DNA of 43,090 nucleotides from a virus (taxonomy: Duplodnaviria; Caudoviricetes): positions 1-43,090 of IMG/VR virus record IMGVR_UViG_3300032255_000004. One strand, written 5' to 3'. Of this stretch, positions 1 through 43,090 are shown piece after piece. The notes under the pieces were generated by a model that was not told the DNA's origin, did no database searches, and saw nothing but the letters and a program-made list of their open reading frames with translations. Numbering within the stretch: position 1 is the stretch's first letter; each line of letters opens with the position of its first letter. A program made the translations under genes and the position numbers.

Positions 1-232
1 TACCTCGCATAACATGGTGTAGTCTAACGAACAATGAACCCGTTAGATCCGCTACCATTACCCCACATAGGCCCACAGGCAGACCTACAAAGAGTAATTG
101 CATAGCAAAGGGTAACGATGCTTCGCTGATTAAGATCACCCACAGACCTGATCCCGTAACAAACAATGCCCACAGTCCCGCTGTTAATCCTGCTATGATC
201 AGGATTTTACTGATTTGTAACAAATTATTCAT
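1..232 (-). CDS. Small hydrophobic membrane protein; runs off the left edge and, if circular, continues to a stop at 43056 (88 aa)
   Basis: ATG at 232; MNNLLQISKILIIAGLTAGLWALFVTGSGLWVILI...QLLFVGLPVGLCGVMV has 2-3 hydrophobic segments; the frame stays open across the 1/43090 junction (RGMVIALISVQSS*). Not in the ORF track. Confidence 0.6.
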   Translation of the reverse strand, partial: MNNLLQISKILIIAGLTAGLWALFVTGSGLWVILISEASLPFAMQLLFVGLPVGLCGVMVADLTGSLFVRLHHVMRG

Positions 233-266
233 AAGTATTCTCTTAATAAAATCGTGATAGTATTAA

Positions 267-692
267 TCAAATTGTACTCTTAATTTTTCTAATTTCTTCT
301 TCAAGCTCAAGCAACCGCTCACTGTCTTGTTTCTTATAGTTCCATCTCAAACTATTGAGTACATCACAGATATACCTAGGCAATACAATAGTGCATATTG
401 CAATAGGTATTAATACCCAAGCTATTGGGGGCAATATCTGCATAGTAACCCCTAGGCAAAGACTTACAGTTCCAAGAATCAGAAGGTCGTACAATAACCA
501 AGAGCCTAAAGGATCTGCTATATCGTCTACACGTTCCCACTTAAAACCTTGTAACTTGTCAAACCAACTGGGTTCGGTACGACCTCTTGACCAAAATTTA
601 AGTAATGAACTAATTGCAAGCAATACAATTGGTAAAGCTAAGTTAATTACATACAACGTAATGATAATATTTGAACCTAAATTTAATCCCAT
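267..692 (-). CDS. Hypothetical membrane protein (3 predicted TM segments, C-terminal coiled coil)
   Basis: 141-aa ORF with hydrophobic stretches; TAATG coupling to the upstream ORF at 692. Confidence 0.75.
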   Translation of the reverse strand: MGLNLGSNIIITLYVINLALPIVLLAISSLLKFWSRGRTEPSWFDKLQGFKWERVDDIADPLGSWLLYDLLILGTVSLCLGVTMQILPPIAWVLIPIAICTIVLPRYICDVLNSLRWNYKKQDSERLLELEEEIRKIKSTI

Positions 693-838
693 TATTGTTC
701 CCCTTGTTCAGGTTCAATACGGTACAAGACACCTTGCACGGAATGGATTGTTTCGACATCAACCCAGTGGTCCCATAATGGGTACTTGTATTGAAATTGA
801 ACGTGTTCAGGTACGTGTTCAGGTTGGATATGGTTCAT
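692..838 (-). CDS. Small hypothetical early protein (48 aa, MNHIQPEHVPEH...)
   Basis: AGGAG RBS upstream of ATG at 838 (start corrected from 883); stop overlaps the next ATG. Confidence 0.6.
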   Translation of the reverse strand: MNHIQPEHVPEHVQFQYKYPLWDHWVDVETIHSVQGVLYRIEPEQGEQ

Positions 839-867
839 GGTTGAACTCCTATTGAATGGTGTAGAAA

Positions 868-898
868 GAATGCTATCATCCAAGCTTGATGAAACAAA
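868..898 (-). promoter_or_regulatory. Putative sigma70 promoter (TTGTTT-N16-TAGCAT with extended TG)
   Basis: Minus strand ttgtttcatcaagcttggaTGaTAGCAT lies just after a terminator and upstream of the 838 ORF. Confidence 0.4.
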
Positions 899-918
899 AA
901 GCCCTCAATCAAGAGGGC
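896..918 (-). terminator. Rho-independent terminator
   Basis: Minus strand GCCCTC-ttgatt-GAGGGC-TTTTT, 20 nt after the stop of the 938-1636 gene. Confidence 0.85.
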
Positions 919-937
919 CGTTGTTCAGGTGGTAAGG

Positions 938-1636
938 TTAAGCTTTAGCTTTAGCCTTAGGTGTAGCTTTAGCCTTAGGTGTAGCCTTAGCCTTAGGTGT
1001 AGCCTTAGCCTTAGGTGTAGCCTTAGCCTTAGCCTTAGGTGTAGGTTTAGCCGCTACTACTACAGGTTTAGCTTCACTTTGATCACCACTGTATTTTTTA
1101 AGTAACGCCTCAAGTTCAGATTTAAAGGTGTCGTTAACTTCCTTATTCGCTTGCTTTAACTTATCGCTATCCTCTGCGCTGGTATAACGTTTGATGTTAC
1201 CTAGGCAAGCTTTGATCAGATCGATCTCAGGTGTTGCGGTGCCAATCTTATCATGTAAGTACCAAGGTTTTTGAAGTACCTTCTCATTAACCTTGAGCTT
1301 GGTACTATTACTGAACTTCACGAATTTTAGTTCACCTTTGATTTTACGGAAGGCGAAACCTTGCACCAAAGCTAAGATATAGTTACGCAGTGTTTGCGAT
1401 CTCATACCTTGTCCGTATGTTTGTCCAGCCTGATCCATTAGGAAGTTGAATACCTCTGGATTGTTTGAACCGTTCACCTTGAAGTGATCCAATCCGTACA
1501 CTACAACGTTTTGGATGTTATCTTGTATACTACCGTTGGCCGTAAACGCAGCACATGCTACTTGTTTCCAGTTTTCTGCGTTAACTTCTACGTTGCCAGT
1601 TGATACCGCTTGCAATAACTTTTTTGTTAGTTTCAT
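938..1636 (-). CDS. Early protein with histone-H1-like Lys/Ala/Pro C-terminal tail
   Basis: AGGTG RBS before ATG at 1636; C-terminus PKAKAKATPKAKATPKAKATPKAKATPKAKAKA; followed by a terminator. Confidence 0.8.
   Translation of the reverse strand: MKLTKKLLQAVSTGNVEVNAENWKQVACAAFTANGSIQDNIQNVVVYGLDHFKVNGSNNPEVFNFLMDQAGQTYGQGMRSQTLRNYILALVQGFAFRKIKGELKFVKFSNSTKLKVNEKVLQKPWYLHDKIGTATPEIDLIKACLGNIKRYTSAEDSDKLKQANKEVNDTFKSELEALLKKYSGDQSEAKPVVVAAKPTPKAKAKATPKAKATPKAKATPKAKATPKAKAKA
941..1045 (-). repeat. 18-bp tandem repeat encoding (TPKAKA)n
   Basis: Repeated ttagccttaggtgtagcc-type units on the + strand. Confidence 0.9.
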
Positions 1637-1697
1637 TTTGTTCACCTATTAAAAGATTAAGAATCCCATAAACAGTACGTTTATTTCGTATGCTAAA

Positions 1698-2236
1698 AAG
1701 CATATTGAAGCGCACCACAAACATAGTGATACGCTTAGTATATGATTTCTAACGCTTGCCCATTAACCTGTCCTTATGGTCTAGGCCCACGATGGAAGTA
1801 TATCCCGCTTCCATTACGGTCGAATTGTTTTTGACTAACTACAGTCGCAGTAACAATTTAACTGCTATCGGTAGTGTTTATCCACTCAAGTTTATTCGTT
1901 ATTCCAACCCACCGAACACCTAACAACTATCGTTTTATACGTCACTCCTGAACTTGCTAGATTCATTAGGACTTGCTATCGCTAAACATGCTCAAAGAGT
2001 GACCTGATCACATGCCTGATAACTTGGTGTTATGTAAGCTTACTAGAACTTTCAACTGGTACAATGTGCTGTATTGTACCACTACCTAGGCCCGCCAGTT
2101 TTTTTCAAGGGGCGGCACCTATTAACTTGCCGATTTAACGGCTATCTATTTCTACCTATGAAACTTGCCTTGTGCTAAGCGACACGACACTGAATAAAAG
2201 ACATACATTGTACGGCCCATAGTTAGTGCTTCAGAC
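1698..2236 (-). ncRNA. Candidate structured non-coding RNA or long structured 5' leader
   Basis: No ORF of 60 aa or more; many stems (1708-18/1726-36 pairs fully only on the minus strand using G.U; 1792-98/1808-14; 1941-47/1997-2003; 2057-65/2073-81); TAGCAT -10-like hexamer at 2243-2248. Confidence 0.5.
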
Positions 2237-2244
2237 TTTAAATG

Positions 2245-2439
2245 CTACCCTGTACAAAAGTACCAAGCGCATATTAAGACACTAGCTAGTGAAGAAATGG
2301 AAAGTAACTGAATTGTTAAAGAACGTGCCCCGATGGACGCTAGATATATAGCATATCCCGTGCCAACAATTATTTTATTCAATAGAATCAATAGTTTAGC
2401 TGTAATAACCTTACTAATAGTATGGATGATAGCATTCAA
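2245..2439 (-). CDS. Small hypothetical membrane protein (64 aa)
   Basis: TTG start with AAGGT upstream; two hydrophobic segments. Confidence 0.4.
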   Translation of the reverse strand: MNAIIHTISKVITAKLLILLNKIIVGTGYAIYLASIGARSLTIQLLSISSLASVLICAWYFCTG

Positions 2440-2452
2440 TAATTACCTTAGT

Positions 2453-2565
2453 TGTAAAGAAACCCGACAGTGCTAAGTGTATGATTCTATTAACAATGGT
2501 AATAATACTTCCCTTAATACATAGGTTTTATAACACCTTGAACTGTAAAGAAACCCGACAGTGCT
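2453..2565. repeat. Two exact 22-bp direct repeats TGTAAAGAAACCCGACAGTGCT
   Basis: Copies at 2453-2474 and 2544-2565. Confidence 0.9.
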
Positions 2566-2612
2566 TTGAGGGTAGCATTGGCATTAATATATAAGGAAAC
2601 GCGTACACGTGT

Positions 2613-2629
2613 AGCAAGGTCTATGCCAA
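2613..2629 (-). promoter_or_regulatory. sigma54 (-24/-12) consensus site, leftward
   Basis: Minus strand TTGGCATAGACCTTGCT = GG-N10-GC, matching YTGGCACGNNNNTTGCW. Confidence 0.65.
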
Positions 2630-2785
2630 CCTGTAAAATAAGTAATCACACTGTACATACGTACATTCCCATAAAAGGCTCTGTACGTCACTCAGAGCTA
2701 TTAACTATTTTCTGGTGTACTTTCCTGAATAAAAACTGATCGTACAATGTAGGTACCTTACAGGCTGAATTCGCTGTTTTCAGAG

Positions 2786-2824
2786 AGTGAATAATTATTC
2801 AGTATCTGTGCATAAGTATTCAAT
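2786..2824. promoter_or_regulatory. Tandem ARG boxes (ArgR operator)
   Basis: agTGAATAATTATTCAgt (2786-2803) and tgTGCATAAGTATTCAat (2807-2824): two 18-bp boxes separated by 3 bp, the canonical gammaproteobacterial ArgR operator geometry. Confidence 0.7.
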
Positions 2825-2834
2825 AGCTGTAATG

Positions 2835-2894
2835 TTGGCATGAGTATTGCTAGGTACTAAGTGAATACCTATTGGCATGAGTATTGCTAGGTAC
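2835..2894 (+). promoter_or_regulatory. Two exact 23-bp direct repeats, each containing a rightward sigma54 consensus site
   Basis: TTGGCATGAGTATTGCTAGGTAC at 2835-2857 and 2872-2894; GG-N10-GC spacing is exact. Confidence 0.7.
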
Positions 2895-3337
2895 AATCAC
2901 TGTATAGATATACATATAATCAATAGGTATCAGGTGCTATACCTAAGTGGCTCGCTTGCGAGCGTCCCCATATACAAAACAACAACTTACAGCACATAGC
3001 ACCCGTCAGGATGCAAGGTCACTCAGGAATCCATTCCATTCGTTCTTCACTCAGTTCACAGGCACCCCACCCCTCGGGGGTCTTGTTCTGTGGTTGTAGA
3101 GTGCATAGCCCCCCAGAAATTTCTACAAAAAATATCAAACCAGAGATTCTCTCCGAGGTGTGAGTACCCCGCTCTAGGGGTGCGACCATCCTTGGCGTGC
3201 TCTTCATCTCTTCGTCCCAACGGGACGTTCTCCCTTGAACGCTCTAAAGGACTTATTTAACTATTTTTAACTATTTAACACTGGAATTGAACTTTCTTCA
3301 ACTGAAAGTTGTCTAATCTATATGACCATATAATTAT

Positions 3338-3401
3338 TCAGGTATTTAGTACTAATTAAATAATTAAATAGCTAATTAAATAAGTACTAGTACATACCTG
3401 A
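3338..3401. repeat. AT-rich inverted repeat enclosing three TAATTAAA units
   Basis: TCAGGTAT..TAGTACT / AGTACTA..ATACCTGA arms around ctaattaaataattaaatagctaattaaata. Confidence 0.7.
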
Positions 3402-3451
3402 TCTTCTCTCGAAGAGAGGCTTTACTACAGAGACCTTACTAAGGGGAACGC

Positions 3452-3703
3452 TTGAACCATATCTTGAGTCCTTTCATAGGTAAGTTAGTTCAACTAGGAA
3501 TCCCCGGACAGTACACCTGTTATGGATACCTCAGAGAAGTTCAGGAAGACCAGAGCTACCAGTACGGAGATGCCCCTGCTGATACCCTGATTGTACTAGA
3601 AGTACATGACCCTGAGTTAGTCACATCAAACAACCCAGACGAACCTGAGCATTGGACAGTACATTGCTTCAGTTCAGATATCTCACTAATTCCCCTTCAC
3701 TAA
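3452..3703 (+). CDS. Hypothetical protein, first gene of the structural arm
   Basis: 83-aa ORF, TTG start with AAGGGG RBS, genome-typical codon usage. Confidence 0.65.
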   Translation: MNHILSPFIGKLVQLGIPGQYTCYGYLREVQEDQSYQYGDAPADTLIVLEVHDPELVTSNNPDEPEHWTVHCFSSDISLIPLH

Positions 3704-3712
3704 GAGTACATA

Positions 3713-6007
3713 ATGGCTAAGTACACACCATCTGGTAACGTAAGAACTAAAGCTGACTTCAATGCTGAATTCCAAAAGATCAAGGTAGCTATTGATTCCC
3801 AGTTAGATCGGGAGTCCAGTAGTTCTAATCAGATGGAAACTCCACTGGATATGAACAGTCAGCGAATTTTGAATCTACCTGTACCTGTAAATCCAACAGA
3901 TGTTGTACGGGTTAAAGATGTCAGCGATCTTGTGTTCCAGACCCAGTTATCTTATGTCCAAGAGGATGTTCCTACTGAGGTAAGTTTAGAAGGCTCACGT
4001 TGGTACAAACCCTCTTTAGCTACTACATTCGTGTACTACACAGATCAGTCAGGCGATAAGTACTGGGTAGAAGAGCCTGTTGCAGTATGTGACCCTCTTG
4101 AACAAGCCTCTGAGTTAACTACAGATTCATTAATTCTGAGTACAGAAGTGTACGGGACAGGGACCTCTTTAACTACAACAGGGTACAGTGCTGTAGGTGA
4201 TGGTGGCGGTGCTCAATGGGTATCTACAGCAGTAACGGGACAGACCCCTAGTCAAACACCAGCGCAGCTAGGTGATGCACTACTTAACGATGCTAATGGC
4301 GTTCAATGGTCGCTAGTTTCAGGAGGGTCAGTTAATGTAGATACGTTGGGTGCTGTTGGTGACGGGATTGCTGACGATACTGCTGTATTCACTGCCGCAG
4401 CGAAAGGATCTATTTCAGCTAAAACGCTTACACAAGGGCGTCTTGTCAGATCCGATAGCGCATCTGTGTATGTCCCTGCTGGCAATTACAACATCACAAG
4501 TGTAGTAGATACAGACGGAGTACAAATACGTTGGATCATGGCTAACGGTGCTGTAATCCCTAATCTGTCAGTTAGTGACGAGCCTCTGGATTCGGACGCT
4601 ACATACGATCAAAACCCTGCTTATCTGTTTGGATCTATCTCTTACGATGATAAAAGGGTGTTTCTGCGTCCTTGCGGTAGTCGTGATTTTAATGCTGGAT
4701 TCACTGCTCAAGTATCAGGCAACCCTCAACGGGGAGCAGAGATAACGGGTTTCAGTGATTACACATCTGTTGCCAACTATGCAGATCGAGACGCTGTTGG
4801 TATCTACAGCGACGCTTACGCTGACCCTAATGAACAGATACTTATTGATCCTGTTACGTCATACACTGATACTAGGGTTAATCTTCCTGCGCCTTTAACG
4901 TCTAACCAAGTTGCTAGACTGCGCGTAGGTATGATGTTGGATACACGCCATACAGGCGCTAAGTTCACGGGTACAGTCACTGACTGGGACGATTCAGGGA
5001 ACTGGATTGATGTCGAGGGCTGGTACGCAATGGGTGACACGTCTGACGGTCAAATACCGGGCGGTAATACAGGTATCCTGATCAACCCAGTAACTAAAGT
5101 GTGGGGAATGAACACACAGATAAAAATACCTACTACGTCTTATGCTCACGCTGGATCAGGTATGGAGATCGGCATCAGCGACTGGAAAGCTGAGTCGGAG
5201 CAGTTCGATACTGGCAGAGATATAGCGGTAGATAACAGTCCCCACTATGTTTGGGGCATGCACATTACAAACTTCACAAGTAATAAAATGCAAGCACATT
5301 TAGTGTTAGATGGTCCGAGCTGGTACGCTATCCAGACTAATGCCAACGTTAGTAATGGCTTCAGGTATAGAGGTGGAGGTTCAGCTTTAATTACTCAAAA
5401 TGACTCCCTGACTACTCGTGGCCGTGTTTTAAATAGTGGCCGATACTTCCTTGAAGAGCAGACGGCTACCGTAACAGCTACCCCTGACGAAAACCCAGCG
5501 AACTCATTTTACTGGGACACTGCACTTAAATTCAACACCGCAAGTGGTCCTACAATGGAGTTAGGTAGGCAGTACGACGCATCAACGCCTGTGATTAATT
5601 TCCACCAGAGCGGTGGCAATATTAATTATGATACACGTATTCGAACTACTAACGGCGATGGGGCTACTGACGGTAATGGTTTCCTCTGGCTAGAAGCAGA
5701 TGGTACGTCAGGACGTGTGTATCTAGACGCTGACGATGTTATTGTTAATAACGCTACTCGACTTAGACCTGCGGATAACAACGCAACAAAGAACGGCGAT
5801 ACAAGTAACAGGTGGTCTGAAACTTACTCTGTTGAATTTCGGCCCGGCACTGTTGGTGATGTGGTGTGGACTAGTGGTACAGGCAGCCCCGAAGGTGTAG
5901 TAACAGCACCAGTAGGGTCTATGTTTACTAGAAGAGATGGTGGGGCCTCTACCACTCTATACGTCAAAGAATCTGGATCAGGCAATACGGGATGGGTCGC
6001 TAAATAA
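3713..6007 (+). CDS. Tail fibre / tailspike 1 (virion-anchored)
   Basis: N-terminal anchor with LDMNSQRILNLPVPVNPTDVV motif; LGAVGDGIADDTAVF tailspike entry motif; C-terminal SGTGSPEGVVTAPVGS..TGW motif typical of phage fibres. Confidence 0.85.
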   Translation: MAKYTPSGNVRTKADFNAEFQKIKVAIDSQLDRESSSSNQMETPLDMNSQRILNLPVPVNPTDVVRVKDVSDLVFQTQLSYVQEDVPTEVSLEGSRWYKPSLATTFVYYTDQSGDKYWVEEPVAVCDPLEQASELTTDSLILSTEVYGTGTSLTTTGYSAVGDGGGAQWVSTAVTGQTPSQTPAQLGDALLNDANGVQWSLVSGGSVNVDTLGAVGDGIADDTAVFTAAAKGSISAKTLTQGRLVRSDSASVYVPAGNYNITSVVDTDGVQIRWIMANGAVIPNLSVSDEPLDSDATYDQNPAYLFGSISYDDKRVFLRPCGSRDFNAGFTAQVSGNPQRGAEITGFSDYTSVANYADRDAVGIYSDAYADPNEQILIDPVTSYTDTRVNLPAPLTSNQVARLRVGMMLDTRHTGAKFTGTVTDWDDSGNWIDVEGWYAMGDTSDGQIPGGNTGILINPVTKVWGMNTQIKIPTTSYAHAGSGMEIGISDWKAESEQFDTGRDIAVDNSPHYVWGMHITNFTSNKMQAHLVLDGPSWYAIQTNANVSNGFRYRGGGSALITQNDSLTTRGRVLNSGRYFLEEQTATVTATPDENPANSFYWDTALKFNTASGPTMELGRQYDASTPVINFHQSGGNINYDTRIRTTNGDGATDGNGFLWLEADGTSGRVYLDADDVIVNNATRLRPADNNATKNGDTSNRWSETYSVEFRPGTVGDVVWTSGTGSPEGVVTAPVGSMFTRRDGGASTTLYVKESGSGNTGWVAK

Positions 6008-6027
6008 TATGGTTACAGGAACAAATA

Positions 6028-7917
6028 ATGGTTGATTTTACAAGCACTCCCGTCGTCGGTGACGAGCAGGTTATAAACGGTAAGCTGTTCCGCTGGGATG
6101 GGGAGAAATGGGGTGCAGTACGAGAAGTACGTCCTCTAGAAGTAACTACCCTGTTAACTATGTTGAACTCTAATAAATCGTACGCCCTTGGCTCGTATGT
6201 TAAGTTCTCAGGGTACTCTAACGTCTCTGACAGAGGCGCTTCTTTCTGGTCTCGGATCAATGAGACAGGGACTGCATCACAGACTCCTGCACAGCTCGGT
6301 GATGCTAAGTTCACAGATGCCTTAGGTCAAGTTTGGGAATACGTTCAGACTGAGGGTTATTTGAATCTAGCGGCAATCGGAGCTACGGGTGATGATTCAT
6401 TTGATAACAGTTCAGTGTTCGCCGCAGCAGTGAATTCTCGGTTCAAGTACTACAAACTGTTCTCCGGTGTTTATCAGTGTACAGGGATTACCCTCGACAG
6501 TGATTCTTGCTTAGAAGGCGTAGCAGGGGACCGTCCTGAACTAAAACTTAAAGATAACGGGAACAGTATTCTTGTGTACGGTGAAGGTGTCACTAATGTG
6601 ACTATCCGTGACCTTGTAGTGAACGGGAACCGACTGAATCAAGCAATAGGCTCTGGTAATAATTACCGAGGGGTCTATTTCCTGAACGCATGTTCCAATA
6701 TTGATATAGAAAATGTTACTGTTAAATCTTGTGTGGATCACGGGATATTCTTCTCTAACGGCGGCGTTCCTAGTAATGAGTGCGGAAAAGATAGCACAGT
6801 ACGTAACTGTATTGTAACTGATTGTGGTTCATCGGCCCATAGCTCTGGAGGCGGGGCTGGCGGTACAGGTATCGTAGGGGGTCAACGGTCTACACATTTC
6901 GTGAGTTGTATCTGTTACGGGAACCACTTGAACGGTTTCAAGAGTAACGGTACACATACGGGTTGTGAATCGTATTCTAACACAGGTGGTGGCTACGAAA
7001 CAGGCTTCGATTCACCAGCTACAACCCAAGCTAAATGGGTTCAGTGTTCTGCTGAAAACAACGGCGGAACTGGTTGGAGGAACCAAGGTGAGGGTGATGA
7101 GTTAACTTGGATCGGTTGCCTTGCAAAAGGTAATGGAGGTTCTGGAATTTTGTTCTTGAACTCTGTCGATAGCGCTATTGTTGCAGATTCATGGTTCATA
7201 AATAATGGACAGAACAGTGCCTCAGGTACACGATCAGATACTGAGGGCTTCGATGGAATAACATTCACAGGGACAAGCACAAACTCTAACAATATTATAG
7301 TTGACAGTTGCCAATTCAAAGATGATCAAGGTACGGCTACTCAAGAGACCCATCTGTACTTCAGGAAAGATACTCCTGATGTATGTATAACCGGAAGCAA
7401 TCAGTTCGGTGATGCCGGTATCCAGCCAATCTTTTTTGAAAGTGCTGCATACAGCTCAGACGTAGCTATCGGTGCATGTAAGGGTTTAACTACAACAGTT
7501 AATGAGATAACTCCTGTAATCATTACAGGGACAGTAGCTACTACATCACTGAATACCTCTGTAATTGACGCTCGTTCATTTGTTTCAGCTATGAAATTAA
7601 GGTTCACTTCTGTAGGGGTAGCCTCCGGTATCCAAGGAACTAAAGTAATTGAGTTCGGAGTAGGCGGTACATTTGTAACAATCTCATCACAGTTAGCGGG
7701 CGATCAAGATTCGTATGTACTCCAAAGCACACTGTACCGTCAAGGTTCTACAGTATACGTTGATTGGGAGTGCCGTACATCAGGTGGGGCTACCTTAGAG
7801 GGCAGCTTCTCTGTGAGTTCTTCTCTTGCTAATACGTTGACAATAAGTACTCGTGGAACACTAGGTAATGCTGCGGATAGCATCACATCTGACAGAACTG
7901 TACTAGAGTCATTCTAA
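6028..7917 (+). CDS. Tailspike 2, right-handed beta-helix (putative polysaccharide depolymerase)
   Basis: GATGDDSFDNS entry motif followed by many PbH1-like Asn/Gly/Cys repeats (NVTIRDLVVNGN, CSAENNGGTG, CLAKGNGGSG). Confidence 0.85.
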   Translation: MVDFTSTPVVGDEQVINGKLFRWDGEKWGAVREVRPLEVTTLLTMLNSNKSYALGSYVKFSGYSNVSDRGASFWSRINETGTASQTPAQLGDAKFTDALGQVWEYVQTEGYLNLAAIGATGDDSFDNSSVFAAAVNSRFKYYKLFSGVYQCTGITLDSDSCLEGVAGDRPELKLKDNGNSILVYGEGVTNVTIRDLVVNGNRLNQAIGSGNNYRGVYFLNACSNIDIENVTVKSCVDHGIFFSNGGVPSNECGKDSTVRNCIVTDCGSSAHSSGGGAGGTGIVGGQRSTHFVSCICYGNHLNGFKSNGTHTGCESYSNTGGGYETGFDSPATTQAKWVQCSAENNGGTGWRNQGEGDELTWIGCLAKGNGGSGILFLNSVDSAIVADSWFINNGQNSASGTRSDTEGFDGITFTGTSTNSNNIIVDSCQFKDDQGTATQETHLYFRKDTPDVCITGSNQFGDAGIQPIFFESAAYSSDVAIGACKGLTTTVNEITPVIITGTVATTSLNTSVIDARSFVSAMKLRFTSVGVASGIQGTKVIEFGVGGTFVTISSQLAGDQDSYVLQSTLYRQGSTVYVDWECRTSGGATLEGSFSVSSSLANTLTISTRGTLGNAADSITSDRTVLESF

Positions 7918-7925
7918 GGATTCAG

Positions 7926-8417
7926 ATGAAAACTAAATCAACGAACGGTGTTCAGCTTACACAAGGGTTATTCTTTGAGTTCAATAACAAAGAAGCCCCG
8001 TTTACTTTACGGACCGAAGACTACACATCCAAGGCAGGTAACACGTACACCAGCGTGTACCAAGTACTGATGAGCAGCGTAGATGAATACGAGGCTATCC
8101 ATAACTTAGGCTTAACTAAGCGTCATTGGGATAAGCTATGTGGATTGGACTGGTTCATGAACGGCCACTGGTTGAACAAGGAGACTCGCCTAACTGGCTT
8201 GACTCAATGGCGTAAGGATCTAATCCTGCGCGATCAGAGTACAGCTAAGCGAGCTTTATTGAATGCCATCGAGGGTGGTGATACTTCAGCTGCTAAGTTT
8301 CTGTACAGTGAGACAGTGAAGTCTGACGCTAAAGCGGGTAGACCTGAGAAAAAGGTTCCGAAGAAAACCACCAGCAGTGCTGTTACTCAGTTACGTAAGA
8401 TCCAAGGTATTGATTAG
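7926..8417 (+). CDS. terS: Putative terminase small subunit
   Basis: 163 aa directly upstream of and coupled to the large terminase; helical GDTSAAKFL segment. Confidence 0.6.
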   Translation: MKTKSTNGVQLTQGLFFEFNNKEAPFTLRTEDYTSKAGNTYTSVYQVLMSSVDEYEAIHNLGLTKRHWDKLCGLDWFMNGHWLNKETRLTGLTQWRKDLILRDQSTAKRALLNAIEGGDTSAAKFLYSETVKSDAKAGRPEKKVPKKTTSSAVTQLRKIQGID

Positions 8418-10033
8418 TGTCAGAGTTACAAGAAGCTAGGGAAATTTGTGAGCAAGACCTGTTCACATACGCTCAGATGATGTTCCCTAAGCGGTACTTC
8501 GGAGACCTTCATAGGGATATGTTCTGGTTCTTCCAGAAGTCTTTAGAGGAGGCTATGGAAGATGGCCTAGGTGATAATGCTGGAGCACTGGTTCCGCGAG
8601 ATCACCAGAAGAGTTTCTGTATTGCTGTAGCGTGTTCATGGGCTATAACTAAATACCCATGGTTCACAGTAGCGTACGTATCTAGTAACCCGAAGTTAGC
8701 TGAGAGTCAGTTAACAGTTATCAAGAACACATTCCAGTCTGACATCCACAGGGAACTTTGGCCTGAGATGTTGAACTACGAAATACATCCAAGAACGAAG
8801 CAGTTCGAACATAAGCCTTCCGGTACTTGGACTAAGACAGATATCGACGTAGATCATCCTGACCGTCCTAAGTCTGAGAAAGATCCTACTATACGTGCTA
8901 CCAGTGCTAAGAGTACAAACACTGGAGAACATTACAAGTTATGTATCTTTGATGATTTGGTAACTAACGAGAACTACAGGTCAGCAGCGGAACGTGAAGA
9001 GATCCGTGAAGTGTACCAGTCGTTTGCTAGTATTGCAACCACAGGTAGTATTAAATGGATGGTAGGAACTAGGTACGGGGATAATGACCTGTACGCTGAT
9101 CTGAAGCAGAAAACGTATCCTCTGTATGATGACCACGGTAATCTGATTGATGAGAAACCTTTATGGAAGTTCTTTGAACGTGTAACTGAAGACTCACGTA
9201 CAAGGGATGGAAGTGGTACATTCTGCTGGCCTCGTATGAAGATGCCAGATGGAAGTTGGTACGGGTTCAATCAGAACGAGTTAGCTAAGAAGAAAGCTGA
9301 TGCTTTTAATGAAGAACTGTTCTATGCTCAGTACTACAACGACCCTAATGCTGTAGCTACTGACCGATTAGATAAAGATTCATTTATGTACCTCCAGCCG
9401 AATATGCTTACTCAGAAGAACAGCACATGGTACTACAACAGTAAACCTTTGAAACTGAACTGCGGGATGGATTTAGCGTTCTCAGAGGGTTCAGGTGTTA
9501 AGAAGATGAAACGAGACTACACAGCAATCGCTGTAACAGGTTTCGACGATCAAGGTTACTGTTATGTACTCGACCTCAAAAGATTCCAAACTGGCAAGGC
9601 TGAGGTGTACTACCAAGAGCTTCTAGAGTTGTACGATTACTGGGGATTCCGTGAATGTACAATTGAGACGAATGCTGGTGGTAAAGTTGTAGCTAACTTC
9701 ATCCAAGATAGCCTTAGAGCTGATGGACACTTACTGGTAATACAAGGGCAGCATAAGAACCAAACACAGGGTTCTAAAGAAGAGCGTAATGCTTTAATGC
9801 TTGAGCCGATGTACAGACAGAAGAGTGTGTACCACACCAAAGGTGGATACAGTAGACTTCTAGAAGAAGAACTACGTTTGAACAAGCCACCACATGACGA
9901 TTTATCCGATGCTTTGTACATAGCAGTAAGCACAGCAAAGCGTCCTACGAAAGCAAGATTCACTACAAACCGTACAAGCCGGAATGTTATCCCAGCCGGA
10001 AACCGGTTCCAAAGTAGACAGCGAAGGGCTTAA
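8417..10033 (+). CDS. terL: Terminase large subunit
   Basis: Walker A variant VPRDHQKS, Walker B CIFDDL, motif III VGTRY, nuclease motifs GMDLAF, DYTAI and HDDLSDAL. Confidence 0.95.
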   Translation: MSELQEAREICEQDLFTYAQMMFPKRYFGDLHRDMFWFFQKSLEEAMEDGLGDNAGALVPRDHQKSFCIAVACSWAITKYPWFTVAYVSSNPKLAESQLTVIKNTFQSDIHRELWPEMLNYEIHPRTKQFEHKPSGTWTKTDIDVDHPDRPKSEKDPTIRATSAKSTNTGEHYKLCIFDDLVTNENYRSAAEREEIREVYQSFASIATTGSIKWMVGTRYGDNDLYADLKQKTYPLYDDHGNLIDEKPLWKFFERVTEDSRTRDGSGTFCWPRMKMPDGSWYGFNQNELAKKKADAFNEELFYAQYYNDPNAVATDRLDKDSFMYLQPNMLTQKNSTWYYNSKPLKLNCGMDLAFSEGSGVKKMKRDYTAIAVTGFDDQGYCYVLDLKRFQTGKAEVYYQELLELYDYWGFRECTIETNAGGKVVANFIQDSLRADGHLLVIQGQHKNQTQGSKEERNALMLEPMYRQKSVYHTKGGYSRLLEEELRLNKPPHDDLSDALYIAVSTAKRPTKARFTTNRTSRNVIPAGNRFQSRQRRA

Positions 10034-10036
10034 TTA

Positions 10037-11815
10037 ATGCAATCAGTAACAATACAAGATTACAGCAGCAGTACAATCACTGCAAGCGCAATTGCTAATC
10101 TTTGGTTCGAATGGAATAACTACCGTGTTAACGCTAGAAACCTTTGGGGCGAGATAGATTCTTATATCCATGCTACCGATACTCAGAACTTCGTAGGGAG
10201 TGGAAGCTTTGACCATAGCACCCATATTCCCGTAGTTAGTGAGATACATGAAGACCTTTTAGCAATCCTGTACAGCACCATCCTCCCTCATGAAGATTGG
10301 TTAGGTTGGAGAGGCCATGCTTTTGATATTGAACTGAAGACTAAGCGTAAGAAATTACTAACGTACATCAAGCAAGTGAACCGTGAGAACAACTTCCGTT
10401 TAACTATGCGTCAGATCATTGATGACTTCTGTAGATACGGTAATGCCTTCGCACAGACAGTGTACAAAGATGAGACGCATCTGAACCCTGAAGGTGAACT
10501 TGAAGTAGGTTTCAGTGGCCCTTGTCTGAAGCGTATATCTCCGTACGATATCGTGTTCAATCCTACTGCTTCCGATTTCAGCAAGACTGGTAAGGTTATC
10601 CGCAGTATGATGTCTGTAGGGGAGTTCCTGCAATGGACTGACTCCCTGAAGGCAGCGGGTCATGAGATAGACAAAGAAGCTGCACAGGCTGTCCTAGACC
10701 GTCGTGGAGGGGGTTCTCAGACAGCAGATACCTCTAACGTACAGAAGAACAACCAGTACGTTCCTGACGGGTACGGTACAATAGAGCAGTACTACCAGTC
10801 TGGATTTGTCGAGGTACTATGGTTCTACGGTAGCGTGTACGATGCTAACGAGCAGAAGGTACATAACGGTAGATTAATTATTATCACTGACCGTACTAAT
10901 GTGCTCCTTGATAAGTTCGAACCTGACTGTCGTATCTTTAAAGCTGGGTGGAAACCTAGACCTGATAACCTATGGAGTCAGGGACCTCTAGATAACATCA
11001 TCGGCATTAATTATATGATCAACCATCGTGAGAACGCTAAGAACGATGCTATTGATAAGTTCATTTATCCTGACCGTGCTTATGTAGGCGAGGTAGATGA
11101 GATCTATGATGAAGTAACTGGTCATACGAAGTACATCATGCCTGAGGGCGGTAGCGTAACAGATATCAGTCCAGATAGCACAGTACTTTCTTACGATAAC
11201 CAAATCGTGATGCACTTAGAGATGGCACGTAGAGCTGCAAGACTTCCTCAGCAATTAGCAGGGTTCAGAACCCCCGGAGAGAAAACAGCTCAAGAGGTTC
11301 AATCTCTGAACGATGGAGCCTTCCGAGGATTCATTAACAAAGCTGAGCAGTTCGAGCAAGAGTTCTTAGAGCCAGTGATTACAGCGTTCATTCAAATAGC
11401 TAAAGAGAACTTCCGTACAATTATAGAAGTCCTAGGTGAAGATACTGATGGTGTGATTGAAGTTATGAGTATTACCCGTGCTGATCTTGAAGCTAACGGT
11501 AAGATGGTTCCACAAGGAGCACGTCGATTCGCTCGTAACATCCAACAGCTTTCAGGTCTGAACCAGTTATTTGCAAGTAACGCAGCTCAGTTCTTAGGTA
11601 CACATATGAACACGTTCAACCTAGCTAAGACTTGGGAAACATTATCAGGGTTCGATGACTACGATATCATTCAACGTTTCGCAGCCATAGATGAGTCTAC
11701 AGAGGCTCAGAAGTTCCAAGCTGAAGCAGAGCGTGAGTTAGTAGATACATTGTCTCAACCGTCCGTACAGGAGATGCAGCAGAATGCAGATCAGAATACC
11801 GAACTTCCTGAGTAA
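10037..11815 (+). CDS. Portal (head-tail connector) protein
   Basis: 592 aa after TerL; YGNAF, RISPYDIVFNP and EKTAQEV motifs of podoviral portals. Confidence 0.9.
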   Translation: MQSVTIQDYSSSTITASAIANLWFEWNNYRVNARNLWGEIDSYIHATDTQNFVGSGSFDHSTHIPVVSEIHEDLLAILYSTILPHEDWLGWRGHAFDIELKTKRKKLLTYIKQVNRENNFRLTMRQIIDDFCRYGNAFAQTVYKDETHLNPEGELEVGFSGPCLKRISPYDIVFNPTASDFSKTGKVIRSMMSVGEFLQWTDSLKAAGHEIDKEAAQAVLDRRGGGSQTADTSNVQKNNQYVPDGYGTIEQYYQSGFVEVLWFYGSVYDANEQKVHNGRLIIITDRTNVLLDKFEPDCRIFKAGWKPRPDNLWSQGPLDNIIGINYMINHRENAKNDAIDKFIYPDRAYVGEVDEIYDEVTGHTKYIMPEGGSVTDISPDSTVLSYDNQIVMHLEMARRAARLPQQLAGFRTPGEKTAQEVQSLNDGAFRGFINKAEQFEQEFLEPVITAFIQIAKENFRTIIEVLGEDTDGVIEVMSITRADLEANGKMVPQGARRFARNIQQLSGLNQLFASNAAQFLGTHMNTFNLAKTWETLSGFDDYDIIQRFAAIDESTEAQKFQAEAERELVDTLSQPSVQEMQQNADQNTELPE

Positions 11816-12068
11816 GCGTAAAGCTAACTGTAAGACCCCAGCTGAGGTTGAGGAACTTATAGCGAAGTACAGGAATTGGGTACAGAGTGACATCACTCAA
11901 GAGTTCGTTCAGAACTTAGACCACCAGATACTAGAAAAACTAAAACAAGACGAGAAAGAAACGGGATTCACCACAAGGTTCCAATTCGATTTCAACCAAG
12001 CACATTCTAGGGGTTTCCGAGAAGCTCTTAGATCCATAACCAAACAGTTCAACTACGAGGTTAAATAA
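11784..12068 (+). CDS. Hypothetical head-module protein
   Basis: 94-aa ORF between portal and scaffold, with GGAG RBS. Confidence 0.7.
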   Translation: MQIRIPNFLSKRKANCKTPAEVEELIAKYRNWVQSDITQEFVQNLDHQILEKLKQDEKETGFTTRFQFDFNQAHSRGFREALRSITKQFNYEVK

Positions 12069-12856
12069 TGTCTGACCAAGACACAAAAACGCCACCAGCA
12101 GCTGACCCTGCATCGCAAGACTCAGAACAGAATTCCAAACCTTTGTTCTCCGTAGACGGTCGTGATTACGATCAGGATGCAGCAGTCACTAAAATTAAGA
12201 ATGCTGATGCGTTCATCGACACACTTAAAACAGAAACAAAGGAAAAAGATCAGGAAATCGCTAATCTCAAGGCTCAGCTCGACCAAGCTAAGAAACTAGA
12301 AGATGCTCTTGAATCCATGAAGCAAACTTCAAATGAGGTTAATGATATGTCTGGAAATACTGACGCGACAACGACAGTAGATGTAGAAGCTCTCAGAGCA
12401 GAGCTTATTAAGCAAGCACAGGAAGCGGCAACTAGTTCCGTAAGTACTATGAAACAGCAAGAGATTGCTGGATCGAACCAAGCAGAAAGCATAGCGGCAG
12501 CTAAGGCACTGTACGGTAGTGATTACGAATCGAAGTTACGTGAGACTGGCGCAGAGTTAGGATTGGATGATCAGGCTATAGATTCAATGGCTAAGAGTAA
12601 TCCAAAACTATTCAAAAGAACTTTTGGCTTGAACACCAAATCAAACACCGGCTTGTTTGCAGACGGTTCTCAGAACGCAGGGGTCACAGTACCTAAACCT
12701 GATCTGAAGAACGTAAGTAAACATTGGTCCAGCACTGATAAAGTTGGAGCACAGATGTCTAATGAGGCAGCTGTTATGAAGATGATTAAAGATGCTGGAG
12801 GTGACTACGATGCTGTAGCTCGCTCCTTAGGTGTTAATATCAAAAACTACGCGTAA
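12068..12856 (+). CDS. Capsid scaffolding protein
   Basis: Acidic, coiled-coil protein immediately upstream of the major capsid gene. Confidence 0.8.
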   Translation: MSDQDTKTPPAADPASQDSEQNSKPLFSVDGRDYDQDAAVTKIKNADAFIDTLKTETKEKDQEIANLKAQLDQAKKLEDALESMKQTSNEVNDMSGNTDATTTVDVEALRAELIKQAQEAATSSVSTMKQQEIAGSNQAESIAAAKALYGSDYESKLRETGAELGLDDQAIDSMAKSNPKLFKRTFGLNTKSNTGLFADGSQNAGVTVPKPDLKNVSKHWSSTDKVGAQMSNEAAVMKMIKDAGGDYDAVARSLGVNIKNYA

Positions 12857-12881
12857 AGCGTTTAATTCTACGAGGTAAATT

Positions 12882-13844
12882 ATGACTGTAGCAACAGCTC
12901 CTAATACTCCAAATGTTGTCCGTCAACTTCTGTATGCAACAGAGCTACAGAAACGTATCAAGGACCGTTTGGTAGGTCGTCCGTTATTTAACGACCGCAC
13001 ATCACAACTAGGTGATGGTGACGAACTTAAAATCACTCAAATCGGCCAACGTCTGTTAAAAGACCACACCGATGGTTCTCCTATCGACTTCAGTAAGATC
13101 GACACTTCTCGTATCACACTTCAGGTAACTGAAGCATACGAAGATGGTTTCGCTGTAACTGATGACCTTAAAGAAGACTCTCACCAATTCGCTGACTACT
13201 GGGCAACCAATGTTAACGAGTCAGGTCTTGCCTTCGAGCGTCAAATGGAGACTGATGTATTGGCTGTTTCTAGCCAACAAACTCCTAGTGATCAGAACTT
13301 GATTAACGGTCAAGCACATAGACGTGTAGCATCGGGTACTAACCAAGTTATGACCATTGAAGATTTCAACCGTATGAAGTTAGCTTTCGATAAAGCTCGT
13401 GTTCCTTATCAGAACCGTGTAGCTATTATCGACCCTACTGTAGAGTTCCAACTTAACCAGTTAGTGAACGTTACAGAGGTAAGCAACGGCTCAACCTTTA
13501 ACTACGACTTCCAAGGTCTAGTACAAGAAGGTTTTGGTCAAGAACTTAACATCGTCCGTAACATCCTAGGCTGGAACATTATAATCTCGGATCACCTTCC
13601 TAAAGGTTTGGCTGAGACTATTGACAGTGTTGCAGTAACTAACGGTGTAGCTAACGTGTTCATGAGTATGGCTTCTGCCGACTTAATGCCTTTCATGGGT
13701 GTTATTCGTCGTATGCCTGATCCTGAGTTCTTCCGTAACGTTAACTTACGTCAAGATGAATGGACAGCCACAGCTCGCTGGGGTTTCCAGATCCAACGTC
13801 CAGAGACTCTAGGCGTAATCATCACTGACGAAACATCACTTTAA
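12882..13844 (+). CDS. Major capsid protein
   Basis: 320 aa, strong RBS, highly biased codons; GDELKITQIG, VPYQNRVAIIDP and WGFQIQRPE are typical of T7/P22-like HK97-fold capsids. Confidence 0.9.
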   Translation: MTVATAPNTPNVVRQLLYATELQKRIKDRLVGRPLFNDRTSQLGDGDELKITQIGQRLLKDHTDGSPIDFSKIDTSRITLQVTEAYEDGFAVTDDLKEDSHQFADYWATNVNESGLAFERQMETDVLAVSSQQTPSDQNLINGQAHRRVASGTNQVMTIEDFNRMKLAFDKARVPYQNRVAIIDPTVEFQLNQLVNVTEVSNGSTFNYDFQGLVQEGFGQELNIVRNILGWNIIISDHLPKGLAETIDSVAVTNGVANVFMSMASADLMPFMGVIRRMPDPEFFRNVNLRQDEWTATARWGFQIQRPETLGVIITDETSL

Positions 13845-13854
13845 GGAGTAACTA

Positions 13855-14322
13855 ATGTCTTTTGATTTTAAAGCACAGAACGCCAATAACACTGGCTACC
13901 CAGCAACTGCTTACACAGCAAGTTCTGCTGGTAAATACGGTGGTGATTCTGGTACAGGCTCGGGTCAAACCAAGTACCGTGTACTAGATTACACCATTGA
14001 CCTCTCTGATACTGCTGTTGCAGTTGATGCAGAGTTCGCGGCTGTTATCCCATCAGGTGCAACTATTGTATCTGCTGAGGCTAAAGTAACTGGCACTGTT
14101 GCAGGTGGTACAGGTCTGAATGTAGGTTTGGTTAATCCAGACGGTACATCGGCTGATGCTGATGCACTAGTTGTTGCAGCCTCTGCTACAGGTACTACTG
14201 TTGGTTCTTACTTCGCAGGAGCTGGCGTAGCCGTTGGCACTTCAGTAAGCGCTGACAAGCAAGTAACTGCTGGTGGCCGTACATCAGGTGTTGTTGAAGT
14301 ACGTATTACGTACATCCCATAA
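13855..14322 (+). CDS. Abundant structural protein (capsid decoration-like)
   Basis: Ala/Gly/Thr/Val-rich beta protein (IPSGATIVSA) co-transcribed with the capsid gene before a terminator. Confidence 0.7.
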   Translation: MSFDFKAQNANNTGYPATAYTASSAGKYGGDSGTGSGQTKYRVLDYTIDLSDTAVAVDAEFAAVIPSGATIVSAEAKVTGTVAGGTGLNVGLVNPDGTSADADALVVAASATGTTVGSYFAGAGVAVGTSVSADKQVTAGGRTSGVVEVRITYIP

Positions 14323-14327
14323 CGGAT

Positions 14328-14350
14328 GGGCCTTCGGGCCCTCCTTTTTA
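14328..14350 (+). terminator. Rho-independent terminator after the capsid operon
   Basis: GGGCC-TTCG-GGCCC-tccttttt. Confidence 0.85.
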
Positions 14351-14361
14351 ATGAGGTTCAG

Positions 14362-15165
14362 ATGCAATTAACATTACTTCAGGTTGTTCAGAAATATATG
14401 GACCGTACATCAGGGTTTCCCGTAGCAAGTATTACGGATCTTGATGAAGCGTTACAAGTAGCATCTGTAGCTGAAGATGTGTTCTATGAGATGGTTCAGA
14501 TGTATCCAAATCTCTTGTTCACACAGAAATCGAGAACACTGGATTCAGTTGGGGATATCACCCGTCCGAATTACCTAAAAATCCCTGAAGCTTTACAACG
14601 TATTCAAGAGAGTGTGTTGTACTACAACGTATCCAAGGGTGTTAATAACACCACTGATTACAAAGAAATTCCTTATGTTACGCCATTAGAGTTCTTATCG
14701 CGTACATCTAGATACACTGATACAGATACCAATACTTCTGTAATTCAAGGGTACAACAACGAGACTACAGTTGTGTACACTGACAGTGATCCTAATTTTT
14801 ACACATCTTTCGATGGTGTGTACATCACAACAGATTCTTATAACTCAGCCCTAGATAGCACCCTTCAAGCATCTAAGACGAAGGTAGTAAGTACCGAGAT
14901 GCCAGAGTGGACTCAAGAAGATCAATTCGTGATTCCAATCCCTGACAGATTAACCAGTCACTACCTGAACATGGTCCTAGACCAAGCTTATAACGATGTA
15001 CGTCAAGAGCGTAACGGAGCTATTGCACAGAAAGCCCGTACAGCTCGTATTAAGTTACAACAAGATTCTCGACAGGTTGGTTCAGCAGGTAAACCTAAAA
15101 ATAAATACGGTCGTCAACGTTCAGGTAATGTTTACGGCAGTAGAAACAGAATGAGTAATTCCTAA
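14362..15165 (+). CDS. Tail tubular protein A / adaptor (T7 gp11-like)
   Basis: Start corrected to ATG 14362 (GAGG RBS); MQLTLLQVVQ N-terminus, size and position. Confidence 0.7.
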   Translation: MQLTLLQVVQKYMDRTSGFPVASITDLDEALQVASVAEDVFYEMVQMYPNLLFTQKSRTLDSVGDITRPNYLKIPEALQRIQESVLYYNVSKGVNNTTDYKEIPYVTPLEFLSRTSRYTDTDTNTSVIQGYNNETTVVYTDSDPNFYTSFDGVYITTDSYNSALDSTLQASKTKVVSTEMPEWTQEDQFVIPIPDRLTSHYLNMVLDQAYNDVRQERNGAIAQKARTARIKLQQDSRQVGSAGKPKNKYGRQRSGNVYGSRNRMSNS

Positions 15166-15539
15166 TGATGAATAGTTTACGATCAGTAGCTGAGTCTGTA
15201 CAGCGCCCTAACAGTGAAATCAACTTAGAGTTCACAGGTTACGGTTACAGATGGGTAGGGAAGTCAGTCCCTAGAAGTATGCAAGGTTTGTGGTTAAGTC
15301 CAGATGCGGCTGTCCAAGCTTCTAAGTCTTTTGAAAAAGAACTCACTAAGAAAGCAGAGCACAAGGCTAAGCATGTGAACGCAGAGATCACGGATCTAGA
15401 GCAACTCGATATTCTTACGCGTAAGCATGAGTTACTAGACTTTGCGGAGAGCCGTAACCTTGAAGTACCCTCAGATATCAAACAGCCTGCAAAGATTAAA
15501 AAACTTCTTAAAGAAACTCTGGAGGAAGCTAATGCCTAG
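15165..15539 (+). CDS. Hypothetical protein
   Basis: 124-aa coupled ORF in the tail module. Confidence 0.7.
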   Translation: MMNSLRSVAESVQRPNSEINLEFTGYGYRWVGKSVPRSMQGLWLSPDAAVQASKSFEKELTKKAEHKAKHVNAEITDLEQLDILTRKHELLDFAESRNLEVPSDIKQPAKIKKLLKETLEEANA

Positions 15540-16428
15540 AGCAGTCGGCTCCAAGGATTACACTAATCTTGCAAAGGGTTTGATCACAGAAAGCTCTGAG
15601 TTAGAGTTTCCTGACGGAGCGACTTCTGATGAGCTTAATTTCTTATTAGACTCGAAAGGTATTAAACGTGTTAAGCGTAAAGGTTTTGAGTTCATAGATT
15701 CTATCCCGTACGTTATGACTACTTTAGATTCATCTTCAGAAGTGAAGTACGGTGGTACAAAGTACTGGCAGAATGCTGATGTGTTCGTTAGTACGTTCTA
15801 TGACACTACGAACTTACATATTCAGATCCTATCGGGGGATGACTTCTCTGTACTAGGCAGCACAAGCTTCGGTACGGATGTCCCTACTGAAGATTTAGTT
15901 TCCATGGCCCCTTTAGCGGATTACTTCGTTATTATGTCAGGGAAAGGGAACACCCATACAGTCCTTGAGTACAAACAAGAAGTACCGAGTATTGATGTTA
16001 ATCTGTTCAATTTGTACCGTAGGGACTTCACCCTTGTGGACGATGGACTCGCATTGTCAGAGAGGCCGAGCAGCTTGAATAACGACCATGAGTACAACTT
16101 AGTTAATGCTGATTGGTACTCTACTCGTAAAGACTCGGGGGCTAACTTTGTAGATCCTGTAGCTCAGTTCTACACAGATTCAACTAATACAGAGTACCCT
16201 AGTAATTCTGATATAGCTAAACTTGGTTTGAAGGTAGACGGTTCAGGTAATGAAGTGTTCAGTAGAGATACTTTACTAGAGTCTCCTGTAGGTAACACTG
16301 AAGCAGCCCGTGGACATTTTGTGTACGCCCTGAATGATTTGAACCGTGAAGCACGTCGCCTGAATCCTTTGAATGACGGTGCTCCGAGTACAACAATCTC
16401 TTCTACTCTAACCACTATTAACCTTTAA
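15532..16428 (+). CDS. Tail tubular protein B / nozzle, N-terminal part
   Basis: Start corrected to ATG 15532 (GGAGG RBS); KGLITES..FP..RVKRKGF resembles the N-terminus of gp12/P22 gp10-type nozzle proteins. Confidence 0.6.
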   Translation: MPRAVGSKDYTNLAKGLITESSELEFPDGATSDELNFLLDSKGIKRVKRKGFEFIDSIPYVMTTLDSSSEVKYGGTKYWQNADVFVSTFYDTTNLHIQILSGDDFSVLGSTSFGTDVPTEDLVSMAPLADYFVIMSGKGNTHTVLEYKQEVPSIDVNLFNLYRRDFTLVDDGLALSERPSSLNNDHEYNLVNADWYSTRKDSGANFVDPVAQFYTDSTNTEYPSNSDIAKLGLKVDGSGNEVFSRDTLLESPVGNTEAARGHFVYALNDLNREARRLNPLNDGAPSTTISSTLTTINL

Positions 16429-16436
16429 GAGAACCG

Positions 16437-17723
16437 ATGGCAACTCAAAGTATTTCTCCAGCACCACAGAAACCTAGCGTAGTTGAGTCAGGGTTCGGTA
16501 GGTTTTTCTACGCAGCGAACTCTGTTATTTACTTCAGCCCGTTAGTACGAAGTATTGCAGATATAGGTCGTTGCTACCAAGTGAATGATCCTACCAGTGA
16601 CCAGATCAGTGACGTGTTAGCTACTGATGGTGGTGAGCTGAACATTGATGAAGCTGGGGGCATCGTTAAATTACTGAAGTTCCGTTATGGTATCTTGATC
16701 TTTGCAGAGAACGGTGTCTGGTACTTATCAGGCCCTGATGGTATTTTTTCAGCTACTTCATTCAGCTTATCTAAGGTTAGCTCTATGGGTTGTCTGTATC
16801 CCGATTCAGTTGTACTTGCAGAAAGTGCAGTGTTCTATTTCTCAGAAGAAGGTATTATTCGTTTATCTGAGAACGAGTTCAATGTAATCACTGACGAGGA
16901 CATCACCTTAACCACAATACGTTCACATTACATCGAGTTCTTTAATGGTGTGGATGTAGTTGGAAACTTCAAACCTACAACTAAAGAGGTCTGGTGGTGG
17001 CAGAAAGAGCTACAACCTGATCAACCCCCTATGCGTGTGGGCGGTACAAGCACCCCTCGGGGATTAGTCCTAGACTTAAAGGTTGGAGGTTTTTATCCTC
17101 AACAGGTAGATTCTTTCAAGAAGATATCGAAGGCTGTAACTAAGAATTCTGAGTACTACCACGTAGATTGGTCAACCTCACAGACTGATGTATCTGAGGT
17201 AACAATTACACCTAACCTCAAAGATAACACCGATTCTAGCTTCTCTGATGGAACTAACCCTCCGTACATTGCTTACCTAGAGACAGGCCCTGAGACATTA
17301 GGGAAATACGCTAACGGTAAATCGGTAATGGAAGCAAGCTTCTTCTTCAACCGTACAGAGACTCAGATCACTGATTACAATTGGGATACTGGTGTGTACA
17401 CTTATGATAAGCCTAGTGGCTGTTTCTTACAACTACGCTGGGACTTCGATGACTCGAACAGCGGTAATCGTTGGGTAGGTAGTACTCCGTTATGGCCAAT
17501 AGGTCCCAACTTTCGTGAGCTTCAGATATATAACCCGAACGTACGTGGCTTCATTCCTGATGCAATCCCCTCAGATTTCAGTGACGGGTACAGTACAGTA
17601 AGTCAACGTCAGAGACTCCGTGGGAGCGGGAGAGCCGTTAAGTTCCGGTTCGAGTCTGAAGATAATAAAGATATGCAAATGCTAGGCTATGCCGTAGCTT
17701 ATAGTGTTAAGGGGCGTATGTGA
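16437..17723 (+). CDS. Tail tubular protein B / nozzle, C-terminal part
   Basis: Beta-propeller-like motifs (GILIFAENGVWYLSG, VFYFSEEGI) and C-terminal LRGSGRAVKFRFES. Confidence 0.65.
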   Translation: MATQSISPAPQKPSVVESGFGRFFYAANSVIYFSPLVRSIADIGRCYQVNDPTSDQISDVLATDGGELNIDEAGGIVKLLKFRYGILIFAENGVWYLSGPDGIFSATSFSLSKVSSMGCLYPDSVVLAESAVFYFSEEGIIRLSENEFNVITDEDITLTTIRSHYIEFFNGVDVVGNFKPTTKEVWWWQKELQPDQPPMRVGGTSTPRGLVLDLKVGGFYPQQVDSFKKISKAVTKNSEYYHVDWSTSQTDVSEVTITPNLKDNTDSSFSDGTNPPYIAYLETGPETLGKYANGKSVMEASFFFNRTETQITDYNWDTGVYTYDKPSGCFLQLRWDFDDSNSGNRWVGSTPLWPIGPNFRELQIYNPNVRGFIPDAIPSDFSDGYSTVSQRQRLRGSGRAVKFRFESEDNKDMQMLGYAVAYSVKGRM

Positions 17724-18037
17724 TAATTAGAATTGAATACAAAGACTCGATCCAGCATCCTTGTGTGTTCGAGGATCAGGATTGTGAAGTGTACATCGAG
17801 AACAGTACAATAGGGTGGTGCTTGCACTGCTACGTAAAGAACTGGTCTAAACAGGTGTACTGGAAATTAGTAGACGTGATGCTTTTACTTAAAGAGCAAG
17901 CCCCTCGTGGTGAGTTGTACTGCATAGCTATGAACTCGAAACTCCAGAAGTTCGCAGAGATGTTCGGTTTCTTCAGCGTAGATACTTTAACTGATCGTGA
18001 GACAGAAGAATCAGGGGAGTTAATGGTTTATGCTTGA
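17720..18037 (+). CDS. Putative GNAT-like protein (T7 gp13 position)
   Basis: 105 aa with KFAEMFGF motif, between nozzle and internal virion genes. Confidence 0.5.
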   Translation: MIIRIEYKDSIQHPCVFEDQDCEVYIENSTIGWCLHCYVKNWSKQVYWKLVDVMLLLKEQAPRGELYCIAMNSKLQKFAEMFGFFSVDTLTDRETEESGELMVYA

Positions 18038-18509
18038 TCCAATCACAACCGCTGTAGTCGCTTTAACTGCTGGCTCGTTGTACCAAGGGGAACGTTCTCG
18101 GAGGGAAACTAAGAAGGCCAGTAGAGCACAGGAACGTATCTCTGCACGTCAGACTCAAAGAGAACGGGTATCCCAGCTCAGGGAGTCTCAGATAGCTCGT
18201 GCTACAGGTGCAGTTCAAGCTGAGGGTCAGGGTGTAGCTCAAGGCAGTGCTTCGCAAGGAGTCCAATCCAGTATCCAGACTACTGCTGCAAGTAACGTTC
18301 AGTTCATTAACAGTATTGAAAGTTTACGTGCAGAAGTCAGTAGACGTATGCAGAAGTCACAGGATTTCGCAGCGGATGCTTCTAACTTATCTAGCTTAGC
18401 TAGTCTAGGTGCGAGTTTCGTTAAACCTTCACCTACTGGTACATCAAACACTCCGAATACTCTGAATACATCTACCTCAGGTAGTTCATCTGGCATAGGT
18501 ATTATTTAA
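18030..18509 (+). CDS. Internal virion (ejection) protein, small
   Basis: MLDPITTAVVALTAG hydrophobic start followed by Ala/Gln/Arg coiled coil, as in T7 gp14 / P22 gp7 analogues. Confidence 0.7.
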   Translation: MLDPITTAVVALTAGSLYQGERSRRETKKASRAQERISARQTQRERVSQLRESQIARATGAVQAEGQGVAQGSASQGVQSSIQTTAASNVQFINSIESLRAEVSRRMQKSQDFAADASNLSSLASLGASFVKPSPTGTSNTPNTLNTSTSGSSSGIGII

Positions 18510-21500
18510 TGGCTTTAGTTAGAGCAGAGAATGGCCCTACAGTTCAAGATAATCAGATCCAAGAGGTTGTTACCTTACCGGAAGCTGAGACAGATCCTGA
18601 ACAGTTAGCTCTTGAAATGAGAGCTAAGGGAATGACTCGTGAAGACCTTATCGGCGCTAAGCAACGTTTAGATGCTGCTGGTGTAGTGCAAGGCGCTCCT
18701 ATGCAGAAGTCGTTCTCACAGACACTTCAGGCTTTCGATAAAACATCAGATGAGTTAGGGTACTTGTTCGGGACTAAACCCGCAGTAGACCTTGACCTGA
18801 TGTTCTCAGCGAGTGATTCACCTTTTCAGATGTCCCTACCAGCATTGAAAGAGAACTCTCTCATGGCTGCTTCAGCCCTGAACATTACCCCTGAAGAAGC
18901 TGAAAAGCTTATAGGTGACGGTGAGGAGTTACTCCCTGAAGCTTATGCTGCAATTCGATCTAATTACGTGATGGAGTTCCAGCAGGAAACTGAACAGCGT
19001 ATTCGTGATGCTGAGACCCCTGAACAAACCTTACGTGCCTTACAGGACCTAGGTGAAGCACAGGATCGACCTTTAACTCCTGTGGATTTCAGAGATGCGT
19101 ACATCAAGGACGTTATCACTGCTCAGAATTATGAAGCTAATTACAAGTTCGATTTCTCTTCAGCTCGTGGACATATCCATCAGAACCTTGTAATCGCTGA
19201 GGAAATTGGAAAAGCTTCGGAACGTGTATGGGAACAAGCTGAGTACGGGGATCTGTTCAAAGATTTAGGACAGCTCTTGATACCCTTCACAGGTTACGCT
19301 GAGGAAGAAATCAATAAGTGGTCTGTAGATACAGCTCAGATCCTACGTGATCTGAAGCAAGCAGGTTCTCGTGCAGAAGCTAAGGATAAGATCGACCTCT
19401 TAGTGCAAGCACTTAAAGATACTCAAACCCCTTTGATTGAACGTAATAACACTTTACTTACACTGCAATCTTTGAACAGTATAGCTAATGAGTTCCGTGA
19501 TGGAGCTTATGGTTGGGTAGACGGTATCGTTACAGAAGAAGATGTCCGTAAGGGTGTCGAGACAGCGGCGTTCGGAGCACTAGAGTTCATACCCGCTGCT
19601 GGATCACTGGATGGTGCGATCAAGGCTATATCCAAGCGTATCCTACCGCGTAACAGCATAGATACATCTGGATTTGTCCCTATGGTGGACCAGAAGAACA
19701 TCGCTCAGTTCAGTGTACAGAGTCCCGACGTTAGTAATGTTGTCCTCACACAACGCGCGGGAAGCTCCAGTATGGACACTATCGTTCAGGTGGACCCTAC
19801 CCCTATCCGTAAGGAGATCGTGTCTGAGGGAGTCGCTGAGACGGCTAAGAAGCATAACCTTACTCCTGAGCAAGCCTCTGACCGTTCGATGCCTACTCTT
19901 GGGGCGTACATAGCTAAAACTATTCCAAACACAGAGTTAAGTCGTGCAGAGTTGAATGAGCTGAACCTCTCGAATATTGATATCAATAGCATGAAGACGC
20001 AGCAAGCTCTTGATCTTCAGAAGGATATCGGAGAGTCCGGTACTGTTCAGATCAGTGATGTGGTGATTGTACCTAACGAAGATACCTCCAGTATAGGAGA
20101 GTTCGTGTTCCATGTCGGTAGCTCAAAGGGGAACTGGTTCGATTCACTAGATCAAGCTGAAGCTGTTCAGCAACGTATCTTCGGTCAAGACACTGAGGTC
20201 GTGGAACTGAACGGGAAGTACGCTGTCCGTGTATCTCATAACCATATCTTTAATCCTAAGAAGGATGTTAAAGAGGAAGCCGTCCAAACCGTTACAGGTA
20301 AACTCCGTATGGTTGCTGATGTGCTGTACTCCTTAGGGGTACTCGATCCTTTACGTGTGCTGCAAGAAGATTTTATGTCAGCTGTTAGTTCAGTGTCTGA
20401 TGTGAATCGTGCTACGCTAGGTAAGTTAGCTGCGGACTTCAACACAGCTACTAAGTCTTGGACTAATAAGTCAAAGCTTCAGTTAGCCCGTGTGTTACAA
20501 GAAGCAGATTCAATGGGAGCTAACGGTCAGATTCTAACTAAACAGGATATGTTATCCGTGCTTCCTTCTGCGAGTCAGAAGCAGATCGACAACATCTGGG
20601 AACGTTATGCTCAGGTTCGTGAGATCTCTGAGGAACTGTACAAGATCACAGATAAGCGATTCCGTATCCAGTTAGAATCTCAGGGTTGGAAGTTCAGTAA
20701 GTTCGGTGATGATTCAGATTTCGTACGGAAAGCCCGTTCTGCTGAAATGTCCCCTGATGAGTTAGTACTAGACACTAGGACGAACACAGTGGTCCGTCAG
20801 GGCGATTTAGAGCTTGATGAGACTGTTACCCTTGGTAAGGTAATGAATCCCCGTGTAGGCCCTGACAAGAAGGATTACGACCTGATCGTTGTTAAGAACT
20901 CGGATACACAAGCTTTACCGCTTGGCCCTTTACTTAACAAGCAGGAAGGTTATGTTCCTCGGTACTACACAGATACAGGTTGGATACTTAAACGTGCAGG
21001 TACTCGTAACATCAACGGTGTGAATAAACCTGTATCTAACGTAACCCATATCGTACGCTCCAAGGCTGACGCTAAAAAGGCTAAGCAAGCTGCGATCAAT
21101 CGAGAAGTTAGGGAGTTCAGGGCAACCCTCCGTGGACTTACTCCTGAAGAACAAGCCTTGAAGCTTGAACAGAAGACTGCACAGCTTCAGAAGGAGATCA
21201 CTTGGCACCGTTCAAGAGAGAACTCGGAGCGTGATCTGATCTGGGGTAAGGATTCTGATGTAAGTTTCGGATTCGGTTCGGTGAACTCTAGGGCTAAAGG
21301 TGAACGTCTTTCAGGTTCAGAAGGTCCAGCTCCAATCCTAGATCCGGTATCGAGTATAGCTCGTAGGATTAACAGCATCAGTAGAGATTTGAATCATCCA
21401 GTTATTGCAAGTATGCAGTCTCGATTCAATCAACGTTACAGTTCGTTCTTACGTGAGGGTGAAGGTACAGCTTGGAATCCTAGCTTATCTGCTATGTTAA

Positions 21501-23377
21501 AGAAAGAGGATAGCCTTACTGTCGAAGCCCGTATGGAGATGGGTAGTATGCACTCTTATATCGAGAGTTTAAGGGAAGTAGAAACTGCTCCCTTGTTCGG
21601 ACGTATAGATGCGATGTTCGAGAGCCTGTTCGAAGGTATTCCTGTTCTTGAGAAGGTAGCAAACCCCCTGAAGAATACAGCACAGTGGTTGAAGTTCAAC
21701 GCTGCCTTAGTGTTCATCATCGGTAGACCGAACTTCCAGATACCTACTAACTTGTTCCAGATGTGGCCTATTGCTATACGTTCATTAGCGTACAGTCCAT
21801 TCCAAGTACTACGTGGTTCAGCTTCTGTACCTTTTGTACTTGCAGGCCGTATCAATAAGATGGAGAACCCGAAGGTTATCTCTAAGATGTTAGGTGTACC
21901 TGAATCAGAAGCTAAACCTTTGATGAAGTTCTTGTTCGAAGATTCAGGATTAGTCCGTGATACAGACTTCACAGATGATATCTTGAGTTCTGCAACTGAT
22001 GAACTCATTAAGACTCAAGGCCATGGTGTACTGTCTACAGGTAAACGTGTCGTCACTGCACCTGTTCGTGGAGCCTTCGCTGCGAGTACAGCCCTTCAGA
22101 CTAAATCATTACAGATGGTTAACCTGTACGCTTTCCTTACAGAAGTAACACGGGAAGCAGCTAAAGGCGGATTCAAGCTAGACGCTAGAACTAAAGCAAA
22201 GCTCTTGTTCAATACACGTAAGCTTACCCAAACACAGAACCGTTCGAATCAGTTCCGTTACCAGAACAGTGCAGACATCGACGGTTTGATGTTCCAGTTC
22301 ATGCAGCACGTACAGAAAATGATGCTGGATCTAGTTATTGAGCCTACGACTACAGCACTAACAGGGAAGACCTTTAAACGTAATCCTTTTGCGGAAGACC
22401 GTAAGGTTGCAGCAGCACTTACTGCTGGGAACTTGATACTGTTCGGTACATCAGGTATCATAGGCTCGAAGTTAAGTCGTGAAGGGGGTAATGAATTAAT
22501 CGAAGAATTCCCTGAGATTGCTACAGATCCTGCATTCCAAGAAGTGTACGAGACAGCGACAGGTGGCATAATCAACAGCATGGTTAGTGGTTTCAGTGAC
22601 CGTATAACCCCTGCTGCTTACACAGATAGCATCCACCAGCTGTTTGCTAATGATGATGGATTACTAGGGACTATGTTCGGTGCATCCGGTGCTTACACAA
22701 GTTCAGTGTACGACTTAGGTAAGAATCTGATAACGCTATCGTTCACCCCTGATATGTCAGCAGAAGATAAGTTCTACCCTGCACTACGGGAAATCAGTGC
22801 CCTGTTCTCAGGTGCAAGGGATATCGAGAAAGCTTACATAGCGTATAACTTCGGAGTCCTCCCGTATTCAAGTAACCTTTCAGGTGCTATGGCAGTGAGC
22901 AATCGTGAAGCAATTGCAGCAGCGTTCAGTGTTACACCTGAAGCTATTAATGATTTCTATAACGAATCTGGCAAGCGTGGACGTGTTCAGGGAAGTTTAA
23001 CCCTTACTAATTCACAGAAACGTATCAATGACTTGTTCATACGTCAAATGAACCGTGAGCTTATTGAACTATCGGAACTTAAAGGGTACGATTACTTACG
23101 TAAAGCTATACCCATCCGTCAGAAGTGGATTGGATACGCTAAAGCTGCACATGGGTTAGATAATATCACGATGAATAAAGTTGAGAACTATTTCATGACT
23201 AAAACACTTTCACCTAACAGTGAAGATTTCGAGAAATTTGTACGACCTTATATCTACGACCTCGATATAGAAGAGACTATTGAGAACTTAGAACGTATAG
23301 GCAATACTACGGATAACCCTAAACTAGCTGAATTCGTTAAGAACCGTGTTCAGATGATGAGAATGGTGCAAGACTAA
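18509..23377 (+). CDS. Large internal virion (ejection) protein
   Basis: 1622 aa, largely helical with hydrophobic C-terminal patches; no RNA polymerase motifs seen. Confidence 0.75.
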   Translation: MALVRAENGPTVQDNQIQEVVTLPEAETDPEQLALEMRAKGMTREDLIGAKQRLDAAGVVQGAPMQKSFSQTLQAFDKTSDELGYLFGTKPAVDLDLMFSASDSPFQMSLPALKENSLMAASALNITPEEAEKLIGDGEELLPEAYAAIRSNYVMEFQQETEQRIRDAETPEQTLRALQDLGEAQDRPLTPVDFRDAYIKDVITAQNYEANYKFDFSSARGHIHQNLVIAEEIGKASERVWEQAEYGDLFKDLGQLLIPFTGYAEEEINKWSVDTAQILRDLKQAGSRAEAKDKIDLLVQALKDTQTPLIERNNTLLTLQSLNSIANEFRDGAYGWVDGIVTEEDVRKGVETAAFGALEFIPAAGSLDGAIKAISKRILPRNSIDTSGFVPMVDQKNIAQFSVQSPDVSNVVLTQRAGSSSMDTIVQVDPTPIRKEIVSEGVAETAKKHNLTPEQASDRSMPTLGAYIAKTIPNTELSRAELNELNLSNIDINSMKTQQALDLQKDIGESGTVQISDVVIVPNEDTSSIGEFVFHVGSSKGNWFDSLDQAEAVQQRIFGQDTEVVELNGKYAVRVSHNHIFNPKKDVKEEAVQTVTGKLRMVADVLYSLGVLDPLRVLQEDFMSAVSSVSDVNRATLGKLAADFNTATKSWTNKSKLQLARVLQEADSMGANGQILTKQDMLSVLPSASQKQIDNIWERYAQVREISEELYKITDKRFRIQLESQGWKFSKFGDDSDFVRKARSAEMSPDELVLDTRTNTVVRQGDLELDETVTLGKVMNPRVGPDKKDYDLIVVKNSDTQALPLGPLLNKQEGYVPRYYTDTGWILKRAGTRNINGVNKPVSNVTHIVRSKADAKKAKQAAINREVREFRATLRGLTPEEQALKLEQKTAQLQKEITWHRSRENSERDLIWGKDSDVSFGFGSVNSRAKGERLSGSEGPAPILDPVSSIARRINSISRDLNHPVIASMQSRFNQRYSSFLREGEGTAWNPSLSAMLKKEDSLTVEARMEMGSMHSYIESLREVETAPLFGRIDAMFESLFEGIPVLEKVANPLKNTAQWLKFNAALVFIIGRPNFQIPTNLFQMWPIAIRSLAYSPFQVLRGSASVPFVLAGRINKMENPKVISKMLGVPESEAKPLMKFLFEDSGLVRDTDFTDDILSSATDELIKTQGHGVLSTGKRVVTAPVRGAFAASTALQTKSLQMVNLYAFLTEVTREAAKGGFKLDARTKAKLLFNTRKLTQTQNRSNQFRYQNSADIDGLMFQFMQHVQKMMLDLVIEPTTTALTGKTFKRNPFAEDRKVAAALTAGNLILFGTSGIIGSKLSREGGNELIEEFPEIATDPAFQEVYETATGGIINSMVSGFSDRITPAAYTDSIHQLFANDDGLLGTMFGASGAYTSSVYDLGKNLITLSFTPDMSAEDKFYPALREISALFSGARDIEKAYIAYNFGVLPYSSNLSGAMAVSNREAIAAAFSVTPEAINDFYNESGKRGRVQGSLTLTNSQKRINDLFIRQMNRELIELSELKGYDYLRKAIPIRQKWIGYAKAAHGLDNITMNKVENYFMTKTLSPNSEDFEKFVRPYIYDLDIEETIENLERIGNTTDNPKLAEFVKNRVQMMRMVQD

Positions 23378-25110
23378 TGGCAGACCTATCTAAACAAAGA
23401 ATACAGACTTTAACTCAAGCAGCAGGGAGCAGTCCTACCTTGAACACGGGTACTCAATCCCTAGGCGGGGACCTTATACAGGCCGCTAAGTTCGGTGTAG
23501 AGCTGTACCAGAAAAACCAAGCTCAACAAGAGATCGCGGATATCCAGCAGCAACAGTCCATCTTCCAGTCGGAAGTTAGTAAAGGTGTAGCTGGCTTTGA
23601 AACATTGCAGCGTAATTTAGAGGCTTCTCAGGTCTCAGGCACTCGTGCTAATTCTCAGATATCTAATTACCTGAACAAGTACGATGTTGAAACACGTAAT
23701 GCTATTCTTGCGGGAACTAAAGCATTGACAGGTACATCTGCCTTAGGGTCGGTATCTGATGCTGAGGCTGAGATCATCGCTAAGCAGGATGCAACCTTTG
23801 AATTACAAAGCACTGCTGCTCAGTTGATCCCGTACAGTACATCTCCTGTGCCTGATTTAGAGACGATGCCAGATCAGGAACTTCGTGAGTACATCGTTGG
23901 TGCTCAAGCTAACAAGGCGCGATTAGATGCCAAGGAAGCTGCGCTTCAGGCAAGTGCATTCAAGCAAAAGGATAAGAACGGTGTTATCAAGAAAACAGCA
24001 GCACTGAAGTTCAATGAACTCGCTATAACGGGTTCTATAGCGCAAGCTAAGACTCTGCTAGGAGGTGTAAGTTTAGCTGACGATGTAGCTAGAAAGGATG
24101 TCATGGATCAGATACGTAAGATGAAACAAGAGGCTGTTCTGAAATACCAGCGAATGATGCTAGATACGCACAACATAGCAGTCGGGGCTACGGAAGCACA
24201 AGAGGCGTTGATGCCTACACTTAGTACACTAGACGGGTACATGGAAGATGTACTAGGCACAGATGCTGTTAAGATAGGGGATAACTCCCTAGCACGACTT
24301 ACGAACGGCGCACTCGTAGCGGGATACACTAAGAACCCTAGGGATACAATGATGTTCCTCCTAGGGAAGGCTATAGGATACCCGATTCCGGGAGTTGCTG
24401 AGGATACTCTCCTTTCGATACTGGAAGGAGTCGCGTCAGGTCGCAACCAGAGCACTGATACAGTTCTAGAAAATCTTGAGGTTGAATTACGAAGTAAGAA
24501 TGTACCTGAAGCCGAGATCGAGAAACATTTACAAACAGCTAAGGATATGACCTTCAAGGCGAGTGACAGCTACAAGGAGTTAACTTCCGACGATAAGAAC
24601 ACCTTAACGAACAGCTTGATGCAAGATATTAATCCGAGTACAGAGGCTGAACTTGTACGTAGTATGCACTCTGGTACTATTACACGTAGGTTAGAGGAAC
24701 TGGCTAACCCTGAATCGGCTCAAACTTATATCAAGGATGCTGAGGAAATAGGACAATCACTAGAGCGTCCTGTGAAATTATTACTTTCTACGTTAGGTAC
24801 AAAAGTTCGAACAGGGAGGACTCAATCCTTATCCCAAGCTATGAGTGGAAGTATGGAGTCGCACAGTTTATCACATTTTTATGACTTTAACACTAGTACG
24901 AACCAGTTCGAACTGAAAGATCCTAGGGTGGTTCCCCCAGCAAATGAGAGGGACGTGCTAGGGACCAACGTTATTCGTAATGTGAATTCATTCATAGGTA
25001 CAACATTGAAAGCTTACAAAAATTTAGGCTTAGATACTAAATCCGAAGAACTTAAACAAGAACTTAACTCAATATTTGGAGAGCAAGATGCCAGCGAAGG
25101 GTCAAACTAA
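23377..25110 (+). CDS. Internal virion (ejection) protein
   Basis: 577 aa Ala/Gln-rich helical protein coupled (TAATG) to the previous gene. Confidence 0.7.
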   Translation: MADLSKQRIQTLTQAAGSSPTLNTGTQSLGGDLIQAAKFGVELYQKNQAQQEIADIQQQQSIFQSEVSKGVAGFETLQRNLEASQVSGTRANSQISNYLNKYDVETRNAILAGTKALTGTSALGSVSDAEAEIIAKQDATFELQSTAAQLIPYSTSPVPDLETMPDQELREYIVGAQANKARLDAKEAALQASAFKQKDKNGVIKKTAALKFNELAITGSIAQAKTLLGGVSLADDVARKDVMDQIRKMKQEAVLKYQRMMLDTHNIAVGATEAQEALMPTLSTLDGYMEDVLGTDAVKIGDNSLARLTNGALVAGYTKNPRDTMMFLLGKAIGYPIPGVAEDTLLSILEGVASGRNQSTDTVLENLEVELRSKNVPEAEIEKHLQTAKDMTFKASDSYKELTSDDKNTLTNSLMQDINPSTEAELVRSMHSGTITRRLEELANPESAQTYIKDAEEIGQSLERPVKLLLSTLGTKVRTGRTQSLSQAMSGSMESHSLSHFYDFNTSTNQFELKDPRVVPPANERDVLGTNVIRNVNSFIGTTLKAYKNLGLDTKSEELKQELNSIFGEQDASEGSN

Positions 25111-25372
25111 GAAGAACGCTTCTAAGCGTAGTAAGCAGCAGCGTAAGTACAACAGTACAGCTAAAGCTAAGAAGGATCGTGCAGCCCGTAACAAGGCTAG
25201 ACGTGAAGCTGAGAAAGATGGTAGAGTGCAAAAGGGGGACGGTAAAGATATCGACCACAAAAAGCCTTTACGCTCTGGTGGAAGTACAGCTAAGAGTAAC
25301 ACAAGAGTCCGTTCGAAGTCTGCAAACCGTTCAGATAACGGTAAAACTGGTGGTAGGAAGAAGAAGAAATGA
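25088..25372 (+). CDS. Small basic HNH-motif protein
   Basis: DIDHKKPLRSGGSTAKSNTRVRSKSANRSDN; GGAG RBS before ATG 25088. Confidence 0.8.
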   Translation: MPAKGQTKKNASKRSKQQRKYNSTAKAKKDRAARNKARREAEKDGRVQKGDGKDIDHKKPLRSGGSTAKSNTRVRSKSANRSDNGKTGGRKKKK

Positions 25373-25683
25373 TCAGAGAAAAGCTCTTCGAGGGTTCGGT
25401 TGCTCTAGTGATTATGATAATTATGTCTGTGAGTGGATTCTACTTCAACACACAGATTAACTCCTTAAAGGATATACTAACTGTAACTCAGGGTATGCAG
25501 ATAGAACTGGCAAGGCGTGGAGAATGGATGGAATGGGTATCTAAGGAAATCGTAGATCTGAATACGAAATCTATAGATAGATACACAAAGACTGAAGCTG
25601 ATAAAGATTTAGGTTACTTAGAAAGACGGATACAAGGTATCGAGTCTGACGTTAAAAAGTTAGAGCAGAAAGAGGATAGATAA
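25369..25683 (+). CDS. Membrane-anchored coiled-coil protein
   Basis: One N-terminal TM (VALVIMIIMSVSGFYF) followed by coiled coil. Confidence 0.65.
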   Translation: MIREKLFEGSVALVIMIIMSVSGFYFNTQINSLKDILTVTQGMQIELARRGEWMEWVSKEIVDLNTKSIDRYTKTEADKDLGYLERRIQGIESDVKKLEQKEDR

Positions 25684-26090
25684 TGGCTAACAGAATGTAC
25701 GACCTAGGAAGGGAGTCTTTCCTGAAGGGCGAGATAAGTTGGAGTGCAGATAACATCAAAGTTGTACTGGTTGATTCAGCTGATTACACTCCAGATACCG
25801 CAACAGATCAGTTCTTGAGTGATATACTGTTAGCAGGGCGAGTGGCGACTTCAGCCAACCTGACAACCAAGACAACCACTAACGGTGTAGCTGACGCTGA
25901 CGATGTTACCTTGAGTTCTGTCACAGGTGATCAAAGCGAACTAATTGTTGTGTACCAAGACACAGGTGTTGAGGGAACTTCTCGGTTGATTGCGCTTGTT
26001 GATACAGCTACAGGCTTACCTGTTACCCCGAATGGTGGAGATATCCAGATTCAATGGGATGCTGGCGCTGATAAGATATTCAAATTATAA
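25683..26090 (+). CDS. Putative virion structural protein
   Basis: MANRMYDLGRESFLKGEISWSADNIKVVLVD...LPVTPNGGDIQIQWD resembles a widespread phage structural family; coupled start. Confidence 0.65.
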   Translation: MANRMYDLGRESFLKGEISWSADNIKVVLVDSADYTPDTATDQFLSDILLAGRVATSANLTTKTTTNGVADADDVTLSSVTGDQSELIVVYQDTGVEGTSRLIALVDTATGLPVTPNGGDIQIQWDAGADKIFKL

Positions 26091-26099
26091 GAGGTTCAA

Positions 26100-26267
26100 A
26101 TGTTCGGATTAACTAAACTTACACCAGAAGAAAAAGCTGCTCACGATAAGCAGAAACGTGTACAAGCCTTGCAAGCTATGATTGAACAGATGCGTGTACA
26201 GCGTCAAGATTTATTACAGAAAGCAGAGCAATGTAATGCTGAGCTATCTAAACTATTAGGCGAATAA
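26100..26267 (+). CDS. Small coiled-coil protein (55 aa)
   Basis: GAGG RBS; MFGLTKLTPEEK...LSKLLGE*; fills the gap; below the ORF-track cutoff. Confidence 0.7.
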   Translation: MFGLTKLTPEEKAAHDKQKRVQALQAMIEQMRVQRQDLLQKAEQCNAELSKLLGE

Positions 26268-26268
26268 T

Positions 26269-26478
26269 ATGTCGTACGAGTTAACAAAAAGCCAGAATTT
26301 GAAGCAGTCAACATATGAACGACTGGCGGCAGACTCTGGTTCTATACAGAACATGGTGTCTTCTTGGAGAAATACTTATATTTCTCTAAGATCTCAGGGT
26401 ACTCCGGCAGAAAACGTTGATCTTGACGCTAGAAAAGATGAGCTTGTCCAAGCTTTAAATACTTTATTGGGTAACTAA
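26269..26478 (+). CDS. Hypothetical protein (69 aa)
   Basis: Tightly packed ORF in the operon. Confidence 0.65.
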   Translation: MSYELTKSQNLKQSTYERLAADSGSIQNMVSSWRNTYISLRSQGTPAENVDLDARKDELVQALNTLLGN

Positions 26479-26481
26479 AGT

Positions 26482-27750
26482 ATGGCTGCACCCGCAGTAA
26501 ACAACATACAGAGCACGTCAAGCTCACTAACGCTATCGTACACAGTACCTACTGTCACAGATGGCCGCTTGGTCGTGATGGTGGGGATAGAAGATGTTGG
26601 TAACAACAATCCCATTACTGGCGTTACGTTTGGTGCAGCCGCATTAACTCAAGATGCTGATGCCGTATCTGTGTTGGGTAGCAACTCAAATAGAATGGCG
26701 ATTTACTCGCTGGCATTACCTACCGCTGGTACAGATACAATAACCATATCGGCAAGCAATGAGCGTATCGGCATCATTGCTTTTACGTTGAGCGATTGCG
26801 GTGCAAAAACAGATTCAGACACGGATGTAATCACTTCATCCGGATCAACGATGACAACCAACGTCACGACTGTTGGTGCCGATAATATTGTTGTATCTTG
26901 TACGAATAACTCAACCACAACAGCAACAACAAACCCAGCCGGAACAACGGCAATACGCAACCTAAACTCCAGCTCAACGGTCAGGTTTCAATCATTTTAT
27001 GAAGATGCGGCAAGCGCTGGTTTAGTTAGTAGTACCGCTTCAGGGTTTGACATTCGCTCAGCAATGGCGACGGTTAGTTATGCACCTAGTGCTGGCGGTG
27101 GCGGTTTAACTGTACAGCCGACAGGTATAGCCTCTGAAGAAAGCTTTGGTTCACCTTCAGTACAGAACCAGCTTCAGATCCTAGGAACTACAGGTATAGC
27201 CTCGGAGGAGAGCTTCGGAACTCCCTCGGTTGCAAATCAATCTCAGGTGGTTTCTGCTGTTAGTATAGCTACATCGGAAGTGTTCGGGACACCTGAGCTT
27301 GTACAGGCTGTTGTTCTTGTACCGTCAGGTATAAGCACTTCAGAGCTGTTCGGAGATCCTGAGGTTATCTCAGTGCTTCAGCAAGTGTTCGTTGACGCGA
27401 TAGCCTCGGGAGAAGCTTTCGGTGCCGTGTTTGTGTCAGGAGGTGATAGCATTGTCATCCCTGTGGTGGACAGGCAGACGTACGATAAGATCAGTACGTA
27501 CCTGAAGACTCTAGGGTTCACGGGACAGTGCAATGATATTATCTATGCTTGGTTAGTAAGTGAAGGGTTACAAGGTCAGTACAATGATCTCTGGTACGAT
27601 TATTTACAACAGCTAGGGCTACAAGGCACTGAGTCTGATATGTTCGCTGCTTGGAAGAAAGGTGGCGGCGTTATCCCTTGGATTCTGGAACAAGGTTCTT
27701 GGAATGATGCAGGGGTGTGGCGAGATAGTTCTGTTTGGAACGATAGTTAA
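26482..27750 (+). CDS. Putative fibre/appendage protein with five ~22-aa repeats
   Basis: Ser/Thr-rich beta domain, AGGGG linker, repeats GIASEESFGSP / GIASEESFGTP / SIATSEVFGTP / GISTSELFGDP / AIASGEAFGA, Trp-rich C-terminus. Confidence 0.7.
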   Translation: MAAPAVNNIQSTSSSLTLSYTVPTVTDGRLVVMVGIEDVGNNNPITGVTFGAAALTQDADAVSVLGSNSNRMAIYSLALPTAGTDTITISASNERIGIIAFTLSDCGAKTDSDTDVITSSGSTMTTNVTTVGADNIVVSCTNNSTTTATTNPAGTTAIRNLNSSSTVRFQSFYEDAASAGLVSSTASGFDIRSAMATVSYAPSAGGGGLTVQPTGIASEESFGSPSVQNQLQILGTTGIASEESFGTPSVANQSQVVSAVSIATSEVFGTPELVQAVVLVPSGISTSELFGDPEVISVLQQVFVDAIASGEAFGAVFVSGGDSIVIPVVDRQTYDKISTYLKTLGFTGQCNDIIYAWLVSEGLQGQYNDLWYDYLQQLGLQGTESDMFAAWKKGGGVIPWILEQGSWNDAGVWRDSSVWNDS

Positions 27751-27767
27751 TTCAATGTTAGGAATAA

Positions 27768-28337
27768 GTGATGTCAATACAAATAATAAATGATGGGGAG
27801 CTTGGAAGTTCAGTACGGGATAAGTTGAACGACTCTATCCAGAGGGGGAACAGGGATGTAGGGTACGCTACTTTTGTAGACACTCAGTACACCCTGAACT
27901 CGCCGTTGGTAGTGAGCCAAGGTTCGACAGTGGCCCTCCCTAACAACAGCACAGGGGACCTGATAACGTATCTCCCTGAGAACAGTTCCGGAATGTATAA
28001 CGGCACAAGGCTTGTAGCAGATAATGTAGGGGATGAGTACACTTTACGTATCAGTATCGGGGCTTTTACTACATCTAACAACGGTGGCTTTGATTTAAGT
28101 GTAGATATAAGTGCGCTCGGAGACGGGAGCATTACGATTGCACGTTACCCTGTACGTATGTTCCGAGGGACAGGTTCAGCTAATGCACAGGTGTACACAG
28201 TAAATGTTCCGTACTTCACTCTTAGCACATTCGTCGCAAACGGAGGACTTATCCGTCTGGAGAGTATCACAGGGGATACATCTGTGTACGGTATTCAGTA
28301 CTACATCAGGAAGGTTTCTGCGGGAGAATACTCCTAA
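27768..28337 (+). CDS. Putative structural protein (short anchor plus beta-sandwich)
   Basis: INDGELGSSVRDKLND start resembles fibre-anchor motifs. Confidence 0.6.
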   Translation: MMSIQIINDGELGSSVRDKLNDSIQRGNRDVGYATFVDTQYTLNSPLVVSQGSTVALPNNSTGDLITYLPENSSGMYNGTRLVADNVGDEYTLRISIGAFTTSNNGGFDLSVDISALGDGSITIARYPVRMFRGTGSANAQVYTVNVPYFTLSTFVANGGLIRLESITGDTSVYGIQYYIRKVSAGEYS

Positions 28338-28744
28338 TGGACCCGATTACAGTAGGGAGCCTGATAGGTTTAGGGAAAGAGTTAATCAGTAGGGTATGGC
28401 CTGATCCTCAGCAACAAGCTGAAGAACTCAGGAAACTGAAAGAGCTAGAGCAGAGTGGAGATCTGGCTGAGCTACAAGCTTATATCCAAATCTTACAGGG
28501 AAGGGTTAGTATTATCAAGGAAGAGGCCAGCTCCGAACATTTCATAACTGCTACATGGCGGCCTATAACGATGTTAACCTTTACAGGTTTAGTTGTTGCG
28601 AGGTGGTTAGGTTTTAGTGCGGAGGGGATAACAGAGGCTGAGTACATCCAGCTCTGGGAGATCTTGAAGCTAGGGATAGGTGGGTACGTGGTAGGACGTA
28701 GTGGTGAGAAGATAATGAAAGTTTACAAGCAGAACGGGGGCTAA
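28337..28744 (+). CDS. Holin (3TM / GTA-holin-like family)
   Basis: TWRP motif, two TM segments and GGYVVGRSGEK C-terminal motif. Confidence 0.75.
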   Translation: MDPITVGSLIGLGKELISRVWPDPQQQAEELRKLKELEQSGDLAELQAYIQILQGRVSIIKEEASSEHFITATWRPITMLTFTGLVVARWLGFSAEGITEAEYIQLWEILKLGIGGYVVGRSGEKIMKVYKQNGG

Positions 28745-28760
28745 CGCCCCTTTTCTTTTT
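28736..28760 (+). terminator. Terminator at the convergence of the two arms
   Basis: GGGG-gctaacg-CCCC-ttttcttttt. Confidence 0.7.
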
Positions 28761-28887
28761 CCTGCTTTTCACGTAAGCGGTCTAGATGCCGTTGTGTAGC
28801 TTTTAACTGTTGTTCATAGAACTGAATCAGTTGGTTCACCTCCCCCGAAGGGGATGGTAAAGGGGGTAAATCGAACGGGTTAACCAT
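28741..28887 (-). CDS. Small hypothetical protein (48 aa)
   Basis: AGGAG RBS; MVNPFDLPPLPSPSGEVNQLIQFYEQQLK...; not in the ORF track. Confidence 0.6.
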   Translation of the reverse strand: MVNPFDLPPLPSPSGEVNQLIQFYEQQLKATQRHLDRLREKQEKEKGR

Positions 28888-28896
28888 GGTGTTCTC

Positions 28897-29385
28897 CTAG
28901 ATGCAATGCCTGATGTAAGCGTCTTTGTAATCTTGTACAGAGGCTTTCCCTGCTGAAGTGTTCCATACACGTTTAGCGTACTGAGCTAACTGAAGTACAC
29001 CTTCCTCAGTCTTTAAGTTCTCAGATGGTAAAGGCTCACGATCTCTGTAATAAATCATACGGGCTATAGCAGTCTGGTACAGAAGATTGCCACATAGTTC
29101 TTGTTCTTCTGTCCCTGCTGCTGTTATCCAATCTTGGACCCACTCCATAACTCTCTGACCTTTGCACTTCAAGAAGTTCTTCCAGAGGTCTTCATGAGTT
29201 GCTGGCTCGATCTGGTAGATACCACAAGCAGGGCCTTGTACTTGTTTGATGTACCGACCCCCTTGTGTCTCATGAGCTTGGGTCATCATCAAGAGTTCAA
29301 CTGCTGTCTCAGAGTACGGTACAACTCTATCCAGTTTCTGAAGCACAGGTTGTACAACGAATTCACGTAGTTGTTGTTGATTCAT
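28897..29385 (-). CDS. Putative endolysin (lysozyme / lytic transglycosylase fold)
   Basis: AHET catalytic-Glu-like motif, GPACGIYQIEPAT and YAKRVWNT motifs. Confidence 0.7.
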   Translation of the reverse strand: MNQQQLREFVVQPVLQKLDRVVPYSETAVELLMMTQAHETQGGRYIKQVQGPACGIYQIEPATHEDLWKNFLKCKGQRVMEWVQDWITAAGTEEQELCGNLLYQTAIARMIYYRDREPLPSENLKTEEGVLQLAQYAKRVWNTSAGKASVQDYKDAYIRHCI

Positions 29386-29393
29386 GTGCTCTC

Positions 29394-29570
29394 CTAGATT
29401 GTGCAGCTATCGCCGCAATCACTGTTACCGTCGTCTTGTTGATAAAAGATTTCTACATCCTCCACTTGAAGGTTAACATTACCCCAATCATCAATCTCGT
29501 CTACAGCTTGTAGGTCGTGAGGATCTTCAGCTTGTACCTTCATCCCCCACTCCTTTAACTCTTGGCTCAT
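29394..29570 (-). CDS. Small acidic protein (58 aa) ending QDDGNSDCGDSCTI
   Basis: TAATG coupling to the upstream ORF, GGAGG upstream; fills the gap; not in the ORF track. Confidence 0.7.
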   Translation of the reverse strand: MSQELKEWGMKVQAEDPHDLQAVDEIDDWGNVNLQVEDVEIFYQQDDGNSDCGDSCTI

Positions 29571-29779
29571 TACTCTACACCTCCGGTAATGCCTACAACA
29601 TTACTTGCAGCTTGCTCCTGCATAGCCTCAGCTTGCTCCTGTTGCTCTCTGATGCTTCGCTCGTATTTAGCTAAGGCGTAGTACTCTCGCTGCCAGAACT
29701 CACTTAACCCATCGAACTCTGAACCGTCTTCTTTTGAGAGCACTGCTGCTGCTTGTTTTAATTCACCGATTACACTCAT
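29570..29779 (-). CDS. Hypothetical protein (69 aa)
   Basis: Start corrected to ATG 29779 (GAGG RBS, ATGA overlap). Confidence 0.7.
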   Translation of the reverse strand: MSVIGELKQAAAVLSKEDGSEFDGLSEFWQREYYALAKYERSIREQQEQAEAMQEQAASNVVGITGGVE

Positions 29780-30132
29780 TGTTGTTCCTCTAAGGTTAAC
29801 ATAAACATTAAACAACACCCTGCATGTGCAAGGTGGGATAGGCCGGATTCGGAATCTACTGTTTCGCCACGTTGAATAGCGTACAGGTGTCGATACAGTG
29901 CATCAAAATATCTCTGGTAGCCATCTGGTACTTCTTGCCATGAATTCGCCGAGTATTTTTTAGCTCCGAATTCAAGGACTTGTAGTATCTTTTCTAAACT
30001 TTTAACAGGCAACAAGGTCGGGCGAATTTTATCCCCATCGAACTTATTCCCCTTACCCCGCTGGTCGAGTTGATCTAATTCTGGAATCACCTCCTGTACA
30101 ATATCCACAGGGGCGAGCGTACCGAAACTCAT
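29776..30132 (-). CDS. DUF5664 / dATP-dGTP diphosphohydrolase-like protein
   Basis: KFDGDKIRPTLLP, FGAKKYSANSW, ALYRHL and DSESGLSHLAHA motifs. Confidence 0.85.
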   Translation of the reverse strand: MSFGTLAPVDIVQEVIPELDQLDQRGKGNKFDGDKIRPTLLPVKSLEKILQVLEFGAKKYSANSWQEVPDGYQRYFDALYRHLYAIQRGETVDSESGLSHLAHAGCCLMFMLTLEEQQ

Positions 30133-30896
30133 AAATATTTCCTCATCAGATAATTTATATCCACTATACAGGGACTGTAATCCCCATCCTTGACGTTATG
30201 TTTCATTACTACCCCTCGGAAGTGATCATTCCCTTGAGGCCCGATGTAGTCCTCGTAGTGTGTGTAGAAGCTACCTGCCACTAACCCCCAGATCTTAGTT
30301 CCAGCGTTATTGGTTTCAGTAGCTATCTGTAATCCTTGCTGATGTCCCATCGTGAAGCTAGTCTTTACTTTGCTGAGCTTGTTCTGGATGGTCCCTCCGT
30401 AAGGTCTACCTGACATCGGGTTATAGAAGTAATGAGCGTACACAATACCGTCGATGTTAACTGGCTGTAAGAACGGTTGGACTTCCCACCCCATTTCTTC
30501 TAGTCCGAGTTGATCCATCCCTAACGATCCATCTAGTTCAGGGTTACTCTCTACATGACGATTAATACGGTTCTCATGGTTCCCAAGAGTGAACACCATA
30601 CGAGGCGTGTACTGCTTCTTCTTGTTCTGCTTCTGACGGGCCTGTAACGTCCTCAGGGGCTGTAACAGTCTCTCCATAGCCCTCTGCCCTGCATCAATAT
30701 CTTGAAGCACTCTACGGCCTTCCATGGCCTTCTTACCACGGTCGTATGAACTAAGGCTAGGCATGTCCCAGTGATCACCGATATGGACAATAACATCAGG
30801 ACGTTTCTCTACGATGTAGTTCCCTGCTGCTTCTAGGTGATCGGTGGATACACCTTCCTTAACTTGGGTATCTGGAATTACGAAATGTTTAGTCAT
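30129..30896 (-). CDS. Calcineurin-like metallophosphoesterase
   Basis: IPDTQ, IGDHWD, LGNHENR and MGHQQ motifs. Confidence 0.9.
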   Translation of the reverse strand: MTKHFVIPDTQVKEGVSTDHLEAAGNYIVEKRPDVIVHIGDHWDMPSLSSYDRGKKAMEGRRVLQDIDAGQRAMERLLQPLRTLQARQKQNKKKQYTPRMVFTLGNHENRINRHVESNPELDGSLGMDQLGLEEMGWEVQPFLQPVNIDGIVYAHYFYNPMSGRPYGGTIQNKLSKVKTSFTMGHQQGLQIATETNNAGTKIWGLVAGSFYTHYEDYIGPQGNDHFRGVVMKHNVKDGDYSPCIVDINYLMRKYL

Positions 30897-30908
30897 TCAG
30901 TATTTCCC

Positions 30909-31352
30909 TCAGTGTCGGGGTACGCATTGTTGGAGCTGCCTGATCCGGTCCCTGTACTTCTGCTTCGCTTTCTCTGTCTTCAAAGTTCTGATTCGTTTCT
31001 TGCATTTCAAGATCTCCTTCTGCTGTTCAGTTCTATGTGTAGGGTGTAAAGGGTTCTTGCTGTAATCTTGATCCCAGTACTTCAGTAGATTCTGGAGGAA
31101 CTCGACAGGATGTACACCTTTACCCGTCCTCGTTATCCAACTAAGTACCCTACCTTCTACCTGATTACATTGCCGATGTAAGACCATACGCACCTCTCCG
31201 TTCTGATGGTTATGGTCCAGTACAGCATCATCGAACTTGATCCGTGTTCCGCACAAAGGGCAGATCGAGTTCTGCTTCCTGAGTTGTGTCTCTCGGTACT
31301 TTCGAATATCTTTACTTTTCAGCTTGTTCAAAGCATCACTCAGAGCATTCAT
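30909..31352 (-). CDS. Recombination endonuclease VII-like nuclease
   Basis: CPLC...LDHNHQNGEVRMVLHRQCN motif. Confidence 0.85.
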   Translation of the reverse strand: MNALSDALNKLKSKDIRKYRETQLRKQNSICPLCGTRIKFDDAVLDHNHQNGEVRMVLHRQCNQVEGRVLSWITRTGKGVHPVEFLQNLLKYWDQDYSKNPLHPTHRTEQQKEILKCKKRIRTLKTEKAKQKYRDRIRQLQQCVPRH

Positions 31353-31566
31353 CCGCTACGAGGTACTCTGCACCGTCATCTGTGATCTTGATTGACCCTA
31401 AGTACAGTCCATCTTGGTCTGTGTAATGCGTAAAGATATCAGCGTCATCAGTGTCTAGGTCCATAGTGGCATCGTAGTGATTCACTTGATCTAATCGCGA
31501 TTGGAACTCTTCTTTCGATACAGGGACAAGATCCCATACCAGTGCGTCTAACTGTTGTTGGTCCAT
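31336..31566 (-). CDS. Hypothetical acidic protein
   Basis: 76-aa ORF with AAGGA RBS. Confidence 0.65.
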   Translation of the reverse strand: MDQQQLDALVWDLVPVSKEEFQSRLDQVNHYDATMDLDTDDADIFTHYTDQDGLYLGSIKITDDGAEYLVADECSE

Positions 31567-31575
31567 ACAGTTTCC

Positions 31576-31755
31576 TTATGTAACCTCCCGAACGTCTGAT
31601 TCCCAGACTATCTCGTTGTTGTTAAGTACAAGGATGATTCCACGATCAGATTCGTTCACAACTTCTGACACGTAGTCCATGTAACCCTGCTTAATAACTC
31701 CACAACAACTGTCAGGTTTATTAAGCACTTGTATTTTAGACCCCACCTTGATCAT
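31576..31755 (-). CDS. Small hypothetical protein (59 aa)
   Basis: MIKVGSKIQVLNKP...VREVT*; ATGA overlap with the upstream gene; not in the ORF track. Confidence 0.65.
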   Translation of the reverse strand: MIKVGSKIQVLNKPDSCCGVIKQGYMDYVSEVVNESDRGIILVLNNNEIVWESDVREVT

Positions 31756-32114
31756 TTAGTTCCCTCATAACGACAAACCTTTACAAGTAAACCTTTCCGC
31801 AGTGCAATATCAATCATATGTTGAGTTCCCCTCGACTTACCGTCCCAGAAAGCTATTAAAGCTTCAGCGTACTCAGCCATCTGAGTGTTACGAATAAAGC
31901 CCGCTGATTTACCGTGGATATCCCAGTCTGCGGGGAATCTTTTTAGATTCAGTTCACACTCAAGAGCGTAGTCCTCACCTAAGGAATCTGCTCCACGAGC
32001 TGCTCCGGAGATAATAGTTACTGTGCTTGATACAGATTGCCTGAAGGAATCTAAAGTAATCCCTAGAAGTCCTGCATCTTTGAAGTCCCTCCCCCCAGCT
32101 ACTATTGTCCTCAT
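31752..32114 (-). CDS. SLOG-family protein (DUF2493 / YspA-like)
   Basis: IVAGGRDF, ISGAARGAD, AGFIRNTQM and AFWDGKSRGT motifs; start corrected to 32114. Confidence 0.9.
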   Translation of the reverse strand: MRTIVAGGRDFKDAGLLGITLDSFRQSVSSTVTIISGAARGADSLGEDYALECELNLKRFPADWDIHGKSAGFIRNTQMAEYAEALIAFWDGKSRGTQHMIDIALRKGLLVKVCRYEGTK

Positions 32115-32887
32115 ACTCCCTCCCACATCACAGGTTTTTGATCTTGATCAAGTTCTTGAATCATCCAGAGCAGTTGTGCGTTCTCCATGAACGCCTCCTG
32201 CGCCGACTCACCAATCTTCGTGTTGTATAGTTCACTCGTAGCATCGTATAGTTCCTGTTCAGTTTGTAATTCGTTCAGGGTTTTGTACGCTAGTACATCC
32301 CCTGCTTTTGGTATACCTTGGATGTTATCTACCCGATCCCCCATGATACATTGGGCATAGAACCACTTCAGACCGCCTCCAGTGAGCTTCTTCTTAGAAC
32401 TAATGCTGAGGTAGCCTAACTCACTGATGTACTCCAGAGGCTTCTCTGGTTGCTTTCCTACACCGTAGCTGTAATGCCAGCCGGGGACCATCCTTAGGTC
32501 TTTATCTCTCGATACAATACAGGTGTTCAATCCTTCCTGTATTTGCTGGATACTTAAAGCATCATCTGCTTCCATTCCGTGTATTACTTCAGCGTTGTAC
32601 CTGTACTGTAACCATGATCTCATATTCATGTAATGGAAAGGTTTCTCACGTTTCCGTGTACCTTTGTATGTTTGGATTGTAGCTAACTCGTTCCTGAAAT
32701 TACCTGAACCTGTGAGGTACATCTTGAAATCTGTGCATCCAGTACGTTCAAGGATCTCTTCCAGTCTGCTCTCACAGAGTTCAATGCAGTACAGAAAAGG
32801 GAGGATCAAGTCCTCCCTCTCTGCTGAGTACGGTATATCGTACGTGAACAAGTCAGCATCTATTAACGCTAACTTAGGTGCCTGCAT
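32111..32887 (-). CDS. 5'-3' exonuclease (T7 gp6 / flap nuclease family)
   Basis: LIDAD, YKGTR, EADD, SRDKDL and GDRVDNIQG motifs. Confidence 0.92.
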   Translation of the reverse strand: MQAPKLALIDADLFTYDIPYSAEREDLILPFLYCIELCESRLEEILERTGCTDFKMYLTGSGNFRNELATIQTYKGTRKREKPFHYMNMRSWLQYRYNAEVIHGMEADDALSIQQIQEGLNTCIVSRDKDLRMVPGWHYSYGVGKQPEKPLEYISELGYLSISSKKKLTGGGLKWFYAQCIMGDRVDNIQGIPKAGDVLAYKTLNELQTEQELYDATSELYNTKIGESAQEAFMENAQLLWMIQELDQDQKPVMWEGV

Positions 32888-32888
32888 C

Positions 32889-33584
32889 CTAGAACGGTAT
32901 ATCGTCGTCGAAGTCTGCTACCTCTGCACGAGATACCTTATCTGCTGGGATATCTGAAGGGTCAGCACCCTCTGTACTTGCTGTTACAGGACGGTCAGTT
33001 CCTTCAACGGCATGTTGTAGGCGAGATCCATCGTACTGGAGGTTCTCCTTGATGATGTTCTGTAACCAGTCCGGTAACTTCGCCCATACTTCCATATCCG
33101 GAGCACTAAGATCAAACACCGCAGAAGGATTCTCTAGCGGTGGAACCTCCATACCTTGCATCACAGGCATCACATCACTGATGTTATCGAAGATCTTACC
33201 CTCGTTCTTACCGGAACCTGCATCATGTGATACAAAGGCAGCACAGCTAGTATTCACTAATCTAGCCCAATCGCCCTCGAACTTATTATCAGGGTCTAGA
33301 CGTTCGTACCACTTCACACAGGTACTTTTCTCGTGAGAGCTGAGCTTGAATCGCTTAGACTTCCACATAGGTCGAGACTCACCTTGAACATCAATCCGTG
33401 AATGCGGGAACTCGAACGTTAGGTACACCTCGAACGCTGGCTTTTTCTCCTGACCTTGGAAGGGTCGTTGTTTCTGTAGGCCGAGATCAATTACTTGGAC
33501 AAGACGAACAGGGTGTTGGCCTTTATCAAGAAGTTTACGTTCGGTGGTTGATTGTCCTGATTGTTTTGGTGCTTTTATTGGCAT
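32889..33584 (-). CDS. Putative single-stranded DNA-binding protein
   Basis: C-terminal DFDDDIPF SSB tail; lies between polymerase and exonuclease. Confidence 0.7.
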   Translation of the reverse strand: MPIKAPKQSGQSTTERKLLDKGQHPVRLVQVIDLGLQKQRPFQGQEKKPAFEVYLTFEFPHSRIDVQGESRPMWKSKRFKLSSHEKSTCVKWYERLDPDNKFEGDWARLVNTSCAAFVSHDAGSGKNEGKIFDNISDVMPVMQGMEVPPLENPSAVFDLSAPDMEVWAKLPDWLQNIIKENLQYDGSRLQHAVEGTDRPVTASTEGADPSDIPADKVSRAEVADFDDDIPF

Positions 33585-33591
33585 ATTATTC

Positions 33592-35532
33592 CTAATGTGT
33601 TTCGGCCCAGTTCATCCCTTGATCGGATTCACCTTTATGGGGGCATTGTATTTTTAAGTACTGAGCTGCATGAGCTATACTTCGGTCTGCTAGTGGGATG
33701 TACGTTTGAACTAAATCTTTTCGAACCATGCACTGATACTCATCATGCACATTAGCTACGAAATAGTACTCCTTCCCGTGTACCCATCCTAGATCTTGAA
33801 GCCATTTTACAAGGAAGCACAGTGCGTACTGCATCAGGATAGCTTCATCTGATTGCAGAGCGTACACTAGTACATCTTTTTCGTGCTTGACTTTCACAGG
33901 TCTACCGTCTAACCCTTTGAATACCCCATCCCTGTGTTCAGGTTTACCCCAATCGTTCAGGAAAACACGCGCTGATTGTCTCCACTCTTTTTGAAGGACA
34001 TCTTGCACACCTACTTGAGCTGTGAATATTCCATCTAGTGCGGATCGTATCGCTGTGCCTATTCGGACAGGCTGGTTAGCCATAGTACCTAGCTTTTTAT
34101 CTTGGGCATTGAACTTATAAGCGTAATTAAAGTTCTTAGCCCCTTGTCGTGTTATCTCAGGTATCTTGTTCTTCCTGAACACTTCGTTGATTGCTGCTGC
34201 GGCTCTAGAGTGGGAGTCTGTACCCTTCTCTTTGTTACCATTCAGTAGCATATCTTCGAACACAGGGTCGTTCACCCCGTACAAATTAGCCCTGCCTAGA
34301 AGCATTCTGTCTTGGCAAGAGGCTGAGTCTGTACCTACTAGAACGTAGCCGTTATCGGCAACAAAGAACTCTCGCATCTTTGCTCCGAAGAACGCCTCAT
34401 TTCCTGGGACGTTAACGATTCCTGAATGTTTAAGACGTCCGGTGTCAGCAATTCCTGTGATCCTCTGTCGGATTGTAGGAGTGCCGTCATGTCTTCTACG
34501 CACTGACTGTATCCAGCCTTGAATAATGCTTTTTCGTGACTGGCATTGAACTCTTTTAGCTGCGAGTCTACCGAGTGAGCCAGATATACCGTTGAACTCA
34601 TCATTACCGTTAAGCTTAGGACTACTACGGATAAAGTTACCTTGTTCATCTTTCATTGGCCTTTTAGTTACAGGATCTTTTTTGTAGTTCCATTCAGTAG
34701 GAACCCATCCGAGATCTAATAAGAACTTCTTGAGTTCTGGTTGACTGTTCAAGTTCACAGGTCGGAACTGTACCCTAGTAAATGGACCAGAGACAGTACT
34801 TTGCTGTTCAGGTGTATCGAACCATCGGGAAGCGATCACATTCAAGGATCGATCTTGTTTGAATGGTTTACGTACAGGAGTTTCACCGTAAGGTTTCTCC
34901 AACACTTGAGGTAGTTTAGGTTCAAGAGCGCGATCAATACGGGAGACCCAGTGCTCTAACCTATGTACAGCCTGTGCCATCTTATCAGGATCTACAGGCC
35001 ACCCCATTTGTTCCTGCTCATGGAGTATATCGAACAGTTTATGCGTTAACCTGAAGCAATCTTTAGGCCAGCCCTGAGCTTTAGCTTCTTTGATGCAGAG
35101 ATTGTACAGCTGAAGTTGTATCCGTACATCTTCTGTGCATCGGTGCAGCATCTCAGGAGAGAACTTCGACCAGTCTTCATGTTCAGGCTTCTGTATACCG
35201 AATGTTGCACCCCATGACTCTACAGAATGGGGGCCAGCCCGTACTCCTTTCGGAGATACCCTCTGAGGGAACAGCATACGAGATAGTAACAGTGTATCGT
35301 GTTTAACACCTTTGTACTCGTAACCGTACAGTTTCTTCAGTACAGGGAAGTCATAGCCGTAACCGTTATGGAACACTAACGCGTCACAGGTATCCATGAA
35401 CTCCAACATAGGCTCAGGTGAAGTGAACTTGTGTATATCGCCTGTACGGATATCTATGAAAACACCGCAGTGTACCGTAGTTACATCGTCGAGTAAGGCA
35501 TCACCTTCTAGATCTGCAACACAAGTAAGCAT
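33592..35532 (-). CDS. DNA polymerase, family A (T7-like) with 3'-5' exonuclease
   Basis: Exo motifs DLE, HNGYGYD and CTEDV; ADTGRLKH; motif A GTDSASCQDR; motif B RQGAKNFNY; motif C VHDEYQ. Confidence 0.95.
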   Translation of the reverse strand: MLTCVADLEGDALLDDVTTVHCGVFIDIRTGDIHKFTSPEPMLEFMDTCDALVFHNGYGYDFPVLKKLYGYEYKGVKHDTLLLSRMLFPQRVSPKGVRAGPHSVESWGATFGIQKPEHEDWSKFSPEMLHRCTEDVRIQLQLYNLCIKEAKAQGWPKDCFRLTHKLFDILHEQEQMGWPVDPDKMAQAVHRLEHWVSRIDRALEPKLPQVLEKPYGETPVRKPFKQDRSLNVIASRWFDTPEQQSTVSGPFTRVQFRPVNLNSQPELKKFLLDLGWVPTEWNYKKDPVTKRPMKDEQGNFIRSSPKLNGNDEFNGISGSLGRLAAKRVQCQSRKSIIQGWIQSVRRRHDGTPTIRQRITGIADTGRLKHSGIVNVPGNEAFFGAKMREFFVADNGYVLVGTDSASCQDRMLLGRANLYGVNDPVFEDMLLNGNKEKGTDSHSRAAAAINEVFRKNKIPEITRQGAKNFNYAYKFNAQDKKLGTMANQPVRIGTAIRSALDGIFTAQVGVQDVLQKEWRQSARVFLNDWGKPEHRDGVFKGLDGRPVKVKHEKDVLVYALQSDEAILMQYALCFLVKWLQDLGWVHGKEYYFVANVHDEYQCMVRKDLVQTYIPLADRSIAHAAQYLKIQCPHKGESDQGMNWAETH

Positions 35533-35604
35533 CTAAGTACACCACACTAGTAGCACTACAATGAACACGAACCAGAACAAACGATCTCTGGTTTGATCAC
35601 TCAC
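35533..35604 (-). CDS. Possible 23-aa single-TM peptide
   Basis: GTG start; MSDQTRDRLFWFVFIVVLLVWCT*; stop abuts the polymerase ATG; weak RBS. Confidence 0.35.
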   Translation of the reverse strand: MSDQTRDRLFWFVFIVVLLVWCT

Positions 35605-35812
35605 CTTTTTTGCGTGCTTGAACACGGTACTGCACTTCAAGGTAAGTTAATTCCTCGTCGATACGTTCTTGGATAGGGTTAGCAAAGAGTAGTACCAGTG
35701 CTAGAACTATCCATGCGAAAAGTATGAACTCCAAAGGAAGGAACGCACTGATCATTATACCAAGGGCGCATAGCAGAATCATCCAAGGTTTATTGTTTAT
35801 TTTTAGTAGCAT
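35597..35812 (-). CDS. Small membrane protein (2 TM); start uncertain (35812 or 35782)
   Basis: WMILLCALGIMISAFLPLEFILFAWIVLALVLLFA hydrophobic hairpin. Confidence 0.6.
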   Translation of the reverse strand: MLLKINNKPWMILLCALGIMISAFLPLEFILFAWIVLALVLLFANPIQERIDEELTYLEVQYRVQARKKGE

Positions 35813-38336
35813 CCGGATTAATCTCAGGCGCATCGTTGTTCTCCTGTTCAGGTTCAAGTTCTTGTTCAGTCTTGTTCTCAGGATCAGCACTGTTGTCTGA
35901 CTTCTGAAGCTCAGTTAATCTGCCTGTGTTAGCGTTGTAAATCAGAGGTACTTTCCCAGACTCTCCGAAGTTACGGTCCTCAAGCATAGATAGAAATCTA
36001 AGATTTTTCTGTTCCGGTTGTTCAGGATCTTTGTTCCCTTCTAACCCGATCATGTAATAACAGCTTCGCATCATAGCTCTGGAGCCAGCGAACTGTACAC
36101 TTTGGACATGGCCACCACGTTCATGGGGCTTACCTGATTCGGGTTTATTCAAGTGGCAGAACACGTAGTACGTGAAATTCAATTCCTTACTCATGCTTGC
36201 CAGTTCTGAAGCGATCTCGACTAACCTTTCGTTAGCCTCACCTGAACCCATACCCACTGTTAAGCAAGTAATAGGGTCAATTACTACATCACGGACCCCT
36301 TCGGTGATACAGACGTTCCGGATCTCTGCCTTGAGGTCTTTCCACTCTGTCTTACCGTACTGTCCGTACATAATAGCCTTGCCACGGATGATGTTCTTCC
36401 CTCTAGCGAAGGCTCCTGCATCGAACTCAATGCGAGGATCATGGAACACTCGGTCTACTGCAACACCTGCTAACTTCTGTGCTGTTATTGCATTAGATTC
36501 CTCAGGTTTACATAAGAACACATCCAGCCCATGCTCTTTGATAAGGTGAGCAGCGAGTTCATTCACAACACAACTCTTACCCATTTTTACCTTTGTATTC
36601 AATAACTTACGCAACTAAGTTACCCGTTCTCTGATGAACTGCTGCATGTTTCCGTGCAGAATAGACTATATCATCAATCGTTAGATTGCTCACCGCTTCC
36701 ACCACCATAAGCTTGTGGTGTACTCTCTTTCGAGATAGTCGTTGAACTTTACCAAAAATAATCCCGAGAGATTTGCTTCCACGTCTTCCTTCGCCTTATA
36801 TCATCGAATTGATATTTAGTGCAAGAAGGTACTAAGTCTAAAATTTCCCCTCGTTTCATACCGAACGATATGAAAGAACAGATATCTTGAACCTCGTAAT
36901 CCGTTAACTTAGAATTAACGTGTTTCTCTCCCGACGCTCTAAGCTCTAAACTTAGAGCGTGTTGTTTATTTTCTGAACTTGTACACCATCCTAAATTATC
37001 AATACGATTGTCAAGCTTGTCACCGTTTATGTGATTTACTTCCATACCTTCTTGATAACCTATAAAGGTTTCAGCTACTAATCTATGAATAAAAAACCTA
37101 AAAGGCTTACCATCTTTAGATAAAGTAACTCTCTTATAACCACAATTATTTATATCAGGTTTTAATATTTTCCCAGTAACTAAGTTAAACACTAAACCTT
37201 CTTTAGTAATCGCGTACCTTTCAAAGTTTCTAATACTTCTTGATTCATTCATTCTAAACACCTCCTTAGTATTAGACAACTGGACTGGGTAAAAGTTCAC
37301 TGGTCTTAGCTGCTGATTGCCCTCGTCTTTACGTTAGGGGTTCCCAGCAATTCAATGAGTTTATAGCGGGCATGTATCCACCCGCTCCGAAGTAATAACC
37401 TTCACCCCTACGGATACCCCTAGTGAGGGTCGTAAGTCCCGGCCACGGCCACGACAGGCCGTCCTCTGGACGTTTCATAGCATCATCCCATACATCTGAG
37501 CTACGGACTAGCTTATCGCTCAATGGACGTTTAGCTTCCCACACGCAGGAGTTGAACAGTTCTTGCTCCCGACCTTCCATGAGCATATCGTGGGCATCTT
37601 TCAGACTGAAATTAGCTACAACAGCCTTCGGATACATCTTACAAAACGCTTGTGCCGCAGCCTTACCTGCTTCATCTTGGTCCCCGCAGTACACTACTTG
37701 CTTCCAACGGTCGAAGTCCTTGGTGTATTTAGACAACTTATCTACCGTTTTAGTTCCGTGGTGAAGACTAATAACTGCTGGCGGGCGGTCAGATTTGCCC
37801 CTTTCAGAGAGAACTTGGAACAAAGCTAGTGCGTCTTTCTGGCCCTCTGTTATGAACAGCTTGAACCCTCCAGCTTGCACTGCTTGATCCCATCCGAACG
37901 GGTCGCACTCCTGTACATCCCCTATAAAGAAGAACCGTTTATCAGGGACAGTCCGCGCTTGGAATGCTTGAACTTTACCTTGAGCTGTGTACGGGTAGTA
38001 ATGCGACTGAACTACGGAGGCTGTCTCTTGGTCGTAACCTAGACGGACACCGAAATGCTGCATCACATGCTTCTTGATTTTTAAGTCAGGGAGTCCCTCT
38101 ATCGGGAGCTTCTTGATGAACTCGACCTCTTTCTGGATCTGTTCAGGTGATTTACGTTGTGGTTCAGGTGGCGTGTACGATGCGTCTTTGTCACTGTACG
38201 GGTCCTTTACATGAGTATGGCAGGAGAAGCAATAGCCTGTGTACCTACCGTCATCTTCCCTGAAGACCTGTAACCCTCTCGTTGTGCCGCATGAATGCGG
38301 TAATCTTTCTACGTACTTACCTCGTTGCTTTTCCAT
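35790..38336 (-). CDS. Primase-helicase (T7 gp4-like), spliced: exon 1 38336-37380 plus exon 2 36590-35790, 585 aa
   Basis: Zn finger (HSC...CFSC), TOPRIM (ITEGQKDA, GDQDEAG), DnaB-like helicase motifs (VIDPI, CHLNK, FAGSR). Walker A GAG|VKMGKS is restored only by joining the two ORFs. Confidence 0.93.
36591..37379 (-). mobile_element. Group I self-splicing intron (789 nt, IA-like)
   Basis: Exon ends in U and intron ends in G; P1 AGCGGGU/GCCCGCU with U.G at the splice site; P AAUUGCUGGGAA (37341-52), Q AAUCAGCAG (37310-18), R GUUCAACGACUA (36736-47), S GAUGAUAUAGUCU (36663-75); P3 CUCAUUG/CGGUGAG; P7 GACUA/UAGUC. Confidence 0.93.
36749..37252 (-). CDS. Intron-encoded HNH homing endonuclease (NUMOD4/HNH, I-HmuI-like)
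   Basis: AAGGAGG RBS before ATG 37252; IHRLVAETF..VNHINGDKLDNRIDNLGWCTSSEN; AT-rich relative to flanks; lies between Q and R (P6 region). Confidence 0.9.
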   Translation of the reverse strand: MNESRSIRNFERYAITKEGLVFNLVTGKILKPDINNCGYKRVTLSKDGKPFRFFIHRLVAETFIGYQEGMEVNHINGDKLDNRIDNLGWCTSSENKQHALSLELRASGEKHVNSKLTDYEVQDICSFISFGMKRGEILDLVPSCTKYQFDDIRRRKTWKQISRDYFW

Positions 38337-38374
38337 TATCCTCCTTCGGGTTGTTAGTCGCTATAAGTAAAGTG

Positions 38375-38962
38375 TTATTTGTTTAGCTCGTTGGCTTGCT
38401 TGCGTAGTTGGTTTGCATAATCTAATAGCTCACAAGCATCACGCATTGGTAAACGATACTTGTCGCTAGCAGTGGCTTTTACAGCGTCAGTGATACCCTT
38501 GGCTTGTTGGTCTCGGTCACGATGTGCTACCAGTTCACTCTCTTCAGTGTTGTCAATTTCAAGCAACCTCTCGATAGCTTGACCCATATCCATGTGCACC
38601 AATTCAGCGCAGCTTTCGACATTCACAGCTAACCTTATATTTTGAGATTTAAGGTTTTCGACTTCAGCCTCTAACAACCCAATCAATGACTGTGCCTCGT
38701 CGTTTGCTTGTTGTAGCCCGTCAATGCGTTTTTCTTGGTCGCTTATTTGCTCAAGTGCGTTATGGAATTGAACACAATATAAAGCGCTTTCTTCTTCTAG
38801 CTTGGCGTTTGCTTGTTGTAGCTTTAGAAGCTCACCAAGAGACTCCCTTAGCGCTTTGTTTCGGTCCTTTGCATTATTCGGGTAAGTTATTTCTGTTGAA
38901 TATCCACCACTGCAATCATCTGTTGCAGAAGCTAGCCCGCTAGGTAACGTGTATTTACTCAT
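38375..38962 (-). CDS. Hypothetical coiled-coil protein
   Basis: 195 aa; codon usage looks atypical for this genome. Confidence 0.7.
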   Translation of the reverse strand: MSKYTLPSGLASATDDCSGGYSTEITYPNNAKDRNKALRESLGELLKLQQANAKLEEESALYCVQFHNALEQISDQEKRIDGLQQANDEAQSLIGLLEAEVENLKSQNIRLAVNVESCAELVHMDMGQAIERLLEIDNTEESELVAHRDRDQQAKGITDAVKATASDKYRLPMRDACELLDYANQLRKQANELNK

Positions 38963-39024
38963 TACGATTCACCTTTAGCTAACAAAGCTCTGGCCTTTTC
39001 AATTATCTTCTGTAAGTCGTTCAT
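38962..39024 (-). CDS. 20-aa micro-ORF MNDLQKIIEKARALLAKGES
   Basis: AGGAG RBS and TAATG coupling to the next gene. Confidence 0.45.
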   Translation of the reverse strand: MNDLQKIIEKARALLAKGES

Positions 39025-39074
39025 CGTTGTTACTCCTAGTGTTCACAACACCTGTTGTTACCTCGGGTACTCAC

Positions 39075-40217
39075 CTATGGGTGAACATCTAAAGGTTTGA
39101 TACTGATTTGGGATAGCTGGCGCAGATTACGTAGTAACGGTGACTCCTGAATACAGTCAGTTGCTGCTTGTTCTACTGCGAACAGTCCTGATTCAGTGAT
39201 CAGTGAATTACCTACAAACAATCCGTACACCTTAACACCTGAAACTGCAATGCTATCATTGCTTGGTTCTTGATCAGGTAAAGATTGGACAACCTCTGGT
39301 TCAGAAAGTTCAACGGGGTCCTCAGGAATTTCAGCATCGAAATCCAGAGACTGTTGTTCAGGCTCTTGTTCAGTCTCTTCCTCAGTCTCTTCCTCAGGGG
39401 ATTCTATCTGAGAGATGAACGGCTGTTCACCTAGTAATGATCGGATCATACTAGTGTAACGTTCTAAGGTTGTACCCTCTAAGCCAGCAGCTGTGTTCAC
39501 CTCTAGGACGTACGCAGAATTGCGCCGCTGGTTTCGTACTACATCCACAGCACCGAAGTCCAGTCCTAGGGCTTGAACCGAAGCTGTAGCTTGATCAATA
39601 ACATCCTGAGGTACAGTGCTGAAGTTAACACCCTCTCTCATGAATATAAAGCCACCCTGAAGGTTACGTACCTGCCAGTCAACCTCTTGATCAGGTGTGT
39701 TAGAACTACGTGCCTTACGTTGAAGGTCGAACACCTTGTACTCTTGATCTTGATCCTTGAACACATGCACACGGTACTCATCCTGCTTTGGAATGTACAC
39801 TGTGTACAAGTTAGCTCGGACAAGTTCATCAGGATTCGTAGCTATAACAATCCCGTTACCTGAGTTACCGTTCAGTACAGTCCTACACACAATCCTCTTT
39901 CTTGGATTATCTCGGAGGAACTGTGCGGCCTCTGTACGGCTTGTAAAGAACTCAGGGATACTAACCCCTGCCTTAGACAAGATCTCTAGTGTACGGAGCT
40001 TACAGGAAGCATTACGGACACTTTCGAAGCTGTTCAAGACTGGATTGCTGCCTAATCCCTGAGGTGGGAGGTTTCTTCCAGAGTTTCCCCAGTTCACGAT
40101 TGTTCGCTGTAGTCTATGGACTCTAGAGTTTCTCAGGTTAACGCATCTTGTTTGCAATGCTTGTGCTAGTGCTGTTGCAGACCTTGAGCCTGCTTTGTAC
40201 GGAAGTACTATACCCAT
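39075..40217 (-). CDS. ATP-grasp peptide ligase (RimK-like, phiEco32-type) with acidic C-terminal extension
   Basis: VNWGN, KLRTL, GNSGNGI, EYRVHV and LGLDFGAVDV..VLEVNTAAG motifs. Confidence 0.9.
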   Translation of the reverse strand: MGIVLPYKAGSRSATALAQALQTRCVNLRNSRVHRLQRTIVNWGNSGRNLPPQGLGSNPVLNSFESVRNASCKLRTLEILSKAGVSIPEFFTSRTEAAQFLRDNPRKRIVCRTVLNGNSGNGIVIATNPDELVRANLYTVYIPKQDEYRVHVFKDQDQEYKVFDLQRKARSSNTPDQEVDWQVRNLQGGFIFMREGVNFSTVPQDVIDQATASVQALGLDFGAVDVVRNQRRNSAYVLEVNTAAGLEGTTLERYTSMIRSLLGEQPFISQIESPEEETEEETEQEPEQQSLDFDAEIPEDPVELSEPEVVQSLPDQEPSNDSIAVSGVKVYGLFVGNSLITESGLFAVEQAATDCIQESPLLRNLRQLSQISIKPLDVHP

Positions 40218-41356
40218 GTACGGATTCCCCTTACGGTTGCTGATGTATCGGATGTATTGGATGTATCTGGAAACTCTTGCTGTGTAGTCTCACGTAGCAT
40301 GTTCTCTATATCCTGTACGGTTCTACCCTGAAGCCAGTTGAACTGGGTCTGAGGGGGACTCGTAGGACGTGATGCCCGTTCAGGAGATACAGGCTGTGGT
40401 TCTGAGCTAGGTGGTGGGACTAATCCGTACTCAGCTCGCTGGACTACATCATGCAAGCGTTCAATTTCCTTCAGGTGGGAAGCCTTGGCAACGTTCACAG
40501 AATTCGTAACCTGAACTCGAACTAGTACATCATTCAGGGTTTGAATGCCCCGTTCCATGAGGTCGTTAAGGTTCTGCTCATCTTCGAACGTTTGGACTAG
40601 AGCTTCATCCTTGAACACATCAATGAACACATCACGTAACCTCTTACTGAGTTTGATATCTATAAGATCCTCAGGCTTTCTTAAGTTCTCTGTGCTGTAC
40701 TTCTTCATCCGTAGTAAGAACTCTATCAAATTACATGCTCGTTCTTTATCCAGTACAGCATCGAACATGCGGAACTCTACTGTACCCAGATCACGGAACC
40801 TGTTAAAACTTAACCCTGAGTACTTCGATACCGCTGTACCTGAAGGGAATGCAGTGTCACGTTCTAAGATATCGCCTATAAGGTTCATCTGGTGAGTGTT
40901 ACAGTCTACAGGTAAGCAGAACATATTAGACCTACGGGTACTTCCGAACAATCCGAACAGTACATGCTCGAACAAGACACTACAAGCTACGAAGTTCTTG
41001 AACTGCTGCACAGTTAAATCCGTGATGTCGATATGAATATGGGTACTGCATCGTTCTGAGACTGTACAGTTCGAAGACTGGACTACACTGTACAAGGAGT
41101 CCAGTGCCTGTTCAATCTTTGCACCTGACTGAGGACCGTTGAAGATGAATTCCTTACCGTAATTACGTAAAGAGTTATCGTCAATAACCTGTACAAGGTC
41201 ATGGTCCAGTGAACTTGTTGAACCAATGAAGCCCTCTACCTCAAGTTCAATACCTACTGCGGAATTAGAGCAGAACCGTCCTGTATCTTCTGAGTACCGT
41301 ACAGTACGCCAACTGTGAAGATCTCTTAGTTTTAAATTCGAAGTACTTGAAGTCAT
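40208..41356 (-). CDS. Putative amidoligase (COOH-NH2 ligase superfamily)
   Basis: GIELEVE, DNSLR..GKEF, CSTHIH, KYSGLS and TVEFRMF motifs. Confidence 0.88.
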   Translation of the reverse strand: MTSSTSNLKLRDLHSWRTVRYSEDTGRFCSNSAVGIELEVEGFIGSTSSLDHDLVQVIDDNSLRNYGKEFIFNGPQSGAKIEQALDSLYSVVQSSNCTVSERCSTHIHIDITDLTVQQFKNFVACSVLFEHVLFGLFGSTRRSNMFCLPVDCNTHQMNLIGDILERDTAFPSGTAVSKYSGLSFNRFRDLGTVEFRMFDAVLDKERACNLIEFLLRMKKYSTENLRKPEDLIDIKLSKRLRDVFIDVFKDEALVQTFEDEQNLNDLMERGIQTLNDVLVRVQVTNSVNVAKASHLKEIERLHDVVQRAEYGLVPPPSSEPQPVSPERASRPTSPPQTQFNWLQGRTVQDIENMLRETTQQEFPDTSNTSDTSATVRGIRTWV

Positions 41357-42036
41357 ACATCCTCCTGAGGAAGTTCTTGTGCAACACGTTCAGTTAAGCA
41401 CTTAAAAGGTGTGTCGAGTCCATAAAGGTTGTCATTACGTACAACCCCTACAGATAGGATACGGTGAGGGATATAAGCTAACCCTTGGATTACAGCAAGA
41501 CCCCTAAATGGTGTGACCGATTTCTCAGTTACTGGTGGTTGGTACATGAAATTCAGTAAGTAAATCAACTGAGGCAGAACATCATGCACCTCGTTCAGTA
41601 CCATCCTACCCTGTTCAGGTCGGATGTTGTACATCTTCAATCCCTGAGTTGTGAAGGATTTCTTGTAAGAGTTCCTTTGATACGAATTCAGGAGGAACGG
41701 GGTTAAGGCACCTGTATCTCTAGAAGTCCTTGTGTAGAACCCTGTACGGAGTGTGAACACGTACAAGCTCTCGTAATCAACACTGATCCGAGTAGTCCGA
41801 GAGGAGGTACGGTTCAAGACATCTACACGGAACTGTCCATCGTCTGTGCCTGCAACATAGCAAGGCTCGAAGTTATCGTTCAGCTTCACAATACAGAACG
41901 TCCCTCCGTAGTACATACCCATATCATCGTTGCTGTACCCTTCAGATTGTACACGTTTTAAATCTAATGTACTGTTCAGGGGGTTCTGGAACAGTCGCTG
42001 CTTTAAACTTGGAACAGTTGCGTTAGGTGGCATCAT
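41353..42036 (-). CDS. Hypothetical protein in the ligase cluster
   Basis: 227 aa overlapping both neighbours. Confidence 0.75.
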   Translation of the reverse strand: MMPPNATVPSLKQRLFQNPLNSTLDLKRVQSEGYSNDDMGMYYGGTFCIVKLNDNFEPCYVAGTDDGQFRVDVLNRTSSRTTRISVDYESLYVFTLRTGFYTRTSRDTGALTPFLLNSYQRNSYKKSFTTQGLKMYNIRPEQGRMVLNEVHDVLPQLIYLLNFMYQPPVTEKSVTPFRGLAVIQGLAYIPHRILSVGVVRNDNLYGLDTPFKCLTERVAQELPQEDV

Positions 42037-42907
42037 GATCTCCTAATGTATCTGATGTGTTTGATGTATCGGTGAATACAGGTGAGTTCTCTTGGAAACA
42101 CTCAGGTAATTCCCAGATAGCTGGAGTTGACCCCTTTAGAGTCATACGCCCCACTGTGCGATCCATTGCCGAATGTACAGCATTCACTGCTTGTCTGAAG
42201 ATTAAACGTACACTTTCCTCGGAGTGTAGCCAGTACGCTGAAGGATTTCTGTACTCGAACCCGTAAGGTTTGACCCGAATCGCTCGGCCACCGCCGAACA
42301 GCAACCATGCTCTTTGTCTTTCGGGACTGTTAAGGAGCGTCCCTATAATAGATCGTGAGACTTCAAGACAGTCACGAAGGTGGCCTTGGTCTGAGCAGTT
42401 CCGACCTGAAGTGAATCCTATATGGATATGTCCACCAGCGGGTACTTCCTCCGGACTGATTACTTCAGGTCCCCTCATCTGGCGTAAGCTGTACGGTGTA
42501 CAAGATCCCTCATTCTGCTGGATATGGTACTGAGGCTCGCACCCAACATTAAACACTGATTTAGGGATACCCTTGAGGTCATCACGGTTGTACCCCGCTA
42601 GAGCGCCACACAGGAGCTTGTAGCGCCCCTCCTGCTTAGAATCCAGTATCTGCTGGACTTCCTCTAGAGTGACCTTGAGATTATGTACGAAGTCATCCTC
42701 GGTGTACGCAGGATCTGTGCCTATCTCAATCAAGGTTCCGTCAAGTTGGACAGTGCCTTTACTTAGCTTAAAAGGTTTCTCCTTAGTCCCTTGCACAAGC
42801 CCTACAGCTGGAACTATACGAAACAAGGTTGTATCGAATACAAACAGTTCAGGGTCGCAGCCTATAGCAATTTTAACAGCTGGTGGTGGTTTTAATTCAT
42901 CAGTCAT
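42023..42907 (-). CDS. phiEco32-like COOH-NH2 ligase type 2
   Basis: IGCDPELFV, QLDGTLIE, GCEP, AGGHIHIG and RVKPYGFEYRNPS motifs. Confidence 0.9.
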   Translation of the reverse strand: MTDELKPPPAVKIAIGCDPELFVFDTTLFRIVPAVGLVQGTKEKPFKLSKGTVQLDGTLIEIGTDPAYTEDDFVHNLKVTLEEVQQILDSKQEGRYKLLCGALAGYNRDDLKGIPKSVFNVGCEPQYHIQQNEGSCTPYSLRQMRGPEVISPEEVPAGGHIHIGFTSGRNCSDQGHLRDCLEVSRSIIGTLLNSPERQRAWLLFGGGRAIRVKPYGFEYRNPSAYWLHSEESVRLIFRQAVNAVHSAMDRTVGRMTLKGSTPAIWELPECFQENSPVFTDTSNTSDTLGDHDAT

Positions 42908-43090
42908 TTCTGTTTCCTCTATAAATTCAGGTTTAATTAGTGTAACTCTAACGGTTGATTATCGTTGTACGATGTGTACAGTTCACCATAAGCACCTAAC
43001 TCCGCACAATCCCTACACTGGAGTCTATCGTGCTGGATGTACTCACAATGCCTATCTAAGAACTCTGTACTGAAATCAATGCTATCACCA

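Follow-up and report, generated by a model that had tools for sequence, protein, structure and literature searches.

The window analyzed here, one 43,090-nt contig of a podophage whose genes form two opposed arms, contains a stretch (1750-2236) that was originally predicted, from its letters, to be a structured RNA acting on its own as a protein sponge or decoy. We consider it probable that this stretch forms the interior of the first early transcript's 5' leader, a leader of the T7 type but stretched, whose main role would be exerted in cis and whose insert would be a fast-evolving, lineage-specific folded RNA. Read on the minus strand, the unit comprises promoter-like sites, a boxA (2324), approximately 560 nt of hairpins, a 24-bp stem, gene 1, and a terminator (Table 1). 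Both boxA and the 1753-1692 stem of RNase III type were overlooked in the original prediction; they place the stretch in the middle of this larger unit, whose best fold (1640-1779) lies beyond the 3' bound that had been proposed. What is most likely retained from that prediction is an early, minus-strand, non-coding, folded RNA; the stand-alone sponge is not.

Table 1. Features of the left-end region of the window, in the order of minus-strand transcription
Feature	Position	Strand	Basis or remark
Inferred physical left end of the genome (~3105), start of terminal repeat	3101-3109	-	9-mer also in HP1
Two σ54-type -24/-12 sites inside a 23-nt direct repeat	2836-2888	+	face away from early genes
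σ54-type -24/-12 site followed by alternating purine-pyrimidine tract	2613-2628	-	motif match
Candidate host promoters, with 22-nt direct repeat (2453-2474, 2544-2565)	2426-2565	-	consensus match
Promoter-like site nearest boxA: σ54-type variant overlapping a weak extended -10	2350-2365	-	
boxA, exact GYTCTTTAANA, NusB-NusE loading signal	2314-2324	-	consensus of PMC5725501 (accessible text)
11-nt near-palindrome behind boxA, common to L045	2280-2290	-	local alignment z 5.0
12-bp hairpin	2242-2272	-	mean pair probability 0.93; z -2.5
Flagged insert, predicted hairpin chain	1754-2236	-	region z about -1.8
CAAGUU-N1-4-AGG, four copies (2167-2155, 2129-2118, 2026-2015, 1956-1947)	1947-2167	-	corrected P 0.011
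24-bp imperfect stem with 3x2 internal loop, predicted RNase III-type processing site	1692-1753	-	z -4.44
Shine-Dalgarno sequence of gene 1	1642-1647	-	
Gene 1, uncharacterized early protein (phrog_14737) with K/A/P-rich repeat tail	938-1636	-	
Intrinsic terminator closing the leader-plus-gene-1 unit	900-919	-	

The phage encodes a T7-like replication set and an amidoligase cluster, and among cultured and deposited phages the best matches of its terminase (46-52%) belong to the Zobellviridae; it is most likely a Zobellviridae-like podophage of marine type. The stretch had been described as an isolated ORF-free island. It is in fact part of a gene-free gap of 2,076 nt (1637-3712), the sole large one in the genome, and it lies upstream of gene 1 (1636-938, minus strand). 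RIO-1, HP1, ICP2, and Vibrio phage 1.293.O have a gap in the same position, bounded by the left terminal repeat and gene 1, and the arm layout of the window also agrees with that of RIO-1, HP1, and ICP2; in RIO-1, the gp1 gene is the first one behind this repeat. The start of the left terminal repeat annotated in RIO-1 falls, as read in HP1, within a 9-mer that the minus strand of the window also contains at 3109-3101, and the flagged stretch would therefore lie approximately 0.9-1.4 kb from the inferred left end. By analogy with the gene order of RIO-1, some early genes probably reside beyond the contig ends. Near the inferred right end, an AT-rich 29-bp inverted repeat (3338-3401) folds on both strands (z -4.1 and -4.9) and is a possible origin or packaging signal. 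Elsewhere, an HNH endonuclease gene (36749-37300) splits the primase/helicase, a gene that in RIO-1 has a group I intron, none being detected in the window by Rfam at gathering score, and the tail appendage gene (phrog_8094, 15442-17723) consists of two consecutive ORFs, likewise in RIO-1 and L044.

In Vibrio phages 1.293.O and 275E43-1, the first early genes match gene 1, whose family includes RIO-1 gp1 and ICP2 gp27, linked through the homologue P0009. The structural model of its product is confident (pLDDT 82), with a 188-aa folded domain and a tail, and resembles only uncharacterized phage proteins; against solved structures, the best match (Z 6.3) reflects a common helical arrangement, no Pfam match stands out, and Atlas was likewise uninformative. 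A search of viral and metagenome contigs recovered only L045, the closest relative, its identical or near-identical copies, and the window's own record, and a word-index protein search gave no match. The C-terminus (encoded at 938-1060) is a histone-H1-like PKAKAT repeat tail built of 18-nt units; among 10 aligned gene 1 homologues, only P0003 has a K/A-rich tail, which is shorter.

Host RNA polymerase would initiate at the promoter-like sites between 2628 and approximately 2340. A consensus scan of the minus strand from 2340 to 2790 found no canonical σ70 promoter, only extended -10-like and σ54-type sites. The extended -10-like boxes at 2535-2527 and 2434-2426 (minus strand) are consensus matches only. 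The site beside boxA (2350-2365) is not a clean σ70 match, and its distance to boxA approximates the promoter-to-boxA distance of relatives. All four σ54-type -24/-12 sites of the genome fall within 2350-2888, two per direction, and divergent pairs of such sites are also found in L009, L010, and L020. Of the 20 regions examined, 9 contain the strict σ54-type motif of 2613-2628 in sense orientation. In the window, this motif is followed by 13 nt of alternating purines and pyrimidines, a composite also found in 10 viral contigs and in the Vibrio phages 1.293.O and 275E43-1. At 868-882 and 2423-2437 lies a perfect 15-nt inverted pair, whose near-palindromic core reads as an extended -10-like box both ways and recurs in L001, L002, L022, L045, and L054; the copy at 868-882 is possibly a promoter behind the gene 1 terminator.

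The boxA at 2324 is the sole exact match on either strand of the 43 kb. We surveyed 20 regions upstream of the first early gene, namely that of the window, those of 18 other phage loci, and that of T7. An exact boxA in sense orientation was found in 11 of these (T7 included; one to three copies each) and in antisense orientation in none, against an expectation of approximately 0.005 per region, although the 20 regions are partly non-independent (the ICP2 pair, L054/L055, L017/L029, RIO-1/HP1, L001/L002) and L005, L006, and L011, whose family is not established, entered the survey via a promoter motif. The nine regions that have no exact boxA include those of RIO-1, HP1, and 1.293.O, whose leaders are long and folded. 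In most boxA contexts inspected, the element sits shortly behind a promoter-like site, and in T7 it lies between promoter A3 and gene 0.3. The distance from boxA to the start codon is approximately 115 nt in L017, L029, and T7 and 590-940 nt in most others. Since there are long leaders without boxA and short leaders with it, the existence of the insert is not explained by boxA. The boxA context of L045 matches T7-like Klebsiella phages over 29 nt (96.6%; 91 records), and a hairpin lies just ahead of the first L045 boxA, a further likeness to rrn leaders. In the T7-like Klebsiella phage L096 (730-775), a GCAA-capped hairpin directly precedes boxA, and its stem core is that of a GNRA hairpin in the leaders of Vibrio Zobellviridae. 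A scan for boxA plus the near-palindrome of Table 1 yielded 7 viral and 6 genome loci; two of these are the L045 phage and, among those inspected, seven are chance-like.

As judged from work on E. coli, the boxA would load NusB-NusE together with NusA, NusG, and SuhB, and the modified polymerase would then cross approximately 690 untranslated nt without Rho termination while the RNA folds on emergence. The Nus complex opposes Rho and chaperones folding (accessible text of PMC5725501 and PMC8632103), and Rho loading sites are pyrimidine-rich and G-poor (accessible text of PMC5725501). The G-rich, C-poor, hairpin-rich strand transcribed here (G 120 and C 86 of the 487 nt of the insert) would offer few of them. 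No terminator-like site was detected between boxA and gene 1 in a search of 2340-938; because no intrinsic terminator closes the insert, the transcript would run into gene 1. RNase III would subsequently cut the 1753-1692 stem, leaving a short 5' end on the gene 1 mRNA and releasing a leader RNA of approximately 640 nt, and transcription would end at 919-900.

The stem that this processing would require is specific to the minus strand (z -4.44 vs -1.12 on the plus strand; pair probability 0.91-0.98), and the strongest minus-strand fold within 1560-3780 is that of 1640-1779 (z -4.6, 100-nt windows). A pre-gene hairpin with z of -2.4 or lower is found in the last 115 nt ahead of the first gene in 15 of 17 regions, T7 included; among 97 control windows of coding sequence, 7% have z below -2. 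In RIO-1, HP1, and KZY1, the predicted loop pattern of this hairpin is that of T7. We take the T7 hairpin, which carries no such annotation in the T7 records examined, to be the RNase III site R0.3, and by analogy with the cut position of that site a cut near 1705 in the window may be guessed. RNase III substrates span approximately two helical turns, internal loops restricting the enzyme to one cut (accessible text of PMC1540722).

The window thus has in common with a T7-type leader its location, a boxA on the transcribed strand, and a two-turn stem with an internal loop. The T7 early region follows the same order: terminal repeat, tandem host promoters (A1-A3 in T7), exact boxA, long asymmetric-loop hairpin, and first gene. 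Whereas 112 nt separate boxA from the start codon in T7, the window has 688 nt there, filled with folded RNA; unlike T7, the window has σ54-type sites flanking the promoters, a terminator after gene 1, and a gene 1 of another family. An rrn operon leader has the order boxB-boxA-boxC and a complex of NusA/B/E/G, SuhB, and S4. Such leaders likewise combine an exact boxA near the promoter, long untranslated folded RNA, and an RNase III-type stem (accessible text of PMC8632103), but the window has no rRNA cargo, identified boxC, or demonstrated leader-trailer helix. The λ pL leader also has boxA, structured untranslated RNA, and a first gene (accessible text of PMC5725501), but no boxB was found behind the boxA of the window, and no likeness of gene 1 to N emerged from Pfam or solved structures.

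The λ likeness bears on one alternative, a translational switch akin to nutL/N in which a boxA-tethered loop, with the 35 nt behind boxA pairing with the gene 1 ribosome-binding site, would silence gene 1 until RNase III cuts. We regard this as improbable. A long-range helix between 2299-2289 and 1644-1634 is predicted (pair probability 0.72), a similar duplex is found in L045 (P 0.02-0.05), and Nus-dependent repression is known for suhB and λ N (accessible text of PMC5725501). However, the duplex of the window fails to reach significance (P 0.08-0.14), pairing of equal strength is found for 5 of 27 other genes, and in the 10 further sets tested no boxA copy attained P 0.1.

The original prediction named five stems in the insert. 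Four are recovered with mean pair probabilities of 0.87-0.97 (1792-1814, 1941-2003, 2057-2081, 2087-2121), that at 1941-2003 extending to 16 bp; the arms of the fifth (1823-1858) are present in the letters but are outcompeted by other pairings in the predicted fold. The hairpins predicted for the insert are 2142-2129, 2121-2087, 2081-2057, 2039-1907 (enclosing 2003-1941), 1865-1833, 1814-1792, and 1790-1754. Relative to shuffles, the fold of 1700-2260 is a modest one: the plus strand gives z -1.20 and the minus strand z -1.75, a value matched by 6 of 100 shuffles. Leader interiors in general fold weakly on average, with z of -2.5 or lower in 2 of 13 and -1.81 for that of the window. In keeping with the original statement that no tRNA, tmRNA, or known riboswitch was recognized, Rfam 15 gave zero hits in the window at the gathering threshold and ARAGORN none. 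The sole E-value hit within 1600-3750, to U6atac (3127-3226, E 0.43), lies outside the stretch and was dismissed as chance. Rfam applied to 11 related loci returned three tRNAs and nothing else.

The insert has no DNA similarity to any of 50,697 phage records by blastn, and none of 11 other leaders could be aligned with it; only boxA and the 45 nt that follow align, and only in L045. Across these leaders, no sequence core common to the family was found, and several relatives have no insert. Of four scoring schemes, two gave a positive global alignment of the window with L045; the reverse-complement control was positive as well, and the alignment was therefore not counted as homology. Three DNA sequencing runs contained no variant letters. 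Because the insert has no alignable homologue, the covariation that the original prediction had proposed to look for was examined only in positional counterparts, where compensatory changes were found. Among the leaders of four Vibrio phages, three chosen hairpins comprise 31 pairs, 4 of which are changed on both sides (1 of 500 shuffles reaching the score), and in the RIO-1/HP1/KZY1 leaders 7 of 33 pairs are so changed (0 of 500 shuffles), each set holding three or four related sequences and the structure being derived from their own consensus. The pre-gene hairpin accounts for 7 of the 11 double changes, and GAAA and GCAA loops replace one another in both groups. Conservation within the RIO-1/HP1/KZY1 leader is highest in a hairpin (L043:855-880, L047, L050), whose loop we take to resemble the anticodon loop of initiator tRNA.

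These folding data also bear on two further alternatives. The first is that the stretch functions as DNA, providing protein-binding sites or cruciforms for DNA entry, for an origin, or for the gene 1 product, and that its folding as RNA is incidental. It lies no more than about 1.4 kb from the inferred left end and adjoins the clustered σ54-type sites and direct repeats, and folding is seen on both strands for two of its stems, which are perfect inverted repeats. The best stems, however, use G-U pairs and are specific to the minus strand (z -4.44 vs -1.12 and -2.33 vs -0.97), and the relatives show G-U-tolerant changes and GNRA loops; we consider a DNA element very improbable. The second, to which we give the least credence of all, is that the stretch encodes short peptides or is the remnant of early genes such as those of L017, L022, and L029. 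ORFs of 20-55 aa do exist in it, and some relatives have small genes soon after the promoter. Against this explanation, Shine-Dalgarno pairing is weaker than -3 kcal/mol in 15 of 17 ORFs, the exceptions being 2008-2082 (-5.3) and 2245-2439 (-3.9) and the median of real genes -4.5 (n=26), and the lack of DNA similarity among the phage records offers such genes no relative.

The repeated words that had suggested a sponge are present on the minus strand as described: GCAAG five times, four of them as GCAAGT, and AGGT six times, together with an 8-mer, CTAGGCCC, duplicated at 1781 and 2086. As a signal they fare less well. The GCAAG count has a P of 0.001 taken alone but of 0.41 as the best of all 5-mers, and the best 6-mer (four copies) has a P of 0.11; the AGGT count (P 0.16) and the 8-mer pair (some duplicated 8-mer being expected, P 0.84) are at chance level. 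The extended motif CAAGTT-N1-4-AGG, in four copies, passes the best-motif correction (P 0.011; 33 of 3,000 shuffles), and four other non-repeat places in the genome equal its count using other words. In 11 other leaders, GCAAGT is in excess in the sense orientation (8 vs 2.4 expected, 3.3-fold, P 0.004), as is GCAAG (18 vs 8.4), neither being in excess in antisense, and AGGT is flat. GCAAG is also enriched in coding DNA (1.2-1.6-fold in five sets) and in upstream non-coding DNA (2.55-fold), GCAAGT reaching 0.5-1.3-fold in coding DNA. In the predicted folds, only one of the five GCAAG copies of the window is mostly unpaired (range 0.22-0.79), and over 23 copies the typical state is GC paired, AA open, and G paired, as would suit a bulge, helix junction, or GNRA loop, unlike the exposed word of CsrB-type RNAs. 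GCAAG(U) is thus a weak but real signal, probably structural, and it may have a protein-binding role.

The insert resembles CsrB/RsmZ and CrcZ in its length of several hundred nt, its many hairpins, and its repeated short word. It differs from them in having no terminator of its own, no GGA enrichment, and no Rfam match, and its motifs are few and mostly paired. The window leader has 7 GGA in 706 nt (other leaders, 3-16), and no GGA enrichment was found in the 11 other leaders (88 vs 95.7 expected). A stand-alone sponge of this kind is not supported by these features. In processed form, the sponge idea belongs to another alternative, namely that the released RNA of ~640 nt is the real product, a stable, Nus-chaperoned decoy or scaffold acting in trans on a host RNA-binding or defense protein, with the CAAGUU-N1-4-AGG repeats possibly the contact. 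We hold this to be unlikely, although not negligible. In its favor are the corrected significance of the extended motif, the presence of CAAGU in both of the longest words (12 and 11 nt) common to the window and L045 leaders, the sense-only excess of GCAAGU in other leaders but not in coding DNA, and the covariation of interior hairpins in relatives. The main task of Nus factors at rRNA, moreover, is RNA folding (accessible text of PMC5725501). Two Vibrio Zobellviridae encode a ProQ/FinO-domain protein in one of their first early genes (L001:2033-2431, L002:4194-4592), and this protein is a possible partner of the leader RNA. Against a trans-acting RNA, the motifs are few and mostly base-paired, the extended motif occurs in none of the 11 other leaders, the insert and most leader interiors fold modestly, and a family-wide sequence core is absent, as is the insert itself in several relatives. 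A scan for paired CAAGUU motifs returned 24 loci, 22 of them inside open frames of at least 124 aa and none with a boxA. A broader version, to which we assign an equally small chance, is that Zobellviridae and related T7-supergroup podophages carry promoter, boxA, cargo, and RNase III stem as an rRNA operon in miniature, whose first product is a lineage-specific, Nus-chaperoned folded RNA of 500-800 nt directed in trans, as a decoy or scaffold, at a host RNA-binding or anti-phage protein, in the window via the CAAGUU-N1-4-AGG repeats. The preferred reading remains a leader that works like that of T7, borrowing the boxA of rrn operons.

In the literature searched, to which subscription papers mostly do not belong, neither boxA nor a folded leader is described for Zobellviridae, and there is nothing that joins boxA with T7, lytic phages, or early promoters, and nothing on noncoding RNA in ICP2 RNA-seq; the noncoding RNA tables of PMC10914365, outside this scope, may include leader RNAs of other podophages. 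With a stretched T7-type leader in this place, the "empty" left end of Zobellviridae genomes gains a testable anatomy in common with T7. The arrangement also suggests how phages without an RNA polymerase or N protein of their own read through long early regions, a strategy that the authors of work on the related phage 7-11 call undefined (accessible text of PMC8948821). Finally, if the released RNA has a target of its own, these phages would produce large immediate-early RNAs of a class so far overlooked, and cultured relatives would allow this to be tested.

Follow-up and report, generated by a model that had tools for sequence, protein, structure and literature searches.

We report that the non-coding DNA at the predicted first-entering end of an uncultured podophage genome carries a cluster of sigma54 -24/-12 boxes, an assignment that is well supported by sequence evidence, and that one of these boxes is joined to an alternating purine-pyrimidine tract in a composite element that spans several phage families. 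The explanation that we consider best, and to which we would give about an even chance, is that the sites would keep the host's sigma54-RNA polymerase parked at that end as a clamp that mostly does not fire. Our literature search, which did not extend to the original VpV262, RIO-1, CW02, PA11 and YuA papers, returned no description of the element. The new observations are its distribution in the Zobellviridae, the sigma54-plus-tract composite with its controls, the phage specificity of the composite, and a negative result in the phage PAK_P3.

The phage and its gene content

The window analysed here is the whole contig of 43,090 nucleotides, which is permuted and about 94% complete. It is an uncultured podophage of the Zobellviridae type, with a head and tail module of the T7 supergroup, Pol A, a primase-helicase, divergent arms, no RNA polymerase gene, and terminase kin in the family. 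Its terminase is 47-51% identical to those of RIO-1, HP1 and oyster/Vibrio 1.293.O-like phages and 65-73% identical to those of IMG/VR contigs. The phage is present in microbial-mat metagenomes, and no RNA dataset is listed among those that contain it; the contigs of four mat metagenomes showed no variants, no terminus and no extension, and megablast found no close relatives. A complete close relative, G010, shares 69% terminase identity and the same divergent pair of sites. Some of the early arm present in relatives is missing from the window.

The absence of a recognisable RNA polymerase, sigma factor or activator, which the original prediction had stated, was confirmed: neither the ~94% complete contig nor the complete G010 yielded any of these genes or one for a sigma54-like DNA-binding protein. 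An ECF-like sigma gene of the phiEco32 type between primase-helicase and polymerase is absent from the window. None of 34 records held a phage activator above the PF00158 cut-off, and no gene family among 1,803 ORFs of 26 genomes tracked the sigma54 sites across lineages. Relatives of the first early gene, gp1 (Table 1), occur with and without sigma54 sites, and the site-free RIO-1 and ICP2 have it.

Several other features of the genes were recorded. The tail of gp1 (938-1090) consists of histone-like proline/lysine/alanine repeats that derive from 18/12-nt DNA repeats, and it is absent among the gp1 relatives listed. The primase-helicase gene (35790-38336, minus strand) is interrupted by an HNH endonuclease ORF (36749-37300), which is probably a mobile intron; the primase-helicase gene of RIO-1 carries a group I intron. 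The tail appendage phrog_8094 is encoded by two ORFs (15442-17723, plus strand), as in RIO-1.

Sigma54 sites between the divergent arms

The pattern TGGCA-N6-TTGCW has three exact matches in the window, at 2613-2628 (minus strand), 2836-2851 and 2873-2888 (both plus strand). The mean in the shuffled window is 0.08, and three matches were reached in none of 100 shuffles. All three sites lie in the non-coding gap of 1.8 kb (1646-3451) between the divergent arms and have the exact GG-N10-GC spacing, that is, GG(-24) and GC(-12) at 10-nt spacing within TGGCAY-N5-TTGCW. The original prediction of three consensus sites with this spacing, the minus-strand one pointing into the early arm, therefore stands. 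The two plus-strand sites are not independent of each other, since both belong to one duplicated 23-nt unit. A chance origin is ruled out by the shuffles together with the composite-pattern controls and the end-region enrichment described below; the identification as sigma54 boxes draws on the exact spacing, conservation in the family, the control with a spacer longer by one, and a consensus G. Start sites were predicted by the rule of 19 bp from the motif centre, taken from the relevant part of PMC4591121.

Table 1. Features in and around the gap between the divergent arms of the window
Feature	Positions	Strand	Remarks
First early gene gp1, phrog_14737, with lysine/alanine-rich tail	938..1645	-	only unnamed look-alikes
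boxA antitermination element, rrn-type (presumed)	2311..2324	-	+16 of fourth site
Fourth putative sigma54 site TTGGCACGGGATATGCT	2350..2366	-	one base off the pattern; missing from the original prediction; predicted +1 at 2339
Exact IHF consensus WATCAANNNNTTR	2386..2398	+	-47 to -59 of fourth site
Extended -10-like sigma70 element TGCTATCAT	2426..2434	-	possible non-sigma54 early start
22-nt direct repeat, copy 1 (TGT-N11-ACA dyad)	2453..2474		-114 to -135 of fourth site; no strand assigned
22-nt direct repeat, copy 2	2544..2565		-205 to -226 of fourth site; no strand assigned
Alternating purine-pyrimidine tract, 15 nt	2599..2613	-	begins at -11 of the 2613 site and spans its melting region
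Sigma54 -24/-12 site	2613..2629	-	faces early arm; predicted +1 at 2602
Sigma54 site, copy 1 of 23-nt direct repeat	2835..2857	+	predicted +1 at 2862; faces predicted terminal repeat
Sigma54 site, copy 2 of 23-nt direct repeat	2872..2894	+	37 nt further on; predicted +1 at 2899
Terminus motif TGCA/TAGC..C..A.ATTTCT (slash, boundary)	3101..3129	+	predicted boundary 3105/3106, repeat running leftwards

By its letters the tract at the 2613 site is Z-DNA-prone, being a CG/CA-rich alternating run of at least 12 nt. The position of this site and its downstream tract recur in 1.293.O, 275E43-1, 1.208.B, 172P1 and PA11, where the tract measured from -11 is 15 nt long in 1.293.O, 275E43-1 and PA11 and 30 nt long in 1.208.B and 172P1.

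The fourth site has an A/T-rich melting region and is the only site of the window with an exact IHF box upstream (consensus from the pertinent section of PMC2709558). The element just downstream of its predicted start, which we take to be a boxA, has counterparts in 13 of the 28 end regions of the family, in the early leader, including those of G010, PA11, CW02, VpV262 and Pecta, often some 15-25 nt beyond a predicted start. The 22-nt repeats further upstream are a candidate activator site. With this layout the fourth site is the best candidate for an active promoter, and it probably fires, with a host activator, both if the sites mainly park polymerase and if they are working promoters.

Sigma70 promoters are no more frequent in the gap than expected: two were found compared to 5.8 by chance, with a best score of 9.4 compared to 10.7 in shuffles. 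The extended -10-like element TGCTATCAT occurs at about chance frequency, by a rough estimate. The gap contains no DnaA array, only a single loose match to a DnaA box, and Rfam gave no significant match across 1600-3720 of the window. The early leader (1646-2339, minus strand, ~700 nt) folds better than its shuffles (z=-2.6). Boxes that we take to be LexA-like occur at 2651-2666 and 2900-2915 with one mismatch, and exact ones occur in G010 and in PQ867850, where the box overlaps the predicted sigma54 start. A 21-nt element upstream of the late arm (3184-3204), a candidate late-promoter or packaging signal, is identical in G004/G010 and absent from other relatives.

The predicted genome end

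The stretch 3101-3129 matches a motif that RIO-1 and VpV262 carry at their annotated terminal-repeat boundaries, and the early virion end is therefore predicted, by homology, at ~3105. A conserved motif, TGCA/T..CACC..A.ATTT.T, predicts terminal-repeat boundaries across the Zobellviridae. The boundary profile was seeded on four sites (RIO-1, VpV262, the window and G010); for 21 of the 28 end regions its top hit was accepted, and the other seven boundaries were placed by eye, three of them doubtfully.

Measured from the predicted end, the minus-strand sites lie 476 nt (2613) and 739 nt (2350) inside and face the early genes, and the plus-strand pair, at 234 and 271 nt inside, is directed outward, probably into the terminal repeat given the predicted end. 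Most terminal repeats in the family measure 74-138 bp, with one member at 711 bp, according to the part of PMC9960094 consulted, so the pair itself is probably outside the repeat. By analogy with T7, the early end would enter the cell first. The original prediction had the plus pair pointing into the structural arm. This is correct for the permuted contig and probably incorrect for linear virion DNA, as the predicted terminus falls between the pair and the first late gene. On incoming DNA the pair would probably not act as a simple late promoter.

The geometry can also be read in terms of transcription. The four sites may all be working sigma54 promoters served by a host activator, with the inward pair driving the early arm and the outward pair driving the late arm after repeat-mediated joining of the genome ends, which would couple late expression to replication; in a variant, the repeat extends far enough to contain the outward pair, which then serves the late arm directly, and the 711-bp repeat of one family member gives some room for this. 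We regard this explanation as possible though doubtful. It is favoured by the lack of a sigma70 promoter above chance in the gap, by the fact that neither the window nor G010 has a phage sigma or a late promoter of the sigma70 type, and by the textbook anatomy of the fourth site; the extended -10 element at 2434 counts against it.

Distribution of the sites in the Zobellviridae

For comparison, 32 further genomes or contigs of the family were fetched, and of the resulting 33, five with a seemingly incomplete end region were dropped (G001, PQ867846, PQ867849, VP41s3 and 1.015.O). An inward site was defined by a score of at least 11/13 on the sigma54 consensus. Inward sites are present in 11 of the 28 end regions, at 229-739 nt from the predicted end: in the window, G004/G010 (one phage), PQ867850, 1.293.O, 275E43-1, 1.208.B, 172P1, PQ867844, PA11 and VpV262, the last with four tandem sites just inside its terminal repeat. 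The other 17 end regions have none. Sites scoring at least 12/13 are enriched 44-fold in end regions (14 in 47,347 nt compared with 8 in 1,189,675 nt, in 27 genomes). A single origin of the sites in the family is unsupported: their distribution requires six changes when set on the terminase tree.

Three lineages have outward sites, namely the window, G004/G010 and VpV262, and none of them has a phage sigma, another point for working promoters. Early sigma70 promoters are weaker in site-bearing phages (median score 10.2 compared to 13.2, p=0.002, kin not corrected), and phage ECF-type sigmas (E<=0.01) are found in 2 of 11 site-bearing and 11 of 17 site-free phages. Both differences are what working promoters predict, and both speak against parking. 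Strict exclusion between phage sigma and sigma54 sites was considered and rejected; PA11 and PQ867850 have both. The 17 site-free relatives also weigh against parking, and they imply that the sites are dispensable or replaced.

Other signals were seen in the same regions. Boxes of the form TGTTA-N5-TAACA, presumably Zur-like, and presumably Fur-like boxes occur in the end regions of G004/G010, PQ867844, CVT22 and ICBM2, and also at the loci L144 and L196. The late ends of 1.293.O, 275E43-1, 1.208.B, 172P1 and ICBM2 carry perfect or near-perfect sigma70 promoters back to back, one of them facing the terminal repeat.

A composite element in viral sequences

The composite of sigma54 box and tract is present at at least 119 IMG/VR loci (~160 estimated), with 90 distinct 40-mers among the matches listed; few of the listed loci are Zobellviridae. 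As controls, the same pattern with a spacer longer by one gave no match in IMG/VR, and a non-alternating tract gave one. Prokaryotic genomes in GTDB gave 20 matches in 596 Gb, two of which resemble viral loci (L163/L175 and L181) and so may be prophages. Several of the GTDB matches (L260, L261, L264, L272, L275, L278 and L279), most of them with Clostridia-type labels, have tracts of 24-33 nt.

Two properties that the search pattern did not impose were observed. The position after TGGCAY is G, the sigma54 consensus base, in 77% of the listed viral copies, and the alternation extends past the pattern, reaching at least 15 nt at 65 of the 90 listed distinct loci compared to the forced 12. Unselected sigma54 sites of host genomes have runs of only 1-2 in all eight of a small sample. 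Among the loci listed, the tract has a median run of 17 on the selected site compared to 3 at 74 other sites of the arrays.

Neighbouring boxes were counted in the 300 nt upstream of the 90 listed distinct loci and compared with shuffles. Extra sigma54 sites number 49 on the same strand (shuffles 0.9) and 19 on the opposite strand (1.3), and 13 of the 90 loci have a tandem site 36 nt upstream. DnaA boxes number 101, at 27 of the loci (shuffles 3.5), IHF boxes 13 (1.6) and boxes presumed to be LexA's 7 (0.1). At many listed loci the DnaA boxes are in 11-nt phase and an A/T-rich stretch follows the tract.

These neighbours suggest two further explanations. Replicated ends could act as a DNA sponge that titrates sigma54 holoenzyme, and elsewhere DnaA or LexA, and thereby reshapes host physiology. 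The multiplication of high-affinity boxes in non-coding DNA whatever their orientation is consistent with such a sponge, which leaves unexplained both the fixed end-proximal position and the confinement of long tracts to the selected site; we consider it unlikely. Alternatively, the element could be a replication origin, where a parked or briefly firing sigma54 polymerase opens the DNA or primes at the tract, aided by DnaA and IHF. The phased DnaA boxes, the IHF boxes and the A/T-rich stretch argue for an origin, and its short RNAs would escape long-read data. The window has its own primase-helicase and no DnaA array, and in PAK_P3 the replication skew starts at the termini (PMC13510664, sections consulted), both of which count against an origin, and we rate this explanation as improbable. 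The missing DnaA array in the window also tells against parking.

Proximity of the composite to contig ends is modest, about 2-fold (16 of 78 listed loci within 500 nt, 7.1 expected). Among 61 listed distinct loci of at least 1.5 kb, 16 are located divergently upstream of terminase genes or of an operon-heading lysin gene. Early-type genes, for example an anti-restriction protein and methyltransferases, lie downstream of the listed composites (proteins scanned: 93 of 97 upstream, many of one family, and 65 of 82 downstream). In an unrelated G+C-rich viral contig, G012, a small Sigma54_DBD protein (L092:12864-13241, plus strand; 24.2 bits, cut-off 22.8) adjoins the composite, and it is possibly a phage sigma54 mimic or repressor. 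Its gene lends some support to the idea that the boxes are operators for a phage protein with a sigma54-like DNA-binding domain instead of targets of host sigma54. That idea we judge very improbable: G012, which does not belong to the Zobellviridae, is the only one of the 34 records with such a gene above cut-off, and the spacing between complete -24 and -12 elements is strictly kept.

Named carriers and published transcription data

BLAST with three short queries matched mostly Vibrio and Pseudomonas phages, and no further group appeared with two additional queries. The named carriers differ in orientation and promoter context. In the T5-like River4, each terminal repeat contains four sites, and the one with the tract lies ~390 nt upstream of A2-A1. 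In Luke-3, of the Autographiviridae, a family with its own RNA polymerase, two outward sites at the left end stand ahead of sigma70 promoters and a boxA. In PAK_P3, a back-to-back pair of sites precedes an early sigma70 promoter by 70 nt.

The cappable-seq table for PAK_P3 in LB, as contained in the consulted part of PMC10914365, lists no start on either strand between 48,439 and 51,049, and therefore neither predicted sigma54 start (50,972, plus strand; 50,786, minus strand) was called. These are long-read data from one medium, in which short RNAs could be missed. The result argues against working promoters, as does the occurrence of the composite where sigma70 promoters, or membership of a family with a phage RNA polymerase, make it redundant.

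Other published observations bear on the position of the sites. According to the consulted sections of PMC13510664, the PAK_P3 termini are near 63 kb, which places them ~12 kb from the sites if the coordinates match; this and the only 2-fold enrichment at contig ends weigh against parking at ends. The same sections describe a 14-kb loop at 3 min after infection with anchors without genes or transcription, one of them at the termini. The second anchor could be the gap that holds the sites, again if the coordinates match.

Phage YuA has been reported to use sigma54 (bioRxiv 2023.10.13.562163, citing Ceyssens 2008, in the passages used), which is favourable to working promoters. Its start P015, labelled sigma54 in Table S3 of PMC10914365, is preceded by TTGACC-17-TACAAT, with no GG-N10-GC at -24/-12. 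In our own reading this is a sigma70-like layout, which counts against working promoters and makes the YuA precedent weaker than it sounds.

Proposed parking of the host holoenzyme

At boxes of this type the sigma54 holoenzyme stays inactive until an AAA+ activator acts, and pre-melting of the DNA is not known to bypass the activator. Firing without an activator by way of Z-DNA was therefore judged unlikely. A further reason is that bypass is rare in vivo, as stated in the abstract of PMC4551910; this, with no activator found, is also a point against working promoters. In the sections of PMC4591121 consulted, the holoenzyme is described as occupying promoters in an inactive state, with most E. 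coli sites apparently silent.

Binding to the sites would occur within seconds of entry and would require no phage gene product; it would thus hold the end in the cytoplasm, as a ratchet or an anchor, and cover it. The parked clamp would grip and shield the early-entering DNA, and the G+C-rich alternating tract might make the closed complex tighter, or lock it, at the -12/-11 junction. The motivation for reading the composite as a docking site is that its sequence is kept while its direction is not, that DnaA and IHF boxes are its neighbours, that it is redundant with other promoters, and that no start was seen where starts had been mapped. The terminus and the entry order are predicted by homology, which tempers the case for parking.

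The original prediction had offered a roadblock, a decoy or a DNA-entry anchor, besides a tie of transcription to a host sigma54 regulon, which may apply to the fourth site and to the late arm. Parked holoenzyme as decoy or entry anchor fits best, because the composite is found upstream of strong sigma70 early promoters, outward in Luke-3 and with no called start in PAK_P3. The roadblock is weakened: E. coli data exclude roadblock repression by intragenic sigma54 (the same sections of PMC4591121), and two PAK_P3 reads run past the outward site. A PAK_P3 read end at 50,787 was considered as a sign of a roadblock and dismissed, as reads of other promoters end at 50,630, 50,872 and 50,897.

The case for working promoters is at its strongest in the lineage of the window, where both a phage sigma and clear sigma70 promoters, early or late, are absent. 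A wider proposal, which we put forward tentatively, joins both functions: the composite, with its Z-DNA-prone tract and set in arrays of host-protein sites, would be a widespread phage cis-element that locks a non-transcribing sigma54 clamp and so ratchets and protects the first DNA, and in the window the neighbouring sites would run the early operon and then, after joining, the late operon.

Relation to known systems

The injection-stop region of T5 bears DnaA boxes, and phi29 has parS and Spo0A boxes; the window resembles both in having sites for host DNA-binding proteins in early-entering non-coding DNA. The differences are that the predicted factor here is the sigma54 holoenzyme, that the element spans several phage families, and that two-step entry is not known for this phage. 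T7 has the leftward promoter A0/D and the early promoters A1-A3 with a boxA. It is similar to the window in an outward RNA polymerase site near the entering end and a host-transcribed early leader with a boxA; unlike the sites here, the T7 promoters depend on sigma70 and need no activator to fire.

The inactive sigma54 sites that Bonocora et al. (2015; PMC4591121, sections as above) describe in E. coli have the same 17-mer motif and are occupied in ChIP yet mostly silent. In contrast, the window sites are clustered at a phage end, composite sites elsewhere are often in arrays, and one window site has the tract at -11. YuA is likewise a lytic phage without its own RNA polymerase and with reported use of host sigma54, but it is a siphovirus whose sigma54-labelled P015 is internal (38,492, upstream of gp55), and the passages of bioRxiv 2023.10.13.562163 considered mention no end array or tract. 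Zobellviridae relatives with phiEco32-type sigma switching (PMC9960094, in part) are also without a phage RNA polymerase and use the host enzyme throughout; the window contig and G010 differ in having no phage sigma.

Significance

It has long been asked how phages without an RNA polymerase of their own hold on to their first DNA, pull it in and protect it, and the use of host proteins as a DNA-entry ratchet is a model with few named sites. The element described here is a precise, mutable sequence in cultured phages that have laboratory hosts (PA11, GP100, PAK_P3, Luke-3, River4/Thalassa and VpV262), which makes the idea directly testable. If the sites fire, the whole programme of a lytic phage would hang on a host sigma54 activator and thus on the nitrogen, motility, quorum or envelope state of the cell.
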